NCBI GenBank assembly: GCA_029862185.1 | Contig: JAOTXX010000008.1 | Location: forward strand, 8,909-72,908 | Length of the DNA stretch: 64,000 bases | Source: Myxococcales bacterium | GTDB taxonomy: Bacteria > Myxococcota_A > Polyangia > Polyangiales > Houyiibacteriaceae | Reading direction: 5' to 3' | Shown: positions 1 to 64,000 of the stretch, in pieces | How positions within the stretch are numbered: position 1 is the first letter of the stretch | How the letters are laid out: the number at the start of each line of letters is the position of its first letter | Translations under genes and position numbers: made by a program | Notes under the pieces: model-generated | The model's database searches: none | The model's input: only the letters and a program-made list of their open reading frames with translations | What the model was told of the DNA's origin: nothing

Positions 1-816
1 CCATATGGCCTCGGCCACGGCGGCGGCAGAGCGGGCGAGGGGGGCTGGAATGACTCGCGTGACGGGCGGCAGGCCGACTGCGTCGAGCATGTCGTTGATG
101 AACGTCGGGCCTTCGAGGGGCTCGCCTTGCGTGATGAAGTAGGCCTTGCCCGCGACCGGAGAGCCTGGTGCGAGTCTATCGTACGCCGAGAGATGGGCTG
201 CGACCGCGTTGTCGATGTAAGTCGTGTCGATCTGCTGCGGCCGCCCGACCATTCGTAGACGCCCGGCTTTGGCGCGGGCAACTAGCCGTGGCAGCGCCGA
301 GCTGTCCCCAGGGCCCCAGACCAGATGGGGTCGAATCGCGACGGTCGACAGCGCGCCGGCGTTGGCGGCCAAGACCTCTTGCTCGGCAAGCGCCTTGGTC
401 GCCGGGTAGTGCGCTTCGAAGTGGGAAGAATAGGGAGCGGATTCATCGACACCGGACACCGCGTCTCCGGAGTGCACGACGCTGGGCGTGCTCGTGTAGA
501 CGAGCTTTGGCACGCGATGCTGCTTGCATCCGGCGATGACGTGGCGCGTGCCCAGCGTGTTCACGTCGAAGAACGTTTCGTAGGGGCCCCATAGGTCGAT
601 GTGTGCTGCGTTGTGAAAGACGCCGTCGCAGCCCTCGACGGCCGCGGCCACAACATCTTGGTCACGAATATCGCCCCGCTGAAGGTCCACGCCCCAATTG
701 CGAAGAAGGGGATAGTCGCCGCGACAGAGCACGCGCACGCGCTCACCCCGATCGAGCAACGCCCGCACGATCGAACGGCCGATGAAGCCTCCGCCGCCGG
801 TGACGAGGATCGTCAT
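1..816 (-). CDS. oleD: OleD, NAD(P)H-dependent 2-alkyl-3-oxoalkanoate reductase (3-beta-HSD/epimerase family); partial, runs off left edge
   Basis: Not in the ORF track; hand-translated from ATG at 816: MTILVTGGGGFIG (Rossmann), FHNAAHIDLWGPYETFFDVNTLGT, YTSTPSV, YPATK (YxxxK), IRPHLVWGPGD. ATGA overlap with oleC stop. Confidence 0.9.
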   Translation of the reverse strand, partial: MTILVTGGGGFIGRSIVRALLDRGERVRVLCRGDYPLLRNWGVDLQRGDIRDQDVVAAAVEGCDGVFHNAAHIDLWGPYETFFDVNTLGTRHVIAGCKQHRVPKLVYTSTPSVVHSGDAVSGVDESAPYSSHFEAHYPATKALAEQEVLAANAGALSTVAIRPHLVWGPGDSSALPRLVARAKAGRLRMVGRPQQIDTTYIDNAVAAHLSAYDRLAPGSPVAGKAYFITQGEPLEGPTFINDMLDAVGLPPVTRVIPAPLARSAAAVAEAIW

Positions 817-2468
817 GATGGGCCTTTGGCCTCGACCCACTTCGCGAGCTTTTCGCGTCCAATTTTTGCGTTGTGCCGGATGTCGACCGGGAAGCTTGGG
901 TGCCGGACGAAGCGCGATATGCGATTCGCCTGCGGATGCGCCCGGGCGATGTGGCGCAGCTGCTGCTCGATCTCCGGCCAGTCGCCTCTGCCGTGTCCCG
1001 GCTCGAGCTCTACGCAGAGCGTCGGCAGGCCTCCGGGACCGACCAGCGCGGAGCGATAGACCGCCGGGTGGGCGTCGAAGACCTTTTCGCATGGGACCGT
1101 GAACATCGTCGCGCCGTCGACGAGCAGGCGGTGACTCTTGCGCCCGCAGAACCAAAGGCGTCCTTCGCGATCGCGCCAACCGACGTCGCCCATGCGGTGC
1201 CAAATGAAGTCGCCGTCTCGGATCTTCGATAGCACCGTATTGTGTTCATCGTCGAAGTACGCCTCGGTCACCATCGGGCCGCGAACTGCGATCTCGCCGA
1301 TCTCGCCGTCTTCGAGCTCCAGATCGTCCGAGAAGGTTGGGATCGCGTCGTCGCTGATGCGAATCACCTTCACCTCGATGTCGGGCACGGGGACGCCCAC
1401 GCAGACACCGGCTCCCTTTTCTGTCTCGGCCCAGGTCGTCGCGACGATTTCGCGTCCCGCCAGACAGGCCACCGGAAGCGACTCGGTAGCGCCGTAGGGC
1501 GGAAATACATCGCCGTCGCTGGGCAACATTGCATGCCAACGGACGAGCGTTTGCCCGGGCATCGGTGCACCGGCGGCGATCACACGGCGCAAGCTCGGCA
1601 GCGTGATGCCATGCTGCTCTCCGTATCGGCCCACCGTGTTCAGCAGCGCAGGTGAGCCGAACATGGTCGTCACGCCGAAACGCTGAATGGGCTCGATGAT
1701 GTTTCGCGGCTCGACGCTGGCCGGCCGGCTCGGATCCATGTCGGGGATGACTGTCGTCATGCCGAGCGCCGGGTCAAAAAGCGCGAAGAGCGGAAACGTA
1801 GGCAGGTCGATTTCGCCGGGTTCGATCGAAAACATCTCTCGAATCGCTTTGACCTGCGCCAGGAAGTGACGGTGCCGGTAGACGACGCCTTTGGGCGGGC
1901 CGGTGCTGCCCGAGGTGAACAGGACCGCCGCAACTTCGTCGCCTTGGGTGGGCATCGGCATGTCACCTGCGGCGAGGCGTTTCGCGCCGAGCGTTTCGAC
2001 CTGGGCGAGCGTGTGTTGTGCCATGCCCCAGCCGCCAACGGTAATCGTTCGTTCGACTGTTGCCCGGGCCCAGCCAAGGGCGATGCGAGCCGCGTGCGCG
2101 ATTGGAATCCCGACGAATGCTCCGGGCTGCGCGCGCGCCAGGCACTTGCTCAGCCCTTTGATGCCCAGACCCGGGTCGATCATCACCGGAACCACGCCGG
2201 CCTTGAACATCCCAAAGGTGAGGGCGAAGAGCTCAGGGCTGGGTCGCACCATGAGCGCGGCGCGATGACCGCGTTCGATGCCAACCGCGTGGAGGCCGGC
2301 GGCGATTCGGCTGCTGCGTTCGTCGAGCTCTCGATACGAGACCTTGGTGTAGATGAGGTCGCCCGCCGCGTCGCGTTGCTTGGTCGGAAAAAAGATGGCT
2401 GTCGCATCGGGCTGCGTCGCGGCCATCTGCGGCAGTACGTCGGCGACCGTGGAAAGCTCGGTGCTCAT
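813..2468 (-). CDS. oleC: OleC, olefin beta-lactone synthetase (AMP-binding enzyme)
   Basis: LFTSGSTGPPKGV adenylation motif, PPYGATESLP, HRMGDVG, VDIRHNAKIGREKL C-terminus typical of OleC. Start set at MSTELS (2468), which overlaps the oleB stop (ATGA). Confidence 0.92.
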   Translation of the reverse strand: MSTELSTVADVLPQMAATQPDATAIFFPTKQRDAAGDLIYTKVSYRELDERSSRIAAGLHAVGIERGHRAALMVRPSPELFALTFGMFKAGVVPVMIDPGLGIKGLSKCLARAQPGAFVGIPIAHAARIALGWARATVERTITVGGWGMAQHTLAQVETLGAKRLAAGDMPMPTQGDEVAAVLFTSGSTGPPKGVVYRHRHFLAQVKAIREMFSIEPGEIDLPTFPLFALFDPALGMTTVIPDMDPSRPASVEPRNIIEPIQRFGVTTMFGSPALLNTVGRYGEQHGITLPSLRRVIAAGAPMPGQTLVRWHAMLPSDGDVFPPYGATESLPVACLAGREIVATTWAETEKGAGVCVGVPVPDIEVKVIRISDDAIPTFSDDLELEDGEIGEIAVRGPMVTEAYFDDEHNTVLSKIRDGDFIWHRMGDVGWRDREGRLWFCGRKSHRLLVDGATMFTVPCEKVFDAHPAVYRSALVGPGGLPTLCVELEPGHGRGDWPEIEQQLRHIARAHPQANRISRFVRHPSFPVDIRHNAKIGREKLAKWVEAKGPS

Positions 2469-3355
2469 TCGGCGACTCCCAAAAAGCTTCGTACGAGTTG
2501 CTCGATCTCCGAAGGCGCGTCTTCCAGGACATAGTGACCGCAGTTTGGAAACTGGTGAACCTCCGCATCGGGAAGGGCGCTCTTCCAAACCCTCAGGAAA
2601 TGTTCGTCGAAGACGAAATCGCGGTCGCCCCAGCAGATCAGCACGGGCCGGTCGTTGAACTGATGGAGGTGCTCGCCCACCTCGCGAACCAACGAAAAGC
2701 TCGGGTCGCTTTCTTTCAGTGGGATGTCCTGCACGAAGCGGAGCACCGCGCGGCGGTGATCCCAGCTGTCGTAGGGCGCACAGAGGCCGTCACGCACGTC
2801 TTTGGGAAGCCTGACTCGCGTGACGGCAAGCCGCGTTGCACCCCGTGCGAACGCGTTGAACCCGCGCACCAAAAGCGCGCCCGCCTTGGTGTCACGGGCC
2901 AACCAAACGGAAGCTGGGAGGCGCTTGGTCGACGGCATCGGAAACGCCGCGGTGTTCAGCACGACCAAGCGCGCGACGAGATCGGGGTGCCGATGGGCCC
3001 AGCCCATGCCTATCATTCCCCCCCAGTCGTGGACCGCAAGCGTGATGTCTCGGAGGCCAAGCTGGTCGACCAGCGCTTCGATGTCCTCCACCCGCTGCGC
3101 GAGTCGGTACGAGTAGGTGTCATCGCCTGGCTTATCGGACTTTCCGCAGCCGATGTGATCGGGCGCGATGACGCGATGACTGATGCGCAGCGCCGAGATC
3201 AATCGTCGCCAGTAGAACGACCAAGTCGGGTTTCCGTGAAGCATCAGGACCACCGGGGCGTCACGAGGCCCCTCATCGACGTAGTGCATCCGATGCCCGG
3301 ACGGAACCGTTAGCCAGTGAGGCTCAAACGGATAGAGCTCGTCGGAGACCTTCAC
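2465..3355 (-). CDS. oleB: OleB, beta-lactone decarboxylase (haloalkane dehalogenase-like alpha/beta hydrolase)
   Basis: LHGNPTWSFYWR, VHDWGG nucleophile Asp, GHYVLED; located between oleA and oleC. Confidence 0.92.
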   Translation of the reverse strand: MKVSDELYPFEPHWLTVPSGHRMHYVDEGPRDAPVVLMLHGNPTWSFYWRRLISALRISHRVIAPDHIGCGKSDKPGDDTYSYRLAQRVEDIEALVDQLGLRDITLAVHDWGGMIGMGWAHRHPDLVARLVVLNTAAFPMPSTKRLPASVWLARDTKAGALLVRGFNAFARGATRLAVTRVRLPKDVRDGLCAPYDSWDHRRAVLRFVQDIPLKESDPSFSLVREVGEHLHQFNDRPVLICWGDRDFVFDEHFLRVWKSALPDAEVHQFPNCGHYVLEDAPSEIEQLVRSFLGVAE

Positions 3356-3362
3356 GGGCGGC

Positions 3363-4379
3363 TTACCAGATGATTTCGGACATGCTGCAGTTGAGCCCAG
3401 AACCGATGCCCATCAGCGCCACCCGGTCACCAGGCTGAATTCGCCCCGCCTCCGCCGCCTTTGAAAGCACCATCGGAACGGCCGCGGGCCCGACGTTGCC
3501 AAGCTCTACGTAGGCATGCATGAATTTGTCGGTCGGAAGCTCGAGCGCCTCTGCGAGCTTGTCGGTGTTGGCCCGACTCACCTGATGCAAGATGTACTCG
3601 GACACGACGTCGGGGTTCCAGTCAAGCTCGCGCTTTGCCATCGCGTAGGTCTTTCTCGCGAGTGTGACCCCTGCGATGAGGAGCTCTTTGCTCTTGGTCT
3701 GCATCTGGTGGACCTGCCCGCGGCAGAGTTGATGGTGCTCGGTCGCCGCCGACGTCACGCCTCCAACGAAGCGGTGACCAGCGGTCACGAGATCGCTCCG
3801 CCCGAGGACCATCGCCGCGCCACCCGAGCCAAGCGTGAGCGTGGCAAAGTTCTCGCGAAACGTCGCCTCATCGAGATCGGGGTCGTTCAGTCGCGCGATG
3901 GTGCTCTCGACGACGAAGCGGCTGTTCTCGCCATCGACCACGAGCCCGTACTCGATTTGACCGCGCTCGATCATGTTCCCGACGATGTCCATCGCATTGA
4001 GGAAGCCGAGGCATGCGTTGCCGAGGTCGAAGTTCACGCAGTCAGGACCGAGACCGAGATTGTTGTGAACGATGCACGACGTCGACGGTTCGATGTAGTC
4101 GCGGCATACGGAGGTGTTGATCACGATTCCCAAACGACTGCGGTCGATGCCGGCCTGCTCGATCGCGAGCTCTGCCGCCGCGGTTGCCGCCTGAGAAGGC
4201 TGAAACTCTACGCCCCACATCCGGCGCGCCCGGATGCCGGTGACCCCTTCGAGGAAACCAGGCTGGAGACCGAGCCGACCCATGGGTTCAGCAAGCTTGG
4301 TTTCGAGCTCCTCGGACGTAACGCGGTCGGCACCATCGACATGGGCGACGCTGGAGATCGAGACATCATCGAAACGCAC
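3363..4379 (-). CDS. oleA: OleA, thiolase/KAS III-like head-to-head acyl-CoA condensing enzyme
   Basis: DYIEPST (catalytic Glu), FDLGNACLGFLNAM (catalytic Cys), HQVS, GNVGPA, GIGSGLNC. Confidence 0.92.
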   Translation of the reverse strand: MRFDDVSISSVAHVDGADRVTSEELETKLAEPMGRLGLQPGFLEGVTGIRARRMWGVEFQPSQAATAAAELAIEQAGIDRSRLGIVINTSVCRDYIEPSTSCIVHNNLGLGPDCVNFDLGNACLGFLNAMDIVGNMIERGQIEYGLVVDGENSRFVVESTIARLNDPDLDEATFRENFATLTLGSGGAAMVLGRSDLVTAGHRFVGGVTSAATEHHQLCRGQVHQMQTKSKELLIAGVTLARKTYAMAKRELDWNPDVVSEYILHQVSRANTDKLAEALELPTDKFMHAYVELGNVGPAAVPMVLSKAAEAGRIQPGDRVALMGIGSGLNCSMSEIIW

Positions 4380-4522
4380 GTGGCGACCCTAGTGCGGGCT
4401 CGGGGGTGCGACAAGCCCCGGCCCCAAGCCGGGTGTGCCCTCAGCGCGGCGTGGAAACCGCCGATCAAAGGATCCACTAACGGGTTTGCTCGTCTTGAGG
4501 TATTCATGCGACTGAGACGAAG

Positions 4523-5518
4523 ATGAGAAGAACACTCTTTAGCGTCGCGGCCGTGCTGTTGCTTTCTGTCGCAGCGCTCGGCTATTTCCTCTTTCGGCCG
4601 CTCTCCCACGTGCCGGTTCCGGCGGACTTCCAATGTTATGACCTCGGGCAGGGGGCATACGTGCCCCTCGATCCGCCGACCCAGTCCTTCGGCATCGGCC
4701 TCTCCTATGCGGGCCACATCGAAGAGACGGCGTCGTCGTTCGATCCAGATGCGGCGCCGCCGGTTTTCGTGAAAAGTCGCAGTAGCCTGGCGCGGTCGGG
4801 CGACGAGGTGCCGTTCCCGACCCCAGAGTTTTTGATCGAGAACGCTGATGCGTTCGAGCTCGGGCTGGGGGACGCCCTTCGCCGCGACTTCCCGGACCTC
4901 GCTCCGTTGCTCGACTACGAAGTCGAGATGGGGATGGTCTTGCTCGAGGACATCGACCCGTCACGGCTCGACGACCCGAGTTTCGCGCCGCGGCTTGGGT
5001 TCTTCATCGCCAACGACCTTTCCGCGCGGTCGATCGGCATTCTGGGTGAGGGACGACCAAATCGACATGCGTACTGGGGTCTGTCCAAGAGCTTTCCCGG
5101 ATTCATGCCCATCGCAGACAAGGCCTGGGTGCCCGCGAACCCCACGCCCAACGGCATCCCCTGTGTCGAGATTGAAAGCATCGTCAACGGTGAAATCCGT
5201 CAGCAACAGTCGACGGCGGATCTGATTTACACGCCAGTCCAGATGCTGCGCTTCATTCACGCCAAGTTCCCCGAAGCGCTGCTCTCGAAGGGAACGATCG
5301 TGCTCACGGGCACTCCCGGGGGCGTTGCGATGAGCACGCCTCGCTGGCTGGTGCGCTTGAGCAACCTCGTCGGCTTGAGCCGTTTTCGCAAGCTCGCGAC
5401 CAAGCTCGACGGCGACACGTCGCGCTTCCTCGGCGTCGGCGATGAGGTGACGGTGCGCGGCCAGGGGCTCGGCAAGGTCAGCGTAACCATCACGGCCGAA
5501 AGCGCGGGCGTGCCGTAG
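4523..5518 (+). CDS. Fumarylacetoacetate hydrolase family protein with N-terminal hydrophobic anchor
   Basis: DYEVEMG, ANDLSAR, SKSFPGF and TGTPGGV FAH motifs; N-terminal RR plus hydrophobic stretch. Confidence 0.8.
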   Translation: MRRTLFSVAAVLLLSVAALGYFLFRPLSHVPVPADFQCYDLGQGAYVPLDPPTQSFGIGLSYAGHIEETASSFDPDAAPPVFVKSRSSLARSGDEVPFPTPEFLIENADAFELGLGDALRRDFPDLAPLLDYEVEMGMVLLEDIDPSRLDDPSFAPRLGFFIANDLSARSIGILGEGRPNRHAYWGLSKSFPGFMPIADKAWVPANPTPNGIPCVEIESIVNGEIRQQQSTADLIYTPVQMLRFIHAKFPEALLSKGTIVLTGTPGGVAMSTPRWLVRLSNLVGLSRFRKLATKLDGDTSRFLGVGDEVTVRGQGLGKVSVTITAESAGVP

Positions 5519-5524
5519 TGTGCC

Positions 5525-6748
5525 CTAAACGCGGTCGCCTTCCGGGATGTCGGCGACCTTGATGACTCGCATCTCCGGGAGGAGGTCTGTTTCAGCGAGC
5601 AGCGTCCGGAGGACAATCTGGCCGCGCGGCCGGCCCTCGGTGCTGATCCAATTCTTGACGCCCGGATTCTCGCCGCAGGCGTAGATCCGAAAGGAGCCGT
5701 CGTCGTCGTACACGGTCTGGCGATTGTTGAGCGCCACCGGATGGTGCCGGTAGTCGCCCGATCGAAGGTAGTGGTCGAAGACCTGACACGACCAGTACCG
5801 GCACGGGATATCTTTGCCTTCGATGACAATCGCTTCGTCCTCGGCGAGCTTGAACGAAACGCCCGAGTAGCCGATTCCCGGGCCGGGCAGATTGTTCGCG
5901 ACCACTTTGGGGTCGATCATCTCGAAAACCTCGTCGGGCGTGTACTCTTCGTGCTCTCCTTCTTCGACGGCAAGCTTCCCGTCCGCCCCGATTCTCGTTG
6001 GTGTCGAGTGCGCGTCACCCTCGTACTCGATCATGCTCATGCCCACGATGGCCGACACGCCCAAGCCGGCGTCGACGGTGTCGTGCATGAACCCGATGAG
6101 CCGGTCGAGCCCCGCGGAGAGGTCGGCAACGGAATACTCGCTCGGAGCCGGCACCTCGTCGACGCATTGGATGTTCATGATCGCAGGGCGGTACTTGCCC
6201 TGGTCGACCTCGATCACGCACTCGGGGAAATACTGTCGGGTCATGATGAAGGGCTCGTTGCCCTGGAGCGCCAGCCAGTTCTTCGCCCCATCGGGGCGCT
6301 TTGCGCTGATGTGAATCGTTGCGTACTGACCGTCGCCGTCGGACTCAACGGCGATGTCCTTGTCGATCAAGAAGCTCACCATCGAACGCATGCCTTCGTC
6401 GTCGCTTGCATAGACGACAATCGAGAAAAAGATGTCGTCGCCCCGTCGCAGCGTGAGCTCGTAGGAGAGCGATTCGTCGAGCTTGGCGTCGTGGTAAAGT
6501 GTGTCGGGCCCGTCGCCGACGAAGCTCCGAAGCGGCGTGAACGCCCGGGCCAGCACCGGGTGGGCGCGATCCGCCTCCATCTCGAGCTCCTGCCCTGCGG
6601 CGATGAGGGAGGCTAAATAGCGAAAGCCGTCGGCCCGTTCACGGGGGCCTCGCGCGCCGATGGGGCCGACGATTTTGTCGCCGACCTCCTTGAGCTGATC
6701 GGCAAATCGATTCCATGCGGCTTGGCTTGGGGTAATTGGGTCGGACAT
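5525..6748 (-). CDS. DUF1214 domain-containing protein
   Basis: AWNRFADQLKEVG..RERADGFRYL N-terminus; C-terminal RYWSCQVFD, DDDGSFRI, GVKNWISTEG pattern. Confidence 0.7.
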   Translation of the reverse strand: MSDPITPSQAAWNRFADQLKEVGDKIVGPIGARGPRERADGFRYLASLIAAGQELEMEADRAHPVLARAFTPLRSFVGDGPDTLYHDAKLDESLSYELTLRRGDDIFFSIVVYASDDEGMRSMVSFLIDKDIAVESDGDGQYATIHISAKRPDGAKNWLALQGNEPFIMTRQYFPECVIEVDQGKYRPAIMNIQCVDEVPAPSEYSVADLSAGLDRLIGFMHDTVDAGLGVSAIVGMSMIEYEGDAHSTPTRIGADGKLAVEEGEHEEYTPDEVFEMIDPKVVANNLPGPGIGYSGVSFKLAEDEAIVIEGKDIPCRYWSCQVFDHYLRSGDYRHHPVALNNRQTVYDDDGSFRIYACGENPGVKNWISTEGRPRGQIVLRTLLAETDLLPEMRVIKVADIPEGDRV

Positions 6749-6758
6749 CGCGGTTCTT

Positions 6759-6788
6759 CGGTTAGCGCGCTCGGCGACCTCCCGTCAA
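6759..6788 (-). promoter_or_regulatory. Candidate sigma70-type promoter (TTGACG-N18-TAACCG) upstream of the DUF1214 gene
   Basis: Minus strand reads TTGACG (6788-6783), an 18-nt spacer, then TAACCG (6764-6759), 10 nt before the ATG. Confidence 0.3.
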
Positions 6789-6860
6789 GCTTCCGAAAAT
6801 GCAGCCAATGGCTTTACAATGCGGACGCGCCGGGCAGGCGAAAGAGTTGGGTCGAGTTTG

Positions 6861-8006
6861 ATGACGGGAAGAATTACATGCTGGCGGTCGGCCCTTGCGA
6901 TCTTTGCCTTGGCTTCGTTGATCGCGTCTTGCAGTGATGATGGGGGCAGTACCAGCAGCACAGGCCCATCGGTGGATGCTCCGGATGCGCTTGGGGCTTA
7001 CGCGGTGGGTCATACGATGTTCACGCTGGTCGACGACGCGCGTGATGGTCGCGAGCTGATCGTCAACGTCTGGTACCCCGTAGACGCGACCGATGCGCAA
7101 GACGGGCCTCGGACCGAATACCCGTTGCAATCGGTCTTCACGCTTCCCTCCGAAGTCGCGGTCGACGACCTTCCTGTGTCGTCAGAGGGACCGTTGGCGT
7201 TCTTGGTCTTCTCGCATGGGTTTGGCGGGATCAACACACAGTCCACTCAACTGATGGAAGCGTTGGCCAGTCACGGCTTCATCGTTGCTTCACCGGAACA
7301 CACCGGGAACACCGCGCTCGATGGCAGCGACGAAAGCCCGGCCGAGAAGCGTGTGCCTGATGTCTCGGCGGTCATCGACGAGATGTTCGCGCGCGCCAAC
7401 ACCGCTGGAGATGCCTTCGAAGGCCGCGTCGATGAATCCAAGGTCGGCGTCCTCGGGCACTCGTTTGGCGGGAGCACCGCCATGGGCATGGTCGCCGGCT
7501 GGGCGGGCGCCGATCCGGACCCGCGCGTCAAGGCCATTGCGGTCATCGCCGGGGGCGTCGGAGCCGGCAACTTCAGCGAAGAAGCGCTCGCCGCGGTCAC
7601 CGAGCCCACCCTACTCTTTGTCGGCACCTTGGACCCGAACGCGCTCGAGAACCACAACTACGCGTTCGACCGGATGCCGAACGCCGAGCCGCTCTTCAAG
7701 GTCGAGGTGACCGGCGCCAATCACACTCACTTCGCAAACGTCTGTGCGATTGGAAACCTGCTGATCGACCAGCTCATGATTCCCCAGGACAGCTGGCCCA
7801 CCTTCGGGGCAGAGGCGCTGATTCAGCCGTACAACGACACCTGCACGGACGAGGTCTTCCCGATCACCGAAGCGCACAGGCTCCAGAACCTCTACATGGT
7901 GGCTCACTTCAAGCGCCACCTCCTCGAGCAAACCGGCTACGACCGGTTTCTATCAGCGAGCTACGCGACCGCCAACGAGCCCGCGATTACCTTCGTGACA
8001 AAGTAG
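6861..8006 (+). CDS. Lipoprotein alpha/beta hydrolase (PAF-acetylhydrolase/dienelactone hydrolase-like)
   Basis: Lipobox LIASC, VFSHGFGG, GHSFGG nucleophile elbow, GANHTHF; start moved to ATG at 6861. Confidence 0.8.
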   Translation: MTGRITCWRSALAIFALASLIASCSDDGGSTSSTGPSVDAPDALGAYAVGHTMFTLVDDARDGRELIVNVWYPVDATDAQDGPRTEYPLQSVFTLPSEVAVDDLPVSSEGPLAFLVFSHGFGGINTQSTQLMEALASHGFIVASPEHTGNTALDGSDESPAEKRVPDVSAVIDEMFARANTAGDAFEGRVDESKVGVLGHSFGGSTAMGMVAGWAGADPDPRVKAIAVIAGGVGAGNFSEEALAAVTEPTLLFVGTLDPNALENHNYAFDRMPNAEPLFKVEVTGANHTHFANVCAIGNLLIDQLMIPQDSWPTFGAEALIQPYNDTCTDEVFPITEAHRLQNLYMVAHFKRHLLEQTGYDRFLSASYATANEPAITFVTK

Positions 8007-8131
8007 CCCCGCGCCAGCAATCGCTGCGACCCAAATGGGTGAATTGAATAGCGGCCTTTGCGGCAGCGTATGAATGCGGCCATAAGGTCGCGGCCTCGGA
8101 TCCGAGGCGCTGGAAAGAAAGAGGAGAACCG

Positions 8132-8551
8132 ATGCTAAAAGATTTCAAAGAATTCGCGCTCAAGGGCAACATGATGGACATGGCGGTCGGCATCATCATT
8201 GGTGCGGCCTTCGGAAAGATCATTGCGTCGCTGGTTGGCGACGTGATTATGCCCATCGTGGGGCTGTTCACCGGCGGCGTCGACGTGAGTCAGAGTTACG
8301 TCTTGCTGGGCGAAGGCAGCTATGAGTCCCTTGCGGCCGCTGAAGAAGCGGGCGCGGCGGTGCTCAAGTACGGGGCGTTTGGCATGGCGATCTTCGACTT
8401 CGTCATCATCGCGTTCGTCATTTTCATGATGGTCAAGTGGATGAGCTCGCTCCGAAAGAAGGAAGAAGCCGCCGAAGAGGCCGCTCCTCCAGCCCCGCCG
8501 AAAGAGGAAGTTCTCCTCGAAGAGATTCGCGACCTACTCGCAAAGAGCTAG
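8132..8551 (+). CDS. mscL: Large-conductance mechanosensitive channel
   Basis: [31 protein letters not shown]; C-terminal [12 protein letters not shown]. Confidence 0.97.
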
Positions 8552-8575
8552 CTGCGCGAAGCGAATTGGAGTGCT

Positions 8576-8604
8576 GGGTTCCCTCGAGGACATCGAGGGA
8601 ACCC
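8576..8604. terminator. Perfect 12-bp hairpin between convergent mscL and DUF481 genes
   Basis: GGGTTCCCTCGA-ggaca-TCGAGGGAACCC; no U-tract, so possibly a bidirectional or stabilising hairpin. Confidence 0.55.
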
Positions 8605-8611
8605 GCCCACA

Positions 8612-9562
8612 TTACATGAAGGTGTAGACCAGGCTGAACAGGGTCGTGGTGTCGACTTTGACGAGATCGGCGCCTGGCGGAATGCGATCGTAGAGCATCA
8701 GGAATCGCGCTTCGAAGGCCAGCTTGTCGTTCAGCTTCGAGAGCAGTGCGGCGGTCAGATAAATGCGGATGTCTTGGAACGGCGTCGCGTTTTGAACCTC
8801 GACCTTGTTGAGGTTGTAGATCGTCACGATGCTTGCGAGGAACTCCACGTGCTCGTTGAGCCTGTTCTCGTAGTCGAGCGCCGCGAGGAGACCCTGGATG
8901 TTCGAGTTGGAGGTGAGCGACGAAGGCGGCACCTCGTAATTCTCGAACGTGTAGCTGTAACCGATGCGCCCCGCGAAGTAGTGCTTCTCGGTTTTGACGA
9001 ACGCGCGGAGGTAACCGGCATTGGCCAGCAGCTGCGCCTTGAAGCCGGCGAGTGGGTCCCATCGATAGGAAAGCCCGGCCCAGACGGCGTCCATGTCCGT
9101 GAGGAAGTAGTCGTAGCGGGAGACGAAAAAGAACTGCCTCGCGACGGTGGTGTAGGAGGTAGCGGGGTCGGTCGGTGCAACGTCGGCCCGGCCAAAGTTG
9201 AAGAGCGCGCCCAAGGTCAGCCGATGGTCGAGCTTCACGAGGATGACATCCGAGCCGGCATTGACATTCCACGAACGGGTGTTGCCGGTGTTGATCGCGC
9301 CACCCGCGTTGAGGGTCCAATCGACTTCGAGCTCCGGCTCTGCCTCCGCAGCCTCTTCGGCAGCTTCTGCTTGGTCTTCCGGAGCTGCCATGAAAGTCGC
9401 TTCGCCAGCGGCTTCGGTCGTCCCCGCGCTCACGTCGGCCGCGACGCTATCGGGAATCGCCTCCTCCTGCGCCGATGCACCATTGCCCCAGGTCGAAAAG
9501 GCCACCGTCGCGAGCACGAGGCCCAATCTGGCTAGCTTCGACGATACACACATTCTCCTCAT
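8612..9562 (-). CDS. DUF481 family outer-membrane beta-barrel protein with acidic N-terminal extension
   Basis: Signal peptide, alternating beta-strand pattern (GGAINTGNTRS, RYDYFL, GRIGYSY), aromatic C-terminus LVYTFM; GGGAGG RBS. Confidence 0.7.
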   Translation of the reverse strand: MRRMCVSSKLARLGLVLATVAFSTWGNGASAQEEAIPDSVAADVSAGTTEAAGEATFMAAPEDQAEAAEEAAEAEPELEVDWTLNAGGAINTGNTRSWNVNAGSDVILVKLDHRLTLGALFNFGRADVAPTDPATSYTTVARQFFFVSRYDYFLTDMDAVWAGLSYRWDPLAGFKAQLLANAGYLRAFVKTEKHYFAGRIGYSYTFENYEVPPSSLTSNSNIQGLLAALDYENRLNEHVEFLASIVTIYNLNKVEVQNATPFQDIRIYLTAALLSKLNDKLAFEARFLMLYDRIPPGADLVKVDTTTLFSLVYTFM

Positions 9563-9709
9563 CCCAACCTCCCCGTAGCGGGTTATCCGTTGAATTCGGC
9601 CAAACCATAGTCGAGCGCATGTGTCGCGCCAGCCAAAACCGGGGTTGTCCGGTCGTCGTCCTGTGATAGAAAACTCCGATGGTTTCGGCCCCGAGCGCCG
9701 TTAGACGAA

Positions 9710-11335
9710 ATGCCTGAAGGAATATTCGATTTCATCGTCGTTGGTGCCGGTTCGGCGGGCTGCTGCCTTGCGAATCGACTCTCCAGAGACCCGGAGAATC
9801 GGGTTTTGCTGCTCGAAGCTGGCGGCAAAGACAACAGCCCGCTCATCAAGATGCCGATCGGCTTCACGCAGCTCATGTACGACCCGAAGGTCACCAACCT
9901 CTACAAGACCGAGCCCGAGCCGCACCTGAACGACCGGGAGATGAGCGTGGTTCGGGGTCGGGTGCTCGGCGGCTGCAGCTCGATCAACGGAATGGTCTAC
10001 ATGCGCGGCCAGCGGCAGGATTACGACGACTGGGGCGCGCTCCCAGGCTGCGGAGGCTGGTCCTACAAGAACATGCTTCCCTATTTCAAGCGCTCTGAGA
10101 ACTTCGAAGCTGGGCCGGCCAACGAGTATCACGCCAAGGGCGGGGAGCTGAACGTCGCCCACGTGCAGATGCAGTACGAGATCAGCGATGTGTACATCGA
10201 CGCCGCCGTGAGCGCCGGCATTCCGCGCAACGACGACATCAACGGCGAGAAGCAAGATGGCATCGGCTACGTCCAGGTGAACATGAAGGGTGGGCAGCGT
10301 TGGAGCTCGGCCGATGCGTTTCTCAGTGCCGATGTGAAGAGACGGCCGAACCTCACCATCGTGATCAAGGCAGTGGCTCAGCGCATCTTGCTCGATGGCA
10401 AGAAGGCCGTTGGGATCGAGTACCAGGACGCCAAGGGCAAATTGCACCAGGCCAAGGCGAGCCGTGAGGTCGTGCTCTCGGCGGGCACGTACAACTCGCC
10501 GCCGCTGCTGGAGCACTCGGGGATTGGCAACCCGGAAGTGCTTGGCGAGCTCGGGGTCGAGGTGAAGCATGCGCTTCGCGGGGTCGGCGAGAACCTTCAG
10601 GACCATTTTCAAGTCTGGGTTCAGCAGGGCGTGAAGACCAAGCACTGCCTTTCGGAGGACGGGAAGTTCCCGAAGGTCGTCTTCGCGGTTCTCAAGTACA
10701 TGTTCGGCAAGAAGGGGCCGCTCACGATGCCGGCCTGCAATGTGGGTGGTTTCGTGCCGAACGAGGGCGCGGAACGGCCGATTTTCCAGATTCACTTCAC
10801 GCCTGGCGCCGGCGGCATGGACGCCGACGGCAAGATGGTGGCGACGCCCGACCCCGGCGTGAATTCGACGGTGTGCATCATTCGCCCCACGTCACGGGGC
10901 AGCGTCCATGCGCGCAGCACGGATGCCAAAGCGTTTCCGAAGATCATCCACAACTACTTGTCGACCGACCACGATCGCGAGCTCGCCATCGAAGGCTTCA
11001 AGCTGCAGCGGAAGATCTACCAGTCCGAAGTCTTCAAGCCCCACGCGACATACGAAATCTTGCCGGGCGACTCGGTGCAGACCGACGATGAGATCCTCGA
11101 ATTCTGGCGGAACGAAGGGATGAGCGTGTACCACCCGGTTGGCTCGTCGAAGATGGGCGCGGCGGATGACCCGATGGCCGTGGTCGATAAAGAGCTGAGG
11201 GTGCACGGGGTTGAGGGGCTGCGGGTTGTGGATGCTTCGATTTTCCCGCTCTTGCCCTCAGGGAATACACACGCGCCGACGGTTGCGGTCGCGGAGCGGG
11301 CGGCGGATTTGATTCTTGGGAATCCCATGGCGTAG
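9710..11335 (+). CDS. GMC family oxidoreductase (choline/alcohol dehydrogenase-like)
   Basis: DFIVVGAGSAGC, GRVLGGCSSINGMVY, GENLQDH, YHPVGSSKMG, GNTHAPTVAVAERAAD. Confidence 0.93.
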   Translation: MPEGIFDFIVVGAGSAGCCLANRLSRDPENRVLLLEAGGKDNSPLIKMPIGFTQLMYDPKVTNLYKTEPEPHLNDREMSVVRGRVLGGCSSINGMVYMRGQRQDYDDWGALPGCGGWSYKNMLPYFKRSENFEAGPANEYHAKGGELNVAHVQMQYEISDVYIDAAVSAGIPRNDDINGEKQDGIGYVQVNMKGGQRWSSADAFLSADVKRRPNLTIVIKAVAQRILLDGKKAVGIEYQDAKGKLHQAKASREVVLSAGTYNSPPLLEHSGIGNPEVLGELGVEVKHALRGVGENLQDHFQVWVQQGVKTKHCLSEDGKFPKVVFAVLKYMFGKKGPLTMPACNVGGFVPNEGAERPIFQIHFTPGAGGMDADGKMVATPDPGVNSTVCIIRPTSRGSVHARSTDAKAFPKIIHNYLSTDHDRELAIEGFKLQRKIYQSEVFKPHATYEILPGDSVQTDDEILEFWRNEGMSVYHPVGSSKMGAADDPMAVVDKELRVHGVEGLRVVDASIFPLLPSGNTHAPTVAVAERAADLILGNPMA

Positions 11336-11340
11336 AGATC

Positions 11341-11388
11341 GGGGCGCGGCGGAACGCGACGCGGGGGTGCGACGAACGGCTCGCGGGC
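11341..11388 (+). repeat. Degenerate partial copy of the left arm of the structured repeat
   Basis: GGGGCGCGGcggaacGCGACgCGGGGgTGCGaCGAACGGctcg resembles GGGGCGCGGAAAGAGGCGCGACACGGGGCTGCGTCGAACGG (left arm of copy 2). Confidence 0.55.
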
Positions 11389-11596
11389 GTACCGGGGCGC
11401 GGAAAAAACCCGTCACGGGGTTCCATCGAACGGCTCGGCTTGCAGATGTGGTCGGAAGCACTTGGGGGCCTGGACCACGCAAGCCGAGCCTCGGAACTCG
11501 CGCCAATCGGGGGTGGTTGCTGTCTTGCCGATTGTCACTCGTTACGTCGACTCCACCCCATGACGGGTTTTTTCCGCGCCCCTCTATATGGAGACA
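11389..11596 (+). repeat. Structured intergenic repeat, copy 1 (candidate ncRNA or REP/MITE-like element)
   Basis: 22-bp terminal stem 11394-11415/11561-11582, 12-bp inner stem 11432-11443/11479-11490, 44-nt core 11497-11540 identical to the reverse complement of 21658-21701. Confidence 0.85.
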
Positions 11597-11655
11597 GGAC
11601 CACCAACCTTCCCCAAACGGTAGGCGCCAGCGTCAATGTCAGCGCCGCGCCAGCG

Positions 11656-12318
11656 CTACCCCGCCACGAACGTCCGCGCGCCCTCTGCGAGTGCGTCGAT
11701 GAGGCTCGATGGCTCCGTCCGAACCATCGGTGAAAGCTCAATCTGCACGCCGCTCAGCCGTGGCACATTGACCGGGTTGTCGGGATGCACGCCTCGAATC
11801 GGCTTTGGGATCACCGAGAGGTCGTCGACGACGACCGCATTGGGGAGTGCGGGGCGCAGCGCTTCGGCAAGGTGTGCCGCGAGCGCGCGATTGCGTCCAC
11901 CAAGCATCACATGGTGGAGAAACGCCTTCCGGCGAAAGCCATGTACGGTCACCACGATGTCGACGACCTCGAAGAACGCTTGCAGCTTGGGGGACTCATC
12001 GGCTCGAAAAAGCGAAGACGGGATGTGCCAACGGAGATTCGGCGGCTGCCGTATCGCATAGAACGACGCGTCGGCTTTGTACGCCGCCTTTTCGGCAATC
12101 GCATCGGTCTTCGTCTCCAGGCTTCCGCCATGAAACGCCATGAAGCCAAACCGAGAGCGCAGGGCAAGGTCCTCTTCGACGCCACGGCAGGCCAGCAGCT
12201 CTGCGAGGTAGCGCCGCTTCCGGTTTTCGAATGGGCCCTTGGGCGCGGGACGGGTCACCGCTGGGGTGTAGCACTCGTTTGGGCGGGCTCCCGCGAACCT
12301 GAGCCTGGCCTCGTTCAA
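11656..12318 (-). CDS. Poly-gamma-glutamate hydrolase family protein (PghP/DUF867-like)
   Basis: AFHGGSLE, HIPS, TVHG and GVHPDNPVN..GVQIELS motifs; true start may be downstream of 12318. Confidence 0.8.
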   Translation of the reverse strand: MNEARLRFAGARPNECYTPAVTRPAPKGPFENRKRRYLAELLACRGVEEDLALRSRFGFMAFHGGSLETKTDAIAEKAAYKADASFYAIRQPPNLRWHIPSSLFRADESPKLQAFFEVVDIVVTVHGFRRKAFLHHVMLGGRNRALAAHLAEALRPALPNAVVVDDLSVIPKPIRGVHPDNPVNVPRLSGVQIELSPMVRTEPSSLIDALAEGARTFVAG

Positions 12319-12358
12319 GCCCGAGCCGTCGGTTGCGTTTCAAACGCGCCCGTAGCGC

Positions 12359-12961
12359 TCAAAACACCAGTCGCGATCGCGCCAGGTCCCATTGAGCTCG
12401 GCGTGGTGCCTTGGTTCGCGCTTCCTGCAGTCCGCGGAGCTTTTGCTTGCGAGCGCCTAGCTTCGAGCCTGAGACGGCAGCGCCGATGAGCCCTCCGATC
12501 GCAGCGACGGTGCCGAGCGTAAAGAGGACGAAAGTGCCGCCAGGAGGGAAAAGGTCCCAGCTCGGATCTAGAGACTCCTCTCGTTGCCACTTGCGGAGCA
12601 CGACGACTCCGCCGCCTATTAGCGCCCCGCCGACTCCAATGAAGAGGGAGGAAACGATGACCCCCTTCCTGTATTGCTGTACACGAGGGTCCGTCTTGTG
12701 CCGCGGCGCTGGAGGCGGCGACACGCTCATACCGGAGGAGTCGAGGCGCAGCTCGTACGTGTCTGGGTCCCAGTTCCTCCGCGTCCGCTTGCGCAAACGC
12801 GGACTCAGACCGCCTTCCTCTTGAGCTGGCTCAGACGAAGGCCCGGGCGCCTCTGGACCTGGCTCCGGCATCGTACCTTCGGCGCCGTCTTGTGCGCCCG
12901 CCCCCAGAGGCAAAGCCAACAACGCCGCGAGCAAGCACAGAAAACGAATCGAGTACCGTAT
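12359..12961 (-). CDS. Exported/membrane hypothetical protein; probable start codon ATA (mutated or non-canonical)
   Basis: The in-frame extension of ORF 12359-12934 reads AGAGG-ttcgtc-ATA CGG TAC TCG ATT CGT TTT CTG TGC, matching the gagg..gtcATG-R-Y leader of 14220. Signal peptide ends AGA-Q; two TM segments. Confidence 0.6.
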   Translation of the reverse strand: MRYSIRFLCLLAALLALPLGAGAQDGAEGTMPEPGPEAPGPSSEPAQEEGGLSPRLRKRTRRNWDPDTYELRLDSSGMSVSPPPAPRHKTDPRVQQYRKGVIVSSLFIGVGGALIGGGVVVLRKWQREESLDPSWDLFPPGGTFVLFTLGTVAAIGGLIGAAVSGSKLGARKQKLRGLQEARTKAPRRAQWDLARSRLVF

Positions 12962-13009
12962 GACGAACCTCTTTACGTATGACCATGGGTCCCCCAGCTG
13001 CCGAGCGAT

Positions 13010-13021
13010 ATACGTAATTCT
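13010..13021 (-). promoter_or_regulatory. Conserved 12-bp motif AGAATTACGTAT, copy 1
   Basis: Exact match to 14043-14054 (+) and 17382-17393 (-); lies on the coding strand upstream of the 12961 gene. Confidence 0.6.
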
Positions 13022-13111
13022 TTAGCGGGGAGCTGGGTTGCCAGCCATCCCCGCGCCGCGGTGCTCACGGCTTACTCGCCCAATGCGTATCGTGCTAAAC
13101 ACCGCCCACAC

Positions 13112-13188
13112 GCGCCTGTAGCTCAGCTGGATAGAGCGGTGGCCTTCTAAGCCGATGGTCGGGGGTTCGAATCCCTCCAGGCGCGCCG
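13112..13188 (+). tRNA. tRNA-Arg(UCU)
   Basis: GCGCCTG/CAGGCGC acceptor stem, D-arm GCTCAGCTGGATAGAGC, anticodon loop CT-TCT-AA, T-arm GGGGG-TTCGAAT-CCCTC; ends CCG rather than CCA. Confidence 0.95.
13149..13187 (+). repeat. attL-like 39-bp direct repeat (3' half of tRNA-Arg)
   Basis: AAGCCGATGGTCGGGGGTTCGAATCCCTCCAGGCGCGCC, identical to 18921-18959. Confidence 0.93.
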
Positions 13189-13286
13189 TAAAACACGGGA
13201 TGAAATGGTCCTCTGCACTTTGCTTGCATCGCTGCTGGACCCCCTGCTGGACCTTTTTCCCGCGCCCGCGCCAAAGCTTCGCGCCG

Positions 13287-13793
13287 TCAACGCAGATGCT
13301 TTGGAATGGGCCAAGGATCATTCCAGTCCACTTCGTGCCCCCTGGTCACGTTGTCGGGTCGCGGGTGATGGAGTGCTCGCAGGATCGCGTTTGGGACTGA
13401 CTCCGGATTCCTCCATCGTTTGCCCTTGGGCTTGCCGTCATCGACTAGCAGCGATGCGATCGCTTGACCGACCTCGATCGGATCGCAATCGGCCTTTGTG
13501 CAATCGGCTCGCAGTGGTGGCGGAAGGTGGCGGATGACATAGGCGGCCACGTACAGCGGATCGGCCCCGCTGTCCTCGATCGCGATGCGCGTAACGTTGA
13601 TCATGAAGGGGCCTTCCCACATGCGGCCACCCCTTAGTCTCTGGTATACAGGCGCGGCGTCCTTCACGTCAGCCCACCGCACCACGCGGACGCCCGCGAT
13701 CGCGACAATGGGGGCCGGTTCTACCCTATGCGGTTCGGGCGCGTGCTCCGCTTCGGCGCTAGGCTCGTGTTTAGTCGGCGGGTTTTCTTCCAT
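13287..13793 (-). CDS. Hypothetical protein (island)
   Basis: Globular-looking C-terminal region; start placed at MEENPP because the longer ORF start overlaps the 32-bp repeat. Confidence 0.5.
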   Translation of the reverse strand: MEENPPTKHEPSAEAEHAPEPHRVEPAPIVAIAGVRVVRWADVKDAAPVYQRLRGGRMWEGPFMINVTRIAIEDSGADPLYVAAYVIRHLPPPLRADCTKADCDPIEVGQAIASLLVDDGKPKGKRWRNPESVPNAILRALHHPRPDNVTRGHEVDWNDPWPIPKHLR

Positions 13794-13963
13794 GACCGCT
13801 GGCTCATGCCCGGAGCGCTGGTATCGCTGTCGGGCTTTTCTAATGGCGCAGTCTAACTGGAAAAACGGACTGCGCAGGCTCCGGTCACGGGACGTGTATG
13901 AACCGACGGGACCCGCGCTTCCCTTGCGTTGCGTCCTGGCGACCGCAACACCCCGGCGGTCGA

Positions 13964-13995
13964 CGCACCCGCTGCGCCCCCACGCCCCAAACGCA
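13964..13995 (+). repeat. 32-bp cassette repeat, copy 1
   Basis: CGCACCCGCTGCGCCCCCACGCCCCAAACGCA; near-identical to 17425-17456 (-) and 18439-18470 (-). Confidence 0.8.
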
Positions 13996-14042
13996 ACGCC
14001 CTGCAACCGGGCTTCGTGTCAATGCGCAAAACCCGCAACTAG

Positions 14043-14054
14043 AGAATTACGTAT
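14043..14054 (+). promoter_or_regulatory. Conserved 12-bp motif AGAATTACGTAT, copy 2
   Basis: Exact match; followed by GCCGCA as in copy 3 (AGCCGCA); upstream of the lipoprotein at 14220. Confidence 0.6.
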
Positions 14055-14219
14055 GCCGCAATTTCTGCGCGAGTTAGCTGCGAAACGCAGACTGTGCACT
14101 CACTTTTTCGTCGACTTCAAGTGATTACCAACAGTTTACGGCTGGCACGTCCTGTGCTTCCCGATATGTCCAAGCGTCCGTGTTTCCCGTTGCCGCGAGG
14201 CGTCGAAGGGAGGCGCGTC

Positions 14220-15428
14220 ATGAGGTACTTATTCGGATTTCTATGCGTCTGCGCGCTCGGCCTGGTTCCACTTGTTGGCTGCGGTAACGACGCGACGGGC
14301 GATGGTGGCACGGCTGGTATGGGCGGCGCAGGCGGAACCGGCGGCAACGTGACTGAAGCGATCGAGCAGATGTTGGTCGGCCGCTGGTGGCTCGATTGGG
14401 ACGGCGCGATGGCCATGCTTGACGATGGAGTTGGGCTCCCCGCCTTCACGGCTGACGGGTGGGCCAACTACGATGTGAAATTTCCGGTAGGGCTTCCGGG
14501 CCTCACCGACTGGTGCAGGCGGTACGCGAACTGGTCTCTGTTTGACGTGGTCAGTGAGACCGAGTTTGGCTATGCGCTGACCTACACTCACGACACCTGT
14601 AGCCGGGAGACAGGTTGGACGGAACAATTCAAGGTGGTCTTGGATCAGACGAATCCTCCGAATGGCGAGGTGACCCGTCTGTCATCTACGGACCCGGGAG
14701 TAGGGGACGAATTCACGATGCCCATCGAACGATGCACCACCGATATCAACGCAACCGAGGCGTGTACGTTCGACACCGGGCTCGGCGCACCCACACAGAA
14801 TCCCCCGACCGTCGAGCTCACCCTGACGTTGGTCGTGGGGGCTTCCGGAATTGATCGTCCGCCTCTCGAAGGCGCGGCGTTTTGCGAGACTGACACCGAG
14901 AACTGCGAGATGACGGACGCAAACGGACAGGCAACGATCGAAATCGACGTACCCGCAGACGGACAGATCAGTTACACGTACACCAAAGACGGGTACGCGT
15001 CGGCTTTGCGCACTGAAGTGGTCGACGACACCTTCGTCGGGGGGCGCACGAACTGGACATTGACGGACGCGGAGATGCAGCGCCAAGCCGACCTCGTGAT
15101 GACACCCTACCCGTATGAGGGAACCGGGGCCCTCGTAGTTTCTGTGTTCCCTCGTAGTGGTGCAACGTTCGAGCTCGTCGGGGCATCGGGCAAAGGGTTC
15201 TACTACGACGCCCAAGGCGATCCATCGCTCGATCTCGACAGTACAACCACTAACGGAGTAGGCGGCTTCGTTGAGGTCGCCCCGGATGAGGTCGAAGTTC
15301 GGCTCGGAGGAACGGCGACGAACTGCGTCGCGGAATTCGGATGGCCTGGCAGCGAAGCGAACACGATCAGAATGCCGGTCAAAGTCGGCTTCGTCTCATG
15401 GAGCGGCGTGGTCTGCGATGCGCTCTGA
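14220..15428 (+). CDS. Lipoprotein with Gly/Thr linker; C-terminal half carboxypeptidase-regulatory-like (SD-repeat/Ig-type) fold
   Basis: GGGAGG RBS, MRYLFGFLCVCALGLVPLVG-C lipobox, GGTAGMGGAGGTGG linker, CETDTENCEMTDANGQATI ... YTKDGY. Confidence 0.75.
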   Translation: MRYLFGFLCVCALGLVPLVGCGNDATGDGGTAGMGGAGGTGGNVTEAIEQMLVGRWWLDWDGAMAMLDDGVGLPAFTADGWANYDVKFPVGLPGLTDWCRRYANWSLFDVVSETEFGYALTYTHDTCSRETGWTEQFKVVLDQTNPPNGEVTRLSSTDPGVGDEFTMPIERCTTDINATEACTFDTGLGAPTQNPPTVELTLTLVVGASGIDRPPLEGAAFCETDTENCEMTDANGQATIEIDVPADGQISYTYTKDGYASALRTEVVDDTFVGGRTNWTLTDAEMQRQADLVMTPYPYEGTGALVVSVFPRSGATFELVGASGKGFYYDAQGDPSLDLDSTTTNGVGGFVEVAPDEVEVRLGGTATNCVAEFGWPGSEANTIRMPVKVGFVSWSGVVCDAL

Positions 15429-15478
15429 CCGTCGAAGTTAGCCAACGCGACTAGCAAACAGGACCGGCGGCCTTCAGA

Positions 15479-16183
15479 TCACTCTGCGTGTCGCGCTTGC
15501 TCGTTCGGCGTAACCCGCTCGCCGTGCCAGACAAGCACCTTCACTTCGCCGCGTTCACTTAGCGGCACCGTGACGTAGGGCAACTCGAGCTCGGCCACGT
15601 TCGGCTGTTCAATGCCGAAGCACAAGCATAGCTCCGCTTCCTTCGGAAACTGGTCGGCCACTTCGTCCATCGCCGCTTCCGCGCTGTCGGCCAGCACCAC
15701 CTTGCCGTCATGCCGCGCAGCCACCCACCGCTGTTCTTGCGGCCTCGCGCCCGCGCAGTGCTTTTGCAGAAACGCGAGCCGCTTCGGCTTCGAGTCGTAC
15801 AAGGTTTCAGCCAAGTTGCTTGGCTTGCTGACTTGCCCGCACGCCGCGCACTTGACGCTAGTCGGGGTGCTGCCCTTGGGGCGGTAACTGCCGAGCACTA
15901 GAAAGCACGAAGGCGTCACCGCTTCGCCACGCTCGGCCACTTGCGCGGCTTCGCAGGCCGGGCACGCGAGGCCCACCGCGTAGTTCACGCCGCCCACGCT
16001 GCGAAAGGTGTAGCCGCTCGCTTGGAGAATATGTCTCGCGCCCGAGTGCGGGTTTTCGTCGCAACCTTGCGCCCACCTATGCAGCAGCTTTTCGAGCGAA
16101 GGCTGGAACCGCGCACAACCGGGGCGCACGGTTTCAAATGGTGCTTTCGCTTTTTCAGTCATGCTCGCTGTCTCCGAAAACAT
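15479..16183 (-). CDS. Hypothetical protein with two CxxC pairs (possible zinc ribbon)
   Basis: CPAC and CAAC motifs; overlaps the upstream small ORF. Confidence 0.5.
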   Translation of the reverse strand: MFSETASMTEKAKAPFETVRPGCARFQPSLEKLLHRWAQGCDENPHSGARHILQASGYTFRSVGGVNYAVGLACPACEAAQVAERGEAVTPSCFLVLGSYRPKGSTPTSVKCAACGQVSKPSNLAETLYDSKPKRLAFLQKHCAGARPQEQRWVAARHDGKVVLADSAEAAMDEVADQFPKEAELCLCFGIEQPNVAELELPYVTVPLSERGEVKVLVWHGERVTPNEQARHAE

Positions 16184-16364
16184 GTTGGCGCAGCCGGGCG
16201 AAGCGCGGCGGCTTCCGAGACTCGTCCAATTGGTCGGCGGTTATTGGTCGGCGCAAGTACGCCACCAGCTCGCGCCACCGGGCCTGGTAGGCGTCCCGCC
16301 GCTGCTGTTCTTGGGTTTCGGCTATCGGCCAAAGGTCGTTGTCATGTCGCTGTTCAGCTTTCAT
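16155..16364 (-). CDS. Small hypothetical protein
   Basis: MKAEQRHDNDLWPIAE...; charged helical composition; stop overlaps the start region of 15479-16183. Confidence 0.35.
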   Translation of the reverse strand: MKAEQRHDNDLWPIAETQEQQRRDAYQARWRELVAYLRRPITADQLDESRKPPRFARLRQHVFGDSEHD

Positions 16365-16676
16365 GGCTTTGTATTCCTGCCGCCGCCCCCGGGCGGCTGA
16401 GGCGCTAAGGACATCACCAGCCGTCCGGAGGGGTCGCGTTGGAGCAGCCGTTTCTCGAGTCGACTGTCCCCGTGAGAAGCGAGGAGACCGAGCAGCCACA
16501 CACCATTGAGCAACCGATCGGCTGATATGAAAGAACTGGCTCGAGCGCAGCACCGATACGCCTAGATTGGCACCCTAACGCCGTCAAAACGAACGAATAC
16601 GGCTTCTAGTGGCTCCTGAGACGGACAGGCTAGGCAAACGGGGCGGCGGCCTAGGCGGGCGCTGAGGCGGCGCGTA

Positions 16677-16706
16677 CGGCTGCACCTCAAACGCCCCGAT
16701 GTCGCA
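16677..16706 (-). pseudogene. Orphan 3' fragment encoding CDIGAFEVQP (choice-of-anchor-Q-like C-terminus), copy 1
   Basis: TGC GAC ATC GGG GCG TTT GAG GTG CAG CCG, 47 nt after the stop of 16754-17326; near-identical to 17458-17487. Confidence 0.7.
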
Positions 16707-16753
16707 CATCACCCGATGTCGTCAGCTCCTGCATGGTTGAAAGGTCGGGGAGC

Positions 16754-17326
16754 TCAGAAGGAATCGCAGTAGCCCCGAGGACGCGTAAACTCAAAGCAGA
16801 GCTCAGCAAACGGCCCATAACAGCAGTGGCCGTCTCGGCATTCCCCGAAGTCCGTGCACCTGTACTGACATCCGCCGGTGATGCTGCAGTTATATCTTTC
16901 TAGCCTGTAGCAGCAGCTCGAGCCGTTCGGTTCGAGTGTGTGAGCGCAAGTGCCTTCATCGTAAATGTCGTTCGTGCACGAATTACTGACGGGATAAACA
17001 GGGCCGGTCCGCGTACAGATATAGTCGGTACACATGTATTGGCTGGTGGGGGGCTCGCGTCTCTCGCAAGTCCTCGATACGCAAATGCCGTCCTCATAGA
17101 ACTGCTCGACGCCATCGAGGTCGCAGAAGACCGGTAGCTCGTTGTAGAGCACGGAACCGACCTCAGGGTTCCGACAGTATCCACCTGAGCAGACATCGTC
17201 GGTGCATTCGTTGTCGTCGTCGCACTCCTTATTAGTCTGGCATGGGATTCCTTCATCACCACACCCCACGACGCGAAACGTCCCGACTGTGAGCAACACC
17301 AGCATCAAACTAAGCAGCCACCGCAT
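16754..17326 (-). CDS. Cys-rich lipoprotein (CDDDNECTDDVC-type myxobacterial motif)
   Basis: GGGAGG-ttgtc-ATG, MRWLLSL...VVG-C lipobox, numerous Cys; visibly more AT-rich codon usage than the flanks. Confidence 0.75.
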   Translation of the reverse strand: MRWLLSLMLVLLTVGTFRVVGCGDEGIPCQTNKECDDDNECTDDVCSGGYCRNPEVGSVLYNELPVFCDLDGVEQFYEDGICVSRTCERREPPTSQYMCTDYICTRTGPVYPVSNSCTNDIYDEGTCAHTLEPNGSSCCYRLERYNCSITGGCQYRCTDFGECRDGHCCYGPFAELCFEFTRPRGYCDSF

Positions 17327-17381
17327 GACAACCTCCCGGCCCGGTAATAGGTAACGTGGGGTCGCCATGCAGCCTGCGGCT

Positions 17382-17393
17382 ATACGTAATTCT
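17382..17393 (-). promoter_or_regulatory. Conserved 12-bp motif AGAATTACGTAT, copy 3
   Basis: Exact match, 55 nt upstream of the lipoprotein ATG at 17326. Confidence 0.6.
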
Positions 17394-17424
17394 TTCCCGC
17401 TGAACCGATTGTGCGCGCAGCCTT

Positions 17425-17456
17425 TGCGTTTGGGGCATGGGCGCGCAGCGGGCGCG
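17425..17456 (-). repeat. 32-bp cassette repeat, copy 2
   Basis: Minus strand CGCGCCCGCTGCGCGCCCATGCCCCAAACGCA. Confidence 0.75.
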
Positions 17457-17457
17457 A

Positions 17458-17487
17458 CGGCTGCACCTCAAACGCGCCGACGTCGCA
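17458..17487 (-). pseudogene. Orphan 3' fragment encoding CDVGAFEVQP, copy 2
   Basis: TGC GAC GTC GGC GCG TTT GAG GTG CAG CCG, in frame 6 nt after the TGA of 17494-18324. Confidence 0.7.
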
Positions 17488-17493
17488 CGTCGC

Positions 17494-18324
17494 TCAGAAG
17501 AACTCGATGTCGCAATTCAACAGAAGACAGGGCGTCGCGGTTTCGGTTCCGGGGACGTTGTTCTCGACTTTGATTCTGACGTACGTGTTGCCGTCGCCAG
17601 GTGTGTACCGAACGTAGTCCAGTCGATTCAGAGGGTCTGCCCGCAGCTCAAGCTGGACCACGTGCGGGCCCGGGTCTGCGACGGTTTCGACGCGGAGGTC
17701 GCACTCGACCGTTTCGTTCCCGCCCGTCACCACGAAACAAGAACCGCCCGGGATGCCCGAGCTTTCGTTGAAAATAGTCGCGGTCAGCTCCCTGGTATCC
17801 GGATCGACGCCCACGGTGACGGTCACAATATCGTCGGGGCTGGCGTTCGGGGAGGAGATACTCAGCGGCCCCATGATGGTGGGCTCGCCTTCGATGACCA
17901 TCTCGAAGCAAGAGCCGGAGCCGCCGCCGCTGCCACCCGTTCCTGCGGTGCCGCCGCTGCCAGCCGTGCCACCCGTTCCGCCGGTTCCGCCCGTGCCACC
18001 CGTTCCGCCGCTACCAGCCGTGCCACCCGTTCCAGCGGTGCCGCCGCTACCAGCCGTTCCGCCGGTTCCGCTTGTGCCACCCGTGCCGCCGTTTTCGAGA
18101 GGCTTGGAGCAGACGCCTTCTGCTCCGGCAATAGCGGGTTCGCCGGAATCTAGAAGACAAACGAAGCCCGCCGCTTGGTCGCACTGCTGATCGCTGACGC
18201 ATTTGACCAGGTTGTCGCCGTTGTATTGGCAAGTGCCACTGGGCACGGGACATGTCGCCGGATCGTCACCACAACCCATGACGCCCAGCGCCAGCGCGCA
18301 AACCAAACTCAGCAAGTACTGCAT
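17494..18324 (-). CDS. Lipoprotein with Cys-rich N-domain, Gly/Thr linker and Ig-like C-domain
   Basis: GGGAGG-ttgtg-ATG, MQYLLSLVCALALGVMG-C lipobox. Confidence 0.8.
   Translation of the reverse strand: MQYLLSLVCALALGVMGCGDDPATCPVPSGTCQYNGDNLVKCVSDQQCDQAAGFVCLLDSGEPAIAGAEGVCSKPLENGGTGGTSGTGGTAGSGGTAGTGGTAGSGGTGGTGGTGGTGGTAGSGGTAGTGGSGGGSGSCFEMVIEGEPTIMGPLSISSPNASPDDIVTVTVGVDPDTRELTATIFNESSGIPGGSCFVVTGGNETVECDLRVETVADPGPHVVQLELRADPLNRLDYVRYTPGDGNTYVRIKVENNVPGTETATPCLLLNCDIEFF
17914..18090 (-). repeat. Coding low-complexity tandem repeat (GGT/GGTAGS/GGTAGT)n
   Basis: 9- and 18-nt units such as GCCACCCGT / TCCGCCGGT encoding a Gly/Thr/Ser linker. Confidence 0.85.
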
Positions 18325-18438
18325 CACAACCTCCCCCGGCGCAGCACGCCAGTGAGTCAGGCACGACTGGGTGCATCAGCCATGCCAAGCGGAGGCGCCG
18401 AGATTGCAGCGAAATCCGCGACGGCGAGGCGCAGCTTC

Positions 18439-18470
18439 TGCGTTTGGGGGCGTGGGGCGCAGCGGGTGCG
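18439..18470 (-). repeat. 32-bp cassette repeat, copy 3
   Basis: Minus strand CGCACCCGCTGCGCCCCACGCCCCCAAACGCA, upstream of lipoprotein 18324. Confidence 0.8.
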
Positions 18471-18551
18471 CTGAGGGCGCGCTGAGAGCCCTTTACGGAT
18501 CGCCCGGAGCGGTGCGACGTTGCCCGCAACCCAAACCAAGGAGCGCTCGAG

Positions 18552-18821
18552 ATGAAGAAGATGGTTGCAGTTGGTCTTATCGGCCTCGGACTCGCAGTAG
18601 GTCTGGTCATTCCAGGAGTCTTTGCCCAATCCCCGCAGGGCGAGGTTCAGAAGTGGGAGCAGTTTTGCGAAGTGCCTCCGGCAAGAGGCGGGTATGAGAA
18701 AGCCACCAAGATGATGAGTGAGAGTGTGGCGGCTCACGGAAAGTCCGGATACCAACTCGTCGGTGCCGCACCATGGGACGGCAATATTTGGCTCCTCTGC
18801 TACCGCCGACCGGCGCGTTAG
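18552..18821 (+). CDS. Small secreted protein (DUF4177-like: WEQFC ... GYQLVG ... LCYRRP)
   Basis: Signal peptide ending VFA-Q; AGGAG upstream. Confidence 0.65.
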   Translation: MKKMVAVGLIGLGLAVGLVIPGVFAQSPQGEVQKWEQFCEVPPARGGYEKATKMMSESVAAHGKSGYQLVGAAPWDGNIWLLCYRRPAR

Positions 18822-18920
18822 CGGGCTGAGATCTAGGGTCGCGAATTTGCTGAATCGTAGGGGCACGGCCGCCCCGCCCCGGCCCATATTCCTCTAATGG
18901 GGGGTAGAGGTCGGCTATGA

Positions 18921-18960
18921 AAGCCGATGGTCGGGGGTTCGAATCCCTCCAGGCGCGCCA
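18921..18960 (+). repeat. attR-like tRNA-Arg 3' fragment ending in CCA
   Basis: 39 bp identical to 13149-13187, plus A giving a CCA end. Confidence 0.93.
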
Positions 18961-18975
18961 TGGGTGGTCGCCGGC

Positions 18976-21210
18976 TCAGGAGCGGCGGCTGATCATGAGC
19001 GTGGCGGCTTCGGTTCTTCTCGCGACGCGCAGAGCCAGCTCGCTGAAGAGGCGCTTGCCGCGCTGGTGGCGGAGGCCAAGGATGATGAGGTCGTTGGGGC
19101 CTGCTTCCTGCGCGAGCGCTTCGACGATGTCGGTCGACTCGAGGAGCTTGGCGTCGGGGGCGCCGTAGGTTTCTTCTTTGGCGAACACGCGCAGCTCCCG
19201 TTCGAGCTGAAGCTTGTTGGACCTCGGCAGACTTTGCTTCGTGGCCTGGACGAAGCGCACGCTCTTGAGCCCTGCACGGCCAAGGCTCCCGAGGAGGCGA
19301 GCGCGGAGCGCGTCGTGACCTCCGCGGCCGCCCACGGGGACGATGATCTTCGTGTCGGCGTTGATCGACCAGTCCTTGGGAGCGCGCAAGACGACCACAT
19401 CGCAGTCGACGGCGTTCAACAGCTGCTCGATGTGGGCTACGTTGCTGTGCTCCTCGAGTGAAGAGAAGCCGATGAGGAGGCTCTCGCAGTCGCGAGTCTG
19501 CGCGATTCGCGCGATTTCTTTCCAGGGGTCGGTCGCGATCGTCATGAGGGCCTCGGGTGCGTGCCCTGCTGTGAGCGATGCGGCCATGGCTTGCTCGACG
19601 ACGTGCTGTGCGTCACCCAGTGCTTTGGTCGTCTCCGCCTCGGCCGCTGCGAAGTCCGCGGGGCGGCGAACGACGGTGAGGAGAAGGACCCGGCCTACGA
19701 TTGGAATGGCGAGAGCGTTGGCGAGTGTGACCATGCCAACGGCGCTCGTAGGATTGGCGACCGGCACCAGGACGAGCGGGCTTCGGCCTCGCAGCACACC
19801 GAGATGGGGGTCTCGCGCTTCGGCGAAGGCATCCACCGCCTGGGCGCGACCTTTGAACAAACCGAAGTAGAGAATCACGCCGAGGCCTAGCCAGACGACC
19901 GCGATGGCGCCGGCAGCGGGGACGGCGAACGCTTGGTACAAGGCGAGCAGCGAACAGGCCAGACCCCCGATCACTGGAATCGCAGGAAACCAAGGGGTTC
20001 GAAACGGAGCCTTCACCCGGGACCGCTGGCGCGCCAACAAGTTCGTCCAGTGGACGAGCGCGAACGAAATCAGAAAGATGAGGCTCGCGGCTGCGCCCGC
20101 GGATGAAACCGAAGGCACCATTAAGAGGATGAACGCCATCGCCAGTGCGGTGGCGTAGATCGCCATGACTGGCGTGCCTCGAGTTTGGTGGCGCTCTTGA
20201 AGAACCCGAGGGAGGGTCCGGTCGGTCGCCATTTGCAGGGAAATGCGGCTTGCTGCGAGCACATTGGCCGAAAGCGCCGAGAGGGTGGAGAGCAACGCAG
20301 CGACGACCACCAACCAATACCCGAGCGGGCCGGCGAAGTTGAACGCGGCATCGGCCATGACGGTGGCGGGGCGTTCGCTGCTCATTTGGCCGATGCTTTC
20401 GCCTGGCGAAACGCCCACCGTAGAGATGAGAAAAAGCAGCGGTATGTAGACGGCCAACGCGATTCCCAAAGACATCAGCATGGCACGCGGAATGTTTCGT
20501 TCGGGCTTCTTCACCTCGCCGCCGACGGTGGCGATCAGGTCGAAGCCTTGAAGGGCGATGAAGGTGAAGCCCATTGCGGTGAAGAGCCCGCCTGTCCCGT
20601 GCTCGAAGAAGGGAGTGAGGCCGCCTTCGACCGTGCCTGAAGGGGCGCCGACGAGCGCCCAGACCGCCAAGAGGATCAGCACGCCGAAGACGACCAGCTT
20701 GCCGACCGTTTCCCACTGACCCCCGCCTTCGCTCTTTCGAACCAGCATGAGGCTGTATGCCGCGGTCGCGAGCACCGCGAGGCCGAGCACCGTGGAACGG
20801 CTGCGCAACCATGGGGGTTGCTCGGCTCCGAATGCGTTCCAAATTTCGCCCAGCGCCAGCACGGCGTACTCCGCAAAGCCCAGGGCGTACAAGACGCCCG
20901 CGACAATGTACGCAAACCAGAGCACCCAGCCCACGACAAATGCGGCCCGCACGGTAAGGACCTTCTTTGCAAACGTGTAGGCGCCCCCAGACTCGGGAAA
21001 CATCGACGACATCTCGGCGAAGCTCAGGGCGGTGATGACGGCCACAACGCCATTGAGCGCGAACGCCAAAATGGCGCTCGGCCCGGTGGCCTGAAACGCA
21101 GCCCCGGCGAGGACGAGGATGCCGCCGCCGACGATGGCCCCAACGCCTACGCCGATCGCTTGGATCGGACCAAGACGCCGCGTCTCCCCTCCCTTTGATG
21201 CCGCCGACAC
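18976..21210 (-). CDS. APC-family amino acid permease with C-terminal universal-stress (USP)-like domains
   Basis: GVGAIVGGGI TM1, PESGGAY, QGFDLIATVGGEVKKP; C-terminal VLVPVANP ... VDCDVVVLR ... IIVPVGG. Confidence 0.9.
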   Translation of the reverse strand: MSAASKGGETRRLGPIQAIGVGVGAIVGGGILVLAGAAFQATGPSAILAFALNGVVAVITALSFAEMSSMFPESGGAYTFAKKVLTVRAAFVVGWVLWFAYIVAGVLYALGFAEYAVLALGEIWNAFGAEQPPWLRSRSTVLGLAVLATAAYSLMLVRKSEGGGQWETVGKLVVFGVLILLAVWALVGAPSGTVEGGLTPFFEHGTGGLFTAMGFTFIALQGFDLIATVGGEVKKPERNIPRAMLMSLGIALAVYIPLLFLISTVGVSPGESIGQMSSERPATVMADAAFNFAGPLGYWLVVVAALLSTLSALSANVLAASRISLQMATDRTLPRVLQERHQTRGTPVMAIYATALAMAFILLMVPSVSSAGAAASLIFLISFALVHWTNLLARQRSRVKAPFRTPWFPAIPVIGGLACSLLALYQAFAVPAAGAIAVVWLGLGVILYFGLFKGRAQAVDAFAEARDPHLGVLRGRSPLVLVPVANPTSAVGMVTLANALAIPIVGRVLLLTVVRRPADFAAAEAETTKALGDAQHVVEQAMAASLTAGHAPEALMTIATDPWKEIARIAQTRDCESLLIGFSSLEEHSNVAHIEQLLNAVDCDVVVLRAPKDWSINADTKIIVPVGGRGGHDALRARLLGSLGRAGLKSVRFVQATKQSLPRSNKLQLERELRVFAKEETYGAPDAKLLESTDIVEALAQEAGPNDLIILGLRHQRGKRLFSELALRVARRTEAATLMISRRS

Positions 21211-21280
21211 TGGGGCGAAGATTAGGCGGGGGTGGAGGCAACGCCAAATTGAAAGAGCTCGTTTCTTGGGAAGGTCGGAG

Positions 21281-21331
21281 CACGTTCACAGGCACGTTCA
21301 CTGGCACTGACACTGCCGCTGACGCTGACGC
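21281..21331 (-). repeat. Degenerate hexamer tract (CGTCAG/TGTCAG/TGAACG)n
   Basis: Minus strand cgtcag cgtcag cggcag tgtcag tgccag tgaacg tgcctg tgaacg tg; a similar tract lies at about 11625-11656 (+). Confidence 0.6.
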
Positions 21332-21601
21332 GGATGTGGTGGGGGGCGGGTGGCGCCGTGCGGCTTGTGCTGCCGCGTGTGTTGGGGGGCGGAGTGTTGG
21401 ACTGGTTGTGTGGTGAGGTTTGATTGAACCGCCCCGCCCACCCCCACCCGTAATCCTCCCTGGCGCGGCGGTCGCTTTGCTCTGCCTTGCCGGCGCGTAC
21501 GCGCCGGGCTTCGCCCTTCGGGCTCGCGCTGCCGCGCATGGCTCGGGGCGGTCTTTTGGAACGTGTCTGGATGGCTCCGTACGGAGGAACGCGGTTCGAC
21601 A

Positions 21602-21810
21602 TGTCTCCGTATGGAGGGGCGCGGAAAAAGGCGCGATATGGGGCGGAGTCGACGTGTGAGTGACAATCGGCAAGACAGCAACCACCCCCGATTGGCGCGA
21701 GCTCCGAGGGGCGCCTTGCGTGGCCCCAGGCCCCAAGCCCCTCCGGCCACCTTTGCAAGGCGCCCCGTTCGACGCAGCCCCGTGTCGCGCCTCTTTCCGC
21801 GCCCCGGTAC
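21602..21810 (-). repeat. Structured intergenic repeat, copy 2
   Basis: Terminal stem 21805-21785/21636-21616 and 12-bp inner stem GGGGCGCCTTGC/GCAAGGCGCCCC; same 44-nt core as copy 1; begins 5 nt after the RND stop codon. Confidence 0.85.
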
Positions 21811-21815
21811 GTCCG

Positions 21816-24800
21816 CTAGTCACCCGCGTAGACGAAGTCTTTGAAGCGGACGCGGTACAAGAGGGAGTAGAGCAACGGGACGAAGCCGAGCGTGAGGAAT
21901 GTGGAGAAGAGGAGGCCGGCCATGATCGCCACCGCCATGGGCTGGAACATTTCTTCGCCGCCCACGTAGAGCGGAATCAAGCTGCTGATCGTCGTTGCGG
22001 TGGTCAGCATGATCGGGCGGAAGCGCTGCTGTGCCGCTTGAATGACGGCCTGGGGTGGACTCAGGCCGTTCTCGGTCATTTCGATGTCGATGCGATCGAT
22101 CAGGACGATTCCGTTGTTGACGACGATGCCAGCCAACGAGACGATGCCGAGGAGGGTCATGAAGCCGAAGTAGCCGCCAGGCAGGCCTGACCAGTGGACG
22201 GCGAGCAGGCCGATCGCAACGCCTACGAGCGCAAAGAGGATTGTGGCCAGGACGATGGCGGGTTTGCGCAGTGAGTTGAACTGCCAGACGAGCAACATGA
22301 GAATTACCATGCCGGCGATCGGCAGCTTGGCTGCAATGGACGCGTTGGCATCGCCGGAGCCTTCGACTTCGCCGCCTAGCTCGTAGCGGTAACCGATGCC
22401 CCAGGTCTGCTTCTGTTCTTCGAGCCAGGGGGTCAGCTCGGCAATGACGTCGAAGGGTGTCACGCCAGCTGCGGTGTCGCTGTCGACGGTCACCGTGGGG
22501 TAGAGGTCGCGCCTCAAGATTTCGGATGCCTCCCATTCGAGCTTGCCGCTCGCCACCTGCGTAAGCGGAACCGAGCTGCCGTCTTGTGCAAAGACACTCA
22601 GCGTCGCGAGCCGGTCGATGTTGCGTCGGCCTTCGGCGACCGACCGCAAAACGACCGGAATGGTTTTGTCGTCTTCTCGATAGCGGGTGGTTTCATAACC
22701 ACTCAGGAAGGTTTGAAGAGACGTCGCGACGTCTTCGTTGGTGATGCCGGCGCGACGCGCGCGGTCGCCGCTCACTTCGATGAGCAGCTTTTTGACCTTC
22801 GGACCCCAGTCGTCGCCGACATTGCGTGTGTCCGGGCGGTCGTTGAGCCATTGCTTCACCTGGTCGGCAATCTCGAAAACCGTGTCGACATCCTTCCCCG
22901 AGATCCGGACCTCGATTGGCTTTGTCACCGGCGGGCCGTTGCCGAGCGGCCGTATGTGAGGGCGAATATCGGGGTATCGCTCGGTCATGTAGCGCTCGAG
23001 CTTCTCCATCACCTCGGGGACGACGTCGGCCGTCGATGTGTGAAACATGGTCTCCGAGTAGCGAGGCCTGGGGGCGTCCGGGTTGTATGTGAGGGTGAAG
23101 CGCGGGGGGCTCATGCTGATGAAGGAGGCCCAGTGGGTTACGCCTTCTTTGCTTTCGTCGCCGCCAAGCTCGCTCTCGATGAACGAGTCCATGTCTTTGA
23201 TCATCGCCTCGGTCGTCCCGATCGAGGTGCCCGGGGGGAAGGTGAGCTCTGCCACGAAGAAGTTGCTGGCTTGTTGGGGGAAGAAGAGCGCTGGAACCAG
23301 CGAGAAGAGCTTCATGCCTCCGTAGAAACCAGCCGCCGCGATCGCAATGCTGAGAATGGGGTGGCGGAGAACCGCGAGAATGCTCCTCCGGTAGAAGCGA
23401 TAGAACCGCGAGTTGAATGGCTCTTCGACCTTCTTCGGCTTGAGGAACTTCACGCAGAGAACCGGAATCATGGTGAGCGCGAGGACCCAAGAGACCAGCA
23501 AGGTGATGGTCACGACGGAGAAAAGCACGCCGGTGTATTCGCCGACGGCGGATTCGGCGAGCCGGATCGGGAGGAACGCGGCGGCTGTGGTGAGTGAAGC
23601 GATCAAGAGCGGGACTCTGAGCTCCTTGGTCGCCGCGAGCGCGGCAGGGACTCCATCTTCGCCCTCGGCCATCCGCACCATGATCGACTCCGAGACCACG
23701 ATCGCATTGTCGACCAGCAAGCCGAGCGCGATGATTAGGCCCGCAAGCGACATCTGATCGAGTTGGATGCCGAAGAGGCTCATGACCCACATCGCGATGA
23801 TCATCGTCGCCGGCACTAGCGTCGCCACCACGAAGCCGGTTCGTAGACCCAGGGTCAGCAGCATGATCAAGAGAACGATCACGACGGCCTGAAAGACACT
23901 ATCGACGAAATCGCCGACCTTCTTTTCGACGATGGTCGGCTGGAAGTAGGTCTTATAGAAGTCGACGCCGTGGGGGTATTGCTCTTGGATGAACTGGAAG
24001 AACCCCTCGAGCCGTTCTCCGAGTTGAATCAGGTTTCCCCCTTCGGCCATGGAGATCGCGAGCGTCAGGCCAGGGTGGCCGTCGATGCGAACGAGCCCTT
24101 CGGGCGGGTCGACGTAGTCACGGTAAATGTCGACGATGTCTTCCAAGTAGACGAGCTCGTCGTTCGTCGGCAGACGGATCACCGTTCGCTTGAGCTCATC
24201 GACCGAGGCGAAGTTCCCGCTAGGCTCGAGCGCAATCGATTCTTGTTCGACGTCGATTTCCCCGCCGGGCTGAATGATGTTGCGTTGCTGGAGGTTGTCC
24301 TTGAGAAACTTGGGCGTCATCCCGAGCTTGCTCAGCACGGCATTGTTGTACTCGACGAAGAGACGCTCTTCCTGGGCGCCGAGAATGTCGACTTTGGCGA
24401 CCGATTCAACGCGCAAGAGCTCGTCGCGAAGGTCGTCGGCAATGTCTTTGAGCTGCATGTACGAGAAGCCGTCGCCGGTCATGCTGAACATGATCGGGTA
24501 CACATCCCCGAACTCGTCGTTGACATTCGGTCCGATGATGCCCTCCGGCAAGTTCGGCGCGACAGCATCGACTTTGCGCCTCAGGTCGTCCCAGATGGGA
24601 CGCATCTCCTTGAACTCCTCGCGGATGTTCACATAGATGACCGAAACGCCCGTCCGGCTTTCACTGTTGACGAAGTCGAGCTCGGGGATCTCCTGGACGG
24701 CTTTCTCGATGGGGTCGGTGATCAGCTGCTCGACGCGCGCCGGACTGGCGCCCGGGAAATTGGTCGTGATCATCGCGGTCCGGATGATGAAACCGGGATC

Positions 24801-24908
24801 CATTTGGCGGGGTGCGTTCACATAGGCCCCGACGCCGGCGAAAATGAGAACGGCGATCAGCGTGCCCGTGACCGTGCGCCGCTCTAATGCGAACTCGGTG
24901 AGGCTCAT
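21816..24908 (-). CDS. RND efflux permease (AcrB/AcrD/AcrF family)
   Basis: 1030 aa, two large periplasmic loops, GLLVDNAIVV, QRFRPIMLTTAT. Confidence 0.93.
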   Translation of the reverse strand: MSLTEFALERRTVTGTLIAVLIFAGVGAYVNAPRQMDPGFIIRTAMITTNFPGASPARVEQLITDPIEKAVQEIPELDFVNSESRTGVSVIYVNIREEFKEMRPIWDDLRRKVDAVAPNLPEGIIGPNVNDEFGDVYPIMFSMTGDGFSYMQLKDIADDLRDELLRVESVAKVDILGAQEERLFVEYNNAVLSKLGMTPKFLKDNLQQRNIIQPGGEIDVEQESIALEPSGNFASVDELKRTVIRLPTNDELVYLEDIVDIYRDYVDPPEGLVRIDGHPGLTLAISMAEGGNLIQLGERLEGFFQFIQEQYPHGVDFYKTYFQPTIVEKKVGDFVDSVFQAVVIVLLIMLLTLGLRTGFVVATLVPATMIIAMWVMSLFGIQLDQMSLAGLIIALGLLVDNAIVVSESIMVRMAEGEDGVPAALAATKELRVPLLIASLTTAAAFLPIRLAESAVGEYTGVLFSVVTITLLVSWVLALTMIPVLCVKFLKPKKVEEPFNSRFYRFYRRSILAVLRHPILSIAIAAAGFYGGMKLFSLVPALFFPQQASNFFVAELTFPPGTSIGTTEAMIKDMDSFIESELGGDESKEGVTHWASFISMSPPRFTLTYNPDAPRPRYSETMFHTSTADVVPEVMEKLERYMTERYPDIRPHIRPLGNGPPVTKPIEVRISGKDVDTVFEIADQVKQWLNDRPDTRNVGDDWGPKVKKLLIEVSGDRARRAGITNEDVATSLQTFLSGYETTRYREDDKTIPVVLRSVAEGRRNIDRLATLSVFAQDGSSVPLTQVASGKLEWEASEILRRDLYPTVTVDSDTAAGVTPFDVIAELTPWLEEQKQTWGIGYRYELGGEVEGSGDANASIAAKLPIAGMVILMLLVWQFNSLRKPAIVLATILFALVGVAIGLLAVHWSGLPGGYFGFMTLLGIVSLAGIVVNNGIVLIDRIDIEMTENGLSPPQAVIQAAQQRFRPIMLTTATTISSLIPLYVGGEEMFQPMAVAIMAGLLFSTFLTLGFVPLLYSLLYRVRFKDFVYAGD

Positions 24909-26068
24909 GGCGTCTCGGGGGGTTCGACGGGCGCCTGCTGGCCCGGACCGGGGGGCGCGATGTTATCAGGCTCCGACCCAGGCTTCGGTGGAAGCCGAAC
25001 TTGCAGGCCGTCGTAGATGCGGCTGACGCCCGCGGTGACCACCAGGTCGCCGGGCTCGACGCCGGAGTTGATCTCGACGCCATTCGAGAGCAGCTGACCG
25101 ACCTCGACAGGGCTCCGATGCACGATGCCGAGCGCGTCGTCGTCGGTTCGTTCGACCTTGAACACGAAGCGGCCGCTGCGATCTTCGCCGAGCGCACTCG
25201 TTGGGAGGGCATACTTGGGGCCGTCCTTTGCGTCGGGCAATACGAAGGTCACGTCGGCCGCCATGCCGGCTCGAACGAGATCTTGTCCCTCGGTGAGCCG
25301 GACGGTGACGGGAAACGTCGTGGCACCTGCGACGCTCGCCACCCCGACTTCGGTAACCGTGCCTTCGAGCTCCCTGCCATCGAGCGAATCGAAGCGGGCT
25401 TGCGCTTTGGCGCCCCTTTCGATGCTACGGATGATCGATGCCGGGACAGAGACCCTGACTTCGATTTGCTCGCCTGCAAGCAGCGTGGCGACGAGCATCC
25501 CGGCCTGAACGTATTCATTGACCTCGATGTCGACCGTCGCGATCGTCCCCGGCTCCGGCGCCTTCAAATGGGTGTAGCCGAGCTGGCGCTGACGAAGGCG
25601 GATCTGCTGGTTGGCCGATTCGAGGCCTGCGCGTGCGGACTCGTAGGCGGTGCGGTCGGCGTCGAGATCTTGTTTCGAGGCGTTCTGGTTTTCGTACAGC
25701 GCACGAGTTCGCTCGTAGGTCGCTTTGGCGTTGCGCTCCTGCGCGCGAGCCTGCGCCGCGGAGGCCTGCGCGTTTTGAAGCTGCAGCGCGAAATCGGCCG
25801 GGTCCATTCGCGCAATCGTCTGGCCCTTCTTTACGACGTCACCGACGTTGATCGGCACACTCAGGACTTGGCCCGAAACCTGGAAGCTGAGCCGGCTTTC
25901 CTGCCCGGCCTTTGCGACGCCGGAGTACGTTCGCTGGGTCGCCGCGTCGCTGCCTTCGACTACGACGTATCGAACGGGCCGGATGATTTCCGGGTCATCC
26001 AGCGTCTCTTCGCACCCAAGCAGTGCGAATGCGGCAGTCAACGCGAGAAGAGTTACTGTCTTTGCCAT
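24905..26068 (-). CDS. RND membrane fusion protein (lipoprotein)
   Basis: Lipobox ALLG-C, LSFQVSGQV, HLKAPEPGTI, GDLVVTAG; ATGA overlap with the permease. Confidence 0.92.
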   Translation of the reverse strand: MAKTVTLLALTAAFALLGCEETLDDPEIIRPVRYVVVEGSDAATQRTYSGVAKAGQESRLSFQVSGQVLSVPINVGDVVKKGQTIARMDPADFALQLQNAQASAAQARAQERNAKATYERTRALYENQNASKQDLDADRTAYESARAGLESANQQIRLRQRQLGYTHLKAPEPGTIATVDIEVNEYVQAGMLVATLLAGEQIEVRVSVPASIIRSIERGAKAQARFDSLDGRELEGTVTEVGVASVAGATTFPVTVRLTEGQDLVRAGMAADVTFVLPDAKDGPKYALPTSALGEDRSGRFVFKVERTDDDALGIVHRSPVEVGQLLSNGVEINSGVEPGDLVVTAGVSRIYDGLQVRLPPKPGSEPDNIAPPGPGQQAPVEPPETP

Positions 26069-28521
26069 CAGTTCTGCTCCCGGGGGTTGGTTCGCGTGGG
26101 TTCGACCGCCGGTGGCGCGGCGCGGCTCTGCTGCTTTCGTACGGCAGCGAAGGCGTCGAGGCGCTCGATGAAATCGTCGCGCACCTCTTCGGATCCTTCG
26201 AGCGAAAAAGCACCGGAAGCACGTTGGACCCGAAGCGCATCGATCAAGAAATCGTAAAGGGCGTTGGCTGCGGCGAGCGCAGCACCGAGGGCCTGGTTCT
26301 GCGCGTCGACGAGCTGAATGATGTCGGCCGCGCCGCGCTGGTAGAGATCGGTGACGAGCTCCAGGTTGCGCGCGGACGCTTCGGCGGCGTCCCGGCTGAG
26401 CGCGATGTTCGCGTACGAGAAGCCCGCCTGGTGCAGTGCGGAGCGAACGTCCTGTTCGAGTCGCTGCGCGATGACGGCGCGGTCGGTTTGCAGCCGATCG
26501 ATTTCGCGGAACTGTCGACGGATACGCGCGTAGTTGGAGGTTCCGTCGAAGAGCGTCAGCGAAGCCGTGGCGCCGACGTTCCAGGTGAAGGTCTGACGGC
26601 CTACGATGTCTACGTTAGGGATTGGCGCTGGCTGCTCGGACCCCCGCCCGCCGGCGTAGGGAATGTGTGTGAATCCACCAACGACCGCGATGTCCGGAAT
26701 CCCTAGCTGGCGCCGCTCGCCTTTGAGCAGCTCGTCCCGCGCCGCAATCCTGCTGTCGATGCTGCGGATCTCGGGGGAGTTCAGGATCGCCTCCTTCGCC
26801 ATGAACTCGCGAAACACTTTGAACGACCAGGCGTCCTGCAAGTACTTCACGAGCCGTTCGTCGCTCCCAGGCGTGACGGCGCGAACGTCGTCCGGGGGCG
26901 GAACTCGAAAGGGCGCCTCGAGCTGCCGGTTCAAGATGCGATTGAGGTTGATCTCCGTCTGGTTGCGCAGGGCGCTTGCTTCGATGACCGCCGAGCGGCT
27001 TTCGGCGATTTGAGTCTGCCAGCGAAAGACTTCTTCTCGGCCTGCGACGCCAATCGCGTTGCGCGTTTCGGCGAGCGAAAGGTTTTTTCGCGTCAGCTTG
27101 AGGTTGTCGCGGTTCACGCCCTCGTTGTTCTTGGCACGAAGCACATTGAGATACGCCTCGCCCGCTTCGAGCATCGTATCGAGGCGCGCCGACATGTAGT
27201 CGTGCTCGCGGCTCCAGTAGGTGTCGCGACGAAAGCGCAGCTCGGCGTGGGCCTGCGGCGAGTAGAGCAGCTGCGAGCCACCGATGCCCCAGGTGAATTG
27301 ACGCTCGGCTTGTCCGAACGAAGTCGACACCGCCGGGTCGTTGATCAGGAAATCCCCATCGGCACCCGCCTGAGGAAGCCAGCTGCCGCGTGCCACCTTG
27401 ATGCCTTCGTAGCTCGCATCGATGTCGAGGCCGGTTGCCATCAAGTCGAGGTTCGCGCGCAAGGCATCGCGCATCGCGATTTCGAGCGTGATGAGCGGGC
27501 CCCGCGTCCCCGACTGGTCGTTGATCAGCCGCGCTTCTGCCATGACCTCGAATCGCGGCCAGGTTCCGATGGCCCTCGCCGTAGCCATGTTAATCACCAG
27601 CACCGGCCGCTGGTCGAACGAAACCGGGAGCGAGCCCGCGGGCTCGCCCATCTGGATGCGCTGAACGAAGAGCGCGGCGCGACGCATGCGGCGGGTCTCG
27701 TCTTCCTCCGTCTCCATCGTCGCCAACGCGCCTCGCTCGACCCAATCCACCCCCCCGCCCGCGTAGGAGGGCAAGTCCTGCGCGTTGATGCCGTCGATGA
27801 GGCGCTGCATCTCTTCGTCGCTCCATTTGAAGATGGGGCCGATGTAGATGGCTTCGGTGTCTTCCGGAATGGCGGCGAGGGTGGTTTCGGCGCCCCCGTC
27901 GGCGACGACCAAGCTGGTTTGAACCCCGAGGCGCTGGCTCGCGAGTTGTATGGGCCGCTCCGGGGAATCGAGGTGTTGGACGACCTCTTCGCCAACGATC
28001 AGCGTCATGCGATCGAAGCGCACGATTTCCTCCAACTGACGGATGTTGCGCTCGAAATTCAAGAGCCCGGCAATGTAGGCGAGGTTCTTTCGGCCGCTGC
28101 GGTTGCCGTCCTTGGGCAGGCCCTGCAGCTCGGGCGCGGCGTAAGGAATGAGAACGGGTTTGCTGAGCTTCGCGATTCGGCCCACGGCCACCCCCGCCAT
28201 CGGGCCCGACACGATGATCATGTCGACGTTGCGATCTGCGAGACCCTCTTTGAGCGCCGCCTCTGCCGCCTCTAGTGTCCAGTTGGTCTTGGTCTTGGGC
28301 TCGACGAAGGTGATGGAGGCGTCTTCCTTCATGAGGTCGAGGATTTCGCCCTTGAGCAAGCTTTGCCGCTCGGAGAACAGTCGCGACTCGCCGTCGGCGA
28401 TCATCATGATGCGAAACGTCGGCCTCGCGCTTCTTTGCGCTTCGGCCGATGCGCCGATCGTAAGAGACAGAATAGCTGTGAGGACCAGCAGTGAGCGCAG
28501 TCCGGATATCGTCATGACCAC
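26068..28521 (-). CDS. TolC-family outer-membrane factor fused to an N-terminal ABC substrate-binding-like domain (paralogue 1)
   Basis: N-terminal about 330 aa periplasmic-binding-like (DMIIVSGP, GRKNLAYI, VLVINMATARAIG); C-terminal OMF repeats (ALRANLDL, NLELVTDLYQRGAADIIQLVDAQ). Confidence 0.85.
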   Translation of the reverse strand: MVMTISGLRSLLVLTAILSLTIGASAEAQRSARPTFRIMMIADGESRLFSERQSLLKGEILDLMKEDASITFVEPKTKTNWTLEAAEAALKEGLADRNVDMIIVSGPMAGVAVGRIAKLSKPVLIPYAAPELQGLPKDGNRSGRKNLAYIAGLLNFERNIRQLEEIVRFDRMTLIVGEEVVQHLDSPERPIQLASQRLGVQTSLVVADGGAETTLAAIPEDTEAIYIGPIFKWSDEEMQRLIDGINAQDLPSYAGGGVDWVERGALATMETEEDETRRMRRAALFVQRIQMGEPAGSLPVSFDQRPVLVINMATARAIGTWPRFEVMAEARLINDQSGTRGPLITLEIAMRDALRANLDLMATGLDIDASYEGIKVARGSWLPQAGADGDFLINDPAVSTSFGQAERQFTWGIGGSQLLYSPQAHAELRFRRDTYWSREHDYMSARLDTMLEAGEAYLNVLRAKNNEGVNRDNLKLTRKNLSLAETRNAIGVAGREEVFRWQTQIAESRSAVIEASALRNQTEINLNRILNRQLEAPFRVPPPDDVRAVTPGSDERLVKYLQDAWSFKVFREFMAKEAILNSPEIRSIDSRIAARDELLKGERRQLGIPDIAVVGGFTHIPYAGGRGSEQPAPIPNVDIVGRQTFTWNVGATASLTLFDGTSNYARIRRQFREIDRLQTDRAVIAQRLEQDVRSALHQAGFSYANIALSRDAAEASARNLELVTDLYQRGAADIIQLVDAQNQALGAALAAANALYDFLIDALRVQRASGAFSLEGSEEVRDDFIERLDAFAAVRKQQSRAAPPAVEPTRTNPREQN

Positions 28522-28572
28522 CTCGCCCGGGATTTCCGGAAATCGAACCCTAAAGCGGAACTCACGTGATGT

Positions 28573-30942
28573 CTACGGGGCCAAAACCGTGCGAGCGTCG
28601 TGTGTTTCGGCGGCCATGACGAATGCGTTGAGCCGTTGCGCGAAGTCTTGCTGCGCTTTTGGCGTGTCGAGGTTTCGAAAGTGACCGGCCTCGCGATTCA
28701 CAAAGAGTAGGGCGACGACGTAGTCATAGACGGCGTTCGCGGCGCCCAGATCGGCGACGAGGCTTTGGGTCTGTGCATCGACCAACGTGATGATGTCGAC
28801 TTTGCCGCGGCGATAGAGGTCGGTGACGAGCACCAGGTTGTTGGCCGCCGCGACGGCCGCCTTGCGCGTGAGCTCCACCGTGGCCAGCGCGGCGGCCGCG
28901 CTGTAGAGTTCGGTTCGCACGCCCGTATCGATGTTCTGCGCGACGCGATCGAGCTCGGCGGTCAGCCGTTCGACCAAGATCGCGCTGCGACGCATGTCCG
29001 CGACACCCGAGCCACCGCGGGACAAGGGAATCGCCAGAAAGAGCCCGACGTCCCATCCGAACTTGTCGGGCTGCGGGATATTGAGCGCGTTCGGCTGAGG
29101 AACGGTAGCGCCTTCGCCCTCGCGCCAGAAGTCATGCTGGATGCCGCCCTCGACGAAAAACTCGGGCAACCAGAGCTCCCGCGTACGGCCTTCGTTGATG
29201 CGCCGCTCCGCAGCTTTCTGAGCTTCGACCTGACGAGCCTCCGGCGAGTTGCGGAGCCCTTCGCGAACCATGAAGTCCCTGAGCTTCTCGAAGGACCATG
29301 GGTCGTTCATGTACTTGCTGATCGGGTCTTGGGGCGCCTGCGTCCGGCCCGACTCGTCGCTGGGCAGGTCGACGGGCGCGATGGGCCGCTCCGAGGGCCG
29401 GTTCAGCACGCGGTTGAGCTCGATCTTGCTCTGGCTGACCAGTGCCCGCGCGTCGACGACGGCAGCCTGGTTGTCGGCAAGCGTGACCTGCCAGCGGTAG
29501 AGCTCGCTCGCATTGGCGACCCCGACTTCGAGCCGAAGGCGAGCAAGCTCGAGGTACTCCCTCGTCAGTTGGATGTTCTTGCGTTGGATGCGCTGTTGCG
29601 CCTGGGCCCGAAGGACGCCTACATACGCCACGCCCGAGCTGAGCATGATGTCGAGAACGTCGGTGAAGTAGCCGTACTCACGCCCCTGTTGGGCGAGCTT
29701 GCGCGCCTTGAAGCGCGTCCAGGCTCGCTCCGAATAAATGCTCTGGCTCGCGCGAGCGAACGTGCTTGCCTGCCATTCCGCAAGCTGGCCCCCCGTGATG
29801 ATCCGATCCGGGTCCCGGTTGACGACGCCAACTTCGAGCTGGCCCTGAGGAAGCAGGGGGCCTCGATCGACTTTCACGCCTTCCTCGCCCGCCTCGACGA
29901 ACTTTTCGGAGACCAGCAGATCCAAGTTCTTGTCGACCGCTTCCTTCATGGCGCGGCTCATCTGGAGGCGGTTCTCTTCCGCAGTTTCTTCTTCGTTCAC
30001 CACGTTCGCCTCGAGCAGAACCTCGAAGGTCGGACGGACGCCGACGGCCCGCGCGGCTTGCACGTTGATCTGCAGGTCCTCGCGCTCCTCGAAATCGACG
30101 TGAATCTGTGATGCAGGCCGGCCTTCGAGAATCAGGTCGAGGTTCAGCGCTGCTCGCTGAGCCCTTCGCTCGGAGTTGTTCGGTGAGCGGATCGACATCA
30201 TCGCGCCCTGGTCGAGCCAACGAGGACTCACCGCAATGTTCGGAATGCGGCGCTTTGTGATCTGGTCGAGAAGCCGACGCCGATCTTCGAGGCTGAGCTG
30301 CCGCATCGGGGACAGGATCAGTCCGTCGGCGGTCTTTGGAATCGCCGCTAGCAAAGCGTCGACCGTCGGTTCCGCGGCCGCCATAGTGACTTTTTGAGTG
30401 CTTGTGACCGAAGAAAACATCGCCCGCTGTGACTCTTCGGCGAGAAGTACGATCCGGCTCGAGCCAGCGACCTCTCGGAGCCGCGCCGCTTCGTCGCGGA
30501 TATCGAGCTCTTCGCTGATGTAGCAAAGGTTTCGTTTTCCGCTGACGTCTCCTCTGCGAGGCAGCCCTTGTTGTCGCGCGGTAAACACAAACGGGAGAAT
30601 CGTTGGCTTGGGTAGGTCCTTGCGCGCCGCAACGGCGAGCACTGAAAGGTGACCGAAGCCAAAGACAGCGGCGATTTCTGGATCGGAATACGCCTCGTCG
30701 AACTGACGTTCGACGCCTTCGGCCGTCCAATCGCCCTCAAAGCTCAGCGGCACCAAAACGACATCAAAGCGGTCCGAAAGCTGACTCCGAATCTCGCGCG
30801 CCAAATCTTCCGTGATGGCGTCGAACACAGGCGATGGTCCGTCGAACACCGCGGTCACTTTCACATGGGGCTTCTCGGCTTGTGCGCCTGCAAGCGTAGG
30901 CGCGACGAGCATGGCAATGAGGGATAGGCAAAGCAGCCGCAT
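28573..30942 (-). CDS. TolC-family outer-membrane factor fused to an N-terminal ABC substrate-binding-like domain (paralogue 2)
   Basis: Same architecture (GKRNLCYI, LQINVQAARAVG, AVDKNLDL, NLVLVTDLYRRGKVDIITLVDAQ); start at MRLLCL. Confidence 0.85.
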   Translation of the reverse strand: MRLLCLSLIAMLVAPTLAGAQAEKPHVKVTAVFDGPSPVFDAITEDLAREIRSQLSDRFDVVLVPLSFEGDWTAEGVERQFDEAYSDPEIAAVFGFGHLSVLAVAARKDLPKPTILPFVFTARQQGLPRRGDVSGKRNLCYISEELDIRDEAARLREVAGSSRIVLLAEESQRAMFSSVTSTQKVTMAAAEPTVDALLAAIPKTADGLILSPMRQLSLEDRRRLLDQITKRRIPNIAVSPRWLDQGAMMSIRSPNNSERRAQRAALNLDLILEGRPASQIHVDFEEREDLQINVQAARAVGVRPTFEVLLEANVVNEEETAEENRLQMSRAMKEAVDKNLDLLVSEKFVEAGEEGVKVDRGPLLPQGQLEVGVVNRDPDRIITGGQLAEWQASTFARASQSIYSERAWTRFKARKLAQQGREYGYFTDVLDIMLSSGVAYVGVLRAQAQQRIQRKNIQLTREYLELARLRLEVGVANASELYRWQVTLADNQAAVVDARALVSQSKIELNRVLNRPSERPIAPVDLPSDESGRTQAPQDPISKYMNDPWSFEKLRDFMVREGLRNSPEARQVEAQKAAERRINEGRTRELWLPEFFVEGGIQHDFWREGEGATVPQPNALNIPQPDKFGWDVGLFLAIPLSRGGSGVADMRRSAILVERLTAELDRVAQNIDTGVRTELYSAAAALATVELTRKAAVAAANNLVLVTDLYRRGKVDIITLVDAQTQSLVADLGAANAVYDYVVALLFVNREAGHFRNLDTPKAQQDFAQRLNAFVMAAETHDARTVLAP

Positions 30943-31119
30943 AGGGGGCGAAGCATAGTCGACGAGTCTCCGATTCCCTAGGCGGTGTTGAGAAATTTCC
31001 GCAGCGTTGCGCGCGGCCGCGCTGGTTTGCCTTGGCAAGATGGGCCTGGCTGCTTATGCTCGCGCGTCCCGAGAACAGCTCGGCAGCTTCGAACAATCGC
31101 CTTGAAGACGGAACCCTCC

Positions 31120-32229
31120 ATGCCCCCTAGAATGCTTGCCCACGGCCTCGTCGTGGCGCCTTTCGTGCTCGCGATTGCGATGCTTGTTTCTTGTAAGGAA
31201 GAGGTGGTCGTCGAACCCGAGCCGACCCCCAGGCCGATCAAAATCTACAGGCTCGAGGGGCAGCAGGGGACTACGCGGCCCGACTTCCCGGGTCGCATCA
31301 AGGCCATCAAGGTCGTCGAGCTCGCCTTCGAGGTCGAAGGGCGCATCATCGACTGGAATGTGGAGGAAGGGCAGCGGGTCAAGAAGGGTCAAATCCTCTC
31401 GCGTCTCGATCCGCGCGACTATCAGGCCCAGGTCGAGGCCTCCCGTGCGCGGCTTCGGCTCGCCGACGCCGAGTATCGTCGCGAGAGCAAGCTGTTCGCC
31501 TCCGGCTCCGGCACGCAGCGCGACCTCGACGTGGCGACTCGCTCGCGCGACGTAAGCCGTGCAGAGCTTCGGATCACGCAAAAGGCGCTCGAGGACACGC
31601 GCCTGCGGGCGACGTTCGATGGCGTGATTGCCCGGAAGCTCGTCACCGACTTCCGGAATGTCGCGGCCCGTGAGCCCGTGCTGCTTCTGCAAGACGAGTC
31701 GGTGATGGAGGTCGTGGTCGACGTCCCGGAGCGGGACCTCGCCGGGACCCAAAAGCGAACCAACTTCGAGGAGTTCAACGCGCAGGCCAAACCGGTGGTC
31801 GAGCTGTCTGCGCTCCCCGGGCGCCAGTTCCCCGTCGCTCTCACCGAGCTGGCGACTGCGGCAGACCCGAACACCCGCACCTTCCGGGCGACGTTCAGCA
31901 TGAAGAAGCCAGAGGGGGTCGGCGTCCTGGCCGGGATGACCGCCAAGCTCGTCCTGACGGGCCTGCGGACGACGGCGGCCGATGATTTCTTGCTGCCGGT
32001 GGAGGCCGTTCTCGCGGACAGCGAGGAGAAGCCTTACGTCTGGCTGGTCGATCAGGAATCGATGACGGTCTCCAAGCTGCCGGTTCAGGTGGGTGAGATC
32101 ACTGGAGGCCGCATCGTCGTCAAAGAAGGGCTCGAAGGTGCCCAGGCCATCGCGATGTCGGGCGTCCAGCTGCTCGACGAGGGCATGGCCGTCACCGAGC
32201 TGAAGGAATCCGACGAGACTCGGAAATGA
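31120..32229 (+). CDS. RND membrane fusion protein (lipoprotein)
   Basis: MLVS-C lipobox, LAFEVEGRI, RLRATFDGVI; start set at MPPRML. Confidence 0.9.
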   Translation: MPPRMLAHGLVVAPFVLAIAMLVSCKEEVVVEPEPTPRPIKIYRLEGQQGTTRPDFPGRIKAIKVVELAFEVEGRIIDWNVEEGQRVKKGQILSRLDPRDYQAQVEASRARLRLADAEYRRESKLFASGSGTQRDLDVATRSRDVSRAELRITQKALEDTRLRATFDGVIARKLVTDFRNVAAREPVLLLQDESVMEVVVDVPERDLAGTQKRTNFEEFNAQAKPVVELSALPGRQFPVALTELATAADPNTRTFRATFSMKKPEGVGVLAGMTAKLVLTGLRTTAADDFLLPVEAVLADSEEKPYVWLVDQESMTVSKLPVQVGEITGGRIVVKEGLEGAQAIAMSGVQLLDEGMAVTELKESDETRK

Positions 32230-35200
32230 ATCTCACCGATTTCTCGCTTCGAAACCGCACCCTGATCATCGTTCTGACGTTCGGTGCGCTCTATGCCGGC
32301 TTCAAGTCGTTCAACAGCCTGCCGCGTCTCGAAGACCCCGAGTTCACCATCAAGGAAGCGCTCGTCATCACGCCGTACCCCGGCGCGACGCCTTACGAGG
32401 TCGAGGAAGAGGTGAGCGACGAGCTCGAGCTCGCGATCCAGAAGCTCGGCAAGATCAAGCGCATCGAATCACGAAACATTCCGGGCATGTCGACCATCAC
32501 CGTCGAGATGCGTTCGACCGTCAAGAGCAAAGCCCTCCCGCAGGTCTGGGACGAGCTTCGCCGCAAGGTCGGTGACGCGCAGGGGAACCTGCCGCCGGGT
32601 GCCGGGCCCTCCATCGTGAACGACGACTACTCCGACGTGTACGGCGTGTTTCTGGGCCTCTACGGCGACGAGTACAGCTATCGAGAGCTCTACGACGTCG
32701 CAAAGATGCTGCGTAAGGAGCTCGTCCTCGTCAAAGACGTAGCGAAGGTGGAGCTCTTCGGCGTCGTCCAGGAAGCGGTTTACGTCGAATTCGATCGAGA
32801 GCGGCTTTCGCAGATTGGAATCTCGCCCGATGCAATCTCGGAAAAGCTCGTTGCCGAAGGCGTCGTCGTCGATGCGGGCATGGTGGAGGCCGGCTCGGAG
32901 TATCTGAGCATCCAGCCGGACTCGCTCATCGATTCGTCGCAAGACCTTGGCGACATCCTCATCAGCACGGGGGACAAATCCCAGGTGCGGCTTCGGGACA
33001 TCGCGAACATCAGGCGCGGGTACGAGGAGCCGGCCCGCAGCAAGCTGCACGTGGATGGCCACAAAGCCATCGGCATCGGCGTCTCCACCGAGAAGGGCGG
33101 CAACGTCGTCACCATGGGCGATGGCATCAAGCAGCGGCTCCAATTGCTGCAGGGGCAGTTCCCGCTCGGGATGGACCTCGAGGTCATCTACATGCAGTCC
33201 GACATGGTGACCACTGCGATCGATGCCTTCCTGGTCAATCTCATCGAGGCCGTGCTCATCGTGATCGTCGTCCTGCTGCTGTTCATGGGGCTCCGTAGCG
33301 GTCTCATCATCGGCTTCGTGCTGGTCCTCACCATCGCCGCGACGTTCATCTTCATGGGCCCCGCTGGAGTCGCCCTCGAGCGGATCTCGCTCGGTGCGCT
33401 GATCATTGCGCTGGGGATGCTCGTCGATAACGCCATCGTCATCATTGACGGCATGCTGGTACGCATCAAAGACGGGATGGACGCCGAAGCGGCTGCCCTC
33501 GAAGTCGCAGGCCAAACCTCGATGCCCCTGCTCGGCGCGACCGCGGTGGCGATCATCGCCTTTGCCGCCATTGGATTGTCTCCGGACAGCACCGGTGAAT
33601 TCTGCCGGTCCCTGTTCATCGTGATCGGCATCTCGCTGTCACTAAGCTGGGTGACGGCCATGACCATCACGCCGCTCCTGGGCATCTGGTTCCTCAAGCC
33701 GCCAAGCGAAAAGGAGAAGGCAAAGAGCGCTGGCAAGGGCGCGTACGACAACGCCTTTTACAATACGTACAAGAAGTTCCTCGCACTTTGCCTTCGCTTC
33801 CGTTGGGTCACCGTCGCGGTGGTGTTCGCGGCCTTCGCGGTCTCACTCTACGCCTTCCAGTTCACCGACAAGACCTTCTTCCCCGCATCGACGACGCCGA
33901 AGTTTCGCCTCGACGTCTTCTGGCCGGTCGATCAGCACATCGACGAGACCGAAAAACGTGTGAACGTCATCGAGGAGGGGCTGGCGGAGCTCGAAGGGGT
34001 CACCCACGTCGCTTCCTCGATTGGTCAAGGGCCGCTGCGTTTCATTTTGACCTTTACGCCCGAAAAAGAGCACAGCGGCTTCGCCCAGTTTTTGGTCGAC
34101 ATCGAGGACTACACCACGCTCGCGCGCGACATCAGACGCGCCGAGGAGTACGTCCAAAGCGTTGCCCCGGATACGATCGCGTTCGGCCGAACATTCGACC
34201 TGGGGCCAAGTAAGCCCGGCAAGATCGAAGCGCGGCTCGTGGGCCCTGACGTCAACGTCCTTCGAGACCTGGAGCAGCAGACGCTTACGATCATGGAAGC
34301 CGACGGCGACGCCAAAGGCTCGCGCGGGCGCTGGTTCGAGCGCGTGAAAGTCATTCACCCGAGGCTTTCGGAGGAACAAGCGGATGCGCAGGGGATCACG
34401 ACGCGGGGTGTCGCCCTGGCGATTCAGTCGACGTTTGAGGGACATCGCGTCGGCGTCTATCGGGAGCAGGATGAAGTCATTCCGGTCCTGTTCCGGCAGC
34501 CGGCGCCGCTTCGGCTCGACGTAGCCAACCTTACGCAGATTCCCATCTGGAGCCCCGTTGCGCAGCGCTACATCCCGATGGCCAACGTCGTGACCGGCCT
34601 CGAGACGAAGTTCAGCGATCGGGTCGTCGAACGCCGCAACCGGAAACGCACGCTCACGGTCGTGACCGACCCGACCAACGATTCGGCGCCAACGCTCTGG
34701 GGCAGACTCGCGCCTAAGATCGAGGCCCTGCCGTTTCCTCCCGGCTACCACGTCGAGTGGGGCGGCGAATACGAAAGCACCCGGGATGCGCAGACCGCGC
34801 TCTTTGCGCCCATCCCCATGTTCCTCGGGATCATGGTCTTGATCGTGGTCGGCTTGTTCAACGCGATTCGCCAGCCCCTGGTCATTTGGCTCACGGTGCC
34901 CTTGGCGCTGATCGGCGTCACCGCAGGCCTCCTGCTTTTCGAGCAGCCCTTTGGCTTCATGGCCTTGCTCGGCTTCCTCAGCCTGTCGGGGATGCTCATC
35001 AAGAACGCCATCGTGCTCGTCGACGAAATGGACCTGCAGGTTCGCGAAGGGAAACCGACCTATGACGCCGTTCTCGATGGCGGTGTGAGCCGTTTGCGCC
35101 CGGTTGCGATGGCCGCAGCGACGACGGTGCTCGGTATGATTCCGCTGTTTACGGACGCGTTCTACGTCGCCATGGCGGTCACCATCGTCGGCGGCCTGCT

Positions 35201-35342
35201 GGTGGCCACCGTGCTCACCATGATTGTCGTGCCCACGTTTTACGCGATCTTCTTCAATGCAAAGAAGGGCGACGACCGAAACACGACGCCTGCGCCTGGG
35301 GACGGTGGAGCCAGCACGACGGCTCCGCCCGCGCCGGCCTAG
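32226..35342 (+). CDS. RND efflux permease (AcrB/AcrD/AcrF family)
   Basis: 1038 aa, GMLVDNAIVII, GMLIKNAIVLVD, SRLRPVAM. Confidence 0.93.
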   Translation: MNLTDFSLRNRTLIIVLTFGALYAGFKSFNSLPRLEDPEFTIKEALVITPYPGATPYEVEEEVSDELELAIQKLGKIKRIESRNIPGMSTITVEMRSTVKSKALPQVWDELRRKVGDAQGNLPPGAGPSIVNDDYSDVYGVFLGLYGDEYSYRELYDVAKMLRKELVLVKDVAKVELFGVVQEAVYVEFDRERLSQIGISPDAISEKLVAEGVVVDAGMVEAGSEYLSIQPDSLIDSSQDLGDILISTGDKSQVRLRDIANIRRGYEEPARSKLHVDGHKAIGIGVSTEKGGNVVTMGDGIKQRLQLLQGQFPLGMDLEVIYMQSDMVTTAIDAFLVNLIEAVLIVIVVLLLFMGLRSGLIIGFVLVLTIAATFIFMGPAGVALERISLGALIIALGMLVDNAIVIIDGMLVRIKDGMDAEAAALEVAGQTSMPLLGATAVAIIAFAAIGLSPDSTGEFCRSLFIVIGISLSLSWVTAMTITPLLGIWFLKPPSEKEKAKSAGKGAYDNAFYNTYKKFLALCLRFRWVTVAVVFAAFAVSLYAFQFTDKTFFPASTTPKFRLDVFWPVDQHIDETEKRVNVIEEGLAELEGVTHVASSIGQGPLRFILTFTPEKEHSGFAQFLVDIEDYTTLARDIRRAEEYVQSVAPDTIAFGRTFDLGPSKPGKIEARLVGPDVNVLRDLEQQTLTIMEADGDAKGSRGRWFERVKVIHPRLSEEQADAQGITTRGVALAIQSTFEGHRVGVYREQDEVIPVLFRQPAPLRLDVANLTQIPIWSPVAQRYIPMANVVTGLETKFSDRVVERRNRKRTLTVVTDPTNDSAPTLWGRLAPKIEALPFPPGYHVEWGGEYESTRDAQTALFAPIPMFLGIMVLIVVGLFNAIRQPLVIWLTVPLALIGVTAGLLLFEQPFGFMALLGFLSLSGMLIKNAIVLVDEMDLQVREGKPTYDAVLDGGVSRLRPVAMAAATTVLGMIPLFTDAFYVAMAVTIVGGLLVATVLTMIVVPTFYAIFFNAKKGDDRNTTPAPGDGGASTTAPPAPA

Positions 35343-36007
35343 TCCTTCTCGCTGCTGCTGCCAGCGATGTGCAAACCGACCAGCCGGGCAATCGTCACAG
35401 CGAGGTAGAGCTGCCCAAACACCCCTTCGAGCACGGCCAGCGATCGGGCAAGGTGTGAAACGGCGACGATGTCGCCGAAGCCCATGGTCGTGATGCAAAC
35501 GAGGCTGAAGTACACCATCGTGCTGCCGAGCTCTGAGCGATCAGAGCCGGCAGACGTCGGAATCCCAGAAAACGAACCGGGATTTTGAAGCTCAATGAGC
35601 TCGAATGCTACGGTGAATCCAACGGCCACCAGGAGGTAAGCCACGATAGCCCCAAGAATCGTGTCGGCCGTGACGTCACGACGCTGGAACAAGTGGCGGA
35701 TGATGATCCAGACCGCGTAGGCCAGCCAAACTACGGTGATGAACAAGGCGCCCACGTCGAGCGTGACAGCGCCCGAGAGCTGCTGGCTCCAGCGCACGCC
35801 GAGCGTGAAGACGGTCAAGACCGCGAACGGCCATCGGTGCTTGCCTGGGCCCACCGAATGGACCCCGGTCAAAAGGATCGCATCGAAAGACAATTCGAAG
35901 AGCCACCCGGAACCGTCGTCCGCGATCGCCGGGCTCAATATGATCATTGCCAACAGAGCGATGAGAAGGAATGCGTTTCGGGGGATGCGCTGGAGGAGGG
36001 TCGGCAT
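35339..36007 (-). CDS. Potassium channel family protein (2TM pore with extra N-terminal helices)
   Basis: YFSLVCITTMGFGDI pore signature, EGVFGQLYLAVTIARLVG. Confidence 0.85.
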   Translation of the reverse strand: MPTLLQRIPRNAFLLIALLAMIILSPAIADDGSGWLFELSFDAILLTGVHSVGPGKHRWPFAVLTVFTLGVRWSQQLSGAVTLDVGALFITVVWLAYAVWIIIRHLFQRRDVTADTILGAIVAYLLVAVGFTVAFELIELQNPGSFSGIPTSAGSDRSELGSTMVYFSLVCITTMGFGDIVAVSHLARSLAVLEGVFGQLYLAVTIARLVGLHIAGSSSEKD

Positions 36008-36046
36008 GCTGGAAGGGCCTAAGCTAATGCGAGACCGCCTGGCCCG

Positions 36047-36859
36047 CTAGCGCCGGAACCTATGAAAGCTCCAATGCGTTCCGTCCTCGCGATGGACGGT
36101 GGAGGTCTCACTCCGAAACATCGCGCGGACTTCGGAGAGCTTGATGAGCGGGGCTCCCTGCGCGTGTTCGTCGAGCGAAGGCTCGAGATAGACCGACAGC
36201 AGGAGCTCCTTGATGGCGATTGGACGTTCGTACAGCGCGCGCGCAGTCGAAGGGCCTGCCTCGATGGACACGCACTCGCAGCCCCGAGAGACCTGCAGGT
36301 GCCGGATCGCACGCCGGATGTCGGGCGCTGCGTCCGCAACGACAGGGCAGGGCGCCGCCGCCAACCTGCGAGCGGCGGCCTGGTCATTCGTGAAAATGAC
36401 CGGCCTCGCCCATCCATGAAAGACGGGATGGTCGAAGTCGAGCTCGCCTTGGTTCGTCAGGATCAGCAGCCACGGCGGTTCGAAAAGCGCCCATCGGCGT
36501 TCACGCCAATTGAGCAAGGCTTCCCCCCAGCGCGGGTCGGCGCGCGGGTCGAAGCTCAGCCGGGGCTCATCGCGAAGGATCTTCCCGGTAATGACGATCG
36601 CATCGGCCCGTGCGCGCGAGATGTGCAGGGCGAGGGAATCCAAGTCGCTCTTCGGGCTGTGCTCGTTGATGAGGATCGAGGTGAGAGGCGCGCCTTCCGC
36701 GGCACGCCAGGCCACGTAGCTCTGCGAAACCGCCGGTCTCGTATCGAGGGGGCTGCCGAACAGAGCCCGCGCAGCGCGGTCGACGCTGGCGGCATCGGTC
36801 AGCTCGACCAGTGGGGCAGCCATTTGCGCATGGAACTTCGAACTGGCAGGCCAAGTCAA
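36047..36859 (-). CDS. RibD C-terminal/dihydrofolate reductase-like protein
   Basis: SRARADAIVITGKILRDEP, SIEAGPST. Confidence 0.7.
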   Translation of the reverse strand: MTWPASSKFHAQMAAPLVELTDAASVDRAARALFGSPLDTRPAVSQSYVAWRAAEGAPLTSILINEHSPKSDLDSLALHISRARADAIVITGKILRDEPRLSFDPRADPRWGEALLNWRERRWALFEPPWLLILTNQGELDFDHPVFHGWARPVIFTNDQAAARRLAAAPCPVVADAAPDIRRAIRHLQVSRGCECVSIEAGPSTARALYERPIAIKELLLSVYLEPSLDEHAQGAPLIKLSEVRAMFRSETSTVHREDGTHWSFHRFRR

Positions 36860-36913
36860 CCGGCATTGCGCGCAAAACTCGCCCCACCGATCGGCGCCTG
36901 TTAATGTCGCCGC

Positions 36914-37582
36914 ATGTGGCGTTGGCTCCTATTTGTGCTGGCCGTGGCGGTGGGCTGCGCTGGCCGGCAGACCCCGGATGGCTCCGAAGAACTCGTCGTG
37001 AGCCCGATTCCAGTCCCGCAGCCGGTCTATCCGCGCGAGGAGCTGAGCAACGACTTGCAGGAGCTTTGGAAGCGGGTCGAAGAAGCGGTGGCGGTTCGTC
37101 CGCCCGAACCGCCCGACGGCGCCACCGAAGAAGTCATTCACGACTGGGCGGAGGGCGCGTTCCGCGATTGGATTCTTCGCCGCCAAGCTGCCACCGACCG
37201 TGCGCTTTCGGCAACCAAGGCGCTTCGCACCCACCCACTCTTCGAGCGCGGCATCGGCACCGCCCTTTTCGGTTACATGTACGAAGACATGGCCGGAAGC
37301 ATTCGCGGCGCGCCCGTCCCGGAAGACATCGCCGCTGACAAAGAGCTTCTCGAGATTTACACCAGCGCACTCACCGAGCACTTGACGCCTTTCGCCGAGC
37401 TTTCGGCGCGCGCCTACTACGCCTGCGTGGCGCTCTTCGTGAAGCTCGACGACCCGCAGTGGGGCGAGTGGGCGTACTACTGTGATGCACGTGGTGGTGA
37501 GGTGGTCGAGACCTTCAGGCTCGAGCCGCCGGAGCCGGTGGAGCCGGAAGCGACGTTGACGCAGTTGGTGACGGGGCGCTGA
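36914..37582 (+). CDS. Lipoprotein resembling the C-terminal helical domain of GltD/AgmU-type TPR proteins
   Basis: LAVAVG-C lipobox; GYMYEDMAGSIRGAPVP..Y..AL.E.LTP..AYYAC..W..C. Confidence 0.55.
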   Translation: MWRWLLFVLAVAVGCAGRQTPDGSEELVVSPIPVPQPVYPREELSNDLQELWKRVEEAVAVRPPEPPDGATEEVIHDWAEGAFRDWILRRQAATDRALSATKALRTHPLFERGIGTALFGYMYEDMAGSIRGAPVPEDIAADKELLEIYTSALTEHLTPFAELSARAYYACVALFVKLDDPQWGEWAYYCDARGGEVVETFRLEPPEPVEPEATLTQLVTGR

Positions 37583-37724
37583 CACGCGCGGTTGGCTACA
37601 CCCGTTTTGCTGCCGCGGCATTCGCTGCGCTTTGCCTTGCCGGCGCTTTGCGCCGGGCTTCGCCGTTCCGGCTTGCGCTGCCGCCTGCTGTCTTGGGGGG
37701 GGCTTCGGTGCCCCGCTCTTCCCC

Positions 37725-39368
37725 TTATACCTGTGCGACGTGTTCGGTCGCGCCCACGTTTTCCGTCGGTGGCTCGATCGACGCCGGGAGGTGCTTTGCC
37801 TCGATGAGGCTCATCGCGCGTTCGGCCAGCGTCGTAATCGTGAGCGAAGGGTTGACGCCGGGGTTTGCGGAAATCGCCGAGCCGTCGATGACGTAGAGGC
37901 CCGGGTAGTTGAACACCTCGTGCTTGTCGTTAATCACGCCCGTCTCCGCGGAGTCGCCCATGCAGGCGCCGCCCAAGATGTGAGCCGTCGACGGCACGCC
38001 CAAGAGCGTTTCGGTCATGAGAGTCGTCGTGACGCCGTTCACCTTGTCGGCAAAGCTCTCGGCGAGGTCGGTCGCCTCCTCCATGAACGCCGACGGCGCC
38101 TGGCTCGGATCGTCCACCTCGGTGACCAGTGCACGGCGATATCCCGTTCGCCATTCACGCCCGAGCTTCATCCGAAGCGTGCCTTCGAGCGAGCGCATGT
38201 AGAGCAGAACCTGTGAGTGCTTGGCCAGGTCGCTCACGAAAAGCGCCTTCAACCAGCGCACCGGCTGGCGCATGAAGGCCGCGATCCCGCCCCAAATTCG
38301 CGAGAGAACGGTTGGCCCCGGCGCATGCGGCGCGAGCAAGGTTCGGAAGAAGCCAGACCCGGCGCCGTAGCGTACCGGCTCCATGTGACTGTGCTCGTCC
38401 GTGTGCAGAATCGACGTGATGGCGACGCCCTTCGAGAAGTTGGTGCCCTTCTCGGGTGAGACGACTGCAATCAACGATTCGCTATTGGAGCGAACGAAGT
38501 CGCCGACACGGTCGGAGAGCTTGGGAAGGCCCTCTGGGTCCTCCTTCATTTGAAGAAGAAGTGGCATCGTGCCCATCACACCCCCGGAGAGGATCACCCG
38601 ATCTGCCGTGACCGCGTCTGCGCCGCTCCTGCTGAAGGTCGGCTTGGTCTCGACCCGGTAGCCGCCGCCGTCATTCGGCCGGACGGCGGTCACTTCGGTT
38701 TCCGGTCGCACCTCGGCGCCGTTCTTCTCAGCCAAGTACAGGTAGTTCTTGACCAGCGTGTTCTTCGCGCCGATTCGGCAGCCGGTCATGCAGGCGCCGC
38801 AGAAGTTGCAGCCCACGCGGTCGGGACCTTCTCCATCGAAGTACGGGTCAGGCACCTTCTTGTTGGGCTCCCCGAAGTACACGGCCACCTCGGTCGGGTG
38901 GCAGTGCTCTTCACGACCCATGTCGCGGGCGATTTCCTTCATCACCCGGTCGCCCTTGGTCTCGAGTGGATTCGGCGTGGCCCCGAGCATCCGCTTGGCG
39001 GTCGCGTAGTGAGGCGCGAGCTCGGTCTCCCAATCTCTGAGACTACCCCAGGACCCTCCCTGAAAGAACGGCGACTTCGGCGTGGGCAAGGTGTTCGCAT
39101 AGACGAGCGAGCCGCCGCCGACCCCGACACCGTGAAGCACGGTCATGTGCTTCAGGAACGACATCTGAAAGATCCCCTTCAGGCCGAGCATCGGGTTCCA
39201 CAGCCAACGCTTCACGTCCCAGTTGTTCTTCGGGAAGTCTTCGTCGTTGAAGCGTCGCCCCTTTTCGAGGACGAGGACCTTGTACCCTTTTTGCGTGAGC
39301 CGGTGTGCGGAGACGCTTCCGCCAAAACCCGACCCGATGATGACCCAGTCGTAGTGCTCTTCGCGCAT
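37725..39368 (-). CDS. GMC oxidoreductase, cholesterol oxidase (ChoD)-like
   Basis: IIGSGFGGSV, GVGGGSLVYANT, CNFCGACMTGCRIGAKNTLVKNYLYLAE, TAHILGG, GVNPSLTITTLAERAM. Confidence 0.85.
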   Translation of the reverse strand: MREEHYDWVIIGSGFGGSVSAHRLTQKGYKVLVLEKGRRFNDEDFPKNNWDVKRWLWNPMLGLKGIFQMSFLKHMTVLHGVGVGGGSLVYANTLPTPKSPFFQGGSWGSLRDWETELAPHYATAKRMLGATPNPLETKGDRVMKEIARDMGREEHCHPTEVAVYFGEPNKKVPDPYFDGEGPDRVGCNFCGACMTGCRIGAKNTLVKNYLYLAEKNGAEVRPETEVTAVRPNDGGGYRVETKPTFSRSGADAVTADRVILSGGVMGTMPLLLQMKEDPEGLPKLSDRVGDFVRSNSESLIAVVSPEKGTNFSKGVAITSILHTDEHSHMEPVRYGAGSGFFRTLLAPHAPGPTVLSRIWGGIAAFMRQPVRWLKALFVSDLAKHSQVLLYMRSLEGTLRMKLGREWRTGYRRALVTEVDDPSQAPSAFMEEATDLAESFADKVNGVTTTLMTETLLGVPSTAHILGGACMGDSAETGVINDKHEVFNYPGLYVIDGSAISANPGVNPSLTITTLAERAMSLIEAKHLPASIEPPTENVGATEHVAQV

Positions 39369-39409
39369 GCGGCTACTCTACGCTGCAAACACGCTGAAAT
39401 CGAGCCGGC

Positions 39410-40009
39410 TCAGCTCCCCGCGCCGCCGATCGAGCGTTGCATGCCGATCAGGGTCAGGAGCTCCATCCGGGCCGCTTCATCCTTGAGGAAGCAGCCGGTC
39501 AGGCGGCTGGTCGTCGTCCAAGACCCGGGTTTGCGAACCCCCCGGTAACACATGCAGAAGTGCTGGCACTGCATGACGACCGCCGTGCCCTGGGGCGTCA
39601 GGGTTTCGTTCATCGCGTTGGCGATTTGGGCGGTGAGCTTTTCCTGGACCTGCAGCCGCTTGGCAAAGGTGTCCACGACACGGGCGATTTTGGAAAGCCC
39701 CACGACTTTGCCGTCGGGGATGTAGGCCACGTGCGCTTTGCCTACGAAGGGCACCACGTGGTGCTCGCAGTGACTGTAAATCTCGATGTCGCTCACGAGC
39801 ACGAGCTCGTCGTAGCCTTCGACCTCGGTAAACGTTCGCGAGAGATGCGCCACCGGGTCTTCATGGTATCCACGAAAGTGTTCCTGTATCGCGCCGAGGA
39901 CTCGCTTCGGTGTATCCAGAAGCCCTTCACGCTCGGGGTCATCGCCGAGGTACCCCAGCAGCTTCCGGACGCACTCTTTCGCCTCTTCGTCGCCAATTTT
40001 TTCAGTCAT
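39410..40009 (-). CDS. folE: GTP cyclohydrolase I
   Basis: [50 protein letters not shown]. Confidence 0.97.
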
Positions 40010-40041
40010 TGCAGTTAGCCACCCTTGCGCCGGGCTAGGTC

Positions 40042-40085
40042 CCCGTCAAGCCCGTCAAGCCCGTCAAGCCTGTCAAGCCCGTCAA
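40042..40085. repeat. 9-bp tandem repeat (CCCGTCAAG) x about 5 upstream of folE
   Basis: cccgtcaag cccgtcaag cccgtcaag cctgtcaag cccgtcaa. Confidence 0.9.
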
Positions 40086-42004
40086 CTCACGCGCTTCGAG
40101 ATCCGCCCTCGCGGAGCTCCGGAGAAGCGGGTCGTGCCGCCGGGGCGTCGAATCGAACGGTTGAGCGACTGCCGTGGGTAGAGCCCATCCTTTCGCGCCC
40201 GGCGGCCAGGCTGCGAATGCGCTTCAGGTGACGGATCGGCGACCTGGCGCTCGCTGAGCACAGGCAAGCCTTCGAGCTGCCTCCCCTCCGCAGGCTTGGC
40301 CTCGATGGGCGACGCTTCCGATGCAGGCGGAGCGTCCATTTCGGCGTAAACCTCACCGCGGGCCGCTGCACCACCCGCACGCCGGCCCGAATACACGCAG
40401 TCTGCAATCGACAAACCACTCACGTACTGCCGCGAGCAGACGCCCACCGCGTTTCGCCCCGCGGCGTACAGGCCGGGAATCACACCACCGTGTTCGCCCA
40501 TCACCTGGCCCGTTCGCTCGTCGACGACCAAACCGCCGAGCGTCAGCGTCGGGCACGGGAAACGCTTGCTCTTGATGCCGGCGTCAATCGCAAAGTATGG
40601 CCCCTTGCGCATCGCGTGCATCTTCCCCGGGTCCTTGCCGAAGCGGTCCACGACCTTGCCATCCGCAGCGTCGTTGTACTCCTCGAGCGTCCGTCGAAGC
40701 GTGTCCACCGGCACCTTGGCCACCTTTGCGAGCTCTTCAACCGATTTCGCCTCCTTGCTGTTGAACCACAAGTTGAGGAGCGCCGGCGCCCGCTGAAACC
40801 ACTGCGCCTTTCCAGGCTTGCACTGCTCGCGCGCCAGCTTCTTGAGCTCGCCGTTGATGATGAGAAGGGCAACCCCGCGGTTGTGCTCGACCATCGCTTC
40901 GCCCACCGCCGCGCCGTACATGAACTCGTTGATGTAGCGCTCGCCGTTCTGGTTGAGAATCATCCCCCTGGCGAACGCCTCCGGCGGGTTGATGAATCGC
41001 CACGCCGAAATTCGATCCATGAGGTCGGTCTTGCCGCCCACGCTCTGTCCGAGCAGGATGCCGCTCCCGTTGTCCGACGTCGTCCCGAGCGGCATTCCCG
41101 TCCGGTATTTCGGGGCGATTTCCTTAACCATTGCGCGGTTGTAAATGAAGCCGCCGGCCGCGAGGACCACGCCCTTCACCGCACGCACGCGCTTCACTAC
41201 CGAGTGCTCGGCTTCGATTTGAAAGCAGCGTTCGCGAAGCTTTGCGGCGGTCTTCGGATGATATTTGACGACGGCGATGCCGGCCTGGTGCAGGCGACGG
41301 TACAGCCGACTCCAAAACCCATTCGTGACCTGCCGGTACTCGACGCCGAGCACCTGGTTCTTGCCGTCGACGACGAGGCGCGTCACTCGGGTCTCGTACT
41401 CGACGTCGATGCCCACGCGCGCGGTGGCCTTGCGAAGTGGCTCGTAGAAGCTCTCGCCCGGGAGCCCGGCACCCTTGGCACGATGGCCGCGCGGGGCCGG
41501 CTTGGCCGCTTCTTTGTAAGGAGAGAACCCTTCGTTGCCGGAGTAGTAGAGGTAGTAGTCGTCGGTCGGGTAGCTCGTCTTGTACGGGCAGAGCGAGCCT
41601 TCGAACGGAACGCCGTGCCCTTCGAGCCAGCTCAGGTTCTCGACGCTCCGATCGCAAAAGTCGCGAAGCGTCTCGTTGGAGACCACGCCCTTCACCTCGA
41701 GCGAAAGGTAGCGAAACATCTCGTCGGCATCGTCGCTCACGCCCGCTTCACGTTGGACGTGCGTGCCGCCGCCCGCGTAGAACACACCGCCGCTAATCGC
41801 GGTCGCGCCACCACCGTGGAAGCGGTCGAGCACCCGCACCCGGGCGCCCGCGGCATGGGCTTCGAGCGCCGCGCAGGCCCCCGCCCCGCCGAACCCCACG
41901 ACGACCACGTCCGCTTCATCGTCCCAGGCGTCCTGTGCGTCCTTGGTCAGGACCAGCGGCGGATCGGCCGGCCGCGGGGCCAGCGACTTCTTCCCTTTTG
42001 CCAT
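40082..42004 (-). CDS. FAD-binding protein, 3-ketosteroid dehydrogenase/fumarate reductase flavoprotein family (delta4-5alpha KSTD-like)
   Basis: VVVVGFGGAGACAA, GGATAISGG, TLTLGGLVVD, GLYAAG, YVSGLSIADCVYSGRRAG; the C-terminal tail after about AARGE is low-complexity. Confidence 0.8.
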   Translation of the reverse strand: MAKGKKSLAPRPADPPLVLTKDAQDAWDDEADVVVVGFGGAGACAALEAHAAGARVRVLDRFHGGGATAISGGVFYAGGGTHVQREAGVSDDADEMFRYLSLEVKGVVSNETLRDFCDRSVENLSWLEGHGVPFEGSLCPYKTSYPTDDYYLYYSGNEGFSPYKEAAKPAPRGHRAKGAGLPGESFYEPLRKATARVGIDVEYETRVTRLVVDGKNQVLGVEYRQVTNGFWSRLYRRLHQAGIAVVKYHPKTAAKLRERCFQIEAEHSVVKRVRAVKGVVLAAGGFIYNRAMVKEIAPKYRTGMPLGTTSDNGSGILLGQSVGGKTDLMDRISAWRFINPPEAFARGMILNQNGERYINEFMYGAAVGEAMVEHNRGVALLIINGELKKLAREQCKPGKAQWFQRAPALLNLWFNSKEAKSVEELAKVAKVPVDTLRRTLEEYNDAADGKVVDRFGKDPGKMHAMRKGPYFAIDAGIKSKRFPCPTLTLGGLVVDERTGQVMGEHGGVIPGLYAAGRNAVGVCSRQYVSGLSIADCVYSGRRAGGAAARGEVYAEMDAPPASEASPIEAKPAEGRQLEGLPVLSERQVADPSPEAHSQPGRRARKDGLYPRQSLNRSIRRPGGTTRFSGAPRGRISKRVS

Positions 42005-42058
42005 GGGGAAGAAATAGAACATGTTTCACTTATGCTGTCGAGGCGATTTGATTTTGGG

Positions 42059-42625
42059 CTAAGGCGTCAATTTTGCTTGGCTATTGGCAAGCCCCGCGCG
42101 GCATCGAAGGTCCCAGGCGTCCAGGTGCGGCCCCCCCGTGCTGCAGCCCCGCGCACATCGCGCCCAAAAGGCATTGGCCTGCTCCCAAAGCCGCCCTTCT
42201 TGGTCCTTCCAGTCGGCATCGAAGCCCGCCTCTCCCGCTTCCGCCGACGCCTGGGTCAATGCCGTCGCAATCCGTTCGTAAACCATCGCGATGCGCCCGT
42301 TGGCCACGGCGTAGACATCGCCCGGCCCCACGCGAAGGCCTTTGAGCAAGGCAAGCGCGCGCTCCACCAAGTCGGTTTCCTCATCGAGCCAGGGCGCAAA
42401 GTCGTCGAGCTCTCCGCTCCAGTTCAACGCAAGCGCAGCGTCGGTCGCGTCGCGCAGGGCGGCGTAGGCGCCCGTTCCCGAGCCGAAGGGGTCGACCGGG
42501 CTGGCCTGGTCATAGGCCCGGATCGCGCTTGGCTCGATGACGACGGCCTGGTCCTTGCCGCGTTGGCACCCGAGCGCGAGAAACAGGAGCAGGCAAGCGG
42601 GCACGGCGATGGAGGCGATGGGCAT
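42059..42625 (-). CDS. Lipoprotein, distant relative of 36914-37582
   Basis: LALG-C lipobox; ANGRIAMVYERIA..W..C..C..W..RC pattern. Confidence 0.55.
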   Translation of the reverse strand: MPIASIAVPACLLLFLALGCQRGKDQAVVIEPSAIRAYDQASPVDPFGSGTGAYAALRDATDAALALNWSGELDDFAPWLDEETDLVERALALLKGLRVGPGDVYAVANGRIAMVYERIATALTQASAEAGEAGFDADWKDQEGRLWEQANAFWARCARGCSTGGPHLDAWDLRCRAGLANSQAKLTP

Positions 42626-42659
42626 TCAGCGTACCATAGCGCACGAGCGGCGAACGGTT

Positions 42660-43445
42660 CTACTGCGGTGTCCCGGGCACCGCGGCTTCGAGAAAGTCGA
42701 GGTAGCGCGCCGCGATGGTCCCGACGAGAAGCAAGTCGTTATGGTCCATGCGCGGGACTTCGATGTACTCATCCGCGCGGAACAGCCTGGCGAGCTCCTT
42801 GCCGTGGTGCACATCGATGAGGGTGTCTGCGCGACCGTGGGCGACGAGCACCGGGCACGAGACCTTCCCCGCGAATTCGCGGGTCATGAAACGGTGCCGC
42901 AGCACGCTTCCAGTTGGAAGAAAGGGGTAGTGCTCCTTGGCGAGGGCGACCAACGACGTGAATGTCGACTCCATCACCAGTGCGCCGGGGCCTACCTTCG
43001 CCGCGAGCGGCACGGCCACGCCACCGCCAAGGCTCCGCCCATGAATCGCCACCCGGCTCGGCGCGGCGCCGAGCTCGCCGGTCACCCAGCGCCACGCGGC
43101 CATCGCATCGCGGTGCAAACCTGCCTCGCTCGGGACACCGCTGCTCCCCGGGTAACCGCGGTAGTGAATGCCGACGAAATCCCAGCCCTCGCTCAGCAAG
43201 AGGTTCTGCAGCTCGATCTGTGCGAGCAGCGACGACGCGTTGCCGTGGAAGTAAAGGACGACCCGTCGCGGCCCCGACCAAACCGCAGCCCGGTGCCAGC
43301 CGTAAAGGGTTTCGCCGTCTTCGGTCGCGATGCGGAGCTCTGTCGCGCCGACCTTCCCTGCAACCTCGTTCAGCAGCGAGACGCTGACCCCCTCCGGCCC
43401 CGGGAAAACCATCCGCCGTTGAAACTGTGCGAACACGCTGCGCAT
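42660..43445 (-). CDS. Alpha/beta hydrolase (ABHD13/Bem46-like)
   Basis: LYFHGNA, YRGYPGSSGVPSEAGL, HGRSLGG, HGRAD, HND. Confidence 0.88.
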   Translation of the reverse strand: MRSVFAQFQRRMVFPGPEGVSVSLLNEVAGKVGATELRIATEDGETLYGWHRAAVWSGPRRVVLYFHGNASSLLAQIELQNLLLSEGWDFVGIHYRGYPGSSGVPSEAGLHRDAMAAWRWVTGELGAAPSRVAIHGRSLGGGVAVPLAAKVGPGALVMESTFTSLVALAKEHYPFLPTGSVLRHRFMTREFAGKVSCPVLVAHGRADTLIDVHHGKELARLFRADEYIEVPRMDHNDLLLVGTIAARYLDFLEAAVPGTPQ

Positions 43446-43475
43446 GAATTACCATGCGAATCGATGACAGGAAGC

Positions 43476-44000
43476 ATGAAAACAGTCGCCCTGGCGCTCG
43501 TGTTGCTCGCGACGGCTTGCGGCGGGTCGAAGCCCGCGACCTCTGGGTCGAAGGGCAAGATCAGCGCCATGGACGCAATGGGGCTCACGCCACCCGACTC
43601 ACCCTGGGAGCAAATGAGCGTTGCCGACCGAGAATTCTACATGATTGGCAAGGTGAACCCGATCATGCAGGAGCTCTTTGCCGCCCACGACGCAGAAGAA
43701 TATGGCGACTTCGACTGCGTCGACTGCCACGGCGAAGAGATGCGCGAAATCGATTTCAAAATGCCCGCCCCGTCGATGTACATCGTCCCGCCTGAGGGCA
43801 CGCCGGGGCATCGCGGCATGTTGTCGACGTTCCCCGAAGCAGTGAAGTTCATGCAGGAGGTCGTGACGCCTGGAATGGGCAAGCTCCTCGGCGTCGACAA
43901 CTTCACCTGCGCCGGCTGTCATCCGAGCGAAGCGCCCAAGAAGAATAGGCCCAAGAACGCGGCTGCCGCGAAGCGCAAGAGCGCCAAGCCCAGAGGATAA
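43476..44000 (+). CDS. Dihaem c-type cytochrome lipoprotein
   Basis: LATA-C lipobox, CVDCH and CAGCH haem motifs, Met-rich segments, Lys-rich tail. Confidence 0.8.
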   Translation: MKTVALALVLLATACGGSKPATSGSKGKISAMDAMGLTPPDSPWEQMSVADREFYMIGKVNPIMQELFAAHDAEEYGDFDCVDCHGEEMREIDFKMPAPSMYIVPPEGTPGHRGMLSTFPEAVKFMQEVVTPGMGKLLGVDNFTCAGCHPSEAPKKNRPKNAAAAKRKSAKPRG

Positions 44001-44075
44001 GCCGCCGCCCGGCCATCTTTGACCCCGCCCAGCGCCCCTGCTAGCGTTCAGCCACTTTTTTGGAAAGGGAGTCCG

Positions 44076-44429
44076 ATGACCTGGGTCATTACACGTCTTT
44101 GCCGCGACTGCGTCGACAAATCCTGCGTCGACGTCTGTCCCGTCGAGTGCATCTACGAGTACAAGGGTGACGACACCGAGACGTTCCCGAATCAGCTGTA
44201 CATCCAGCCGGAAGAGTGCATCGACTGTGGCGCGTGCGAGCCCGAATGTCCCTGGGAAGCTATCTACGAGGACGCGTCGGTTCCCCCGGTGTTCGAGGAC
44301 GACACCCCGCTCAACGCGAAGATGATGGAAGTCCAAGACGACTTCGAGGTCCCCGTCAACGACGGCACCGACCAGCCGACCCCCGAGCAAGTCGCCGAAA
44401 ACAAAGCCAAGTGGGGCCTCAGCTCTTAG
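44076..44429 (+). CDS. Ferredoxin (7Fe FdxA-type)
   Basis: [18 protein letters not shown] and [12 protein letters not shown]; AGGGAG RBS. Confidence 0.92.
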
Positions 44430-45597
44430 GCGATAGGGACGTCCGTTTTCGCCCTTGCACCAATCGGTACACCGCATAGGCGTACGCGACCGCCAGCGCC
44501 GTGACGCCGAGGTAGCCGACGTTCAGGTAGAAGCCCGCAAGCTCGGGGGCCGTCCAGCCAAACTGGGCGACGAGGCGATTCATGTCACCGTCGCTCTCGC
44601 TCCCGACGGCCGAGCCCCAAGGTATCTTGGAAACATCGGTCGACGCGCGGTGCCAGAGCGTCAATGCGTGCGTGAAGCAGACCGCCGCCGGAATCACAGC
44701 GACCCATCGCCAGAAGTCCCATCGCAAGCGGTCGGGCCCCGGGAAGTGAAACGCGATGAGGATGAACCCCGCGAAGACGAGCTCCCCAAGCGCGCCTGAT
44801 AAGATCTGCCACATCAGCGTGCGCGTTGGCGAGACGAGAAACGTGATGACAAACCAAGCGAAGGTCACCACCGACACGCTGCCGAACATGAACCGGTTCT
44901 TCTCTCGGTAGGTGTGGAACAGGAACCACCCAAGCACGCCGGCGACGATGAGCCCCATCAGCATCGATTGGTCGTCGTACCAGAACGTGAAAAATGGAAG
45001 CGGAATGGCGATGCGGCTGCTCAGCCATGACCCGGCGGCGTGGCCGAGCTCGTGAAAGGGCATCCCCACCAAGAACGACAAGAGCCGGCCTAAGTTGCCG
45101 GAACAGAGCCACCAGCTCAGCAACAACAGCACGGGCACCGCCACGAGATTCTCGAAGCCCTCGTCGAACTTGCTTCGGCTGTGGGTGAGCCGCGGGCCTG
45201 TCGGGAGCGACGGCGCCTGGCTGACCGTGGGCCTGACAATCGGCGGAACCGGCAGCGAAGTCCGTAACGCGCGCGCCAACGCAAAAAACGCCCCGTCGGC
45301 GAGCCACATCCCTCCGCACGCGCGGCACTGCCAGCAGCCGGCGTCGGGCGCGCCCTTGATGCCTAGCGGTTGCATCGCCGGGTCCACGCACTTCGGGCAG
45401 TGCATACCGACTTCGTCACCTAAGGAGAGTGGGACGACGTCGGTCGCCCTGCTGAGCGACCCCCGGCCGACGAGCTCGCGGATCTCGTGGCGGTCCAAGT
45501 AGAGCCCGCGACATTGCGCACAGAGGTCGACCTCGACGCCCGGGCTCGCTTCGTAACCCGAGAGTGGCATCGAAACACAGCTTGGACACTCCCCCAC
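44419..45597 (-). CDS. Protein with two zf-TFIIB-like zinc ribbons fused to an M50-like membrane domain
   Basis: [14 protein letters not shown] and [13 protein letters not shown]; HELGH zinc motif; SDGDMNRL; GTG start inferred. Confidence 0.7.
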
Positions 45598-45688
45598 CCC
45601 TCGAGTGTAACGAGCTTTTGCGCGACCTCCATAGTGTGCTGCCCGATTCGCCATGCCGCCGCCCCGACCCCGCTGTATGCTGCCCCGC

Positions 45689-46138
45689 ATGCGACGAACG
45701 CTCGCCGAAAATGGCGCCTTCCTGCTCCGGGTTGCGGTGTCTTTGATGATGCTGAGCCACGGGGTCCCAAAGGCCCTCGACTACGATGTGCTCGTTCAGA
45801 GCTTTCCCGACCCTCTCAACGTGGGCACCGAAGTGAGCGTCATGCTCATCCTCTTTGCAGAGGTGGGCTGCTCCATTTTACTGCTGCTCGGTGTGTTCGG
45901 CCGCTTCGCCTCGGCGACGCTCTTCATCGCGATGATGGTCGCCGCGTTTGCGCACCACTTCAACGACCCATGGGCCACGCGGGAGCTCCCGATGCTCTAC
46001 GCGGCGGTCTACGCCAGCCTCACCTTTACCGGCCCGGGTTCGCTCTCCATCGACGGCTGGCTCGCTAAGACGGTCTTCGAAACAAAGGCACCAGCTTCTC
46101 CAAAGCCGCCTCGAGTCGAGCCGGGGGGACCGACGTGA
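45689..46138 (+). CDS. DoxX family protein
   Basis: LLRVAVSLMMLSHGVPK, FAEVGCS, GPGSLSID. Confidence 0.9.
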   Translation: MRRTLAENGAFLLRVAVSLMMLSHGVPKALDYDVLVQSFPDPLNVGTEVSVMLILFAEVGCSILLLLGVFGRFASATLFIAMMVAAFAHHFNDPWATRELPMLYAAVYASLTFTGPGSLSIDGWLAKTVFETKAPASPKPPRVEPGGPT

Positions 46139-47240
46139 AACAGAGCCGGACCCAGCGCGCGTAGTCCTCGCCGCAGGAGCGTCCGGGCGTCAGCAGCACG
46201 CCCTGGTCGGCGCAGCGCTCCAAGAACGCGCCGCAGTCTTCCGCGCCCGGCTCGATCAACCCGCTCACGTCGAGGAATAAAAACGTCCCGCCGTTGGGTC
46301 GCGAAACGCCAAGTGCATCAGCGGCCAGGTAGCCGGCGTCTCGGTAGAGCGCGCGGCTCTCTTCGACCCAGGTTCCGCCCCGGCGCAACGCTCCGACTGC
46401 GCCAAACTGCATCGGCCGCGGCGCGCAATAGGTGTGAAACGTCTGCATCCCGCGCACTGCGCCCATGACGCTCCTAGGCCCATGGGTGAATCCGATTCGC
46501 GCTCCCGCGAAACCATAGGTCTTCGAAAGCGTGTGAAACGCAATCGCACGGTCGCGAACCTCGGGTCGCTTCCAAACCGCTCCGGGCGGCTCCCGGTCGA
46601 AGTAGATCTCTTCGTAGGCCTCGTCGCAGAACAGCCAAAGGTCGTGCCGCTTGGCGACCCGCAGCATGGCCGCAACGGTGGGTTCCGAAAGCACGCGGCC
46701 GCTCGGGTTGTTCGGCGTGTTGACGTAGAGCGCGACCGTGCGTTCGGTCACCGCATTTTCGAGCGCAGCCTCGGCGTCGAAGCCGGGCTCGTCGAGCCGC
46801 GTGTAAAACGGGACTTGGACCGGCACCGCCCCCTTGGTCGCGATGATGCCCCGGCTCAGCGGCCAAAACGGCGAAGGCAACAGCACCTCGTCCCCCGGCT
46901 CGAGCAACACCTGGCAGACGATGCTCAAGCCGGCCGTCGCGCCCGACATCACCTGCACGAGCTCCCGGTCGAGGGTCTCTCCGTGCCGCGCCTGGACATA
47001 GTCGAGGAAGGCGTCGATGGTGCGCGGCTCTCCTTGCACCGGTGCGTACTTGTGTAGCCCCGGATGCTCCCGGCTCAACTGCTGTTCGGCCCGCGCAGCC
47101 GGCACCGGGTCGCGGTAGGTGTCGCCCACGTGCAATGGATACACCTCGGCGTTCTTCGCGCATGCACGCTGCGCGAGCTGGCTGTACACGCGGGCCGAAA
47201 CCGAGTGAGCGTGTTCAGAGATGTTCGGAAAACGAGGCAC
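46065..47240 (-). CDS. PLP-dependent class I/II aminotransferase
   Basis: NTPNNPSG, DEAY, TLSKTYGFAGARIG. Confidence 0.92.
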   Translation of the reverse strand: MPRFPNISEHAHSVSARVYSQLAQRACAKNAEVYPLHVGDTYRDPVPAARAEQQLSREHPGLHKYAPVQGEPRTIDAFLDYVQARHGETLDRELVQVMSGATAGLSIVCQVLLEPGDEVLLPSPFWPLSRGIIATKGAVPVQVPFYTRLDEPGFDAEAALENAVTERTVALYVNTPNNPSGRVLSEPTVAAMLRVAKRHDLWLFCDEAYEEIYFDREPPGAVWKRPEVRDRAIAFHTLSKTYGFAGARIGFTHGPRSVMGAVRGMQTFHTYCAPRPMQFGAVGALRRGGTWVEESRALYRDAGYLAADALGVSRPNGGTFLFLDVSGLIEPGAEDCGAFLERCADQGVLLTPGRSCGEDYARWVRLCFTSVPPARLEAALEKLVPLFRRPS

Positions 47241-47246
47241 GGCAGC

Positions 47247-49016
47247 TCAGAGCCAGGCGAAGGCGATGATGGTGACGGTACAGATTCCCACCAGCGTTTG
47301 AAGCGGCAAGCCCAAGCGCATGAAGTCGGTGTACTTGTACCCGCCCGGGCCGTACACCATCAGGTTCGTTTGAAAGCCGATGGGCGTCGAAAAGGCAGTC
47401 GCCGCGGCAATCATCGTCATGTAGCTGATGGGCAAGAGCCCAATCCCCTGCGCCTGCGCTGCGGTCGCCGCGATGGGGAACATGAGCGCCGCCGAGGCCT
47501 TGGTCGTCACCAGCCCGGCCAGCACCGCTGTGATGGTGTAGAGCGCAACGAGCACACCGACGCGCCCAAACGGAGCAGCAAAATCGATGATGCGCGAAGC
47601 GATGACGTCGGCCGCGCCGCTCTTTTGCAGGGCGATGGCGATTCCGAACGCCGCCGCAATCGCGATGAGCACCGTCCAGTCGATCGAGCGCCGCGCCTGC
47701 TCGCCGGTCAGGCAGCGCGTGAGCAGCATCAAGGCGGCCGCGCTCAGCGACGCGGTCATCAGGTTCATGGCGCCCGTCGCGTTCACGAGCACCATCAAGA
47801 AGAGCACGACGGCGGCCAGCCATGCGCGGTCGTGGCGGGGTGGGGCGCTGTCCTCCACCTCGGCGATGAGCGCAAAGTTCGGGTCCCGCTGTCGCGCCTG
47901 GGCAAAATCGGGGTGTGACTCGATGAGCAACACATCGCCCGGCTGAAGCCGAATGTCGCCGACTTTGGTTTCGGTCACGCGTACGCCCTGCCGATGGACC
48001 GCGAGAATCGCCGCGTCGTAAATCGTGCGAAACCGGCTCTGCCGCACGGTTTGCCCGGCGAGCGACGAATGGGCCCCGATGACGGCCTCGACCAGCATTC
48101 GGTCTCGCCGAGCCGTGATTTTGTCGACCTGGTCGGTGTCGGGGACGATGCGCTGCTTTCGCAGATCGACCACCGAGTCGACGACCCCGGTGAAGTGAAG
48201 CCGGTCGCCTTCGCGCAGCACCGTCGTCGGCGGAACCGCGGCAAGCACCCTTCCGCCGCGCTCGATTTCGTAGAGATACACGCCCCGAAGCGAACGTAGG
48301 CCGGCCTCCTCGATGCTTTCGCCGATGACCGGCGAGCCCTTTTCGACGCGCATCGCAATGGTGTACTCGCGCGCCTTCCCGAGCTCTTGCAAGGCACCTT
48401 GCCGGTCTTTGAGTAGCCATTGCGAGGTTACCACGATGAACAGCACCCCGATGGCGAGCGCGGGGATGCCTAGCACCGCGATGTCGAAAATGCCGAACTC
48501 GACGCTCGGGTCCCACTCCTTGGCGAGGCCCGCGACGACCAGGTTCGTACTCGTGCCGATGAGGGTGCAGGTGCCGCCGAGAATCGACGCGTACGAAAGC
48601 GGCAGCAGCATCAGCGACACGCTGAATTGACAGCGCCGCGCCCAGCTGGTCACGAGCGGCACGAACATCGCGACGACAGGCGTGTTGTTCAAGAACGCCG
48701 AAAGCGCAGCCACCGGGAACATCATCCGAAGCTGCCCGCCCGAAAGCGAGCGTGGGCGCCCGAGCACGACGCGGCCTGCGAGGTCGAGGCCCCCCGTCTC
48801 TTTGACGCCAGCGGCAACCACGAAGAGCGCGCCAATCGTGATGACCGCCGGGTTGGAAAAACCGGCGAACGCGTCCGCCGGCTCGATGATGCCCGCGAGC
48901 AGCAGAATGGTGACGCCGGCGATGAGCACGAGGTCGGGCCCGGCGAGGTTCGCCGCCATGACGACCACCATCCCCACGATTACCGCGACCGTGATCCAGC
49001 CGTCACCCGTCAACAT
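47247..49016 (-). CDS. SLC13/DASS family permease with two TrkA-C domains
   Basis: SAFLNNTPVV, GTSTNL, FSTPIGFQTNLMVYGPGGYKYTDF. Confidence 0.92.
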   Translation of the reverse strand: MLTGDGWITVAVIVGMVVVMAANLAGPDLVLIAGVTILLLAGIIEPADAFAGFSNPAVITIGALFVVAAGVKETGGLDLAGRVVLGRPRSLSGGQLRMMFPVAALSAFLNNTPVVAMFVPLVTSWARRCQFSVSLMLLPLSYASILGGTCTLIGTSTNLVVAGLAKEWDPSVEFGIFDIAVLGIPALAIGVLFIVVTSQWLLKDRQGALQELGKAREYTIAMRVEKGSPVIGESIEEAGLRSLRGVYLYEIERGGRVLAAVPPTTVLREGDRLHFTGVVDSVVDLRKQRIVPDTDQVDKITARRDRMLVEAVIGAHSSLAGQTVRQSRFRTIYDAAILAVHRQGVRVTETKVGDIRLQPGDVLLIESHPDFAQARQRDPNFALIAEVEDSAPPRHDRAWLAAVVLFLMVLVNATGAMNLMTASLSAAALMLLTRCLTGEQARRSIDWTVLIAIAAAFGIAIALQKSGAADVIASRIIDFAAPFGRVGVLVALYTITAVLAGLVTTKASAALMFPIAATAAQAQGIGLLPISYMTMIAAATAFSTPIGFQTNLMVYGPGGYKYTDFMRLGLPLQTLVGICTVTIIAFAWL

Positions 49017-49082
49017 CCAGGCGCAGACTAGCAGCCGGCGCCGTGATTGGCGCGTTCTTGAGCGCAACGCTTGGGAATCTGC

Positions 49083-50216
49083 CTATGGGGCGTAGCGCTC
49101 GGCCTTTTCGCGAAACATCATGGCCGCTTCGGTGTCGCCACGGCGGTCCGCGTCGAGCGCGCCTTCCCGGTAGTAGTCGAACCGCGCATCGCTCGCGCTC
49201 ATCGTCACCAAGAGCGCAAGGCAGCCGGCGAACAGGCTCGCCACACGCCAAAGGGGGCGCCAGCGGGGCGTGAAGTAGAGCTGCCGCCCCATCACCACCA
49301 GCATCGCGATGGCGGTCAAGCTGCAGCCGGTCTTCACGCCGGGCAGGTCGACGAACATGCTCAGCATCGGCGCGATCACCAAACCGAAAAGCGAAAGGTA
49401 GAACACCTGCGACGCGCGCTCGTCGAGGCCGCCTTGCTCGGGCACGCTCTCGTCGAGCAGCCCGCGCACCGGCTGGGTCAACGCGCGGCCGAACGTATGC
49501 ACCCACTGCATCGGCGAAAACACCAGGAGGGCGATGCCTGTCATGTACACGGGCAGCCAGCCGGCCTGCGGTGTCGCCAAGTGAAACGTGAGCGGTGCGG
49601 CCACCAGCATCGGCGCGAGCAGCCGAATCGCGGGAAGCTCCACGCGGTCTTGCATGCTCACAGCCAGGTATCCGACGCAGCAGGCCATCGGCAGCCAGTA
49701 GGACTCTCCGCGCGCCGCAGCCCAGGCCGCCACGTAAAAGTAAACGATGGCCGTCGTCACGCAGAAGAGCACATACGCCGCCACGCTTCCCCGCGGCGCC
49801 CGCTCGGACCTGGAGAACGCCGCCCGCGCGCTCAGCATCGGAAAGAACACGAAGCACACGAGGTAGAGCGAAAGCAGGTAATGGTAAGGGACCGAGTCGA
49901 GAAGGCTGCACGACCAGCCGAGCGTGTAGCCCATGGCGATGAGCGCGATGGCAATCCGGTGAGGCCGGTAGAGCGCCTGGCTCAGCGCCAGCACCCCGGT
50001 GAACGCAAGCACGCCCACATAGAAGCCAGAGCTCGGCACGAAGCCATCGAACCAAGGGAAGTGCGCGACGTTGAACGCGCCGACGCCGTACTTCGCCCCC
50101 TCGGGCATCATGTTGAGCCAGGTGTCGAAGGCCAAGAGCACGAGCACCATGCGCAGCAGCAGGTAGGGCCTCGCCAGCGCCACGTCTCCAAACCAGTAGC
50201 GTTCCAAGGCCTTCAT
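49083..50216 (-). CDS. HTTM-like (vitamin K-dependent carboxylase-like) membrane protein
   Basis: RPYLLLR..LLAFD, DSVPYHYLLSL (cf. the HHYL/NHxYL motif), multiple TM segments. Confidence 0.55.
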   Translation of the reverse strand: MKALERYWFGDVALARPYLLLRMVLVLLAFDTWLNMMPEGAKYGVGAFNVAHFPWFDGFVPSSGFYVGVLAFTGVLALSQALYRPHRIAIALIAMGYTLGWSCSLLDSVPYHYLLSLYLVCFVFFPMLSARAAFSRSERAPRGSVAAYVLFCVTTAIVYFYVAAWAAARGESYWLPMACCVGYLAVSMQDRVELPAIRLLAPMLVAAPLTFHLATPQAGWLPVYMTGIALLVFSPMQWVHTFGRALTQPVRGLLDESVPEQGGLDERASQVFYLSLFGLVIAPMLSMFVDLPGVKTGCSLTAIAMLVVMGRQLYFTPRWRPLWRVASLFAGCLALLVTMSASDARFDYYREGALDADRRGDTEAAMMFREKAERYAP

Positions 50217-50665
50217 CGCGCTGCCGTCCGAACGGTTTCGTGCGCCCGCTCGCCGCCGCAGCGAAGCGTGTACTCCCGTAACCCGCGCTCGTCGTCGCAG
50301 CGATTGCGTAGCGCCACCGACACCACGCCGTCCGCCTCGCACTGCTTTTGCAAAAAGGCCTCGACCACCGCGCGCCGCCCTTGTGCTACGTACGCGACCC
50401 AGTCTTGGTGAATCAGCTTCTCCACGGCAATCGCTTCGCGCTCTCCGTCCAGGCGTTCGAGCGAAGCATCGGTTTCGCATGCCGGCGCTGCAGCCTCGCT
50501 CAGGCGCCTCCACGTGAAGCGCTCGTCGGCCATGTCATCGCGCGTCAGGTAGGTCAGCGGAATCAGAAACTGAAGCACCACGAACACCGCGATGAACGCA
50601 CCGCTTCGCCGCCGGGCCGTGCCGCTCGGTTGCGCTGGGGGAGGCTCCGTCTCGAAGGACGCCAT
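50213..50665 (-). CDS. Small membrane-anchored partner of the HTTM-like protein
   Basis: One TM, DERFTWRRLS (cf. RFxWRMF), two Cys pairs; ATGA overlap with the downstream gene. Confidence 0.6.
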   Translation of the reverse strand: MASFETEPPPAQPSGTARRRSGAFIAVFVVLQFLIPLTYLTRDDMADERFTWRRLSEAAAPACETDASLERLDGEREAIAVEKLIHQDWVAYVAQGRRAVVEAFLQKQCEADGVVSVALRNRCDDERGLREYTLRCGGERAHETVRTAAR

Positions 50666-50696
50666 CTCTTCAACATCGGCGCCAAGCGCCGCGCTG

Positions 50697-52598
50697 TCAA
50701 AAGATGCTCGGCGCCGTGTCCGAAGGAGCGGTCCGCGAGGCGGTTCCCAGCCGAAATGCCACTCCGTCCTGCCCCGAGTACACGATGTCGATTCGGTCAG
50801 GCCCGGAAATCACGTCAGGGCTCCGCGCGCCGAGGCCGTCGTACGCTTCATCGCTCCCGCCGAGCACATCACCCATGGGCCGCCAAAGCACGAGCTCGTC
50901 CGAAACCAACAGCTCCACCGACCAGCGCGTGCCGTTGCGGCGCGCGTAGTAGAGCTGGTAGGCGCTGTTGTGAATCATCAGGCTCGGCTCGGTGATTTCG
51001 GCGGTGGCGCTCTGCACGCGCGTAAGCTGTTCGAGGCCGCCGTTCACCACGGGAGCCCAGCCGTCGTCGAGGTTGCTCGTGTAAAGGGCCTGCAGCTCGG
51101 TGGCACCGCCCGAATAGGTCGCGCGAACGACGAGCAACCACAGCCCCGCGCGGTAGGCGACCGTCGGCGCCTCGTACGAGACGATGTCGCCCGCCGGAAT
51201 CAGTCCCGGCGCCCCGGTCCGCGTGAACGCCGCCACGCTGAGATCCGAAACCGCCGCCCGAATGCTCCCCGCGCCGCTCGCATCGCGCGCCGTGTAGAAC
51301 AGGAACACGTTGCTGCCATCGAAAACGAGCTCCGGGTCCTCGAGCCCCGTCGCCTCGTCCGGCGCGCTCGGAACCAGAACCGGAGCCGGTACCGCGACGA
51401 ACACTTCGCCCGGCGTAACCAGCTCACCGACGTAAAGCGCCCCGTCGAGCTCGTACGCGACCTGCTTCGTCTGCCCAAGGTCCACAATCGAAGGGCCGGA
51501 CCCGAAGGAGTGGCGCGCAGCGTCGCCGACGCCAATCGAAACCGAAACCGGCTGCCGCTCGCGCCAGGCGCGCGGATTGTCGCAGTCCGCCACCTGCACC
51601 TCAATCGAGGCAATCGCCGCGCTGTTGGCCGTCGCGCTCAGATTGCGCCCAAACGCCACGAGTTGCGCTTGCGTGAGCGCGGCTGCATCAAACGCGTACT
51701 GGCCTTGCAGCGCGCCGTCGCGAAACAGCTGCGCCGAGCCATCGGGCGACAACACCAGGCGCCACTCCGTGCTTCCGGGCCCCGCGAAGAACGTATCGGC
51801 GACCTCGTTCCCAATCATCACGTTCACCAGCTCGCGCGAGCCGCTCAAAAGCAGGCCCACCTCGGCATCGACAAACGCCCCGGGAGCAGTTGCCGTGAAC
51901 GCCACGCCTGCGCTCTCGAGGCAGGTGCCGCCGCAGCCCACCGGCAGCGCGAACTGCACGTCGAGCGCGACCCGCTGCGAAGAGAGGTTCACCGGCTCAC
52001 CGATGAGCGCGCCGCCTTCGGCGTTCGCCGTCCCGTTCGGCACCAAGCCCCGCGCGTTGAGCACCGGCTCGAGCTCGCCAAACGTCGTCGTCATCACGCT
52101 ACTCGCTTCGGCGCAGGCCAACAGCTCGAGCAGGCCGCAGCCCCGGAAGTCGAGCGCCTCCGGCAGGGCCGCGTTGTCGATGACGGGCGCGCAGCAGGCG
52201 CCCGTCTTCACACAGCAAGACGCAAACGCGCCGCACTCGGGCCCCGTGCAGGCATTAGGCGCTTCGTAGCAAGCGAGCGCCGCCTCGGCGTACGCTTGCG
52301 CGCCTTCGGTCGCGTCGGTGCTCATCCCGGGGAAGTCGCCGGGGTTCCGCAACGGGTCCGCGAAGAGCTCGGGGTTCTCCCCAAGCGCGTCCGTGTAGTT
52401 TGGCCCCTCCGCGCCGCCGGCGCCGTTCACACCCGAGTCGCCCCCTGTGCCGGCGCTGCCCGCGCTGCCGCCCGTGCCCGAATCAATGGCCGGTGAAGAG
52501 CCAGCGCTCCCGGTCTCCCCGCAGCCGAACGAAACCACGGCCAGGGCGGCGGCTATGGTCAGCCACTTCCAGCGGTCGCATCGTCGATTTCGGTTCAA
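50697..52598 (-). CDS. Large lipoprotein: Cys-rich region, lectin-like sandwich and beta-propeller-like C-terminus (paralogue 2)
   Basis: TTG start overlapping the upstream stop; VVSFG-C lipobox, CxxxxCxESAG, EDPELV, EPSL, RSPDV repeats. Confidence 0.65.
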   Translation of the reverse strand: MNRNRRCDRWKWLTIAAALAVVSFGCGETGSAGSSPAIDSGTGGSAGSAGTGGDSGVNGAGGAEGPNYTDALGENPELFADPLRNPGDFPGMSTDATEGAQAYAEAALACYEAPNACTGPECGAFASCCVKTGACCAPVIDNAALPEALDFRGCGLLELLACAEASSVMTTTFGELEPVLNARGLVPNGTANAEGGALIGEPVNLSSQRVALDVQFALPVGCGGTCLESAGVAFTATAPGAFVDAEVGLLLSGSRELVNVMIGNEVADTFFAGPGSTEWRLVLSPDGSAQLFRDGALQGQYAFDAAALTQAQLVAFGRNLSATANSAAIASIEVQVADCDNPRAWRERQPVSVSIGVGDAARHSFGSGPSIVDLGQTKQVAYELDGALYVGELVTPGEVFVAVPAPVLVPSAPDEATGLEDPELVFDGSNVFLFYTARDASGAGSIRAAVSDLSVAAFTRTGAPGLIPAGDIVSYEAPTVAYRAGLWLLVVRATYSGGATELQALYTSNLDDGWAPVVNGGLEQLTRVQSATAEITEPSLMIHNSAYQLYYARRNGTRWSVELLVSDELVLWRPMGDVLGGSDEAYDGLGARSPDVISGPDRIDIVYSGQDGVAFRLGTASRTAPSDTAPSIF

Positions 52599-54577
52599 GG
52601 CTTGCTCCAAGTTTGCTCCAAAGGGATTAATTGGTCGGTCGGGTCCCCACCCGGTAGATACAAGCGCCGTGCCAACACGAATCGAAGCCGGCTCGGGTCG
52701 TCGGCGCGGGGAGCCACGGCGATTCCAGTAATGGTGCAATCCTCACCAAAGCAGCCGCTGCGCACCAAGCTCGACGTGCTGCTGATGATGGGGTTCACGA
52801 GGAAAGGAACCGGCTCAGGAAGCTCGAACGCGAGCGCTGAGGTGTCGTGGGTTCGCGCTTCGGCCAGGGCCACGCCCCACTCGCCCGGCGCGCGTTGCGC
52901 CAGGAACCAAATCCGCAAACGCATCCCGTCCTTCTCAAACGAAATCAGCGGCTCGGGCGAACGAATCCCAGCCGCAGCAAACGGTCCGAGCTCGCTTGCC
53001 ACCAACACCACACGCCGCATCGGCCCACCGCCTTCGCGCACCACTTCGAGCGCGCGCGAAATCCGAACCGCGTGAATCTCCATCGCGGCGCCCGCCCCGT
53101 CGACGCAGGTGAACAGCAGCCAGTACCCTTCCTGTGCCTCCGGATCCACCGGAATTAACGCGGGATCCCGCAGGCTCACGCAATTTGGAATCTGGGCGGG
53201 CGAGAGCGTTGCGGTCCCCGGCAGCGTGAGCGAAGTCGCCGGGCTTCCCACTGGCCGCACGAGTTGAATCCCAAACACGTCGCGCTCGCTCGGGTCGCTC
53301 ACCAGCTCGCGCGCAAACGACAAGACCAGGTCCCGAAGCTCTCCATCCTCGTTGAGCTCGGCGAGCAGATGCGGCTCGCGCACGCTTCGGTTGTCCGAGC
53401 AGCTCCCATCCAAACAGGACGGCGGGTCGTCTCCCGCTTTGGGCGATTCGTTGATGGTCCAGCCGCTGAGCGGCCAGTCGCTCCCTTCATCGGTCGCCAC
53501 TCGCGCATGCCCCAGGGCGTAGCCAATGTGCGTCGTCGGCTCGAGCTCGGGCGGGTCGTTGCTCGCTTCCAGCATCAGGTCCCACTGGACGTCCGAAATC
53601 GAGTTTCGTGAGCTGGCCAACGCCGGCGAACCCACGTACGCCGACACCCATGAGGGGTTAAGTTCGAGGCTCGACCCGGTCAAGATTGCACTTTGTTCAT
53701 CGAACTGGCTCGGATTGGCACAGTCCTGCTTCGCGGTTTGTAGCGGCCCCACATACACGCCGTCCCCCCGGCCCTGCGCCGCCACCCGAAGGCCCGGAAT
53801 CTCTGTGCAGTCCCCGTCGCTGAGCAGGTCCGAAACCGCCACCACGGTGAAGTCCTCGAGAATTGGCGCGCTGTCGACCGTCACCTGCGCCTTCAGGATG
53901 GGCAGGTTGTCGTCGTTGAGCTTGGGCCGAAGCTCGATTTCAACCCCGATGGTTTCGTCGATGCCCACCGTCGTGCGCGCCACTTCGACATCCGCTTGGG
54001 TCACCAGCACGAGGCCTCCAGCGTGAAGCGTCACCGCAAGCTCGTCCTGAAGCTTGCCGCCCACCGCCGCGTCATCGGCCACCGTGAGCACCAGGCCGGC
54101 GTAGCGTTCACACACCGCGTCGGGTGTGCAGCCCGTGGCGTCGGTCGTTCGTAGCGTCGTGCTCACCCAACCACCGAGCCCGAGCGACACGCAGTCCTTG
54201 CTCAAGAGCGCGCGCGGTGAGTCGTCGGGCAGAAAGCCACCGACAAACGTCGCGCCATCAATAGAAGGCCGAACCGGCCCCCACGCGCCGCCGCCAGTTG
54301 GCGTGAACACCCAATCGTTACTCAGGTTGGCAGCGGTCCAATCCTCGCTGAGCGTCGTGCGGCGGAGCTCGCAGCAGGCCGGCTCTTGTGCGCAGTCCGT
54401 GTCATCGCAGTCGAAGGCCAGGTCGTTGTCGTCATCGAGCATGTCATCGCAGAACAGCTCGATGCCGTCGCCGCCGGTGCCTGGGGGCGTCAGATTGCGC
54501 TCCGGCGCGTTCAGCCAAGAGCAGCCGCCGCCGAACAACACGAGCGGAAGGACCATGGCGGCGAACCTGCGACTCAT
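52595..54577 (-). CDS. Large lipoprotein: acidic Cys motif, lectin-like sandwich and beta-propeller-like C-terminus (paralogue 1)
   Basis: FGGG-C lipobox, CDDMLDDDNDLAFDCDDTDC, CxxxxxCERYAG, REPHL, RDPAL, RSPEP. Confidence 0.65.
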   Translation of the reverse strand: MSRRFAAMVLPLVLFGGGCSWLNAPERNLTPPGTGGDGIELFCDDMLDDDNDLAFDCDDTDCAQEPACCELRRTTLSEDWTAANLSNDWVFTPTGGGAWGPVRPSIDGATFVGGFLPDDSPRALLSKDCVSLGLGGWVSTTLRTTDATGCTPDAVCERYAGLVLTVADDAAVGGKLQDELAVTLHAGGLVLVTQADVEVARTTVGIDETIGVEIELRPKLNDDNLPILKAQVTVDSAPILEDFTVVAVSDLLSDGDCTEIPGLRVAAQGRGDGVYVGPLQTAKQDCANPSQFDEQSAILTGSSLELNPSWVSAYVGSPALASSRNSISDVQWDLMLEASNDPPELEPTTHIGYALGHARVATDEGSDWPLSGWTINESPKAGDDPPSCLDGSCSDNRSVREPHLLAELNEDGELRDLVLSFARELVSDPSERDVFGIQLVRPVGSPATSLTLPGTATLSPAQIPNCVSLRDPALIPVDPEAQEGYWLLFTCVDGAGAAMEIHAVRISRALEVVREGGGPMRRVVLVASELGPFAAAGIRSPEPLISFEKDGMRLRIWFLAQRAPGEWGVALAEARTHDTSALAFELPEPVPFLVNPIISSTSSLVRSGCFGEDCTITGIAVAPRADDPSRLRFVLARRLYLPGGDPTDQLIPLEQTWSKP

Positions 54578-55596
54578 GGCCTCACTCCAATCGGCATCCG
54601 AATCGAGGCGAAGCCACCGTGCCGAGACACCGACACCGCCACCTGGGGCGCTTCGCGCTTTTGCTTTTTGCGGTGCACCCCGTACAGCGCAATCGCGCTG
54701 ATACCGAGGCCAATCGTCGTCCCCCAAAGCACGTCGGCGGCGATGTTGAACCGGTCGGTCTGGTCGGCGAGGTTTTGCGCGCGCTGGTAGGCGCCCAGGT
54801 CGCCGGTGAGTATGTACTGCGCGGCGGCCTGGTTGTAGTCGTCTCGCAGGCTGCGCGCGTGCACCGACAAGCCAATCGCCACACCGGCCGTGGCGAGGGT
54901 GCTCGCCGCCGTCCCGATGGCCGCGTTGCGAAGCCTCGGGCGCGAAGGCTCCGCCATTGGCTCGGGCACCGGCTCTGGCACCGGTTCCGGTTCAACCGGC
55001 TCGACCACCACGGGCAAAAGCGCCAGCGCCAGCACGGTCGTCACGCCACGCACCATCGTCTGCGTTCGCTCGACCGGCTCGAAGCCTTCTTTCTCGACGA
55101 AGGCCCGATGCTCGCCCGGTGGCAACGCCAGCTCGATGGGCGTCTCCCCGCGGGGCGCCAGATCTTTGCGGTCGACCCAAAGCAACGCGCCCTCGGGCTG
55201 CGACGTCACTTGAAGAACCGCCACCTCGGTCCGGAGCGCATCCTGCCGTGCCGTCGCGTTTTCCCGGTCGGCCTCGGTCAGGCCCTCAATCGTAAGGTAC
55301 TCGCTGAAGTAGTTGAACGCTTCATCGTTGCGCCCGAGCTCCCCAAGCACGATGGCCGCATTGAAAAGCGCGTTCCGGCTCCGCACGATGCGAAGGCTGT
55401 CGACATACGCTTCGAGCGAGCGCTGCAAGAGCTCCGTTCGCTGTGCGGCAGGCGCGCGGGTCGCCTGCTCGAACAGCCGGTTCCCTTCTTCGAAATAAAC
55501 GCGCGCCTCCGCGTTCTCCGAGCTGCTCTGGGCAACCGTCGCGGAAGGGCTCGCCAAGAGGAGGGCGACGAGCACGGGCAGGAGTCGAGCAAGCAC
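54574..55596 (-). CDS. TPR + PEGA domain protein
   Basis: Signal peptide, EARVYFEEGNRLF..ALFNAA TPR, VTSQPEGALLWVD..GETP PEGA, C-terminal TM and beta-hairpin. Confidence 0.85.
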   Translation of the reverse strand: MLARLLPVLVALLLASPSATVAQSSSENAEARVYFEEGNRLFEQATRAPAAQRTELLQRSLEAYVDSLRIVRSRNALFNAAIVLGELGRNDEAFNYFSEYLTIEGLTEADRENATARQDALRTEVAVLQVTSQPEGALLWVDRKDLAPRGETPIELALPPGEHRAFVEKEGFEPVERTQTMVRGVTTVLALALLPVVVEPVEPEPVPEPVPEPMAEPSRPRLRNAAIGTAASTLATAGVAIGLSVHARSLRDDYNQAAAQYILTGDLGAYQRAQNLADQTDRFNIAADVLWGTTIGLGISAIALYGVHRKKQKREAPQVAVSVSRHGGFASIRMPIGVRP

Positions 55597-55599
55597 TGG

Positions 55600-56913
55600 C
55601 TAGAAGTCTGTCTTAATCGGTGAGGGCTTGGGGCGGGTTTTCTTTTTCAAGCGAACCACGAGCGCATCGTCCTCATTGGGGACGACGCGGCGCTCCTGGC
55701 TCCGGTACCCAGCAAGCGAAAACCGTACCGTCGCCTCGAGCCCCGGCTCGAGCTCCACCTCGACCGGCGTCCGGCCCCGTTTCTCGCCGTTTACCGAGAC
55801 AAACGCGCCCGGAGGCCGGGAGTCGAGCGCAAGCATCACCGACGGCGCCACCGGCTCGATGGGCGAAGTTTCTGCGGGGCTGTCGGACTTTTTTGTCGCA
55901 GCGGCGGGCGCCGGCACCGGCGGCTCGGCGACCTCGACCGGCGCGCGCGTCGGCCACAAGAGGAACGCCACCCCGGCCACCAACGCCGCCCCGAGCAAAG
56001 GCAGCCCCAGGGTCCACGCCCGCCGGGGCAACGTCGGCCCGCGCAGCGCATCGCAAAACCCGTCCATCGTCTCGAAGCGGTCGGACGGGTCCTTCTCCAT
56101 CGCGCGCAGCACCGCCGCTTCGACGTGCGGCGGGATGTTGGCCTTCTTGCTTCGCTGCGACGGCGGGTCCGGCGCTTCGTTCCCGTGTTTGTAGAGCAAC
56201 TGAAAGTGATTTTGGCCCGTGAACGGCGGCGACCCCGTGAGCATCTCGTACAAAATGACCCCGAGCGCGTACACGTCCGTTCGATGGTCGACCACCGACA
56301 CTCCCCGCGCGAGCTCGGGCGAAATGTAGAGCGGCGTGCCGATGATTTGGTCGGTTGCGGTCAACTTTGGGTCGCCATGGTCCGGCGTTTTGATTTTCGA
56401 TATCCCGAAGTCGAGCACCTTCACGAAATTGTGGCCGTGCTTCTGCGTCAGGAATATGTTCTCGGGCTTCAGGTCGCGGTGGACGATGCCCGCGTCGTGG
56501 GCTGCCTGAAGCGCCTCCCCCGTTTGCCGTGCGATGTCGACCGCTTCGTCGACGGGGAGGGCGCCCCGCTCGAGCCTCTCGGCCAGGTTCTCGCCGTCGA
56601 GGAGCTCCATCACGATGAAAAGCCGGTGCTCTTCGTCGGTGTCGCAGTTGACCACTTTAACGATGTGCTCGTGGTCGATCTTGGTGGCCGACTTGGCTTC
56701 CCGCAAAAAGCGCTCGACCGCGGACGGCTTGTCGGCCCGCCCCTCGGGCAGGACTTTCACCGCGTAGGCCTTGCCGAGGTGCGTGTGCGTCGCCTCGTAA
56801 ACCCGCCCCATGCCGCCGACGCCAATCAGGCGCTGCACCTGGTAGAGCCCACCCAGCGTGGCGCCGACCAACGGATCCTGAGCTAGCTCCCCTTCGACCA
56901 TCTTCCTCGACAA
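55600..56913 (-). CDS. Hanks-type Ser/Thr protein kinase with TM and extracellular PEGA domain
   Basis: IGVGGMGRVY, AVKVL, HRDLKPEN, DFG, GTPLYISPE; DSRPPGAFVSVNG..GRTP. Confidence 0.95.
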   Translation of the reverse strand: MSRKMVEGELAQDPLVGATLGGLYQVQRLIGVGGMGRVYEATHTHLGKAYAVKVLPEGRADKPSAVERFLREAKSATKIDHEHIVKVVNCDTDEEHRLFIVMELLDGENLAERLERGALPVDEAVDIARQTGEALQAAHDAGIVHRDLKPENIFLTQKHGHNFVKVLDFGISKIKTPDHGDPKLTATDQIIGTPLYISPELARGVSVVDHRTDVYALGVILYEMLTGSPPFTGQNHFQLLYKHGNEAPDPPSQRSKKANIPPHVEAAVLRAMEKDPSDRFETMDGFCDALRGPTLPRRAWTLGLPLLGAALVAGVAFLLWPTRAPVEVAEPPVPAPAAATKKSDSPAETSPIEPVAPSVMLALDSRPPGAFVSVNGEKRGRTPVEVELEPGLEATVRFSLAGYRSQERRVVPNEDDALVVRLKKKTRPKPSPIKTDF

Positions 56914-56971
56914 CGTAACACGCCCGCCCGGTCCACTGGCATTGGCCGGCAGCCGGCACTACAGGGTAGCC

Positions 56972-57520
56972 ATGGCTCTGATGCACTCCAAAGGGATGGC
57001 GGTTGGCACCGCCGCGCCACCGTTTTCGCTGCCCGGCGTCGACGGCAAAACCTGGTCGCTCGACTCCTTTGAGGACGCCGAGCTCCTGGTCGTCGTCTTC
57101 ACCTGCAACCACTGCCCCTACGCGATTGCCAGCGAAGACCGCCTTCTCGAACTCCAAGCCGATTACGGCAACAAAGGCGTGCAACTGGTCGCCATCAACC
57201 CGAACGATGCCGACAATTACCCTGCCGACTCTTTCGACAACATGAAGAAGCGGGCTGCCGAGAAGGCCTTCACCTTCCCCTACCTCTACGACGAATCCCA
57301 AAGCGCCGCGCGCGCCTACGACGCAGCCTGCACTCCCGACATCTTCGTCTTCGACCGCGACCGCAAGCTTCTCTACAACGGCCGCATCGACGACAACTGG
57401 CAGAAGCCCGCCGACGTCACCCGCCGCGACCTCCGCGCCGTCCTCGATGCCGCGTTGGAAGGCCGCGCGGTCGACTTCGAGCACGTCCCGTCCATGGGCT
57501 GCTCCATCAAGTGGAAGTAG
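56972..57520 (+). CDS. Thioredoxin-fold redoxin (AhpC/TSA-like)
   Basis: FTCNHCPY, YDESQ..ARAYDAACTPD, GCSIKWK. Confidence 0.92.
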   Translation: MALMHSKGMAVGTAAPPFSLPGVDGKTWSLDSFEDAELLVVVFTCNHCPYAIASEDRLLELQADYGNKGVQLVAINPNDADNYPADSFDNMKKRAAEKAFTFPYLYDESQSAARAYDAACTPDIFVFDRDRKLLYNGRIDDNWQKPADVTRRDLRAVLDAALEGRAVDFEHVPSMGCSIKWK

Positions 57521-58045
57521 ATGGCACGCGTCCCTTCGTTTGAGATGCCCCGCACCGAGATCCGGACCGAGCTCGACCGCATCCGGCATCCGTTCCGCAT
57601 CGCCATCGACCGCGCCAAGAACCCCTTCAACATCGGTTCCATCGTCCGCACGGCCCACTCGTTCCTCGTCAAGGAAATCATCTTGATCGGCACCGAGCCC
57701 TGGTACGAGCGCGCCGCCATGGGCATGCAGCGCTACGAAAACATCGTCGAGCTCCCAAGCGAGCGAAACTTCCTCGAAGTCGCTGAAAAAGAAGGTTGGC
57801 CGCTGATCGTATTTGAAAAGGACGAAGCCGGCGTCGGCCTCTGGGAAGCCGAGCTCCCCGACAACGCCGTGCTCGTCTTCGGCAACGAAGACGACGGCTG
57901 CTCCCCGGCCATTTTGGAGGCCGCCAAGCAGGTCGTTGCCATCCCCATGTTCGGCATCAACCACAGCTATCCCATCAGCGTCGCCGCGGGCATCGCCATG
58001 GCCGAATGGGCCCGAAGACACTACGAAAACGGTCGCTGCATCTAG
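57521..58045 (+). CDS. TrmH/SpoU family RNA methyltransferase
   Basis: NPFNIGSIVRTA, FGNEDDG, IPMFG..SVAAGI. Confidence 0.88.
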   Translation: MARVPSFEMPRTEIRTELDRIRHPFRIAIDRAKNPFNIGSIVRTAHSFLVKEIILIGTEPWYERAAMGMQRYENIVELPSERNFLEVAEKEGWPLIVFEKDEAGVGLWEAELPDNAVLVFGNEDDGCSPAILEAAKQVVAIPMFGINHSYPISVAAGIAMAEWARRHYENGRCI

Positions 58046-58086
58046 CCTTGCCTGCCCTGAAAGTGACGCTAGACTCCGCCCCCTTT

Positions 58087-58162
58087 GGTGGGTGTAGCTC
58101 AGTGGTAGAGCACTGGATTGTGGCTCCGGGTGTCGCGGGTTCAATTCCCGTCACTCACCCCA
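58087..58162 (+). tRNA. tRNA-His(GUG)
   Basis: G-1, anticodon loop TT-GTG-GC, C73, encoded CCA. Confidence 0.96.
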
Positions 58163-58218
58163 CTCTTTGAAACATTTGATGAACTTTCCCTGCGGCGCAG
58201 CCGTGTCGCGGGGCGCAA

Positions 58219-58292
<74 letters not shown>

Positions 58293-58312
58293 CCGCGGCA
58301 ACGCGGCAAAAC

Positions 58313-58385
58313 GGGCCATTAGCTCAAGTGGTAGAGCAGTGGATTCTTAATCCATTGGCTCCTGGTTCGAGTCCAGGATGGCCCA
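58313..58385 (+). tRNA. tRNA-Lys(CUU)
   Basis: GGGCCAT/ATGGCCC acceptor stem, loop TT-CTT-AA, T-arm CCTGG-TTCGAGT-CCAGG; followed by CCCA. Confidence 0.94.
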
Positions 58386-58430
58386 CCCAATGATCAGCCC
58401 ACGGGCCTATCCCGAACTCGTGACTCACGG

Positions 58431-59066
58431 TCAATGCTTCGTGCAGACGTAGAGGCGGATGCTCCCAAACCCGCCGATCGCTTCTTCCTGGTAGTCGAAG
58501 CCGGCTTCCCGAAGAAGCACATCCATGTCCCGGATCAAGTCCCCACTCCTTCGCCAGAGCTCCGCGAGCAGGGTTCCCATCTGGTTCTCATCGTCGGGAT
58601 AGCCGACGTCGATCAACACGAGGTCACCGCCGGGCTTGAGGACTCGGCTCATCTCTGCGAGCGCGGCCCGACCGTTTGGGTATCCCGAGAATGACATCGT
58701 GTTGACCACTGTGTCGAAGGTATCGTCGGCGTAGGGCAACCCTTCGACATCGGCTTGCTGAACATCGGCGGCGAGCGCGGCCCGACGCAGGTTCTTGTTG
58801 GTGATTTCGACCATCCTTGGGTTGAGGTCGATTGCACTCGCCTGCACCCGACCAGCGTACTGGGTCAGCAAGTAGCCTGTTCCGCACGAGACCTCGAGAA
58901 CGCGCGGCCCCCGGACGTGCGGCAGCGCGTGCGCAAGCCAGCTCTTCCAAATCGGCCCGCGCTTGACCAACATGTCGTAGACCCGTGCGAACCGGCTGTA
59001 GAATCGATCGAAGCGCCTGGTGAACTCTTCGGGGTCTGCTGGCTCAGTGGAGTATCGGCGAGTCAT
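58431..59066 (-). CDS. Class I SAM-dependent methyltransferase
   Basis: VLEVSCGTG, ADVEGLPYADDTFD, EMSRVLKPGG. Confidence 0.9.
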   Translation of the reverse strand: MTRRYSTEPADPEEFTRRFDRFYSRFARVYDMLVKRGPIWKSWLAHALPHVRGPRVLEVSCGTGYLLTQYAGRVQASAIDLNPRMVEITNKNLRRAALAADVQQADVEGLPYADDTFDTVVNTMSFSGYPNGRAALAEMSRVLKPGGDLVLIDVGYPDDENQMGTLLAELWRRSGDLIRDMDVLLREAGFDYQEEAIGGFGSIRLYVCTKH

Positions 59067-59071
59067 GCGCC

Positions 59072-59812
59072 TCAGCCCTCGAATGATAGCGGCTTCGCCC
59101 AGGCTTCGCGGGCAATCGCCTTGGCGTCGGCTTCGATGTTGTCGCCGTGGGCGATCACGATTCGGTCGAAGTCCCATTGCAGAATGCGTTGTAGCGAGCG
59201 TTTCGCTGCGCCTTTGTCCTTCCAACCCATCTGATACTCGGGCGCCGGCCGTGGTCGATCCCACATGTGCATCACGGCCTTCCACCAGAGCTTGAGGACC
59301 CAGTCTGTACCCTCGGTTTGGTCCCCAATGTTTTCAATCAGATCCGTGAGAACCAGCGTCTTCGACGGCCGGTCGAAGAACGCAACCTCCCAGATGAAGC
59401 GGTTTCCGCGAACCAGAGCTTGTTCGAGCTGGCCGTCCCAAGCGTCGGGCGCGTGGTCTGAGAGAAACCAATCGAACTCGAGGTCGGGGCACTTGCGTTC
59501 GATGCCCGGACAGATCCACGTCGTCGCCTCGGGATAGACATCTTGCCAAGCGCTGACGTGGAAGTAGTGGTAGCTACCAGGAGCTACGACGTGCGCGACC
59601 GGACCGATGTTCTGGAGCTGCTCCACGAGAGCATCATCGATTGGACACGGCGAATGAACCAGCACCCTGCCGCCTTTCAATCGGATGAATGTCGTGCGCG
59701 CGAAGAAGTCCGCGCCCGCATAGTGAACCGAATACTTCTTCAACCAAATTCGACCCGGAACATACTCGGTCAACCGCGTGTCTAAATTGGGGGCGCCCAT
59801 CGTTTCTCCCAA
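59072..59812 (-). CDS. DUF4336 domain-containing protein
   Basis: RTTFIRLKGGRVLVHSP, VAPGSYHYFH, EVAFFDRPSKTLVLTDL, WDFDRIVIAHG. Confidence 0.85.
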   Translation of the reverse strand: MGETMGAPNLDTRLTEYVPGRIWLKKYSVHYAGADFFARTTFIRLKGGRVLVHSPCPIDDALVEQLQNIGPVAHVVAPGSYHYFHVSAWQDVYPEATTWICPGIERKCPDLEFDWFLSDHAPDAWDGQLEQALVRGNRFIWEVAFFDRPSKTLVLTDLIENIGDQTEGTDWVLKLWWKAVMHMWDRPRPAPEYQMGWKDKGAAKRSLQRILQWDFDRIVIAHGDNIEADAKAIAREAWAKPLSFEG

Positions 59813-59922
59813 CGATCAGATGATGAGGTCATGCAGGCCCCGCGGCGAACACAGCCCCGGAGCTTCGCACTGAGCGTACTTGATCTGAAAGAGATCCGAC
59901 CGAGGTTGACCAGAAAGTCGAA

Positions 59923-60559
59923 ATGTCACGAAACTCGTGCCGGCTTCGCTCTGAGCTACGCAAAGCCTTGCGTACGGGTCAGGCACAACGGCGCTCGAGG
60001 GACCACGAGCGCAAAACGCCTACTCGCATTGGCGATATGGTGCTGATCAGTGAACGGCCTGCCGAAATCCAAGACCGTGCCGTCCCCTGTCATTGGGAAG
60101 GCGACCTCATCATCGGCAAGAACAGCAAGAGCCAAGTCGGGACCCTGGTCGAACGCAGCACCCGCTTCGTGATGCTGGTCCGGCTGCCTCACGACCGCTC
60201 CGCGCATACGGTGCGAAATGCCATCGCACGCAAGATCACGCACCTTACTCAAGCGCTCAAACGGTCGCTGACATGGGATCAAGGGACCGAGATGGCCGAG
60301 CATGTTCGCTTCACCGTGGCCACCGGTGTGCCCGTGTACTTTTGCGATCCCCGCAGCCCATGGCAACGCGGCACCAACGAAAACACCAACGGTCTACTCC
60401 GACAGTACATGCCCGAAGGCATGGACCTCTCCGCGCTTAGCAACTACCAGCTCAATCGCATCGCCGACGAGCTCAACACTCGACCTCGTCAGACTCTCGG
60501 ATGGATGACACCGGCCCAGAAATTTGCTCAACTCGTTGCATCAGCCCCTTGAGACTGCC
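59923..60559 (+). mobile_element. IS30-family remnant: 5'-truncated transposase plus right inverted repeat
   Basis: ISERPAE..RAVP.HWEGDL, TLVERSTRF, LTWDQGTEMA, PWQRGTNENTNGLLRQY, LNTRPR; GTTGCATCAGCCCCTTGAGACTGCC end at 60535-60559; no N-terminal HTH or left IR. Confidence 0.9.
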
Positions 60560-60621
60560 GCGTGTCCCCTTGAGGAGGCTGGTCTTTGGGGTGGTTTGGG
60601 CCCAAGCGGTATGCTCTGGGC

Positions 60622-61059
60622 ATGGACGAGGTGATCGGCGAACCGACCACGGAGTACATCGAGATCGACCACCCGTGGATCTCGAATGACCTCATGCCGC
60701 TCTACCGATGGACCTTTCCTTCCGAAGCAACCGATGCAGAGCTCCGCGCGTGTCTCGTGGCACGCGAGGACTGGGCGATTCGCGCGCACTACCACGCTGC
60801 CTGGGTCATCGACATGTCGAACATCACGAGGGCGCCGGCCACCCAGCGCAAGGCGTTGGCCGAGCACCTCAAACGTTTCAATGAATTCGGCGTGCGCTGG
60901 AATGCGGGCTCAGCATTGGTCGTCCCAAGTGCATGGCTTCGCGGGCTCGTGACCGCCGTAACTTGGGTCTCGCCGCCGAGGTTTCCCTACCAACTTTTCT
61001 CCGAGTCTCTCGCCGCAGAGAGTTGGGCTAAGAAGCAGCTCGCCGCGAAACGCGACTGA
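60622..61059 (+). CDS. Hypothetical STAS/SEC14-like small protein
   Basis: WVIDMS...QRK..A...ALVVPSAWLRGLVTAVTW..PP pattern common in myxobacterial proteins. Confidence 0.6.
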   Translation: MDEVIGEPTTEYIEIDHPWISNDLMPLYRWTFPSEATDAELRACLVAREDWAIRAHYHAAWVIDMSNITRAPATQRKALAEHLKRFNEFGVRWNAGSALVVPSAWLRGLVTAVTWVSPPRFPYQLFSESLAAESWAKKQLAAKRD

Positions 61060-61060
61060 G

Positions 61061-61423
61061 CTATCTCGGCGGGCCCGTCGAGTACTCGACTTCGAGGTCT
61101 GGATGATGTCGGGGTAAGGCAACGCGAAACCAGATGAACGGGAAGAGCGGGTTCGGGAACCAGTACATCCAACCGAGGTTTCGAATGCGTTCTCCCGTTC
61201 CGAGCAGCAAATCGAGCCACACGTAGAGGAACTTGTAAGAGCAAAGCCCGGGCAGGAAGTTCACCGTGAACCCCTCGGTGCGGAGGAACTTCCGGCGAAT
61301 GTAGAAGTTGCCCTCGAAGGGCGTAATGCCCCAGCCAAGCGGGCCCTCGGCGAGCGGGGTCCCCGTCGCGCGGTGCCAGATGCGGACCCAGCGGCGAGGT
61401 TTCGGCTGTTCGGCACTCGCCAT
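61061..61423 (-). CDS. Hypothetical protein (possibly DUF427-like)
   Basis: ITPFEGNFYI...CSYKFLYVWLDL; convergent spacing of 1 nt. Confidence 0.5.
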   Translation of the reverse strand: MASAEQPKPRRWVRIWHRATGTPLAEGPLGWGITPFEGNFYIRRKFLRTEGFTVNFLPGLCSYKFLYVWLDLLLGTGERIRNLGWMYWFPNPLFPFIWFRVALPRHHPDLEVEYSTGPPR

Positions 61424-61583
61424 CCATGGAAGTACACCCGAGAGCCCCCTGCGTTACGGCGAGGAAGGTTGTCGGTGAAAGGATTGGCGGGCTGCTCCGC
61501 TGAACCTCGCAGCACGCGACAGAGACGTAACAAATGGGCGCCTCGGAACTATGCCGTCTTGAAGAGGTTGTCCGGAGGTGTCG

Positions 61584-62753
61584 ATGTTTGCTTACTCGGG
61601 CGTCCGCTGGTTGGCGCTTGCCTTTATAACGCTGTCGTTCGCTTGCAGCGGAACGGCCACCAGTGGCGGTGGGGACACGACGCCCGAGACAGAGCTTCCG
61701 CCAGCCGATTCGGCCATAGGCACTCTCCGCCTCGCAGGCCCGAACGGAGGCCGATGGTACCCTGATGGGTCCTCCGACGGCGAAGAGCCGAGTCTGACCT
61801 CGGTGCCCGGCCACAACGCCTTCTGGTTTGCCTGGAGCGTGTTCCATCCAGGCACGGACGTCTGGGAGGGCGAGCCCATCGCCCAAGCTACCGTTTCCGA
61901 AGATCCCTCGGGGCAGTGCACCGTGCCGTGTGGGGACATCTTTTCCGGCTGCCCCGGTCGTGACTGTATTCCGCCGCTCGACTCGCCTGCCATGGTACCC
62001 GTTGGTGACGCGGGACTCCGTTACCTCGCCGACGACGACATCGTGCTGGGTGTGCTCACCGACGAAGGTGCGCGCGCATATCCGCACAACGTGCTGTGGT
62101 GGCACGAGGTTGCCAACGAAGAAGTGGGCGGGCAGGCTTTTGCAATGACCCTCTGCCCTTTGACCGGTTCGGGGCTCATGTTCGATCGCCGGGGATTCCT
62201 GCCCGGGCAGACCGTGCGTCTCGGGGTTTCCGGGCTTCTCTACAACTCGAATCTCATCATGTGGGATCGGGAGTCCGAGTCGCTTTGGAGCCAGATGCGA
62301 CTTGAATCGCTGTCCGGTCCGGAGATCGGGTCCTCCTCGCCCCTGCTCCCGGTCTTCGAGATGACGTGGCTCGCCTGGCGAACGCTTCACCCCGACACCG
62401 TGGCGATCTCCTCGGAGACAGGGTTCCCGCGCGACTACCAGCGCTACCCATACGTGCGCGGCGGCTTCGACTACCGAACGAACGACAACGACACCTTCGG
62501 CCCCACGGATCCGCAACCGGACACTCAGTTCGAGAACAAGGACATGGTCTTCGGCGTCGCGGTGAAGGGCGTTTTCAAGGCGTACGTCTGGAAGCACATC
62601 CAGGAACGACTCGGCGCAGATCAAGGCGTCATCTCTGACGAGGTTGGGGGAACACCGATCGCCGTGGTCTTCCATCTTCCGAGCCGTTACGTTCATGCCT
62701 TCGAACGCAGCGTTGGTGGTTCGTTGATCGAGCTCGAGCTCGAGTCTGAATAG
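61584..62753 (+). CDS. DUF3179 domain lipoprotein, apparently circularly permuted
   Basis: GGAGG RBS, SFA-C lipobox, RDCIPPLDSP, ARAYPHNVLWWHEVANE, CPLTGSG, GVSGLLYNSNLIMWDRESESLWSQ. Confidence 0.85.
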   Translation: MFAYSGVRWLALAFITLSFACSGTATSGGGDTTPETELPPADSAIGTLRLAGPNGGRWYPDGSSDGEEPSLTSVPGHNAFWFAWSVFHPGTDVWEGEPIAQATVSEDPSGQCTVPCGDIFSGCPGRDCIPPLDSPAMVPVGDAGLRYLADDDIVLGVLTDEGARAYPHNVLWWHEVANEEVGGQAFAMTLCPLTGSGLMFDRRGFLPGQTVRLGVSGLLYNSNLIMWDRESESLWSQMRLESLSGPEIGSSSPLLPVFEMTWLAWRTLHPDTVAISSETGFPRDYQRYPYVRGGFDYRTNDNDTFGPTDPQPDTQFENKDMVFGVAVKGVFKAYVWKHIQERLGADQGVISDEVGGTPIAVVFHLPSRYVHAFERSVGGSLIELELESE

Positions 62754-62758
62754 GACGC

Positions 62759-63751
62759 ATGCGCGCTGCGCTGGTCGCCCTCGCTGCGCTCCTGATGCCC
62801 TCGCACGCTTTCGCCGGCGCGTGGACCACACCCGAGGGCAAGATGTGGATGAAAGCCGCTTGGGTCTACCTCGACTCGGATCAGCTGTTCGTAGATTCGG
62901 AGCGGGTCGGTCTGATCTGTGGGGACATCACGCTTTCCCTCGGACAGAGGGGTCCGTACGACTGTCAACTCGGAGGTGGTTTCAAGGCGAGCTCGCTCCT
63001 CTTCGAGTCGAGCATCGGCTTGCATCGACGCCTGGATCTCAAGGTGCAGATTCCAGTCTTCTTGTCCGCGCAATTCCTCGCGACCGGCACGTTTCAACAG
63101 CGCCGGGGCTTGGGCGACATTCGATTCACCGTCCAGGGCGTGATGCTGGAAGCGCCCGTTGTCTTGGCCGCAAACGCAGAGGTCAAGGCACCGACCGGAT
63201 TTTTCACGCAAGACGCCGTAGGCGTTCCGCTGGGTGAAGGTCAATGGGACATCGCGTTTCGACTACTCGCATCCTATCCGTTCGCTCACGGCTTTGCGTG
63301 GACGGGCGTCGAGGCGGGCTACCGCATCCGCCTGCCCAATGACAAGCTCGGCATCGGTGGGCTGGACCTCGGTGACGAAATCCTCGCCACCTACGAGCTC
63401 GGAGGCAGGTTTCCGAAGTTCCGTTGGCTGTATCTGTCGGGGCGATATGACTTGCGCTACCAGCTCGAGAGCGAGGACCTTTCACGCAACGTCTTCGTGC
63501 CCAACCGACCCGTACGTGCCGTGATGTACGTCACACCGAAGATCATCATCAATCCGTTCTCGCGCCACCCAGACGCGCTCGACCGACTCGGAATCGAATT
63601 TGAAGTCCTCCTGCCCGTTTGGGGCCGCGGCTGGCCCGCCGATCCCGTGTGGGTTCTGGCGCTCACGGGGTCGTTCCGCCTATTTCCCGAGTACAGCGGT
63701 CGCCGGTCTCGCCCGAACCCCGGCCAGCCTCCACCCGAGCCCGACCCGTGA
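62759..63751 (+). CDS. Putative outer-membrane beta-barrel (transporter/MetA-pathway-like)
   Basis: Signal peptide AFA-GAWT, GLGDIRF, PLGEGQWD, alternating strands. Confidence 0.6.
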   Translation: MRAALVALAALLMPSHAFAGAWTTPEGKMWMKAAWVYLDSDQLFVDSERVGLICGDITLSLGQRGPYDCQLGGGFKASSLLFESSIGLHRRLDLKVQIPVFLSAQFLATGTFQQRRGLGDIRFTVQGVMLEAPVVLAANAEVKAPTGFFTQDAVGVPLGEGQWDIAFRLLASYPFAHGFAWTGVEAGYRIRLPNDKLGIGGLDLGDEILATYELGGRFPKFRWLYLSGRYDLRYQLESEDLSRNVFVPNRPVRAVMYVTPKIIINPFSRHPDALDRLGIEFEVLLPVWGRGWPADPVWVLALTGSFRLFPEYSGRRSRPNPGQPPPEPDP

Positions 63752-64000
63752 CGCGAGCGCTCTCTTAGCCCATCGGGAGGACGATGAGCGCCGAATTTCG
63801 CGGTACTAGATATTATGTCGCGTGGGGCGTCGCGGAGAGGGGGCCTTTGTTTCGGCTATGCTCCCGAGGACTAGAGATGTTGCGCGAAATCGCTAGGTGG
63901 CCCAGCCTGGGCAAGCTTGAACTGAAAGGCGCACGATGGCGTTCATAGATCGAAGTGTAATCTCTAGTTTTGTTGTGATTCTCCCGCTCATCCTCAGTGG

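Follow-up and report, generated by a model that had tools for sequence, protein, structure and literature searches.

A high-copy family of structured repeats of uncultured Polyangiales (M1) was identified from two copies in the window, that is, in the whole stretch of 64,000 nt that was analysed. The interior of M1 is its conserved part and the termini are its free part, the closing stem (P1) being free to vary as long as it stays paired. Structural constraint acts on the reverse complement of the strand on which the repeat was first read. With moderate confidence, and judging from comparison of sequences, M1 is taken to be the structured head module of a modular, non-coding and non-autonomous intergenic repeat of the REP/BIME/ERIC-like kind, whose junction on the reverse strand would be recognised by a structure-specific enzyme, most likely as single-stranded DNA. 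A mobile structured element or single-stranded DNA substrate, which an earlier note on this DNA had listed as candidates, is among the viable readings.

The two copies of about 190 nt described in that note are present, copy 1 at 11389-11596 (+) and copy 2 at 21602-21810 (-). They lie 10 kb apart in mutually inverted orientation and are 83% identical over about 208 nt. The compensatory stem differences are all present as they had been listed, and pairing is kept in each. The P1 arms are AAACCCGTCA/TGACGGGTTT in copy 1 and GAGGCGCGA/TCGCGCC in copy 2, the inner 12-bp stem is GGCTCGGCTTGC/GCAAGCCGAGCC versus GGGGCGCCTTGC/GCAAGGCGCCCC, and the next stem is GTGGTC/GACCAC versus GTGGCC/GGCCAC. The 44-nt core (11497-11540) consists of the same letters in both copies; it had been called invariant, but it is 88-100% identical among the copies of the window's genome (BLASTN), and one pair in its own hairpin covaries (G-C, U-A, C-G). 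The flanks shared by the two copies (GTACC and a 3' segment) belong to the repeat unit itself: in a flank profile of 111 copies, conservation starts at a 5' boundary of about -4 (TACC), and the unit of about 190 nt is followed by a 14-nt 3' tail, TCCATACGGAGACA or TCCATTCATATCCA. The features of both loci are as follows.

11333 to 11335, + strand: TAG stop of the GMC oxidoreductase gene (9710-11335), adjoined by copy 1 (open reading frame list; Pfam GMC_oxred_N and GMC_oxred_C).
11341 to 11385, + strand: stump left by an older 'GCGGAA' subfamily copy, comprising the 5' arm of P1 and the first part of the junction, without P2, ending in CTCGCG (sequence).
11386 to 11393, + strand: GGCGTACC, which extends copy 1 on its 5' side and marks its boundary (flank profile).
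11394 to 11582, + strand: copy 1 of M1, GGGGCGCGG to CCGCGCCCC, its two ends forming the closing stem P1 (sequence, fold).
11432 to 11490, + strand: P2 hairpin of copy 1, with the 12-bp stem GGCTCGGCTTGC/GCAAGCCGAGCC, GTGGTC/GACCAC and a variable loop (fold, alignment).
11497 to 11540, + strand: the 44-nt core, with the junction CTCGCG and the P3 hairpin with its conserved loop GGGTGGTTGCTGTCTTG (alignment).
11504 to 11510 and 11528 to 11534, + strand: P3 stem arms of copy 1, CAATCGG and CCGATTG (alignment).
11583 to 11596, + strand: M1 3' tail of type A, TCTATATGGAGACA, consensus TCCATACGGAGACA (flank profile).
11597 to 11655, + strand: linker and hexamer-like remnant (GGACCACCAACCTTCCCC...GGCGCCAGCG...), reaching the stop of the next gene (sequence).
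11656 to 12318, - strand: convergent poly-gamma-glutamate hydrolase gene.
18976 to 21210, - strand: amino-acid permease/Usp gene; the mosaic tail stops about 75 nt before it.
21286 to 21415, - strand: C-rich part of the mosaic, with its tail of (GCCAGY)n hexamers.
21416 to 21535, - strand: module 2 (M2), a distinct repeat some 120 nt long (GCGGCAGCGCGAGCCCGAAGGGCGAAGCCCGGCGCG...GGAGGATTACGGGTGGGGGTGGGCGGG; coverage profile, copy list).
21536 to 21601, - strand: linker of type C (TGTCGAACCGCGTTCCTCCGTACGGAGCC...), common to copies on contigs C57 and C161.
21602 to 21615, - strand: 3' tail of copy 2, TCCATACGGAGACA (sequence, flank profile).
21616 to 21805, - strand: copy 2 of M1 (GGGGCGCGG ... 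CCGCGCCCC), with GTACC before it at 21806-21810 (sequence, fold).
21816 to 21818, - strand: TAG stop of the AcrB-type RND transporter gene (21816-24908, -), adjoined by copy 2 (open reading frame list, Pfam).
37610 to 37705, - strand: partial M2 copy with no M1 before it.

M1 is not the repeat of two copies that had been described but an order-wide family, and it heads a mosaic some 500 nt long. In the 4.29 Mb assembly to which the window belongs (G000), BLASTN found about 30 copies on 20 contigs, truncated and tandem ones included. Relatives of copy 2 with 98-99% identity lie on contigs C57, C97 and C147, and a relative of copy 1 with 95% identity lies on C88. Several copies are situated at contig ends (C92, C97, C147 and C168). 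M1 was detected by BLASTN in 20 of 24 congeners, with 0 to more than 50 copies each. A covariance model was built from an alignment of 48 diverse copies of the genus; it listed 100 rows for congener G005, of which about 70 are full-length matches and some are echoes from the reverse strand, and 53 rows for congener G023. Across the order, this model matched 31 of 151 Polyangiales genomes, representing 12 of 76 genera and six families. In a phylum-level sample of 251 genomes searched with stricter filters, matches were confined to the window's own genus (1 of 177 genera), and in a pattern scan with one genome per species only uncultured Polyangiales or 'Myxococcales' metagenome-assembled genomes were matched (SG8_38; MFD, FCS and EBRS3 bins).

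The repeat corresponds to no Rfam family, as the earlier note had supposed. At the gathering threshold, Rfam 15 returned only tRNAs from the whole window, and a search of both strands of 11300-11700 gave no match at E <= 1. Up to E = 10 only chance-level rows appeared in that region (E 3.1-9.1; 15-17 bits versus gathering scores of 55-67). A full-text literature search found no description of such repeats in Myxococcota.

The consensus fold of the 48 diverse copies (RNAalifold) is a three-way junction composed of the closing stem P1, a P2 hairpin of 12 + 6 bp and the P3 hairpin in the core. The covariation noticed between two copies holds in this larger alignment. In the genus set, 95.9% of cells are paired, compared with 86.7% in shuffles and 38-48% with slid partners, and 28 of 48 pairs are changed on both sides (shuffles, 13; slid partners, 6-12); among individual cells, double changes number 190 and one-sided changes just five. 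In a remote set, whose alignment was fitted to the covariance model, 95.4% of cells are paired versus 64.2% in shuffles, and double-change cells number 542 versus 144. The P1 sequences of the remote copies are mutually unrelated, yet complementary. Islands conserved across genera include GGGACG, CTTGCA...GCAAG, CTCGGC, GCCAA-stem-TTGGCAC and GACGCCCC, and the P2 boxes CTTGCA and GCAAG are kept across the order. The P3 stem covaries across genera, its arm reading CAATCGG, CAACCCG, CAAGTGG, CAACCGG, CATTCG or CAACACG. The functional fold with variable stems around a conserved core that the earlier note had proposed is thus borne out in the conserved structure and its compensating changes, but not in the strand to which it was assigned.

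Hairpin-driven gene conversion in a simple repeat had been named as the explanation that would compete with a functional fold. In its general form, no fold is selected: M1 would be selfish and quasi-palindromic, and DNA processes alone (hairpin-templated repair, template switching, and gene conversion from arm to arm or from copy to copy) would preserve the pairing of its arms. Such an origin fits the compensation, which is almost purely Watson-Crick, as in DNA palindromes, and includes many transversions, GC<->CG among them. It also fits recombinant copies in which whole stems have been exchanged between subfamilies, and one common subfamily in which a tetranucleotide in one P2 arm is inverted (CTCG where CGAG would pair), a change typical of template switching. 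The process predicts, however, a perfect palindrome with a symmetric mismatch spectrum, whereas six families have conserved bulges, branches P2 and P3 in the same asymmetric order, and conserved unpaired motifs, those of the junction included, and mismatches fall unequally on the two strands, with A·C exceeding G·T 5-8 fold on the strand first read. Maintenance of a palindrome as the sole explanation is therefore considered very improbable.

The mismatch spectrum also identifies the constrained strand. On the strand first read, single mismatches within helices comprise 148 A·C versus 18 G·T in 114 genus copies and 40 A·C versus 9 G·T in 45 remote copies. When only consensus pairs are counted, over 12-14 sites, the figures are 31 versus 6 (genus) and 25 versus 10 (remote). 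An A·C mismatch on one strand is a G·U or G·T pair on the other, and the large excess of A·C on the proposed strand therefore points to a selected fold on the reverse strand. Deamination of the coding strand coupled to transcription predicts the opposite bias, so that the observed one is read as selection on the reverse strand. Replication-strand bias was considered and set aside as uninformative: the strand first read coincides with the G-rich strand in 19 of 26 copies, which is explained by co-orientation with genes. Of the two strands, the reverse one gives the more stable fold in 108 of 114 genus copies and in 35 of 45 remote copies, and this fold has a clean junction and an extended P3. 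Copy 1 reaches -119.2 kcal/mol (z = -10.0) on the reverse strand versus -108.3 kcal/mol (z = -6.3) on the strand first read, with 0 of 200 shuffles as good on either strand, and the corresponding values for copy 2 are -127.0 (z = -8.0) versus -125.4 kcal/mol (z = -6.6). A wobble bias restricted to one strand is equally expected of an RNA, and the bias fits a DNA or an RNA fold alike.

In the mosaic, M1 is usually followed by a linker (of three types), M2, a C-rich stretch and (GCCAGY)n hexamers. M2 occurs in about 42-50 copies in the window's genome (copy list), and the partial copy at 37610-37705, which lacks M1, shows that the modules occur independently; the type A tail never precedes M2 copies without M1. 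Among 73 M1 copies with ample flanks, 37 lie between convergent genes, 16 are co-directional in sense orientation, 13 are co-directional in antisense orientation and four lie between divergent genes. Some of the 'antisense' copies in fact sit behind a tRNA gene, one copy lies 28 nt from such a gene, and inverted M1 doublets occur between convergent genes. A sense stop codon lies 1-15 nt from the M1 5' end in 47 of 94 copies and at the 3' end in one. Homing to stop codons with a fixed sense polarity was considered and dissolved on recount: co-directional orientation is 16 versus 13, and the median length of unoccupied convergent gaps is 27 nt, with 45% of these gaps at 20 nt or shorter (gap figures from crude gene calls based on GC3 open reading frames). 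Since such gaps are tiny, any insert there touches stop codons, and since the rest of the mosaic fills the 3' side of M1, that side cannot abut a gene. The placement in sense orientation just after a stop codon, which the earlier note had stressed, thus applies to copies 1 and 2 as such but is largely a matter of geometry and speaks only faintly for an RNA. No promoter-like site was found, and the one sequence resembling a terminator falls within the upstream gene and not at copy 1.

The turnover of M1 is visible at orthologous loci and speaks for mobility. At one site of G000 a spacer of 7 nt separates two convergent stops (TAG-GCGCGTC-TCA), and the filled partner in G005 contains a mosaic of about 520 nt that reads TAGGCG, then TACC-GGGG...GTCAAA, then CGCGTCTCA; this pair is compatible with a 2-nt CG duplication or with none. 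The locus of copy 1, where the GMC oxidoreductase gene ends, was compared across congeners. G022, whose protein is 97% identical, has a complete M1 of the 'GCGGAA' type, at the site orthologous to the stump, together with M2; in G020 only M2 is present, in G017 and G016 only hexamers, and in G023 and G009 no recognised module. In G000, the 45-nt stump of the G022-type copy is joined to copy 1 between CTCGCG and GGCGTACC, and the same nested join recurs on contig C97 and in G005. A burst of about 19 copies, 91-98% identical to copy 1 and situated at different loci, was found in G005, and the orthologous loci of G000 are empty sites, stumps of 11-26 nt or copies of other subfamilies. Stumps beside stop codons measure 11-47 nt in all.

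Orthologous pairs of copies belong to different subfamilies in 18 of 32 cases. In the 14 pairs of the same subfamily, the mean identity of the element is 0.907, that of third codon positions in the gene next to it is 0.751, and 33 compensated double changes stand against 57 single changes. M1 copies that have remained in place therefore change about 2.6 times more slowly than neighbouring third codon positions. Gene conversion among copies could produce both this slow divergence and the compensated changes at orthologous loci without recognition by an enzyme.

A classical MITE would be a deletion derivative of an insertion sequence, moved by a DDE transposase that acts on terminal inverted repeats at TA or CGTACG-like sites with a 2-bp duplication. 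Terminal inverted repeats of at least 20 nt are present, a minority of copies have the form TA-CCGGGG...CCCCGG-TA with palindromic flanks CGTA...TACG, and the empty/filled pair leaves room for the 2-nt CG duplication. The conserved interior and free termini are nevertheless the opposite of what a transposase-bound MITE displays. TA occurs at the 5' side in fewer than half of the copies, and matching flank k-mers show no excess over shuffled pairings, a comparison from which a constant TA or CG duplication would escape. A transposase mechanism acting on double-stranded DNA would also leave the strand-specific mismatch bias unexplained. No insertion sequence with M1 ends, and no unit of that size with P1 ends, was found in G000, G005, G023 or G094; P1-end pairs 0.3-3.5 kb apart in G000 are chance matches or internal-deletion derivatives of 40-114 nt, and the covariance-model scan revealed no split M1 ends in G005, G023 or G094. 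M1 is most unlikely to be a MITE of this type.

Several families of enzymes were considered as mobilising partners. The earlier note had suggested a HUH/RAYT substrate and a look for a nearby Y1 transposase or reverse transcriptase. The only Y1_Tnp gene of G000 (C146:92933-93259) is flanked by an unrelated inverted repeat (GGGACACTCTC...), and no M1 is present on that contig. Within the genus, the presence of Y1 does not track M1: one to seven Y1 genes occur in the M1-free congeners G003, G008, G014 and G021, and none was seen in the M1-rich congeners G004, G006, G016 and G017, in assemblies 80-100% complete. The RAYT link was rejected on these grounds. Retro-mobility was rejected likewise, as RVT_1 occurs in only four of 26 congeners and is absent from the other 22, including the two copy-richest genomes; G000 and G005 lack it. 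IS110 was rejected as the mobiliser as well, PF01548 being found in 10 of 26 congeners and absent from G000 and 15 others. The one IS110-family gene that is adjacent to the family (G005, contig C13) lies within the M2 of a mosaic and does not mark an M1-bearing end of an insertion sequence.

The fold may instead act primarily as RNA, a reading that we hold to be rather unlikely. M1 would then be a repeated non-coding module read from the reverse strand. It might serve as an insulator or 3'-end structure that keeps opposite convergent transcripts from running antisense into the abutting gene, or as a stabiliser, a processing site or a multi-copy small RNA, and its multiplication would be secondary, as for ERIC or Correia elements. 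This agrees with the tolerance of wobble pairs and the energy advantage on one strand, with unpaired loop and junction nucleotides conserved across genera, with the slower change than at neutral sites of orthologous loci, and with the placement at the ends of transcription units, among them the end of a tRNA gene. On the other side, G·U-type pairs make up only about 1.3% of helix cells on the favoured strand, which is very low for an RNA family, and the compensating changes contain many transversions and almost no one-sided intermediates. The mixed orientation relative to co-directional genes, the lack of a promoter-like site, the location of the sole terminator-like match and the lack of an Rfam relative also count against an RNA, and the bursts, together with congeners that have no M1, are unlike a housekeeping RNA.

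The reading preferred here, recognition of the folded module by an enzyme, can be outlined as follows. A trans-acting, structure-specific enzyme would recognise the folded inner junction on one strand, most likely in single-stranded DNA, the junction being the recognition determinant and P1 a mere clamp. The module may spread by copy-and-insert or, alternatively, by recombination between copies. Inserted copies would survive mainly in tiny, promoter-free gaps behind genes, and for this reason M1 would hug stop codons. If neighbouring transcripts are affected, as happens with REP or ERIC elements, this would be secondary. A bolder version, which we regard as doubtful, is that M1 represents a new class of structure-addressed elements. 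The one-strand junction would here be the full recognition unit for a recombinase or nuclease-ligase, or would itself be a catalytic or guide nucleic acid. It would insert a promoter-less mosaic at gene ends without recognition of terminal repeats and without target duplication, and the recurrent CTCGCG join within the junction would be where cleavage and joining take place.

Small structured repeats (REP, ERIC, Correia) shape the architecture of bacterial genomes and gene expression. To our knowledge, only the REP-RAYT pair among them has a known mobilising enzyme. M1 adds hundreds of copies from at least six Polyangiales families that have in common a branched fold, an interchangeable closing stem, a conserved junction and a strand preference. 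The swappable P1, the conserved junction and the strand preference together point to recognition of a folded single strand and not of terminal repeats. The interest of the family lies in this branched, junction-conserved and strand-specific design and in the missing enzyme. If a partner enzyme is found, M1 would represent a new mechanism of mobilisation, and if the fold acts as RNA, it would represent a new RNA family. In practice, M1 repeats fragment the assemblies of uncultured myxobacteria and can pass for regulatory RNAs.

Among known systems, REP/BIME elements and REPINs are mobilised by RAYT (Y1 HUH) transposases (Nunvar et al. 2010, PMC2817692; Bertels & Rainey 2011, PMC3116915). M1 resembles them as a high-copy, GC-rich, extragenic hairpin repeat that forms mosaics with other motifs behind genes and multiplies in bursts within genomes; REP elements cause no target duplication, and none could be shown for M1. 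The two also have in common stems held by compensating changes and a presumed recognition as single strand. M1 is, however, a three-way junction of about 190 nt, whereas REP is a hairpin or doublet of 20-40 nt. It has no conserved GTAG-type 5' tag, and the one Y1 gene of its genome differs from a RAYT partner in its unrelated flanking repeats and in a distribution that does not follow M1.

ERIC (IRU) and Correia/NEMIS elements are transcribed imperfect palindromes of 100-170 nt (Delihas 2011, PMC3184786). They belong to the same size class as M1 and are likewise long imperfect palindromes with a defined polarity; they are intergenic, often in 3' untranslated regions, and their copy number differs between close relatives. 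Their termini are conserved; M1 is variable at its termini and conserved in its branched interior. Correia elements have a TA duplication and an IHF site, and in M1 no duplication could be shown. ERIC and Correia are transcribed elements, whereas M1 is known here from its DNA sequence alone.

Integron attC sites, including the Vibrio cholerae repeats, are similar by analogy only. Both keep their structure but not their sequence, have one strand as the folded substrate, show compensation restricted to Watson-Crick pairs and lie directly behind open reading frames. M1 is dispersed behind core syntenic genes, unlike attC, which occurs in cassette arrays next to an integrase (intI/attI) or in clusters of two or more sites per 4 kb; it is also branched and about 190 nt long, and its aligned ends, judged by eye, contain no R''/R' boxes (RYYYAAC/GTTRRRY).

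The retron msr-msd non-coding RNA is well known in myxobacteria. It is like M1 in its length of about 200 nt, in a variable outer stem formed from the two ends and in two inner hairpins; M1 differs in having no adjacent reverse transcriptase and in its 30-70 dispersed copies per genome. The terminal repeats of M1 differ completely between subfamilies around a conserved interior, which separates it from MITEs. The bridge and seek RNAs of IS110/IS1111 are located in the non-coding end of an element that encodes a DEDD recombinase, whereas M1 is not so placed.

Module 2 (M2), about 120 nt long (GCGGCAGCGCGAGCCCGAAGGGCGAAGCCCGGCGCG...CCAGGGAGGATTACGGGTGGGGGTGGGCGGG), is a distinct repeat that carries a REP-like hairpin of its own (GCCCGGCGCG-N3-CGCGCCGGC) and is present in approximately 42-50 copies in the whole genome. 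M2 is found both with and without module 1 (M1), the three-way-junction repeat at the head of the mosaic, and its copies outnumber those of M1. A spacer of 8-10 nt separates the M1 tail (GGAGACAGGAC) from the beginning of M2 (TTCCC.AACGG); it is locus-specific (window 11597-11620; linkers in loci L148-L166) and varies even within the burst of the congener G005, whose copies are 91-98% identical to the M1 copy behind the GMC oxidoreductase gene. This variable spacer points either to separate arrival of M1 and M2 or to a short segment of target origin. The (GCCAGY)n hexamer arrays begin immediately 3' of stop codons in several congeners (L126, L128 and L133, orthologues of the GMC locus), and inverted arrays also border entire mosaics (e.g., CACTGGCGCTGGCGCTGCAGCTACC ahead of M1 on contig C57). 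The window contains:

21416-21535, minus strand, M2 copy
37610-37705, minus strand, partial M2 copy
21286-21340, minus strand, (GCCAGY)n hexamer array

M1 itself varies in size and arrangement. A longer variant of about 255-265 nt, scoring 80-105 bits with the covariance model, is probably accounted for by an insertion of approximately 50 nt. Full copies occur in tandem arrays with periods of about 300-690 nt in genomes G094 and G073; the G094 array comprises three copies with the same score at 379-nt spacing. Internal-deletion derivatives in the window's own genome (G000) retain the P1 arms alone as hairpins of 40-114 nt, which, seen in isolation, would pass for ordinary REP-like hairpins.

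G005 C6:149582-149838, C7:336398-336651 and others, longer variant
G023 (congener) C4:140916-141177, longer variant
G094 C4:416103-417070, tandem array
G073 C10:497428-498318, C7:620179-620689 and C4:452411-452937, tandem arrays
G000 C68:3374-3488, C63:145-185 and C107:4259-4313, internal-deletion derivatives

There is also a third family of palindromic repeats, each about 150 nt long (GAGAACGGCTCGGGATGGGCAGCACAGGGATTGGGTCGAGCCTAGCCGTGGG...CCCAATCCCGAGCACG.CCGTCGCGAGCCGTTCTC), which frequently lies 3' of the M1 type-B tail in G000, outside the window:

C23:36910-37070, C27:61930-62090 and C83:22350-22510; also C20 and C153

Outside the window, an MglA-like small GTPase gene is followed directly by the gene of a Y1 (RAYT-like) transposase, present as a single copy:

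G000 C146:92933-93259, minus strand, Y1 transposase gene

The transposase gene has an inverted repeat of its own on either side (GGGACACTCTC / GAGAGTGTCCC; 4-8 copies in G000), with which it may form a separate small REP-RAYT system. In a G005 mosaic (L227, G005 C13:1-5000, about 1940-3320), M2 contains a gene for an IS110-family (DEDD) recombinase near the ...GGAGGATTA / CGGGTGGGGG segment, the limits of the element being approximate. The position of this gene within M2 resembles that of those IS110 and IS1111 elements which, in other bacteria, target REP sequences.

Follow-up and report, generated by a model that had tools for sequence, protein, structure and literature searches.

Genes and repeats of the locus

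We examined a window of 64,000 nt, the whole stretch of DNA analysed here, from genome G000 (C-numbers denote contigs). Four genes, designated by start position and strand (12961-, 14220+, 17326-, 18324-), encode exported proteins (Table 1). A GGGAGG-N5-6-ATG spacing was found in the leader genes. Three were confirmed as lipoproteins with a G-C lipobox: 14220+ (MRYLFGF..VGC, Cys21), 17326- (MRWLLSL..VGC, Cys22) and 18324- (MQYLLSL..MGC, Cys18). The product of 12961- has a signal-peptidase-I type cleavage site (..GAGAQD) and no lipobox. This gene has ATA at the aligned start, with no standard in-frame start read in the sequence upstream of it, and 4-5 congener homologues (body cluster 2) begin ATG-MRY.

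The repeats and leaders described in the initial annotation are real and far beyond chance. R32 precedes each of the three lipoprotein genes on its coding strand, with 81-88% pairwise identity between window copies and none expected in shuffled sequence. The 12-mer AGAATTACGTAT precedes all of the four genes except 18324-; exact copies were absent from 100 of 100 shuffles. Genome-wide, we counted 12 exact 12-mers (about 0.1 expected, as estimated from base composition) and 7 copies of R32 in 4.3 Mb, all of the latter within exported-protein gene loci, so R32 is not a generic dispersed REP.

The four mature regions had been described as apparently unrelated, and BLASTP detected no similarity among them. 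The N-terminal portion of body A (14220+) was poorly modelled by AlphaFold, with pLDDT >90 at residues ~200-400. Its C-terminal portion is predicted to form beta-sandwich domains; Foldseek matched pilin/adhesin stalks and transthyretin-like domains, the latter being the best single-domain matches. Homologues of 17326- with the module (32-34% identity) lie in arrays of G005, G009 and G023. A 9-nt periodic repeat occupies 17895-18097 inside 18324-, whose C-domain was matched in just ~5 of 55 congeners; in G016 the homologue lies at a different locus. Family searches gave no match for the 89-aa ORF.

Table 1. Features of the locus, in window coordinates (R32, 32-nt repeat; D2, 35-nt repeat)
Position	Strand	Feature	Basis or remark
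12329-12363	-	degenerate D2 relic directly 3' of the 12961- stop	63% identity to D2 family
12359-12961	-	exported-protein gene, '...SRLVF' body family, MRY-type leader	body cluster 2
13010-13021	-	12-mer AGAATTACGTAT, putative promoter/operator box of 12961-	exact copy
13112-13187	+	tRNA-Arg(tct), integration target; final 39 nt (13149-13187) are attL	
13287-13793	-	backbone gene, 168 aa, no known family	tRNA-proximal islet end
13856-13963	+	array-leader segment upstream of R32 copy 1	common to C17 array
13964-13995	+	R32 copy 1, upstream element of 14220+ module	repeat search, shuffles
14043-14054	+	12-mer box of 14220+	exact copy
14220-15428	+	lipoprotein gene, body A; leader MRYLFGFLCVCALGLVPLVGC and Gly linker	
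15466-15507	+	decayed 3' terminator element of the family (GGCGGCCTTCAGATCACTC...)	compared with intact congener copies
15479-16183	-	backbone gene, 234 aa, CxxC motifs, no known family	
16155-16364	-	small backbone gene, 69 aa, paired with 234-aa gene	pair also in L051 and L052
16676-16710	-	D2 relic, reads CDIGAFEVQP	stranded 43 nt past 17326- stop
16754-17326	-	lipoprotein gene, Cys-rich body, 190 aa	
17350-17393	-	UTR box GGCGACCCCACGTTACC (17350-17366) and 12-mer (17382-17393) of 17326-	12-mer exact copy
17424-17456	-	R32 copy 2	repeat search, shuffles
17457-17491	-	D2 relic, reads CDVGAFEVQP	abuts R32 copy 2
17494-18324	-	lipoprotein gene: leader, small Cys-rich N-domain, (GGT/S)n linker, C-domain	
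18439-18470	-	R32 copy 3	no 12-mer after it
18552-18821	+	small secreted-protein ORF, 89 aa	without module
18869-18959	+	tRNA-like remnant and attR (39-bp repeat 18921-18959)	tRNA model, 26.6 bits

The shared 5' block and the bodies behind it

Alignment placed R32, the 12-mer and the GGGAGG-ATG-MRY leaders in a single homologous 5' block of ~200-270 nt, which opens with an upstream element and continues through a putative promoter/operator box, a conserved 5' UTR, the RBS, the signal peptide and the lipobox to a Gly linker. Its consensus comprises R32, TGCGC..AATCGG, the AGAATTACGTAT box, a UTR box GGCGACCCCACGTTRCC and GGGAGGTTGTC-ATG; the coding portion is the signal peptide MRY(L/F)FGF.CVCALG..GC(S/G)(E/D) with a Gly-rich tether. 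The 14220+ UTR (165 nt) is atypical and without the family UTR box, and no covarying RNA structure was found in the module UTR. We infer that the 12-mer and UTR box form a promoter/operator; the whole block would carry signals for transcription and regulation, drive strong initiation of translation, direct export and lipidation, and add a flexible tether.

At least nine unrelated bodies lie behind the block in G000, and 25 body clusters were found among 50 proteins sampled from 12 congeners. In public proteins (1.84 billion representatives searched) the leader occurred on 117 distinct 50%-identity clusters. Nearly all of these matches began at or near the first residue, their Pfam content varied, and leader-only matches at 90-95% identity were carried by proteins with different Pfam domains. 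The module was present in 19 of 24 congeners and essentially absent from 16 other genera of the order. Bodies include lipases, esterases, an acylase, and beta-helix, Cys-rich and Ig-like proteins (families: DUF3089, beta-lactamase fold, penicillin amidase, CBM11+TPR, beta-helix, GDSL lipase, Kazal, SMP-30-like). Joined to more than 100 unrelated secreted proteins in one uncultured myxobacterial genus, the front end thus acts like an export module that can be reused and that recombination has spread. Judged by sequence comparison, the three lipoprotein genes and 12961- belong to a genus-wide gene set defined by its 5' block and not by a mature domain.

Such a set could be an ordinary paralogous lipoprotein family, formed by duplication and extreme divergence of the mature part with selection on the regulatory and signal region and no recombination. 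Within body families gene ends are indeed better conserved than the middle (DUF3089 paralogues are 53-60% identical overall and ~90% over the last codons and D2), and 14220+ and C17:12011 share 96% identity over the leader against 82% overall. However, the bodies were assigned to different, independently widespread folds and families and so cannot derive from each other; the joins between leader and body are sharp, and one body was found with different leaders. We regard this origin as most improbable.

Joins were located in three places: the lipobox, the interior of the signal peptide and the Gly linker. The leaders of the G009 amidase gene and a G005 beta-helix gene are 88% identical from -11 to +70, where similarity ends, and the G000 copy of the G009 penicillin-amidase body aligns from +57 onward only. 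This body therefore carries different leaders in two genomes, joined at the lipobox, showing that leader-body pairs are not simply inherited vertically. Further joins were placed at +35 and between +148 and +174, and a 45-nt leader patch is common to 14220+ and the C28:18077-19711 gene, with unrelated DNA on either side. No recombination enzyme or hot-spot sequence was identified for the joins; homologous and illegitimate recombination would have put the block before its many unrelated bodies. Leader similarity could in part be kept by selection for export and surface sorting and not by recent exchange.

Alternatively, the block might be a small promoter-carrying mobile element, like Correia elements, ERICs or MITEs, that inserts upstream of or into gene starts. 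It is multi-copy and confined to one genus, and it agrees with the definition of putative mobile promoters (promoter reuse; Matus-Garcia, Nijveen and van Passel 2012, PMC3575422), namely upstream regions ≥80% identical over ≥50 nt before non-homologous genes, for example with 82.9% identity over 70 nt before the unrelated coding sequences C153:7086 and C17:12011. Unlike mobile promoters, the reused unit continues through the 5' UTR, the RBS and 20-55 coding codons, so export and lipidation are transferred along with regulation. Against an inserting element, homology enters the coding leader and linker and ends variably (+35, +57 to +70, +148 to +174), copies are 70-85% identical and not near-identical, and neither bounding terminal inverted repeats, target-site duplications nor an associated transposase was found; we consider it unlikely.

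The second repeat, D2, consists of the last 11 codons and stop of a choice-of-anchor-Q gene (NF041518 match). Among 42 copies sampled, 32 were stranded and 10 lay in a long open frame (six of the 10 were plain choice-of-anchor-Q tails). The copy behind 18324- starts 2 nt beyond its TGA, in the same frame, and the TTC-TGA-GCG..GCGTTTGA junction at the end of 12961- recurs in homologues. Many module units retain this 3' relic, which hints at replacement of bodies within an older gene frame.

Displaced orphan C-terminal modules are also a feature of polymorphic toxin loci (Rhs, CdiA, myxobacterial SitA). A kin-recognition or polymorphic-toxin locus of SitA or Rhs type, with a conserved N-terminal delivery part, toxic C-termini, immunity genes and displaced tails, would fit the myxobacterial host, the conserved lipoprotein leader on a variable remainder and the stranded D2 tails, which resemble gene ends left by replacement. 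Yet these stranded pieces are ~11 codons of conserved tail and not toxin/immunity pairs, and the conserved portion is signal peptide and tether only, with no escort or delivery domain. Searches of Pfam, NCBIfam and PHROGs found no toxin or immunity domains, no downstream small gene is consistently paired with the cassettes, and the cargo resembles hydrolases and adhesin-like beta-sandwiches. The polymorphic-toxin analogy drawn at first is not supported; we find such a locus barely plausible.

The tRNA-Arg islet and other carriers

The last 39 bp of tRNA-Arg(tct) recur as a perfect direct repeat at a spacing of 5,772 nt. Positions 13188-18959 are read as a 5,772-bp integrative islet, integrase-less and similar to a cis-mobilizable element (CIME), with intact attL and attR. 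Site-specific recombination at the 3' end of tRNA-Arg(UCU) would have brought it in, and the integrase would have been lost afterwards. No tyrosine-recombinase gene was found in the window, all ten PF00589 matches of G000 being on other contigs. The initial annotation had missed that the three lipoprotein genes are cargo of this islet.

The islet backbone genes are 75-87% identical in nucleotides to those of L051, an integrative element adjoining tRNA-Val in the congener G023, which has an integrase and an HTH_17 excisionase-like gene. The 168-aa gene is 81% (aa) and 87% (nt) identical to the tRNA-proximal gene of L051, and the 234-aa gene, with homologues in related Myxococcales MAGs only, is 66% identical (aa) to a 263-aa gene of that element. 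The remnant at attR is 79% identical to an internal att remnant of L051. No homologue of the G023 integrase was found in G000, so the islet may be immobile at present; integrases acting in trans may move such islets.

The site is empty in seven congeners (G020, G022, G023, G011, G009, G042, G007), where the tRNA lies directly beside a permease gene (gap 11-101 nt, <20 nt in 4/7), and the attR flank of G000 aligns with the G022 empty-site flank. The same site carries other inserts in G012, G043 and G016. An intact version of the system was found on C25: tRNA-Gly, integrase, module cassette and then five more att repeats. On C17 a five-gene array lies at tRNA-Arg(acg) between direct repeats of ~52 nt; it is missing from 5 congeners and differs in content in 5 others. 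The array-leader segment of the window, including R32, is 83% identical over 146 nt to C17:16170-16025. Cassette content at two tRNA-adjacent sites is wholly different between genomes that are 74-95% identical in the flanks. Large congener arrays do not adjoin tRNAs, so islets are not the sole carriers. We favour, as probable, a reading in two layers: a portable expression and export module has been recombined onto varied cargo, which is carried on tRNA islets.

Repeat-induced chimeric contigs are conceivable among the genomes, which are mostly MAGs. This possibility is countered by module copies that differ by many synonymous changes, and the pattern is repeated in assemblies with ≤20 contigs (G005, G009, G012, G020, G023).

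Both CIMEs and the tandem accretion of elements at tRNA att sites have been defined previously (PMC6323972). The islet resembles CIMEs in having intact attL/attR, no integration or transfer genes and an integrase-bearing relative; tandem att-bounded islets occur at tRNA-Gly of the same genome. In contrast to these known cases, no conjugative partner (ICE) was identified here, and the elements, putatively mobilisable, are very small (2-7 kb).

Comparison with known gene arrays

The arrays share with integron arrays short single-gene units of variable number, fixed chromosomal sites and intervening repeats. An integron-like system would have the D2/R32 junction act as an attC-like hairpin, where [R32...D2] units are inserted and excised by a dedicated recombinase. 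D2 and R32 abut or nearly so (few nt) in tandem arrays, show partial complementarity (GCGTTTGAGG / CCCCAAACGC) and base-pair in the MFE fold, and array unit number varies among genomes. However, hairpin energies were no better than those of shuffles (z = -0.3, -2.2, +0.6), the D2-R32 gap ranges from 0 to ~50 nt, array ends are R32 alone or D2 alone and not whole sites, and D2 derives from the coding end of choice-of-anchor-Q genes. No integron integrase was detected (best TIGR02249 score 88.8 bits, cut-off 265), no recombinase adjoins the C22 or C17 arrays, and RYYYAAC/GTTRRRY cores are absent on reading the sequence. Each unit has its own promoter-like block, and the IntI, attC, attI and common Pc promoter of integrons are absent. 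We judge this mechanism very unlikely. Of the shuffling system first proposed, the reusable promoter-RBS-signal module on unrelated bodies stands, as does the lack of intI and attC; a dedicated machine of integron or polymorphic-toxin type is not supported.

An upstream homology box and common leader peptides are described for Borrelia, in literature that also cites Marconi 1996 and Akins 1999. The Erp/OspE-F/Elp genes of B. burgdorferi (cp32 prophages) are likewise lipoprotein genes of mobile elements with a homologous upstream region and leader peptide before unrelated mature proteins; no sequence relation between them and the module genes was found. Here, by contrast, the module belongs to a free-living uncultured Myxococcota genus and is borne by tRNA islets and chromosomal arrays and not by plasmid prophages, body types are far more numerous (25 sampled clusters, 117 database clusters), and the frame includes a Gly-rich tether and 3' relic.

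The 5' UTR and prolipoprotein signal are also conserved before differing mature regions in the Mycoplasma Vsp/Vlp/Vsa genes. Mature regions of those proteins are repeat-based variants whose switching depends on slippage or on site-specific inversion of a single promoter. The bodies here, in contrast, are folded domains without relation to one another, and every one has a promoter copy of its own.

A common 5' block in front of unrelated exported proteins

The repeats and leaders that the initial annotation had listed for four genes of the window (12961-, 14220+, 17326- and 18324-, named by start coordinate and strand) were all confirmed. No copy of either the 32-nt repeat R32 or the 12-mer was found in dinucleotide-preserving shuffles of the window. 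Three of the four genes carry a lipobox (Cys21 in 14220+, Cys22 in 17326-, Cys18 in 18324-). The signal of 12961- is of the signal-peptidase-I type, and this gene has ATA at the position where its congener homologues carry ATG. The mature regions had been described as apparently unrelated, and BLASTP indeed found no similarity among the four.

Features of the window and its islet
Feature	Position (strand)	Remark
R32	13964-13995 (+), 17424-17456 (-), 18439-18470 (-)	pairwise identity 81-88%
12-mer AGAATTACGTAT	13010-13021 (-), 14043-14054 (+), 17382-17393 (-)	exact copies
D2, 35-nt repeat		immediately after the stop codons of 17326- and 18324-
In-frame D2 relic ATCDVGAFEVQP	17494-17456 (-)	follows the TGA of 18324-
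Linker repeat	17895-18097	9-nt periodic, encodes (GGT/GGS)n
attL, attR	13149-13187, 18921-18959	perfect 39/39-nt direct repeat of the tRNA-Arg(tct) 3' end
Order of the block		R32, TGCGC..AATCGG stretch, 12-mer, UTR box GGCGACCCCACGTTRCC, RBS and spacer GGGAGGTTGTC, signal-peptide start

Alignment of all genomic copies showed that R32, the 12-mer, the leader and the remaining elements are parts of a single homologous block of about 200-270 nt. In the 4.29-Mb genome that contains the window (G000), R32 and D2 occur seven times each, and every copy lies in a locus of an exported-protein gene (contigs C17, C22, C25, C107 and C153). The initial annotation had allowed for R32 being a generic REP unlinked to lipoprotein genes. 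REP or REPIN elements are short, palindromic and intergenic, with tens to hundreds of copies per genome and no link to a type of gene; since R32 has only seven copies, all at exported-protein loci, it is not a generic dispersed REP, and we rejected this reading for D2 on the same counts.

The 12-mer was found in 12 exact copies in G000, against about 0.1 expected by our own estimate from base composition. It is more widely distributed than R32 and D2, as it also precedes two paralogous genes on contigs C6 and C161. Judged from the sequence, it may serve a regulon as promoter or operator box. The C6 gene (C6:23483-24658) is a GerE/LuxR-type regulator according to Pfam and has the 12-mer upstream of its own start, as does its paralogue on C161 (about 74400-74600); both are candidates for autoregulated regulators of the block-linked genes. 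At C45:7343-7520 (locus L047), a tandem pair of 12-mers, 21 nt apart, precedes about 130 nt that close with a strong stem-loop and T-run. This stretch could encode a small RNA under the control of the 12-mer box. A second tandem pair (C45:53493-53525) lies ahead of a signal-peptide gene. Neither C45 locus had a match in Rfam.

Other readings of the 5' region were discarded. A sigma-54 promoter in the 12-mer and UTR box was rejected by eye because the GG..GC spacing is 12 nt, not 10, and an ECF promoter because GAAT..CGTA are spaced too closely. RNAalifold on 24 copies of the 5' UTR gave no useful covariation and only four near-invariant pairs (CCCC with the RBS), so a riboswitch-like reading was dropped.

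Homologous 5' modules were found joined to different bodies, as had been proposed. Among 50 non-identical block-linked proteins from 12 genomes we counted 25 body clusters. The bodies behind the block in G000 are DUF3089 lipase-like proteins, beta-lactamase-fold esterases, a penicillin-amidase-type acylase, a CBM11+TPR protein, a choice-of-anchor-Q beta-helix protein, Cys-rich proteins and the three bodies of the window. It is present in 19 of 24 congeners and essentially absent from 16 other genera of the order. When 14220+ was compared with 5.8 billion proteins, we obtained true homologues together with matches restricted to the leader (about 20 residues; 79-95% identity, mostly 90-95%), whose Pfam domains varied (SMP-30-like, DUF3089, Beta_helix, BNR, CarboxypepD_reg). 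An exhaustive HMMER search with its first 31 residues returned 117 sequences, each representing a separate 50%-identity cluster. Almost all of these matches begin at or near the first residue of the target, and the longer targets carry Beta_helix, Dicty_CTDC, GDSL lipase, secretory lipase, metallo-beta-lactamase, Kazal, Big_5 or NHL domains, or no known domain. Similar N-termini among block-linked proteins do not imply a common function. The modelled body of 14220+ consists of beta-sandwich domains (pLDDT above 90 at residues about 200-400); in Foldseek its single domains best match transthyretin-like folds, and the complete model resembles pilin and adhesin stalks. The cargo proteins may act in scavenging, predation or adhesion.

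Leader-body junctions and the D2 tail

We compared genes that share a leader or a body. The penicillin-amidase gene of G009 and a beta-helix gene of G005 were 88% identical in nucleotide sequence from -11 to +70, with no similarity beyond, while the same amidase body in G000 and G009 could be aligned only from +57 on and the G000 leader differs. Together these limits place the amidase join at the lipobox, one of the sites at which breakpoints had been anticipated. In other pairs the break lies at +35, within the hydrophobic core, which gives rise to the signal-peptidase-I type family that includes 12961-, and further pairs break at +148 to +174, within the Gly-rich linker. A 45-nt leader patch is common to 14220+ and the gene C28:18077-19711, the DNA on either side being unrelated. 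We infer that recombination underlies these joins.

GGN repeats with a 9-nt period encode the linker. They are found in very many genes of the genus and could be a source of microhomology for the joins. The linker repeat of the window has similar counterparts in dozens of genes of the genus, and matches confined to linkers of this type were detected in 52 of 55 genomes.

D2 translates as CD(V/I)GAFEVQP followed by a stop. It corresponds to the terminal part of the choice-of-anchor-Q domain (NF041518), a C-terminal domain that ends in ..QRG.PRP....CD(V/I)GA(F/Y)E. The gene C153:44251-45534 scored 70 bits and a 502-aa gene of G012 scored 62 bits against NF041518; no gene of the window belongs to this family. 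Of 42 sampled D2 copies, 10 lay in a long open frame, six of them as plain choice-of-anchor-Q tails, and the other 32 were stranded behind unrelated genes or a conserved terminator. A few unrelated bodies terminate in frame with ..FEVQP, and TTC-TGA-GC (the stop TGA and its surrounding bases) is common to 17326-, 18324- and the 12961- family. This pattern fits an older gene frame in which bodies were replaced and of which both ends persisted. The strong conservation of the relics possibly reflects gene conversion, recent events or a function of another kind. The C-terminal end of 18324- itself (..NCDIEFF) is similar to the D2 motif; together with the in-frame D2 behind its stop, this could reflect a recent nonsense or frame change, or chance.

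The islet at tRNA-Arg and other tRNA-linked loci

The lipoprotein genes of the window lie in a 5,772-bp segment (13188-18959, contig C22 of G000) bounded by attL and attR. In seven congeners the site is empty, and tRNA-Arg adjoins the permease gene, which in G000 borders the segment, at a distance of 11-101 nt (below 20 nt in four of the seven). The G000 permease has 94% identity to its counterparts in G022 and G023, and the G000 attR flank can be aligned with the empty-site flank of G022. G012 and G043 carry at the same site one block-type cassette each, differing from those of G000. The G016 insert at this site (3.5 kb) is unrelated to that of G043, although the flanks of the two are 89-90% identical. 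A comparison for cassette gain, loss and swapping, which the initial annotation had suggested for strains, revealed variable content at this site among congeners. On contig C619 of G004 (locus L029), the sequence next to tRNA-Arg(tct) reads as the end of an IS481/IS3-type transposase gene, after which the contig breaks; the permeases of G004 and G000 share 96% identity.

Three islet ORFs that do not encode lipoproteins are backbone genes, with 75-87% nucleotide identity to genes of an element in G023, which adjoins tRNA-Val and carries an integrase and an HTH_17 excisionase-like gene. The seven islet ORFs had no significant match in Pfam, PHROGs or NCBIfam, and none of the weak matches was recombinase-like. 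PF00589 gave ten matches in G000, all on contigs other than C22 and C17, and tblastn found no homologue of the G023 integrase in G000. A cis-mobilizable element (CIME) is expected to excise and move in cis once joined to an ICE by accretion; no ICE was identified. A CIME is defined as an element that retains its att sites and has lost its integration genes (PMC6323972). With intact attL and attR, no integration or transfer genes within, and kinship to the integrase-bearing G023 element, which uses the same kind of site, the islet appears to match this definition, and it may be mobile. Rfam detected only the tRNA and a tRNA-like remnant over 11500-19500. The islet has no clear anomaly in G+C; its GC3 (0.61-0.75) is mildly lower than that of the flanking genes (0.75-0.82).

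Block-type genes were also found beside other tRNAs. At C25:37514-61706 the order is tRNA-Gly(gcc), a 407-aa tyrosine integrase, an amidase cassette of the block type and then five additional att repeats; these copies of the tRNA 3' end (42677, 44717, 48631, 54281 and 61662) bound a chain of small islets. One C25 islet carries polyketide/fatty-acid-synthase-like genes and the others carry lipoproteins. On C17, five block-type genes lie between direct repeats of about 52 nt at the 3' end of tRNA-Arg(acg); this array is missing in five congeners, and five others have unrelated content instead. On C153 a single cassette adjoins tRNA-Asp. The large arrays of congeners showed no tRNA linkage. The data of the whole analysis derive almost entirely from MAGs, and the repeats are likely break points of MAG assembly.

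Two more dispersed repeats, of about 70 and about 184 nt, sit at C17:8881-9131, where the left att repeat is on one side and the final gene of the array on the other. Genomes throughout the genus have many copies of them, and they may belong to the structured repeat family of 11389-11596 in the window. A 62-aa ORF (MNTKKHTIYVINTADNGKSYWNRAGVAFENKDGSFTFKLDILP...) without a Pfam match was noted at L014:16587-16772, with copies in L015, L016, L020, L021 and L022 (G005, G020, G023 and G009). Each large array has 2-4 copies of it, embedded in a repeat of about 0.5-1 kb that is followed, a few hundred nt downstream, by 12-mer boxes. The ORF is missing from the G000 arrays, and its sole relative in G000, on C53, is 36% identical.

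Relation to known systems

The initial annotation had likened the array to integrons while noting that attC sites and intI were lacking. The second point was borne out: the best TIGR02249 matches in G000 reached 88.8 bits against a cut-off of 265 bits for an integron integrase, were Xer-like and lay on other contigs. No RYYYAAC or GTTRRRY cores, which are part of the imperfect hairpins of attC sites at cassette 3' ends, were found on reading the sequence. A D2/R32 hairpin is present in the MFE fold, yet it was no more stable than in shuffled sequences (z = -0.3, -2.2 and +0.6) and was rejected as a terminator or attC site. The array ends carry half-sites. Integrons have IntI beside the array, attC sites and promoterless cassettes served by a common Pc, whereas here nearly every unit has its own upstream block with 12-mer and UTR box, which does not support an integron. 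The likeness to polymorphic toxins fared no better. Such systems, including SitA-like ones, combine a C-terminal toxin domain with a downstream cognate immunity gene; searches of Pfam and NCBIfam gave no family of toxins or immunity proteins, and no small downstream gene recurred beside the cassettes.

A tentative reading, which we consider rather unlikely as a whole, is that the block and D2 belong to a recombination-based "plug-in" system for the surface and secreted proteome of the genus. The two ends would serve as homology arms between which bodies are swapped in one step, and tRNA islets that lack an integrase and are mobilised in trans would carry the cassettes from species to species. 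The portable front end would comprise promoter/operator, UTR, lipoprotein leader and tether, the conserved back end would be the choice-of-anchor-Q tail D2 with its stop, and any incoming body could enter the expression-and-export frame by one swap. If true, such a system would be a functional analogue of the integron without a dedicated integrase.

Independently of this reading, the block indicates how one join can equip a newly acquired gene with regulation, strong translation, export, a lipid anchor and a tether, as a natural counterpart to engineered surface-display vectors. The islets beside tRNA genes emerge as the compartment in which the secretome of this small-genome myxobacterial genus varies.

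The closest functional parallel is provided by the Erp/Elp families of Borrelia, encoded on cp32 prophages, in which a shared upstream homology box and leader peptides precede unrelated mature lipoproteins (PMC12018966). Leader and promoter sharing is best known from host-associated Borrelia and Mycoplasma, and the block would extend it to free-living uncultured myxobacteria on a much larger scale. Notable against the known cases are this scale, the clean junctions and the link to integrase-less tRNA islets. Putative mobile promoters are defined as upstream regions that share 80% identity or more over 50 nt or more in front of non-homologous coding sequences (PMC3575422). C153:7174-7243 and the module at C17:13314 were 82.9% identical over 70 nt, and C17:10641-10730 reached 90% over 90 nt, the bodies being unrelated in both cases. 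The block satisfies this operational definition and, because it includes a coding leader, exceeds it.
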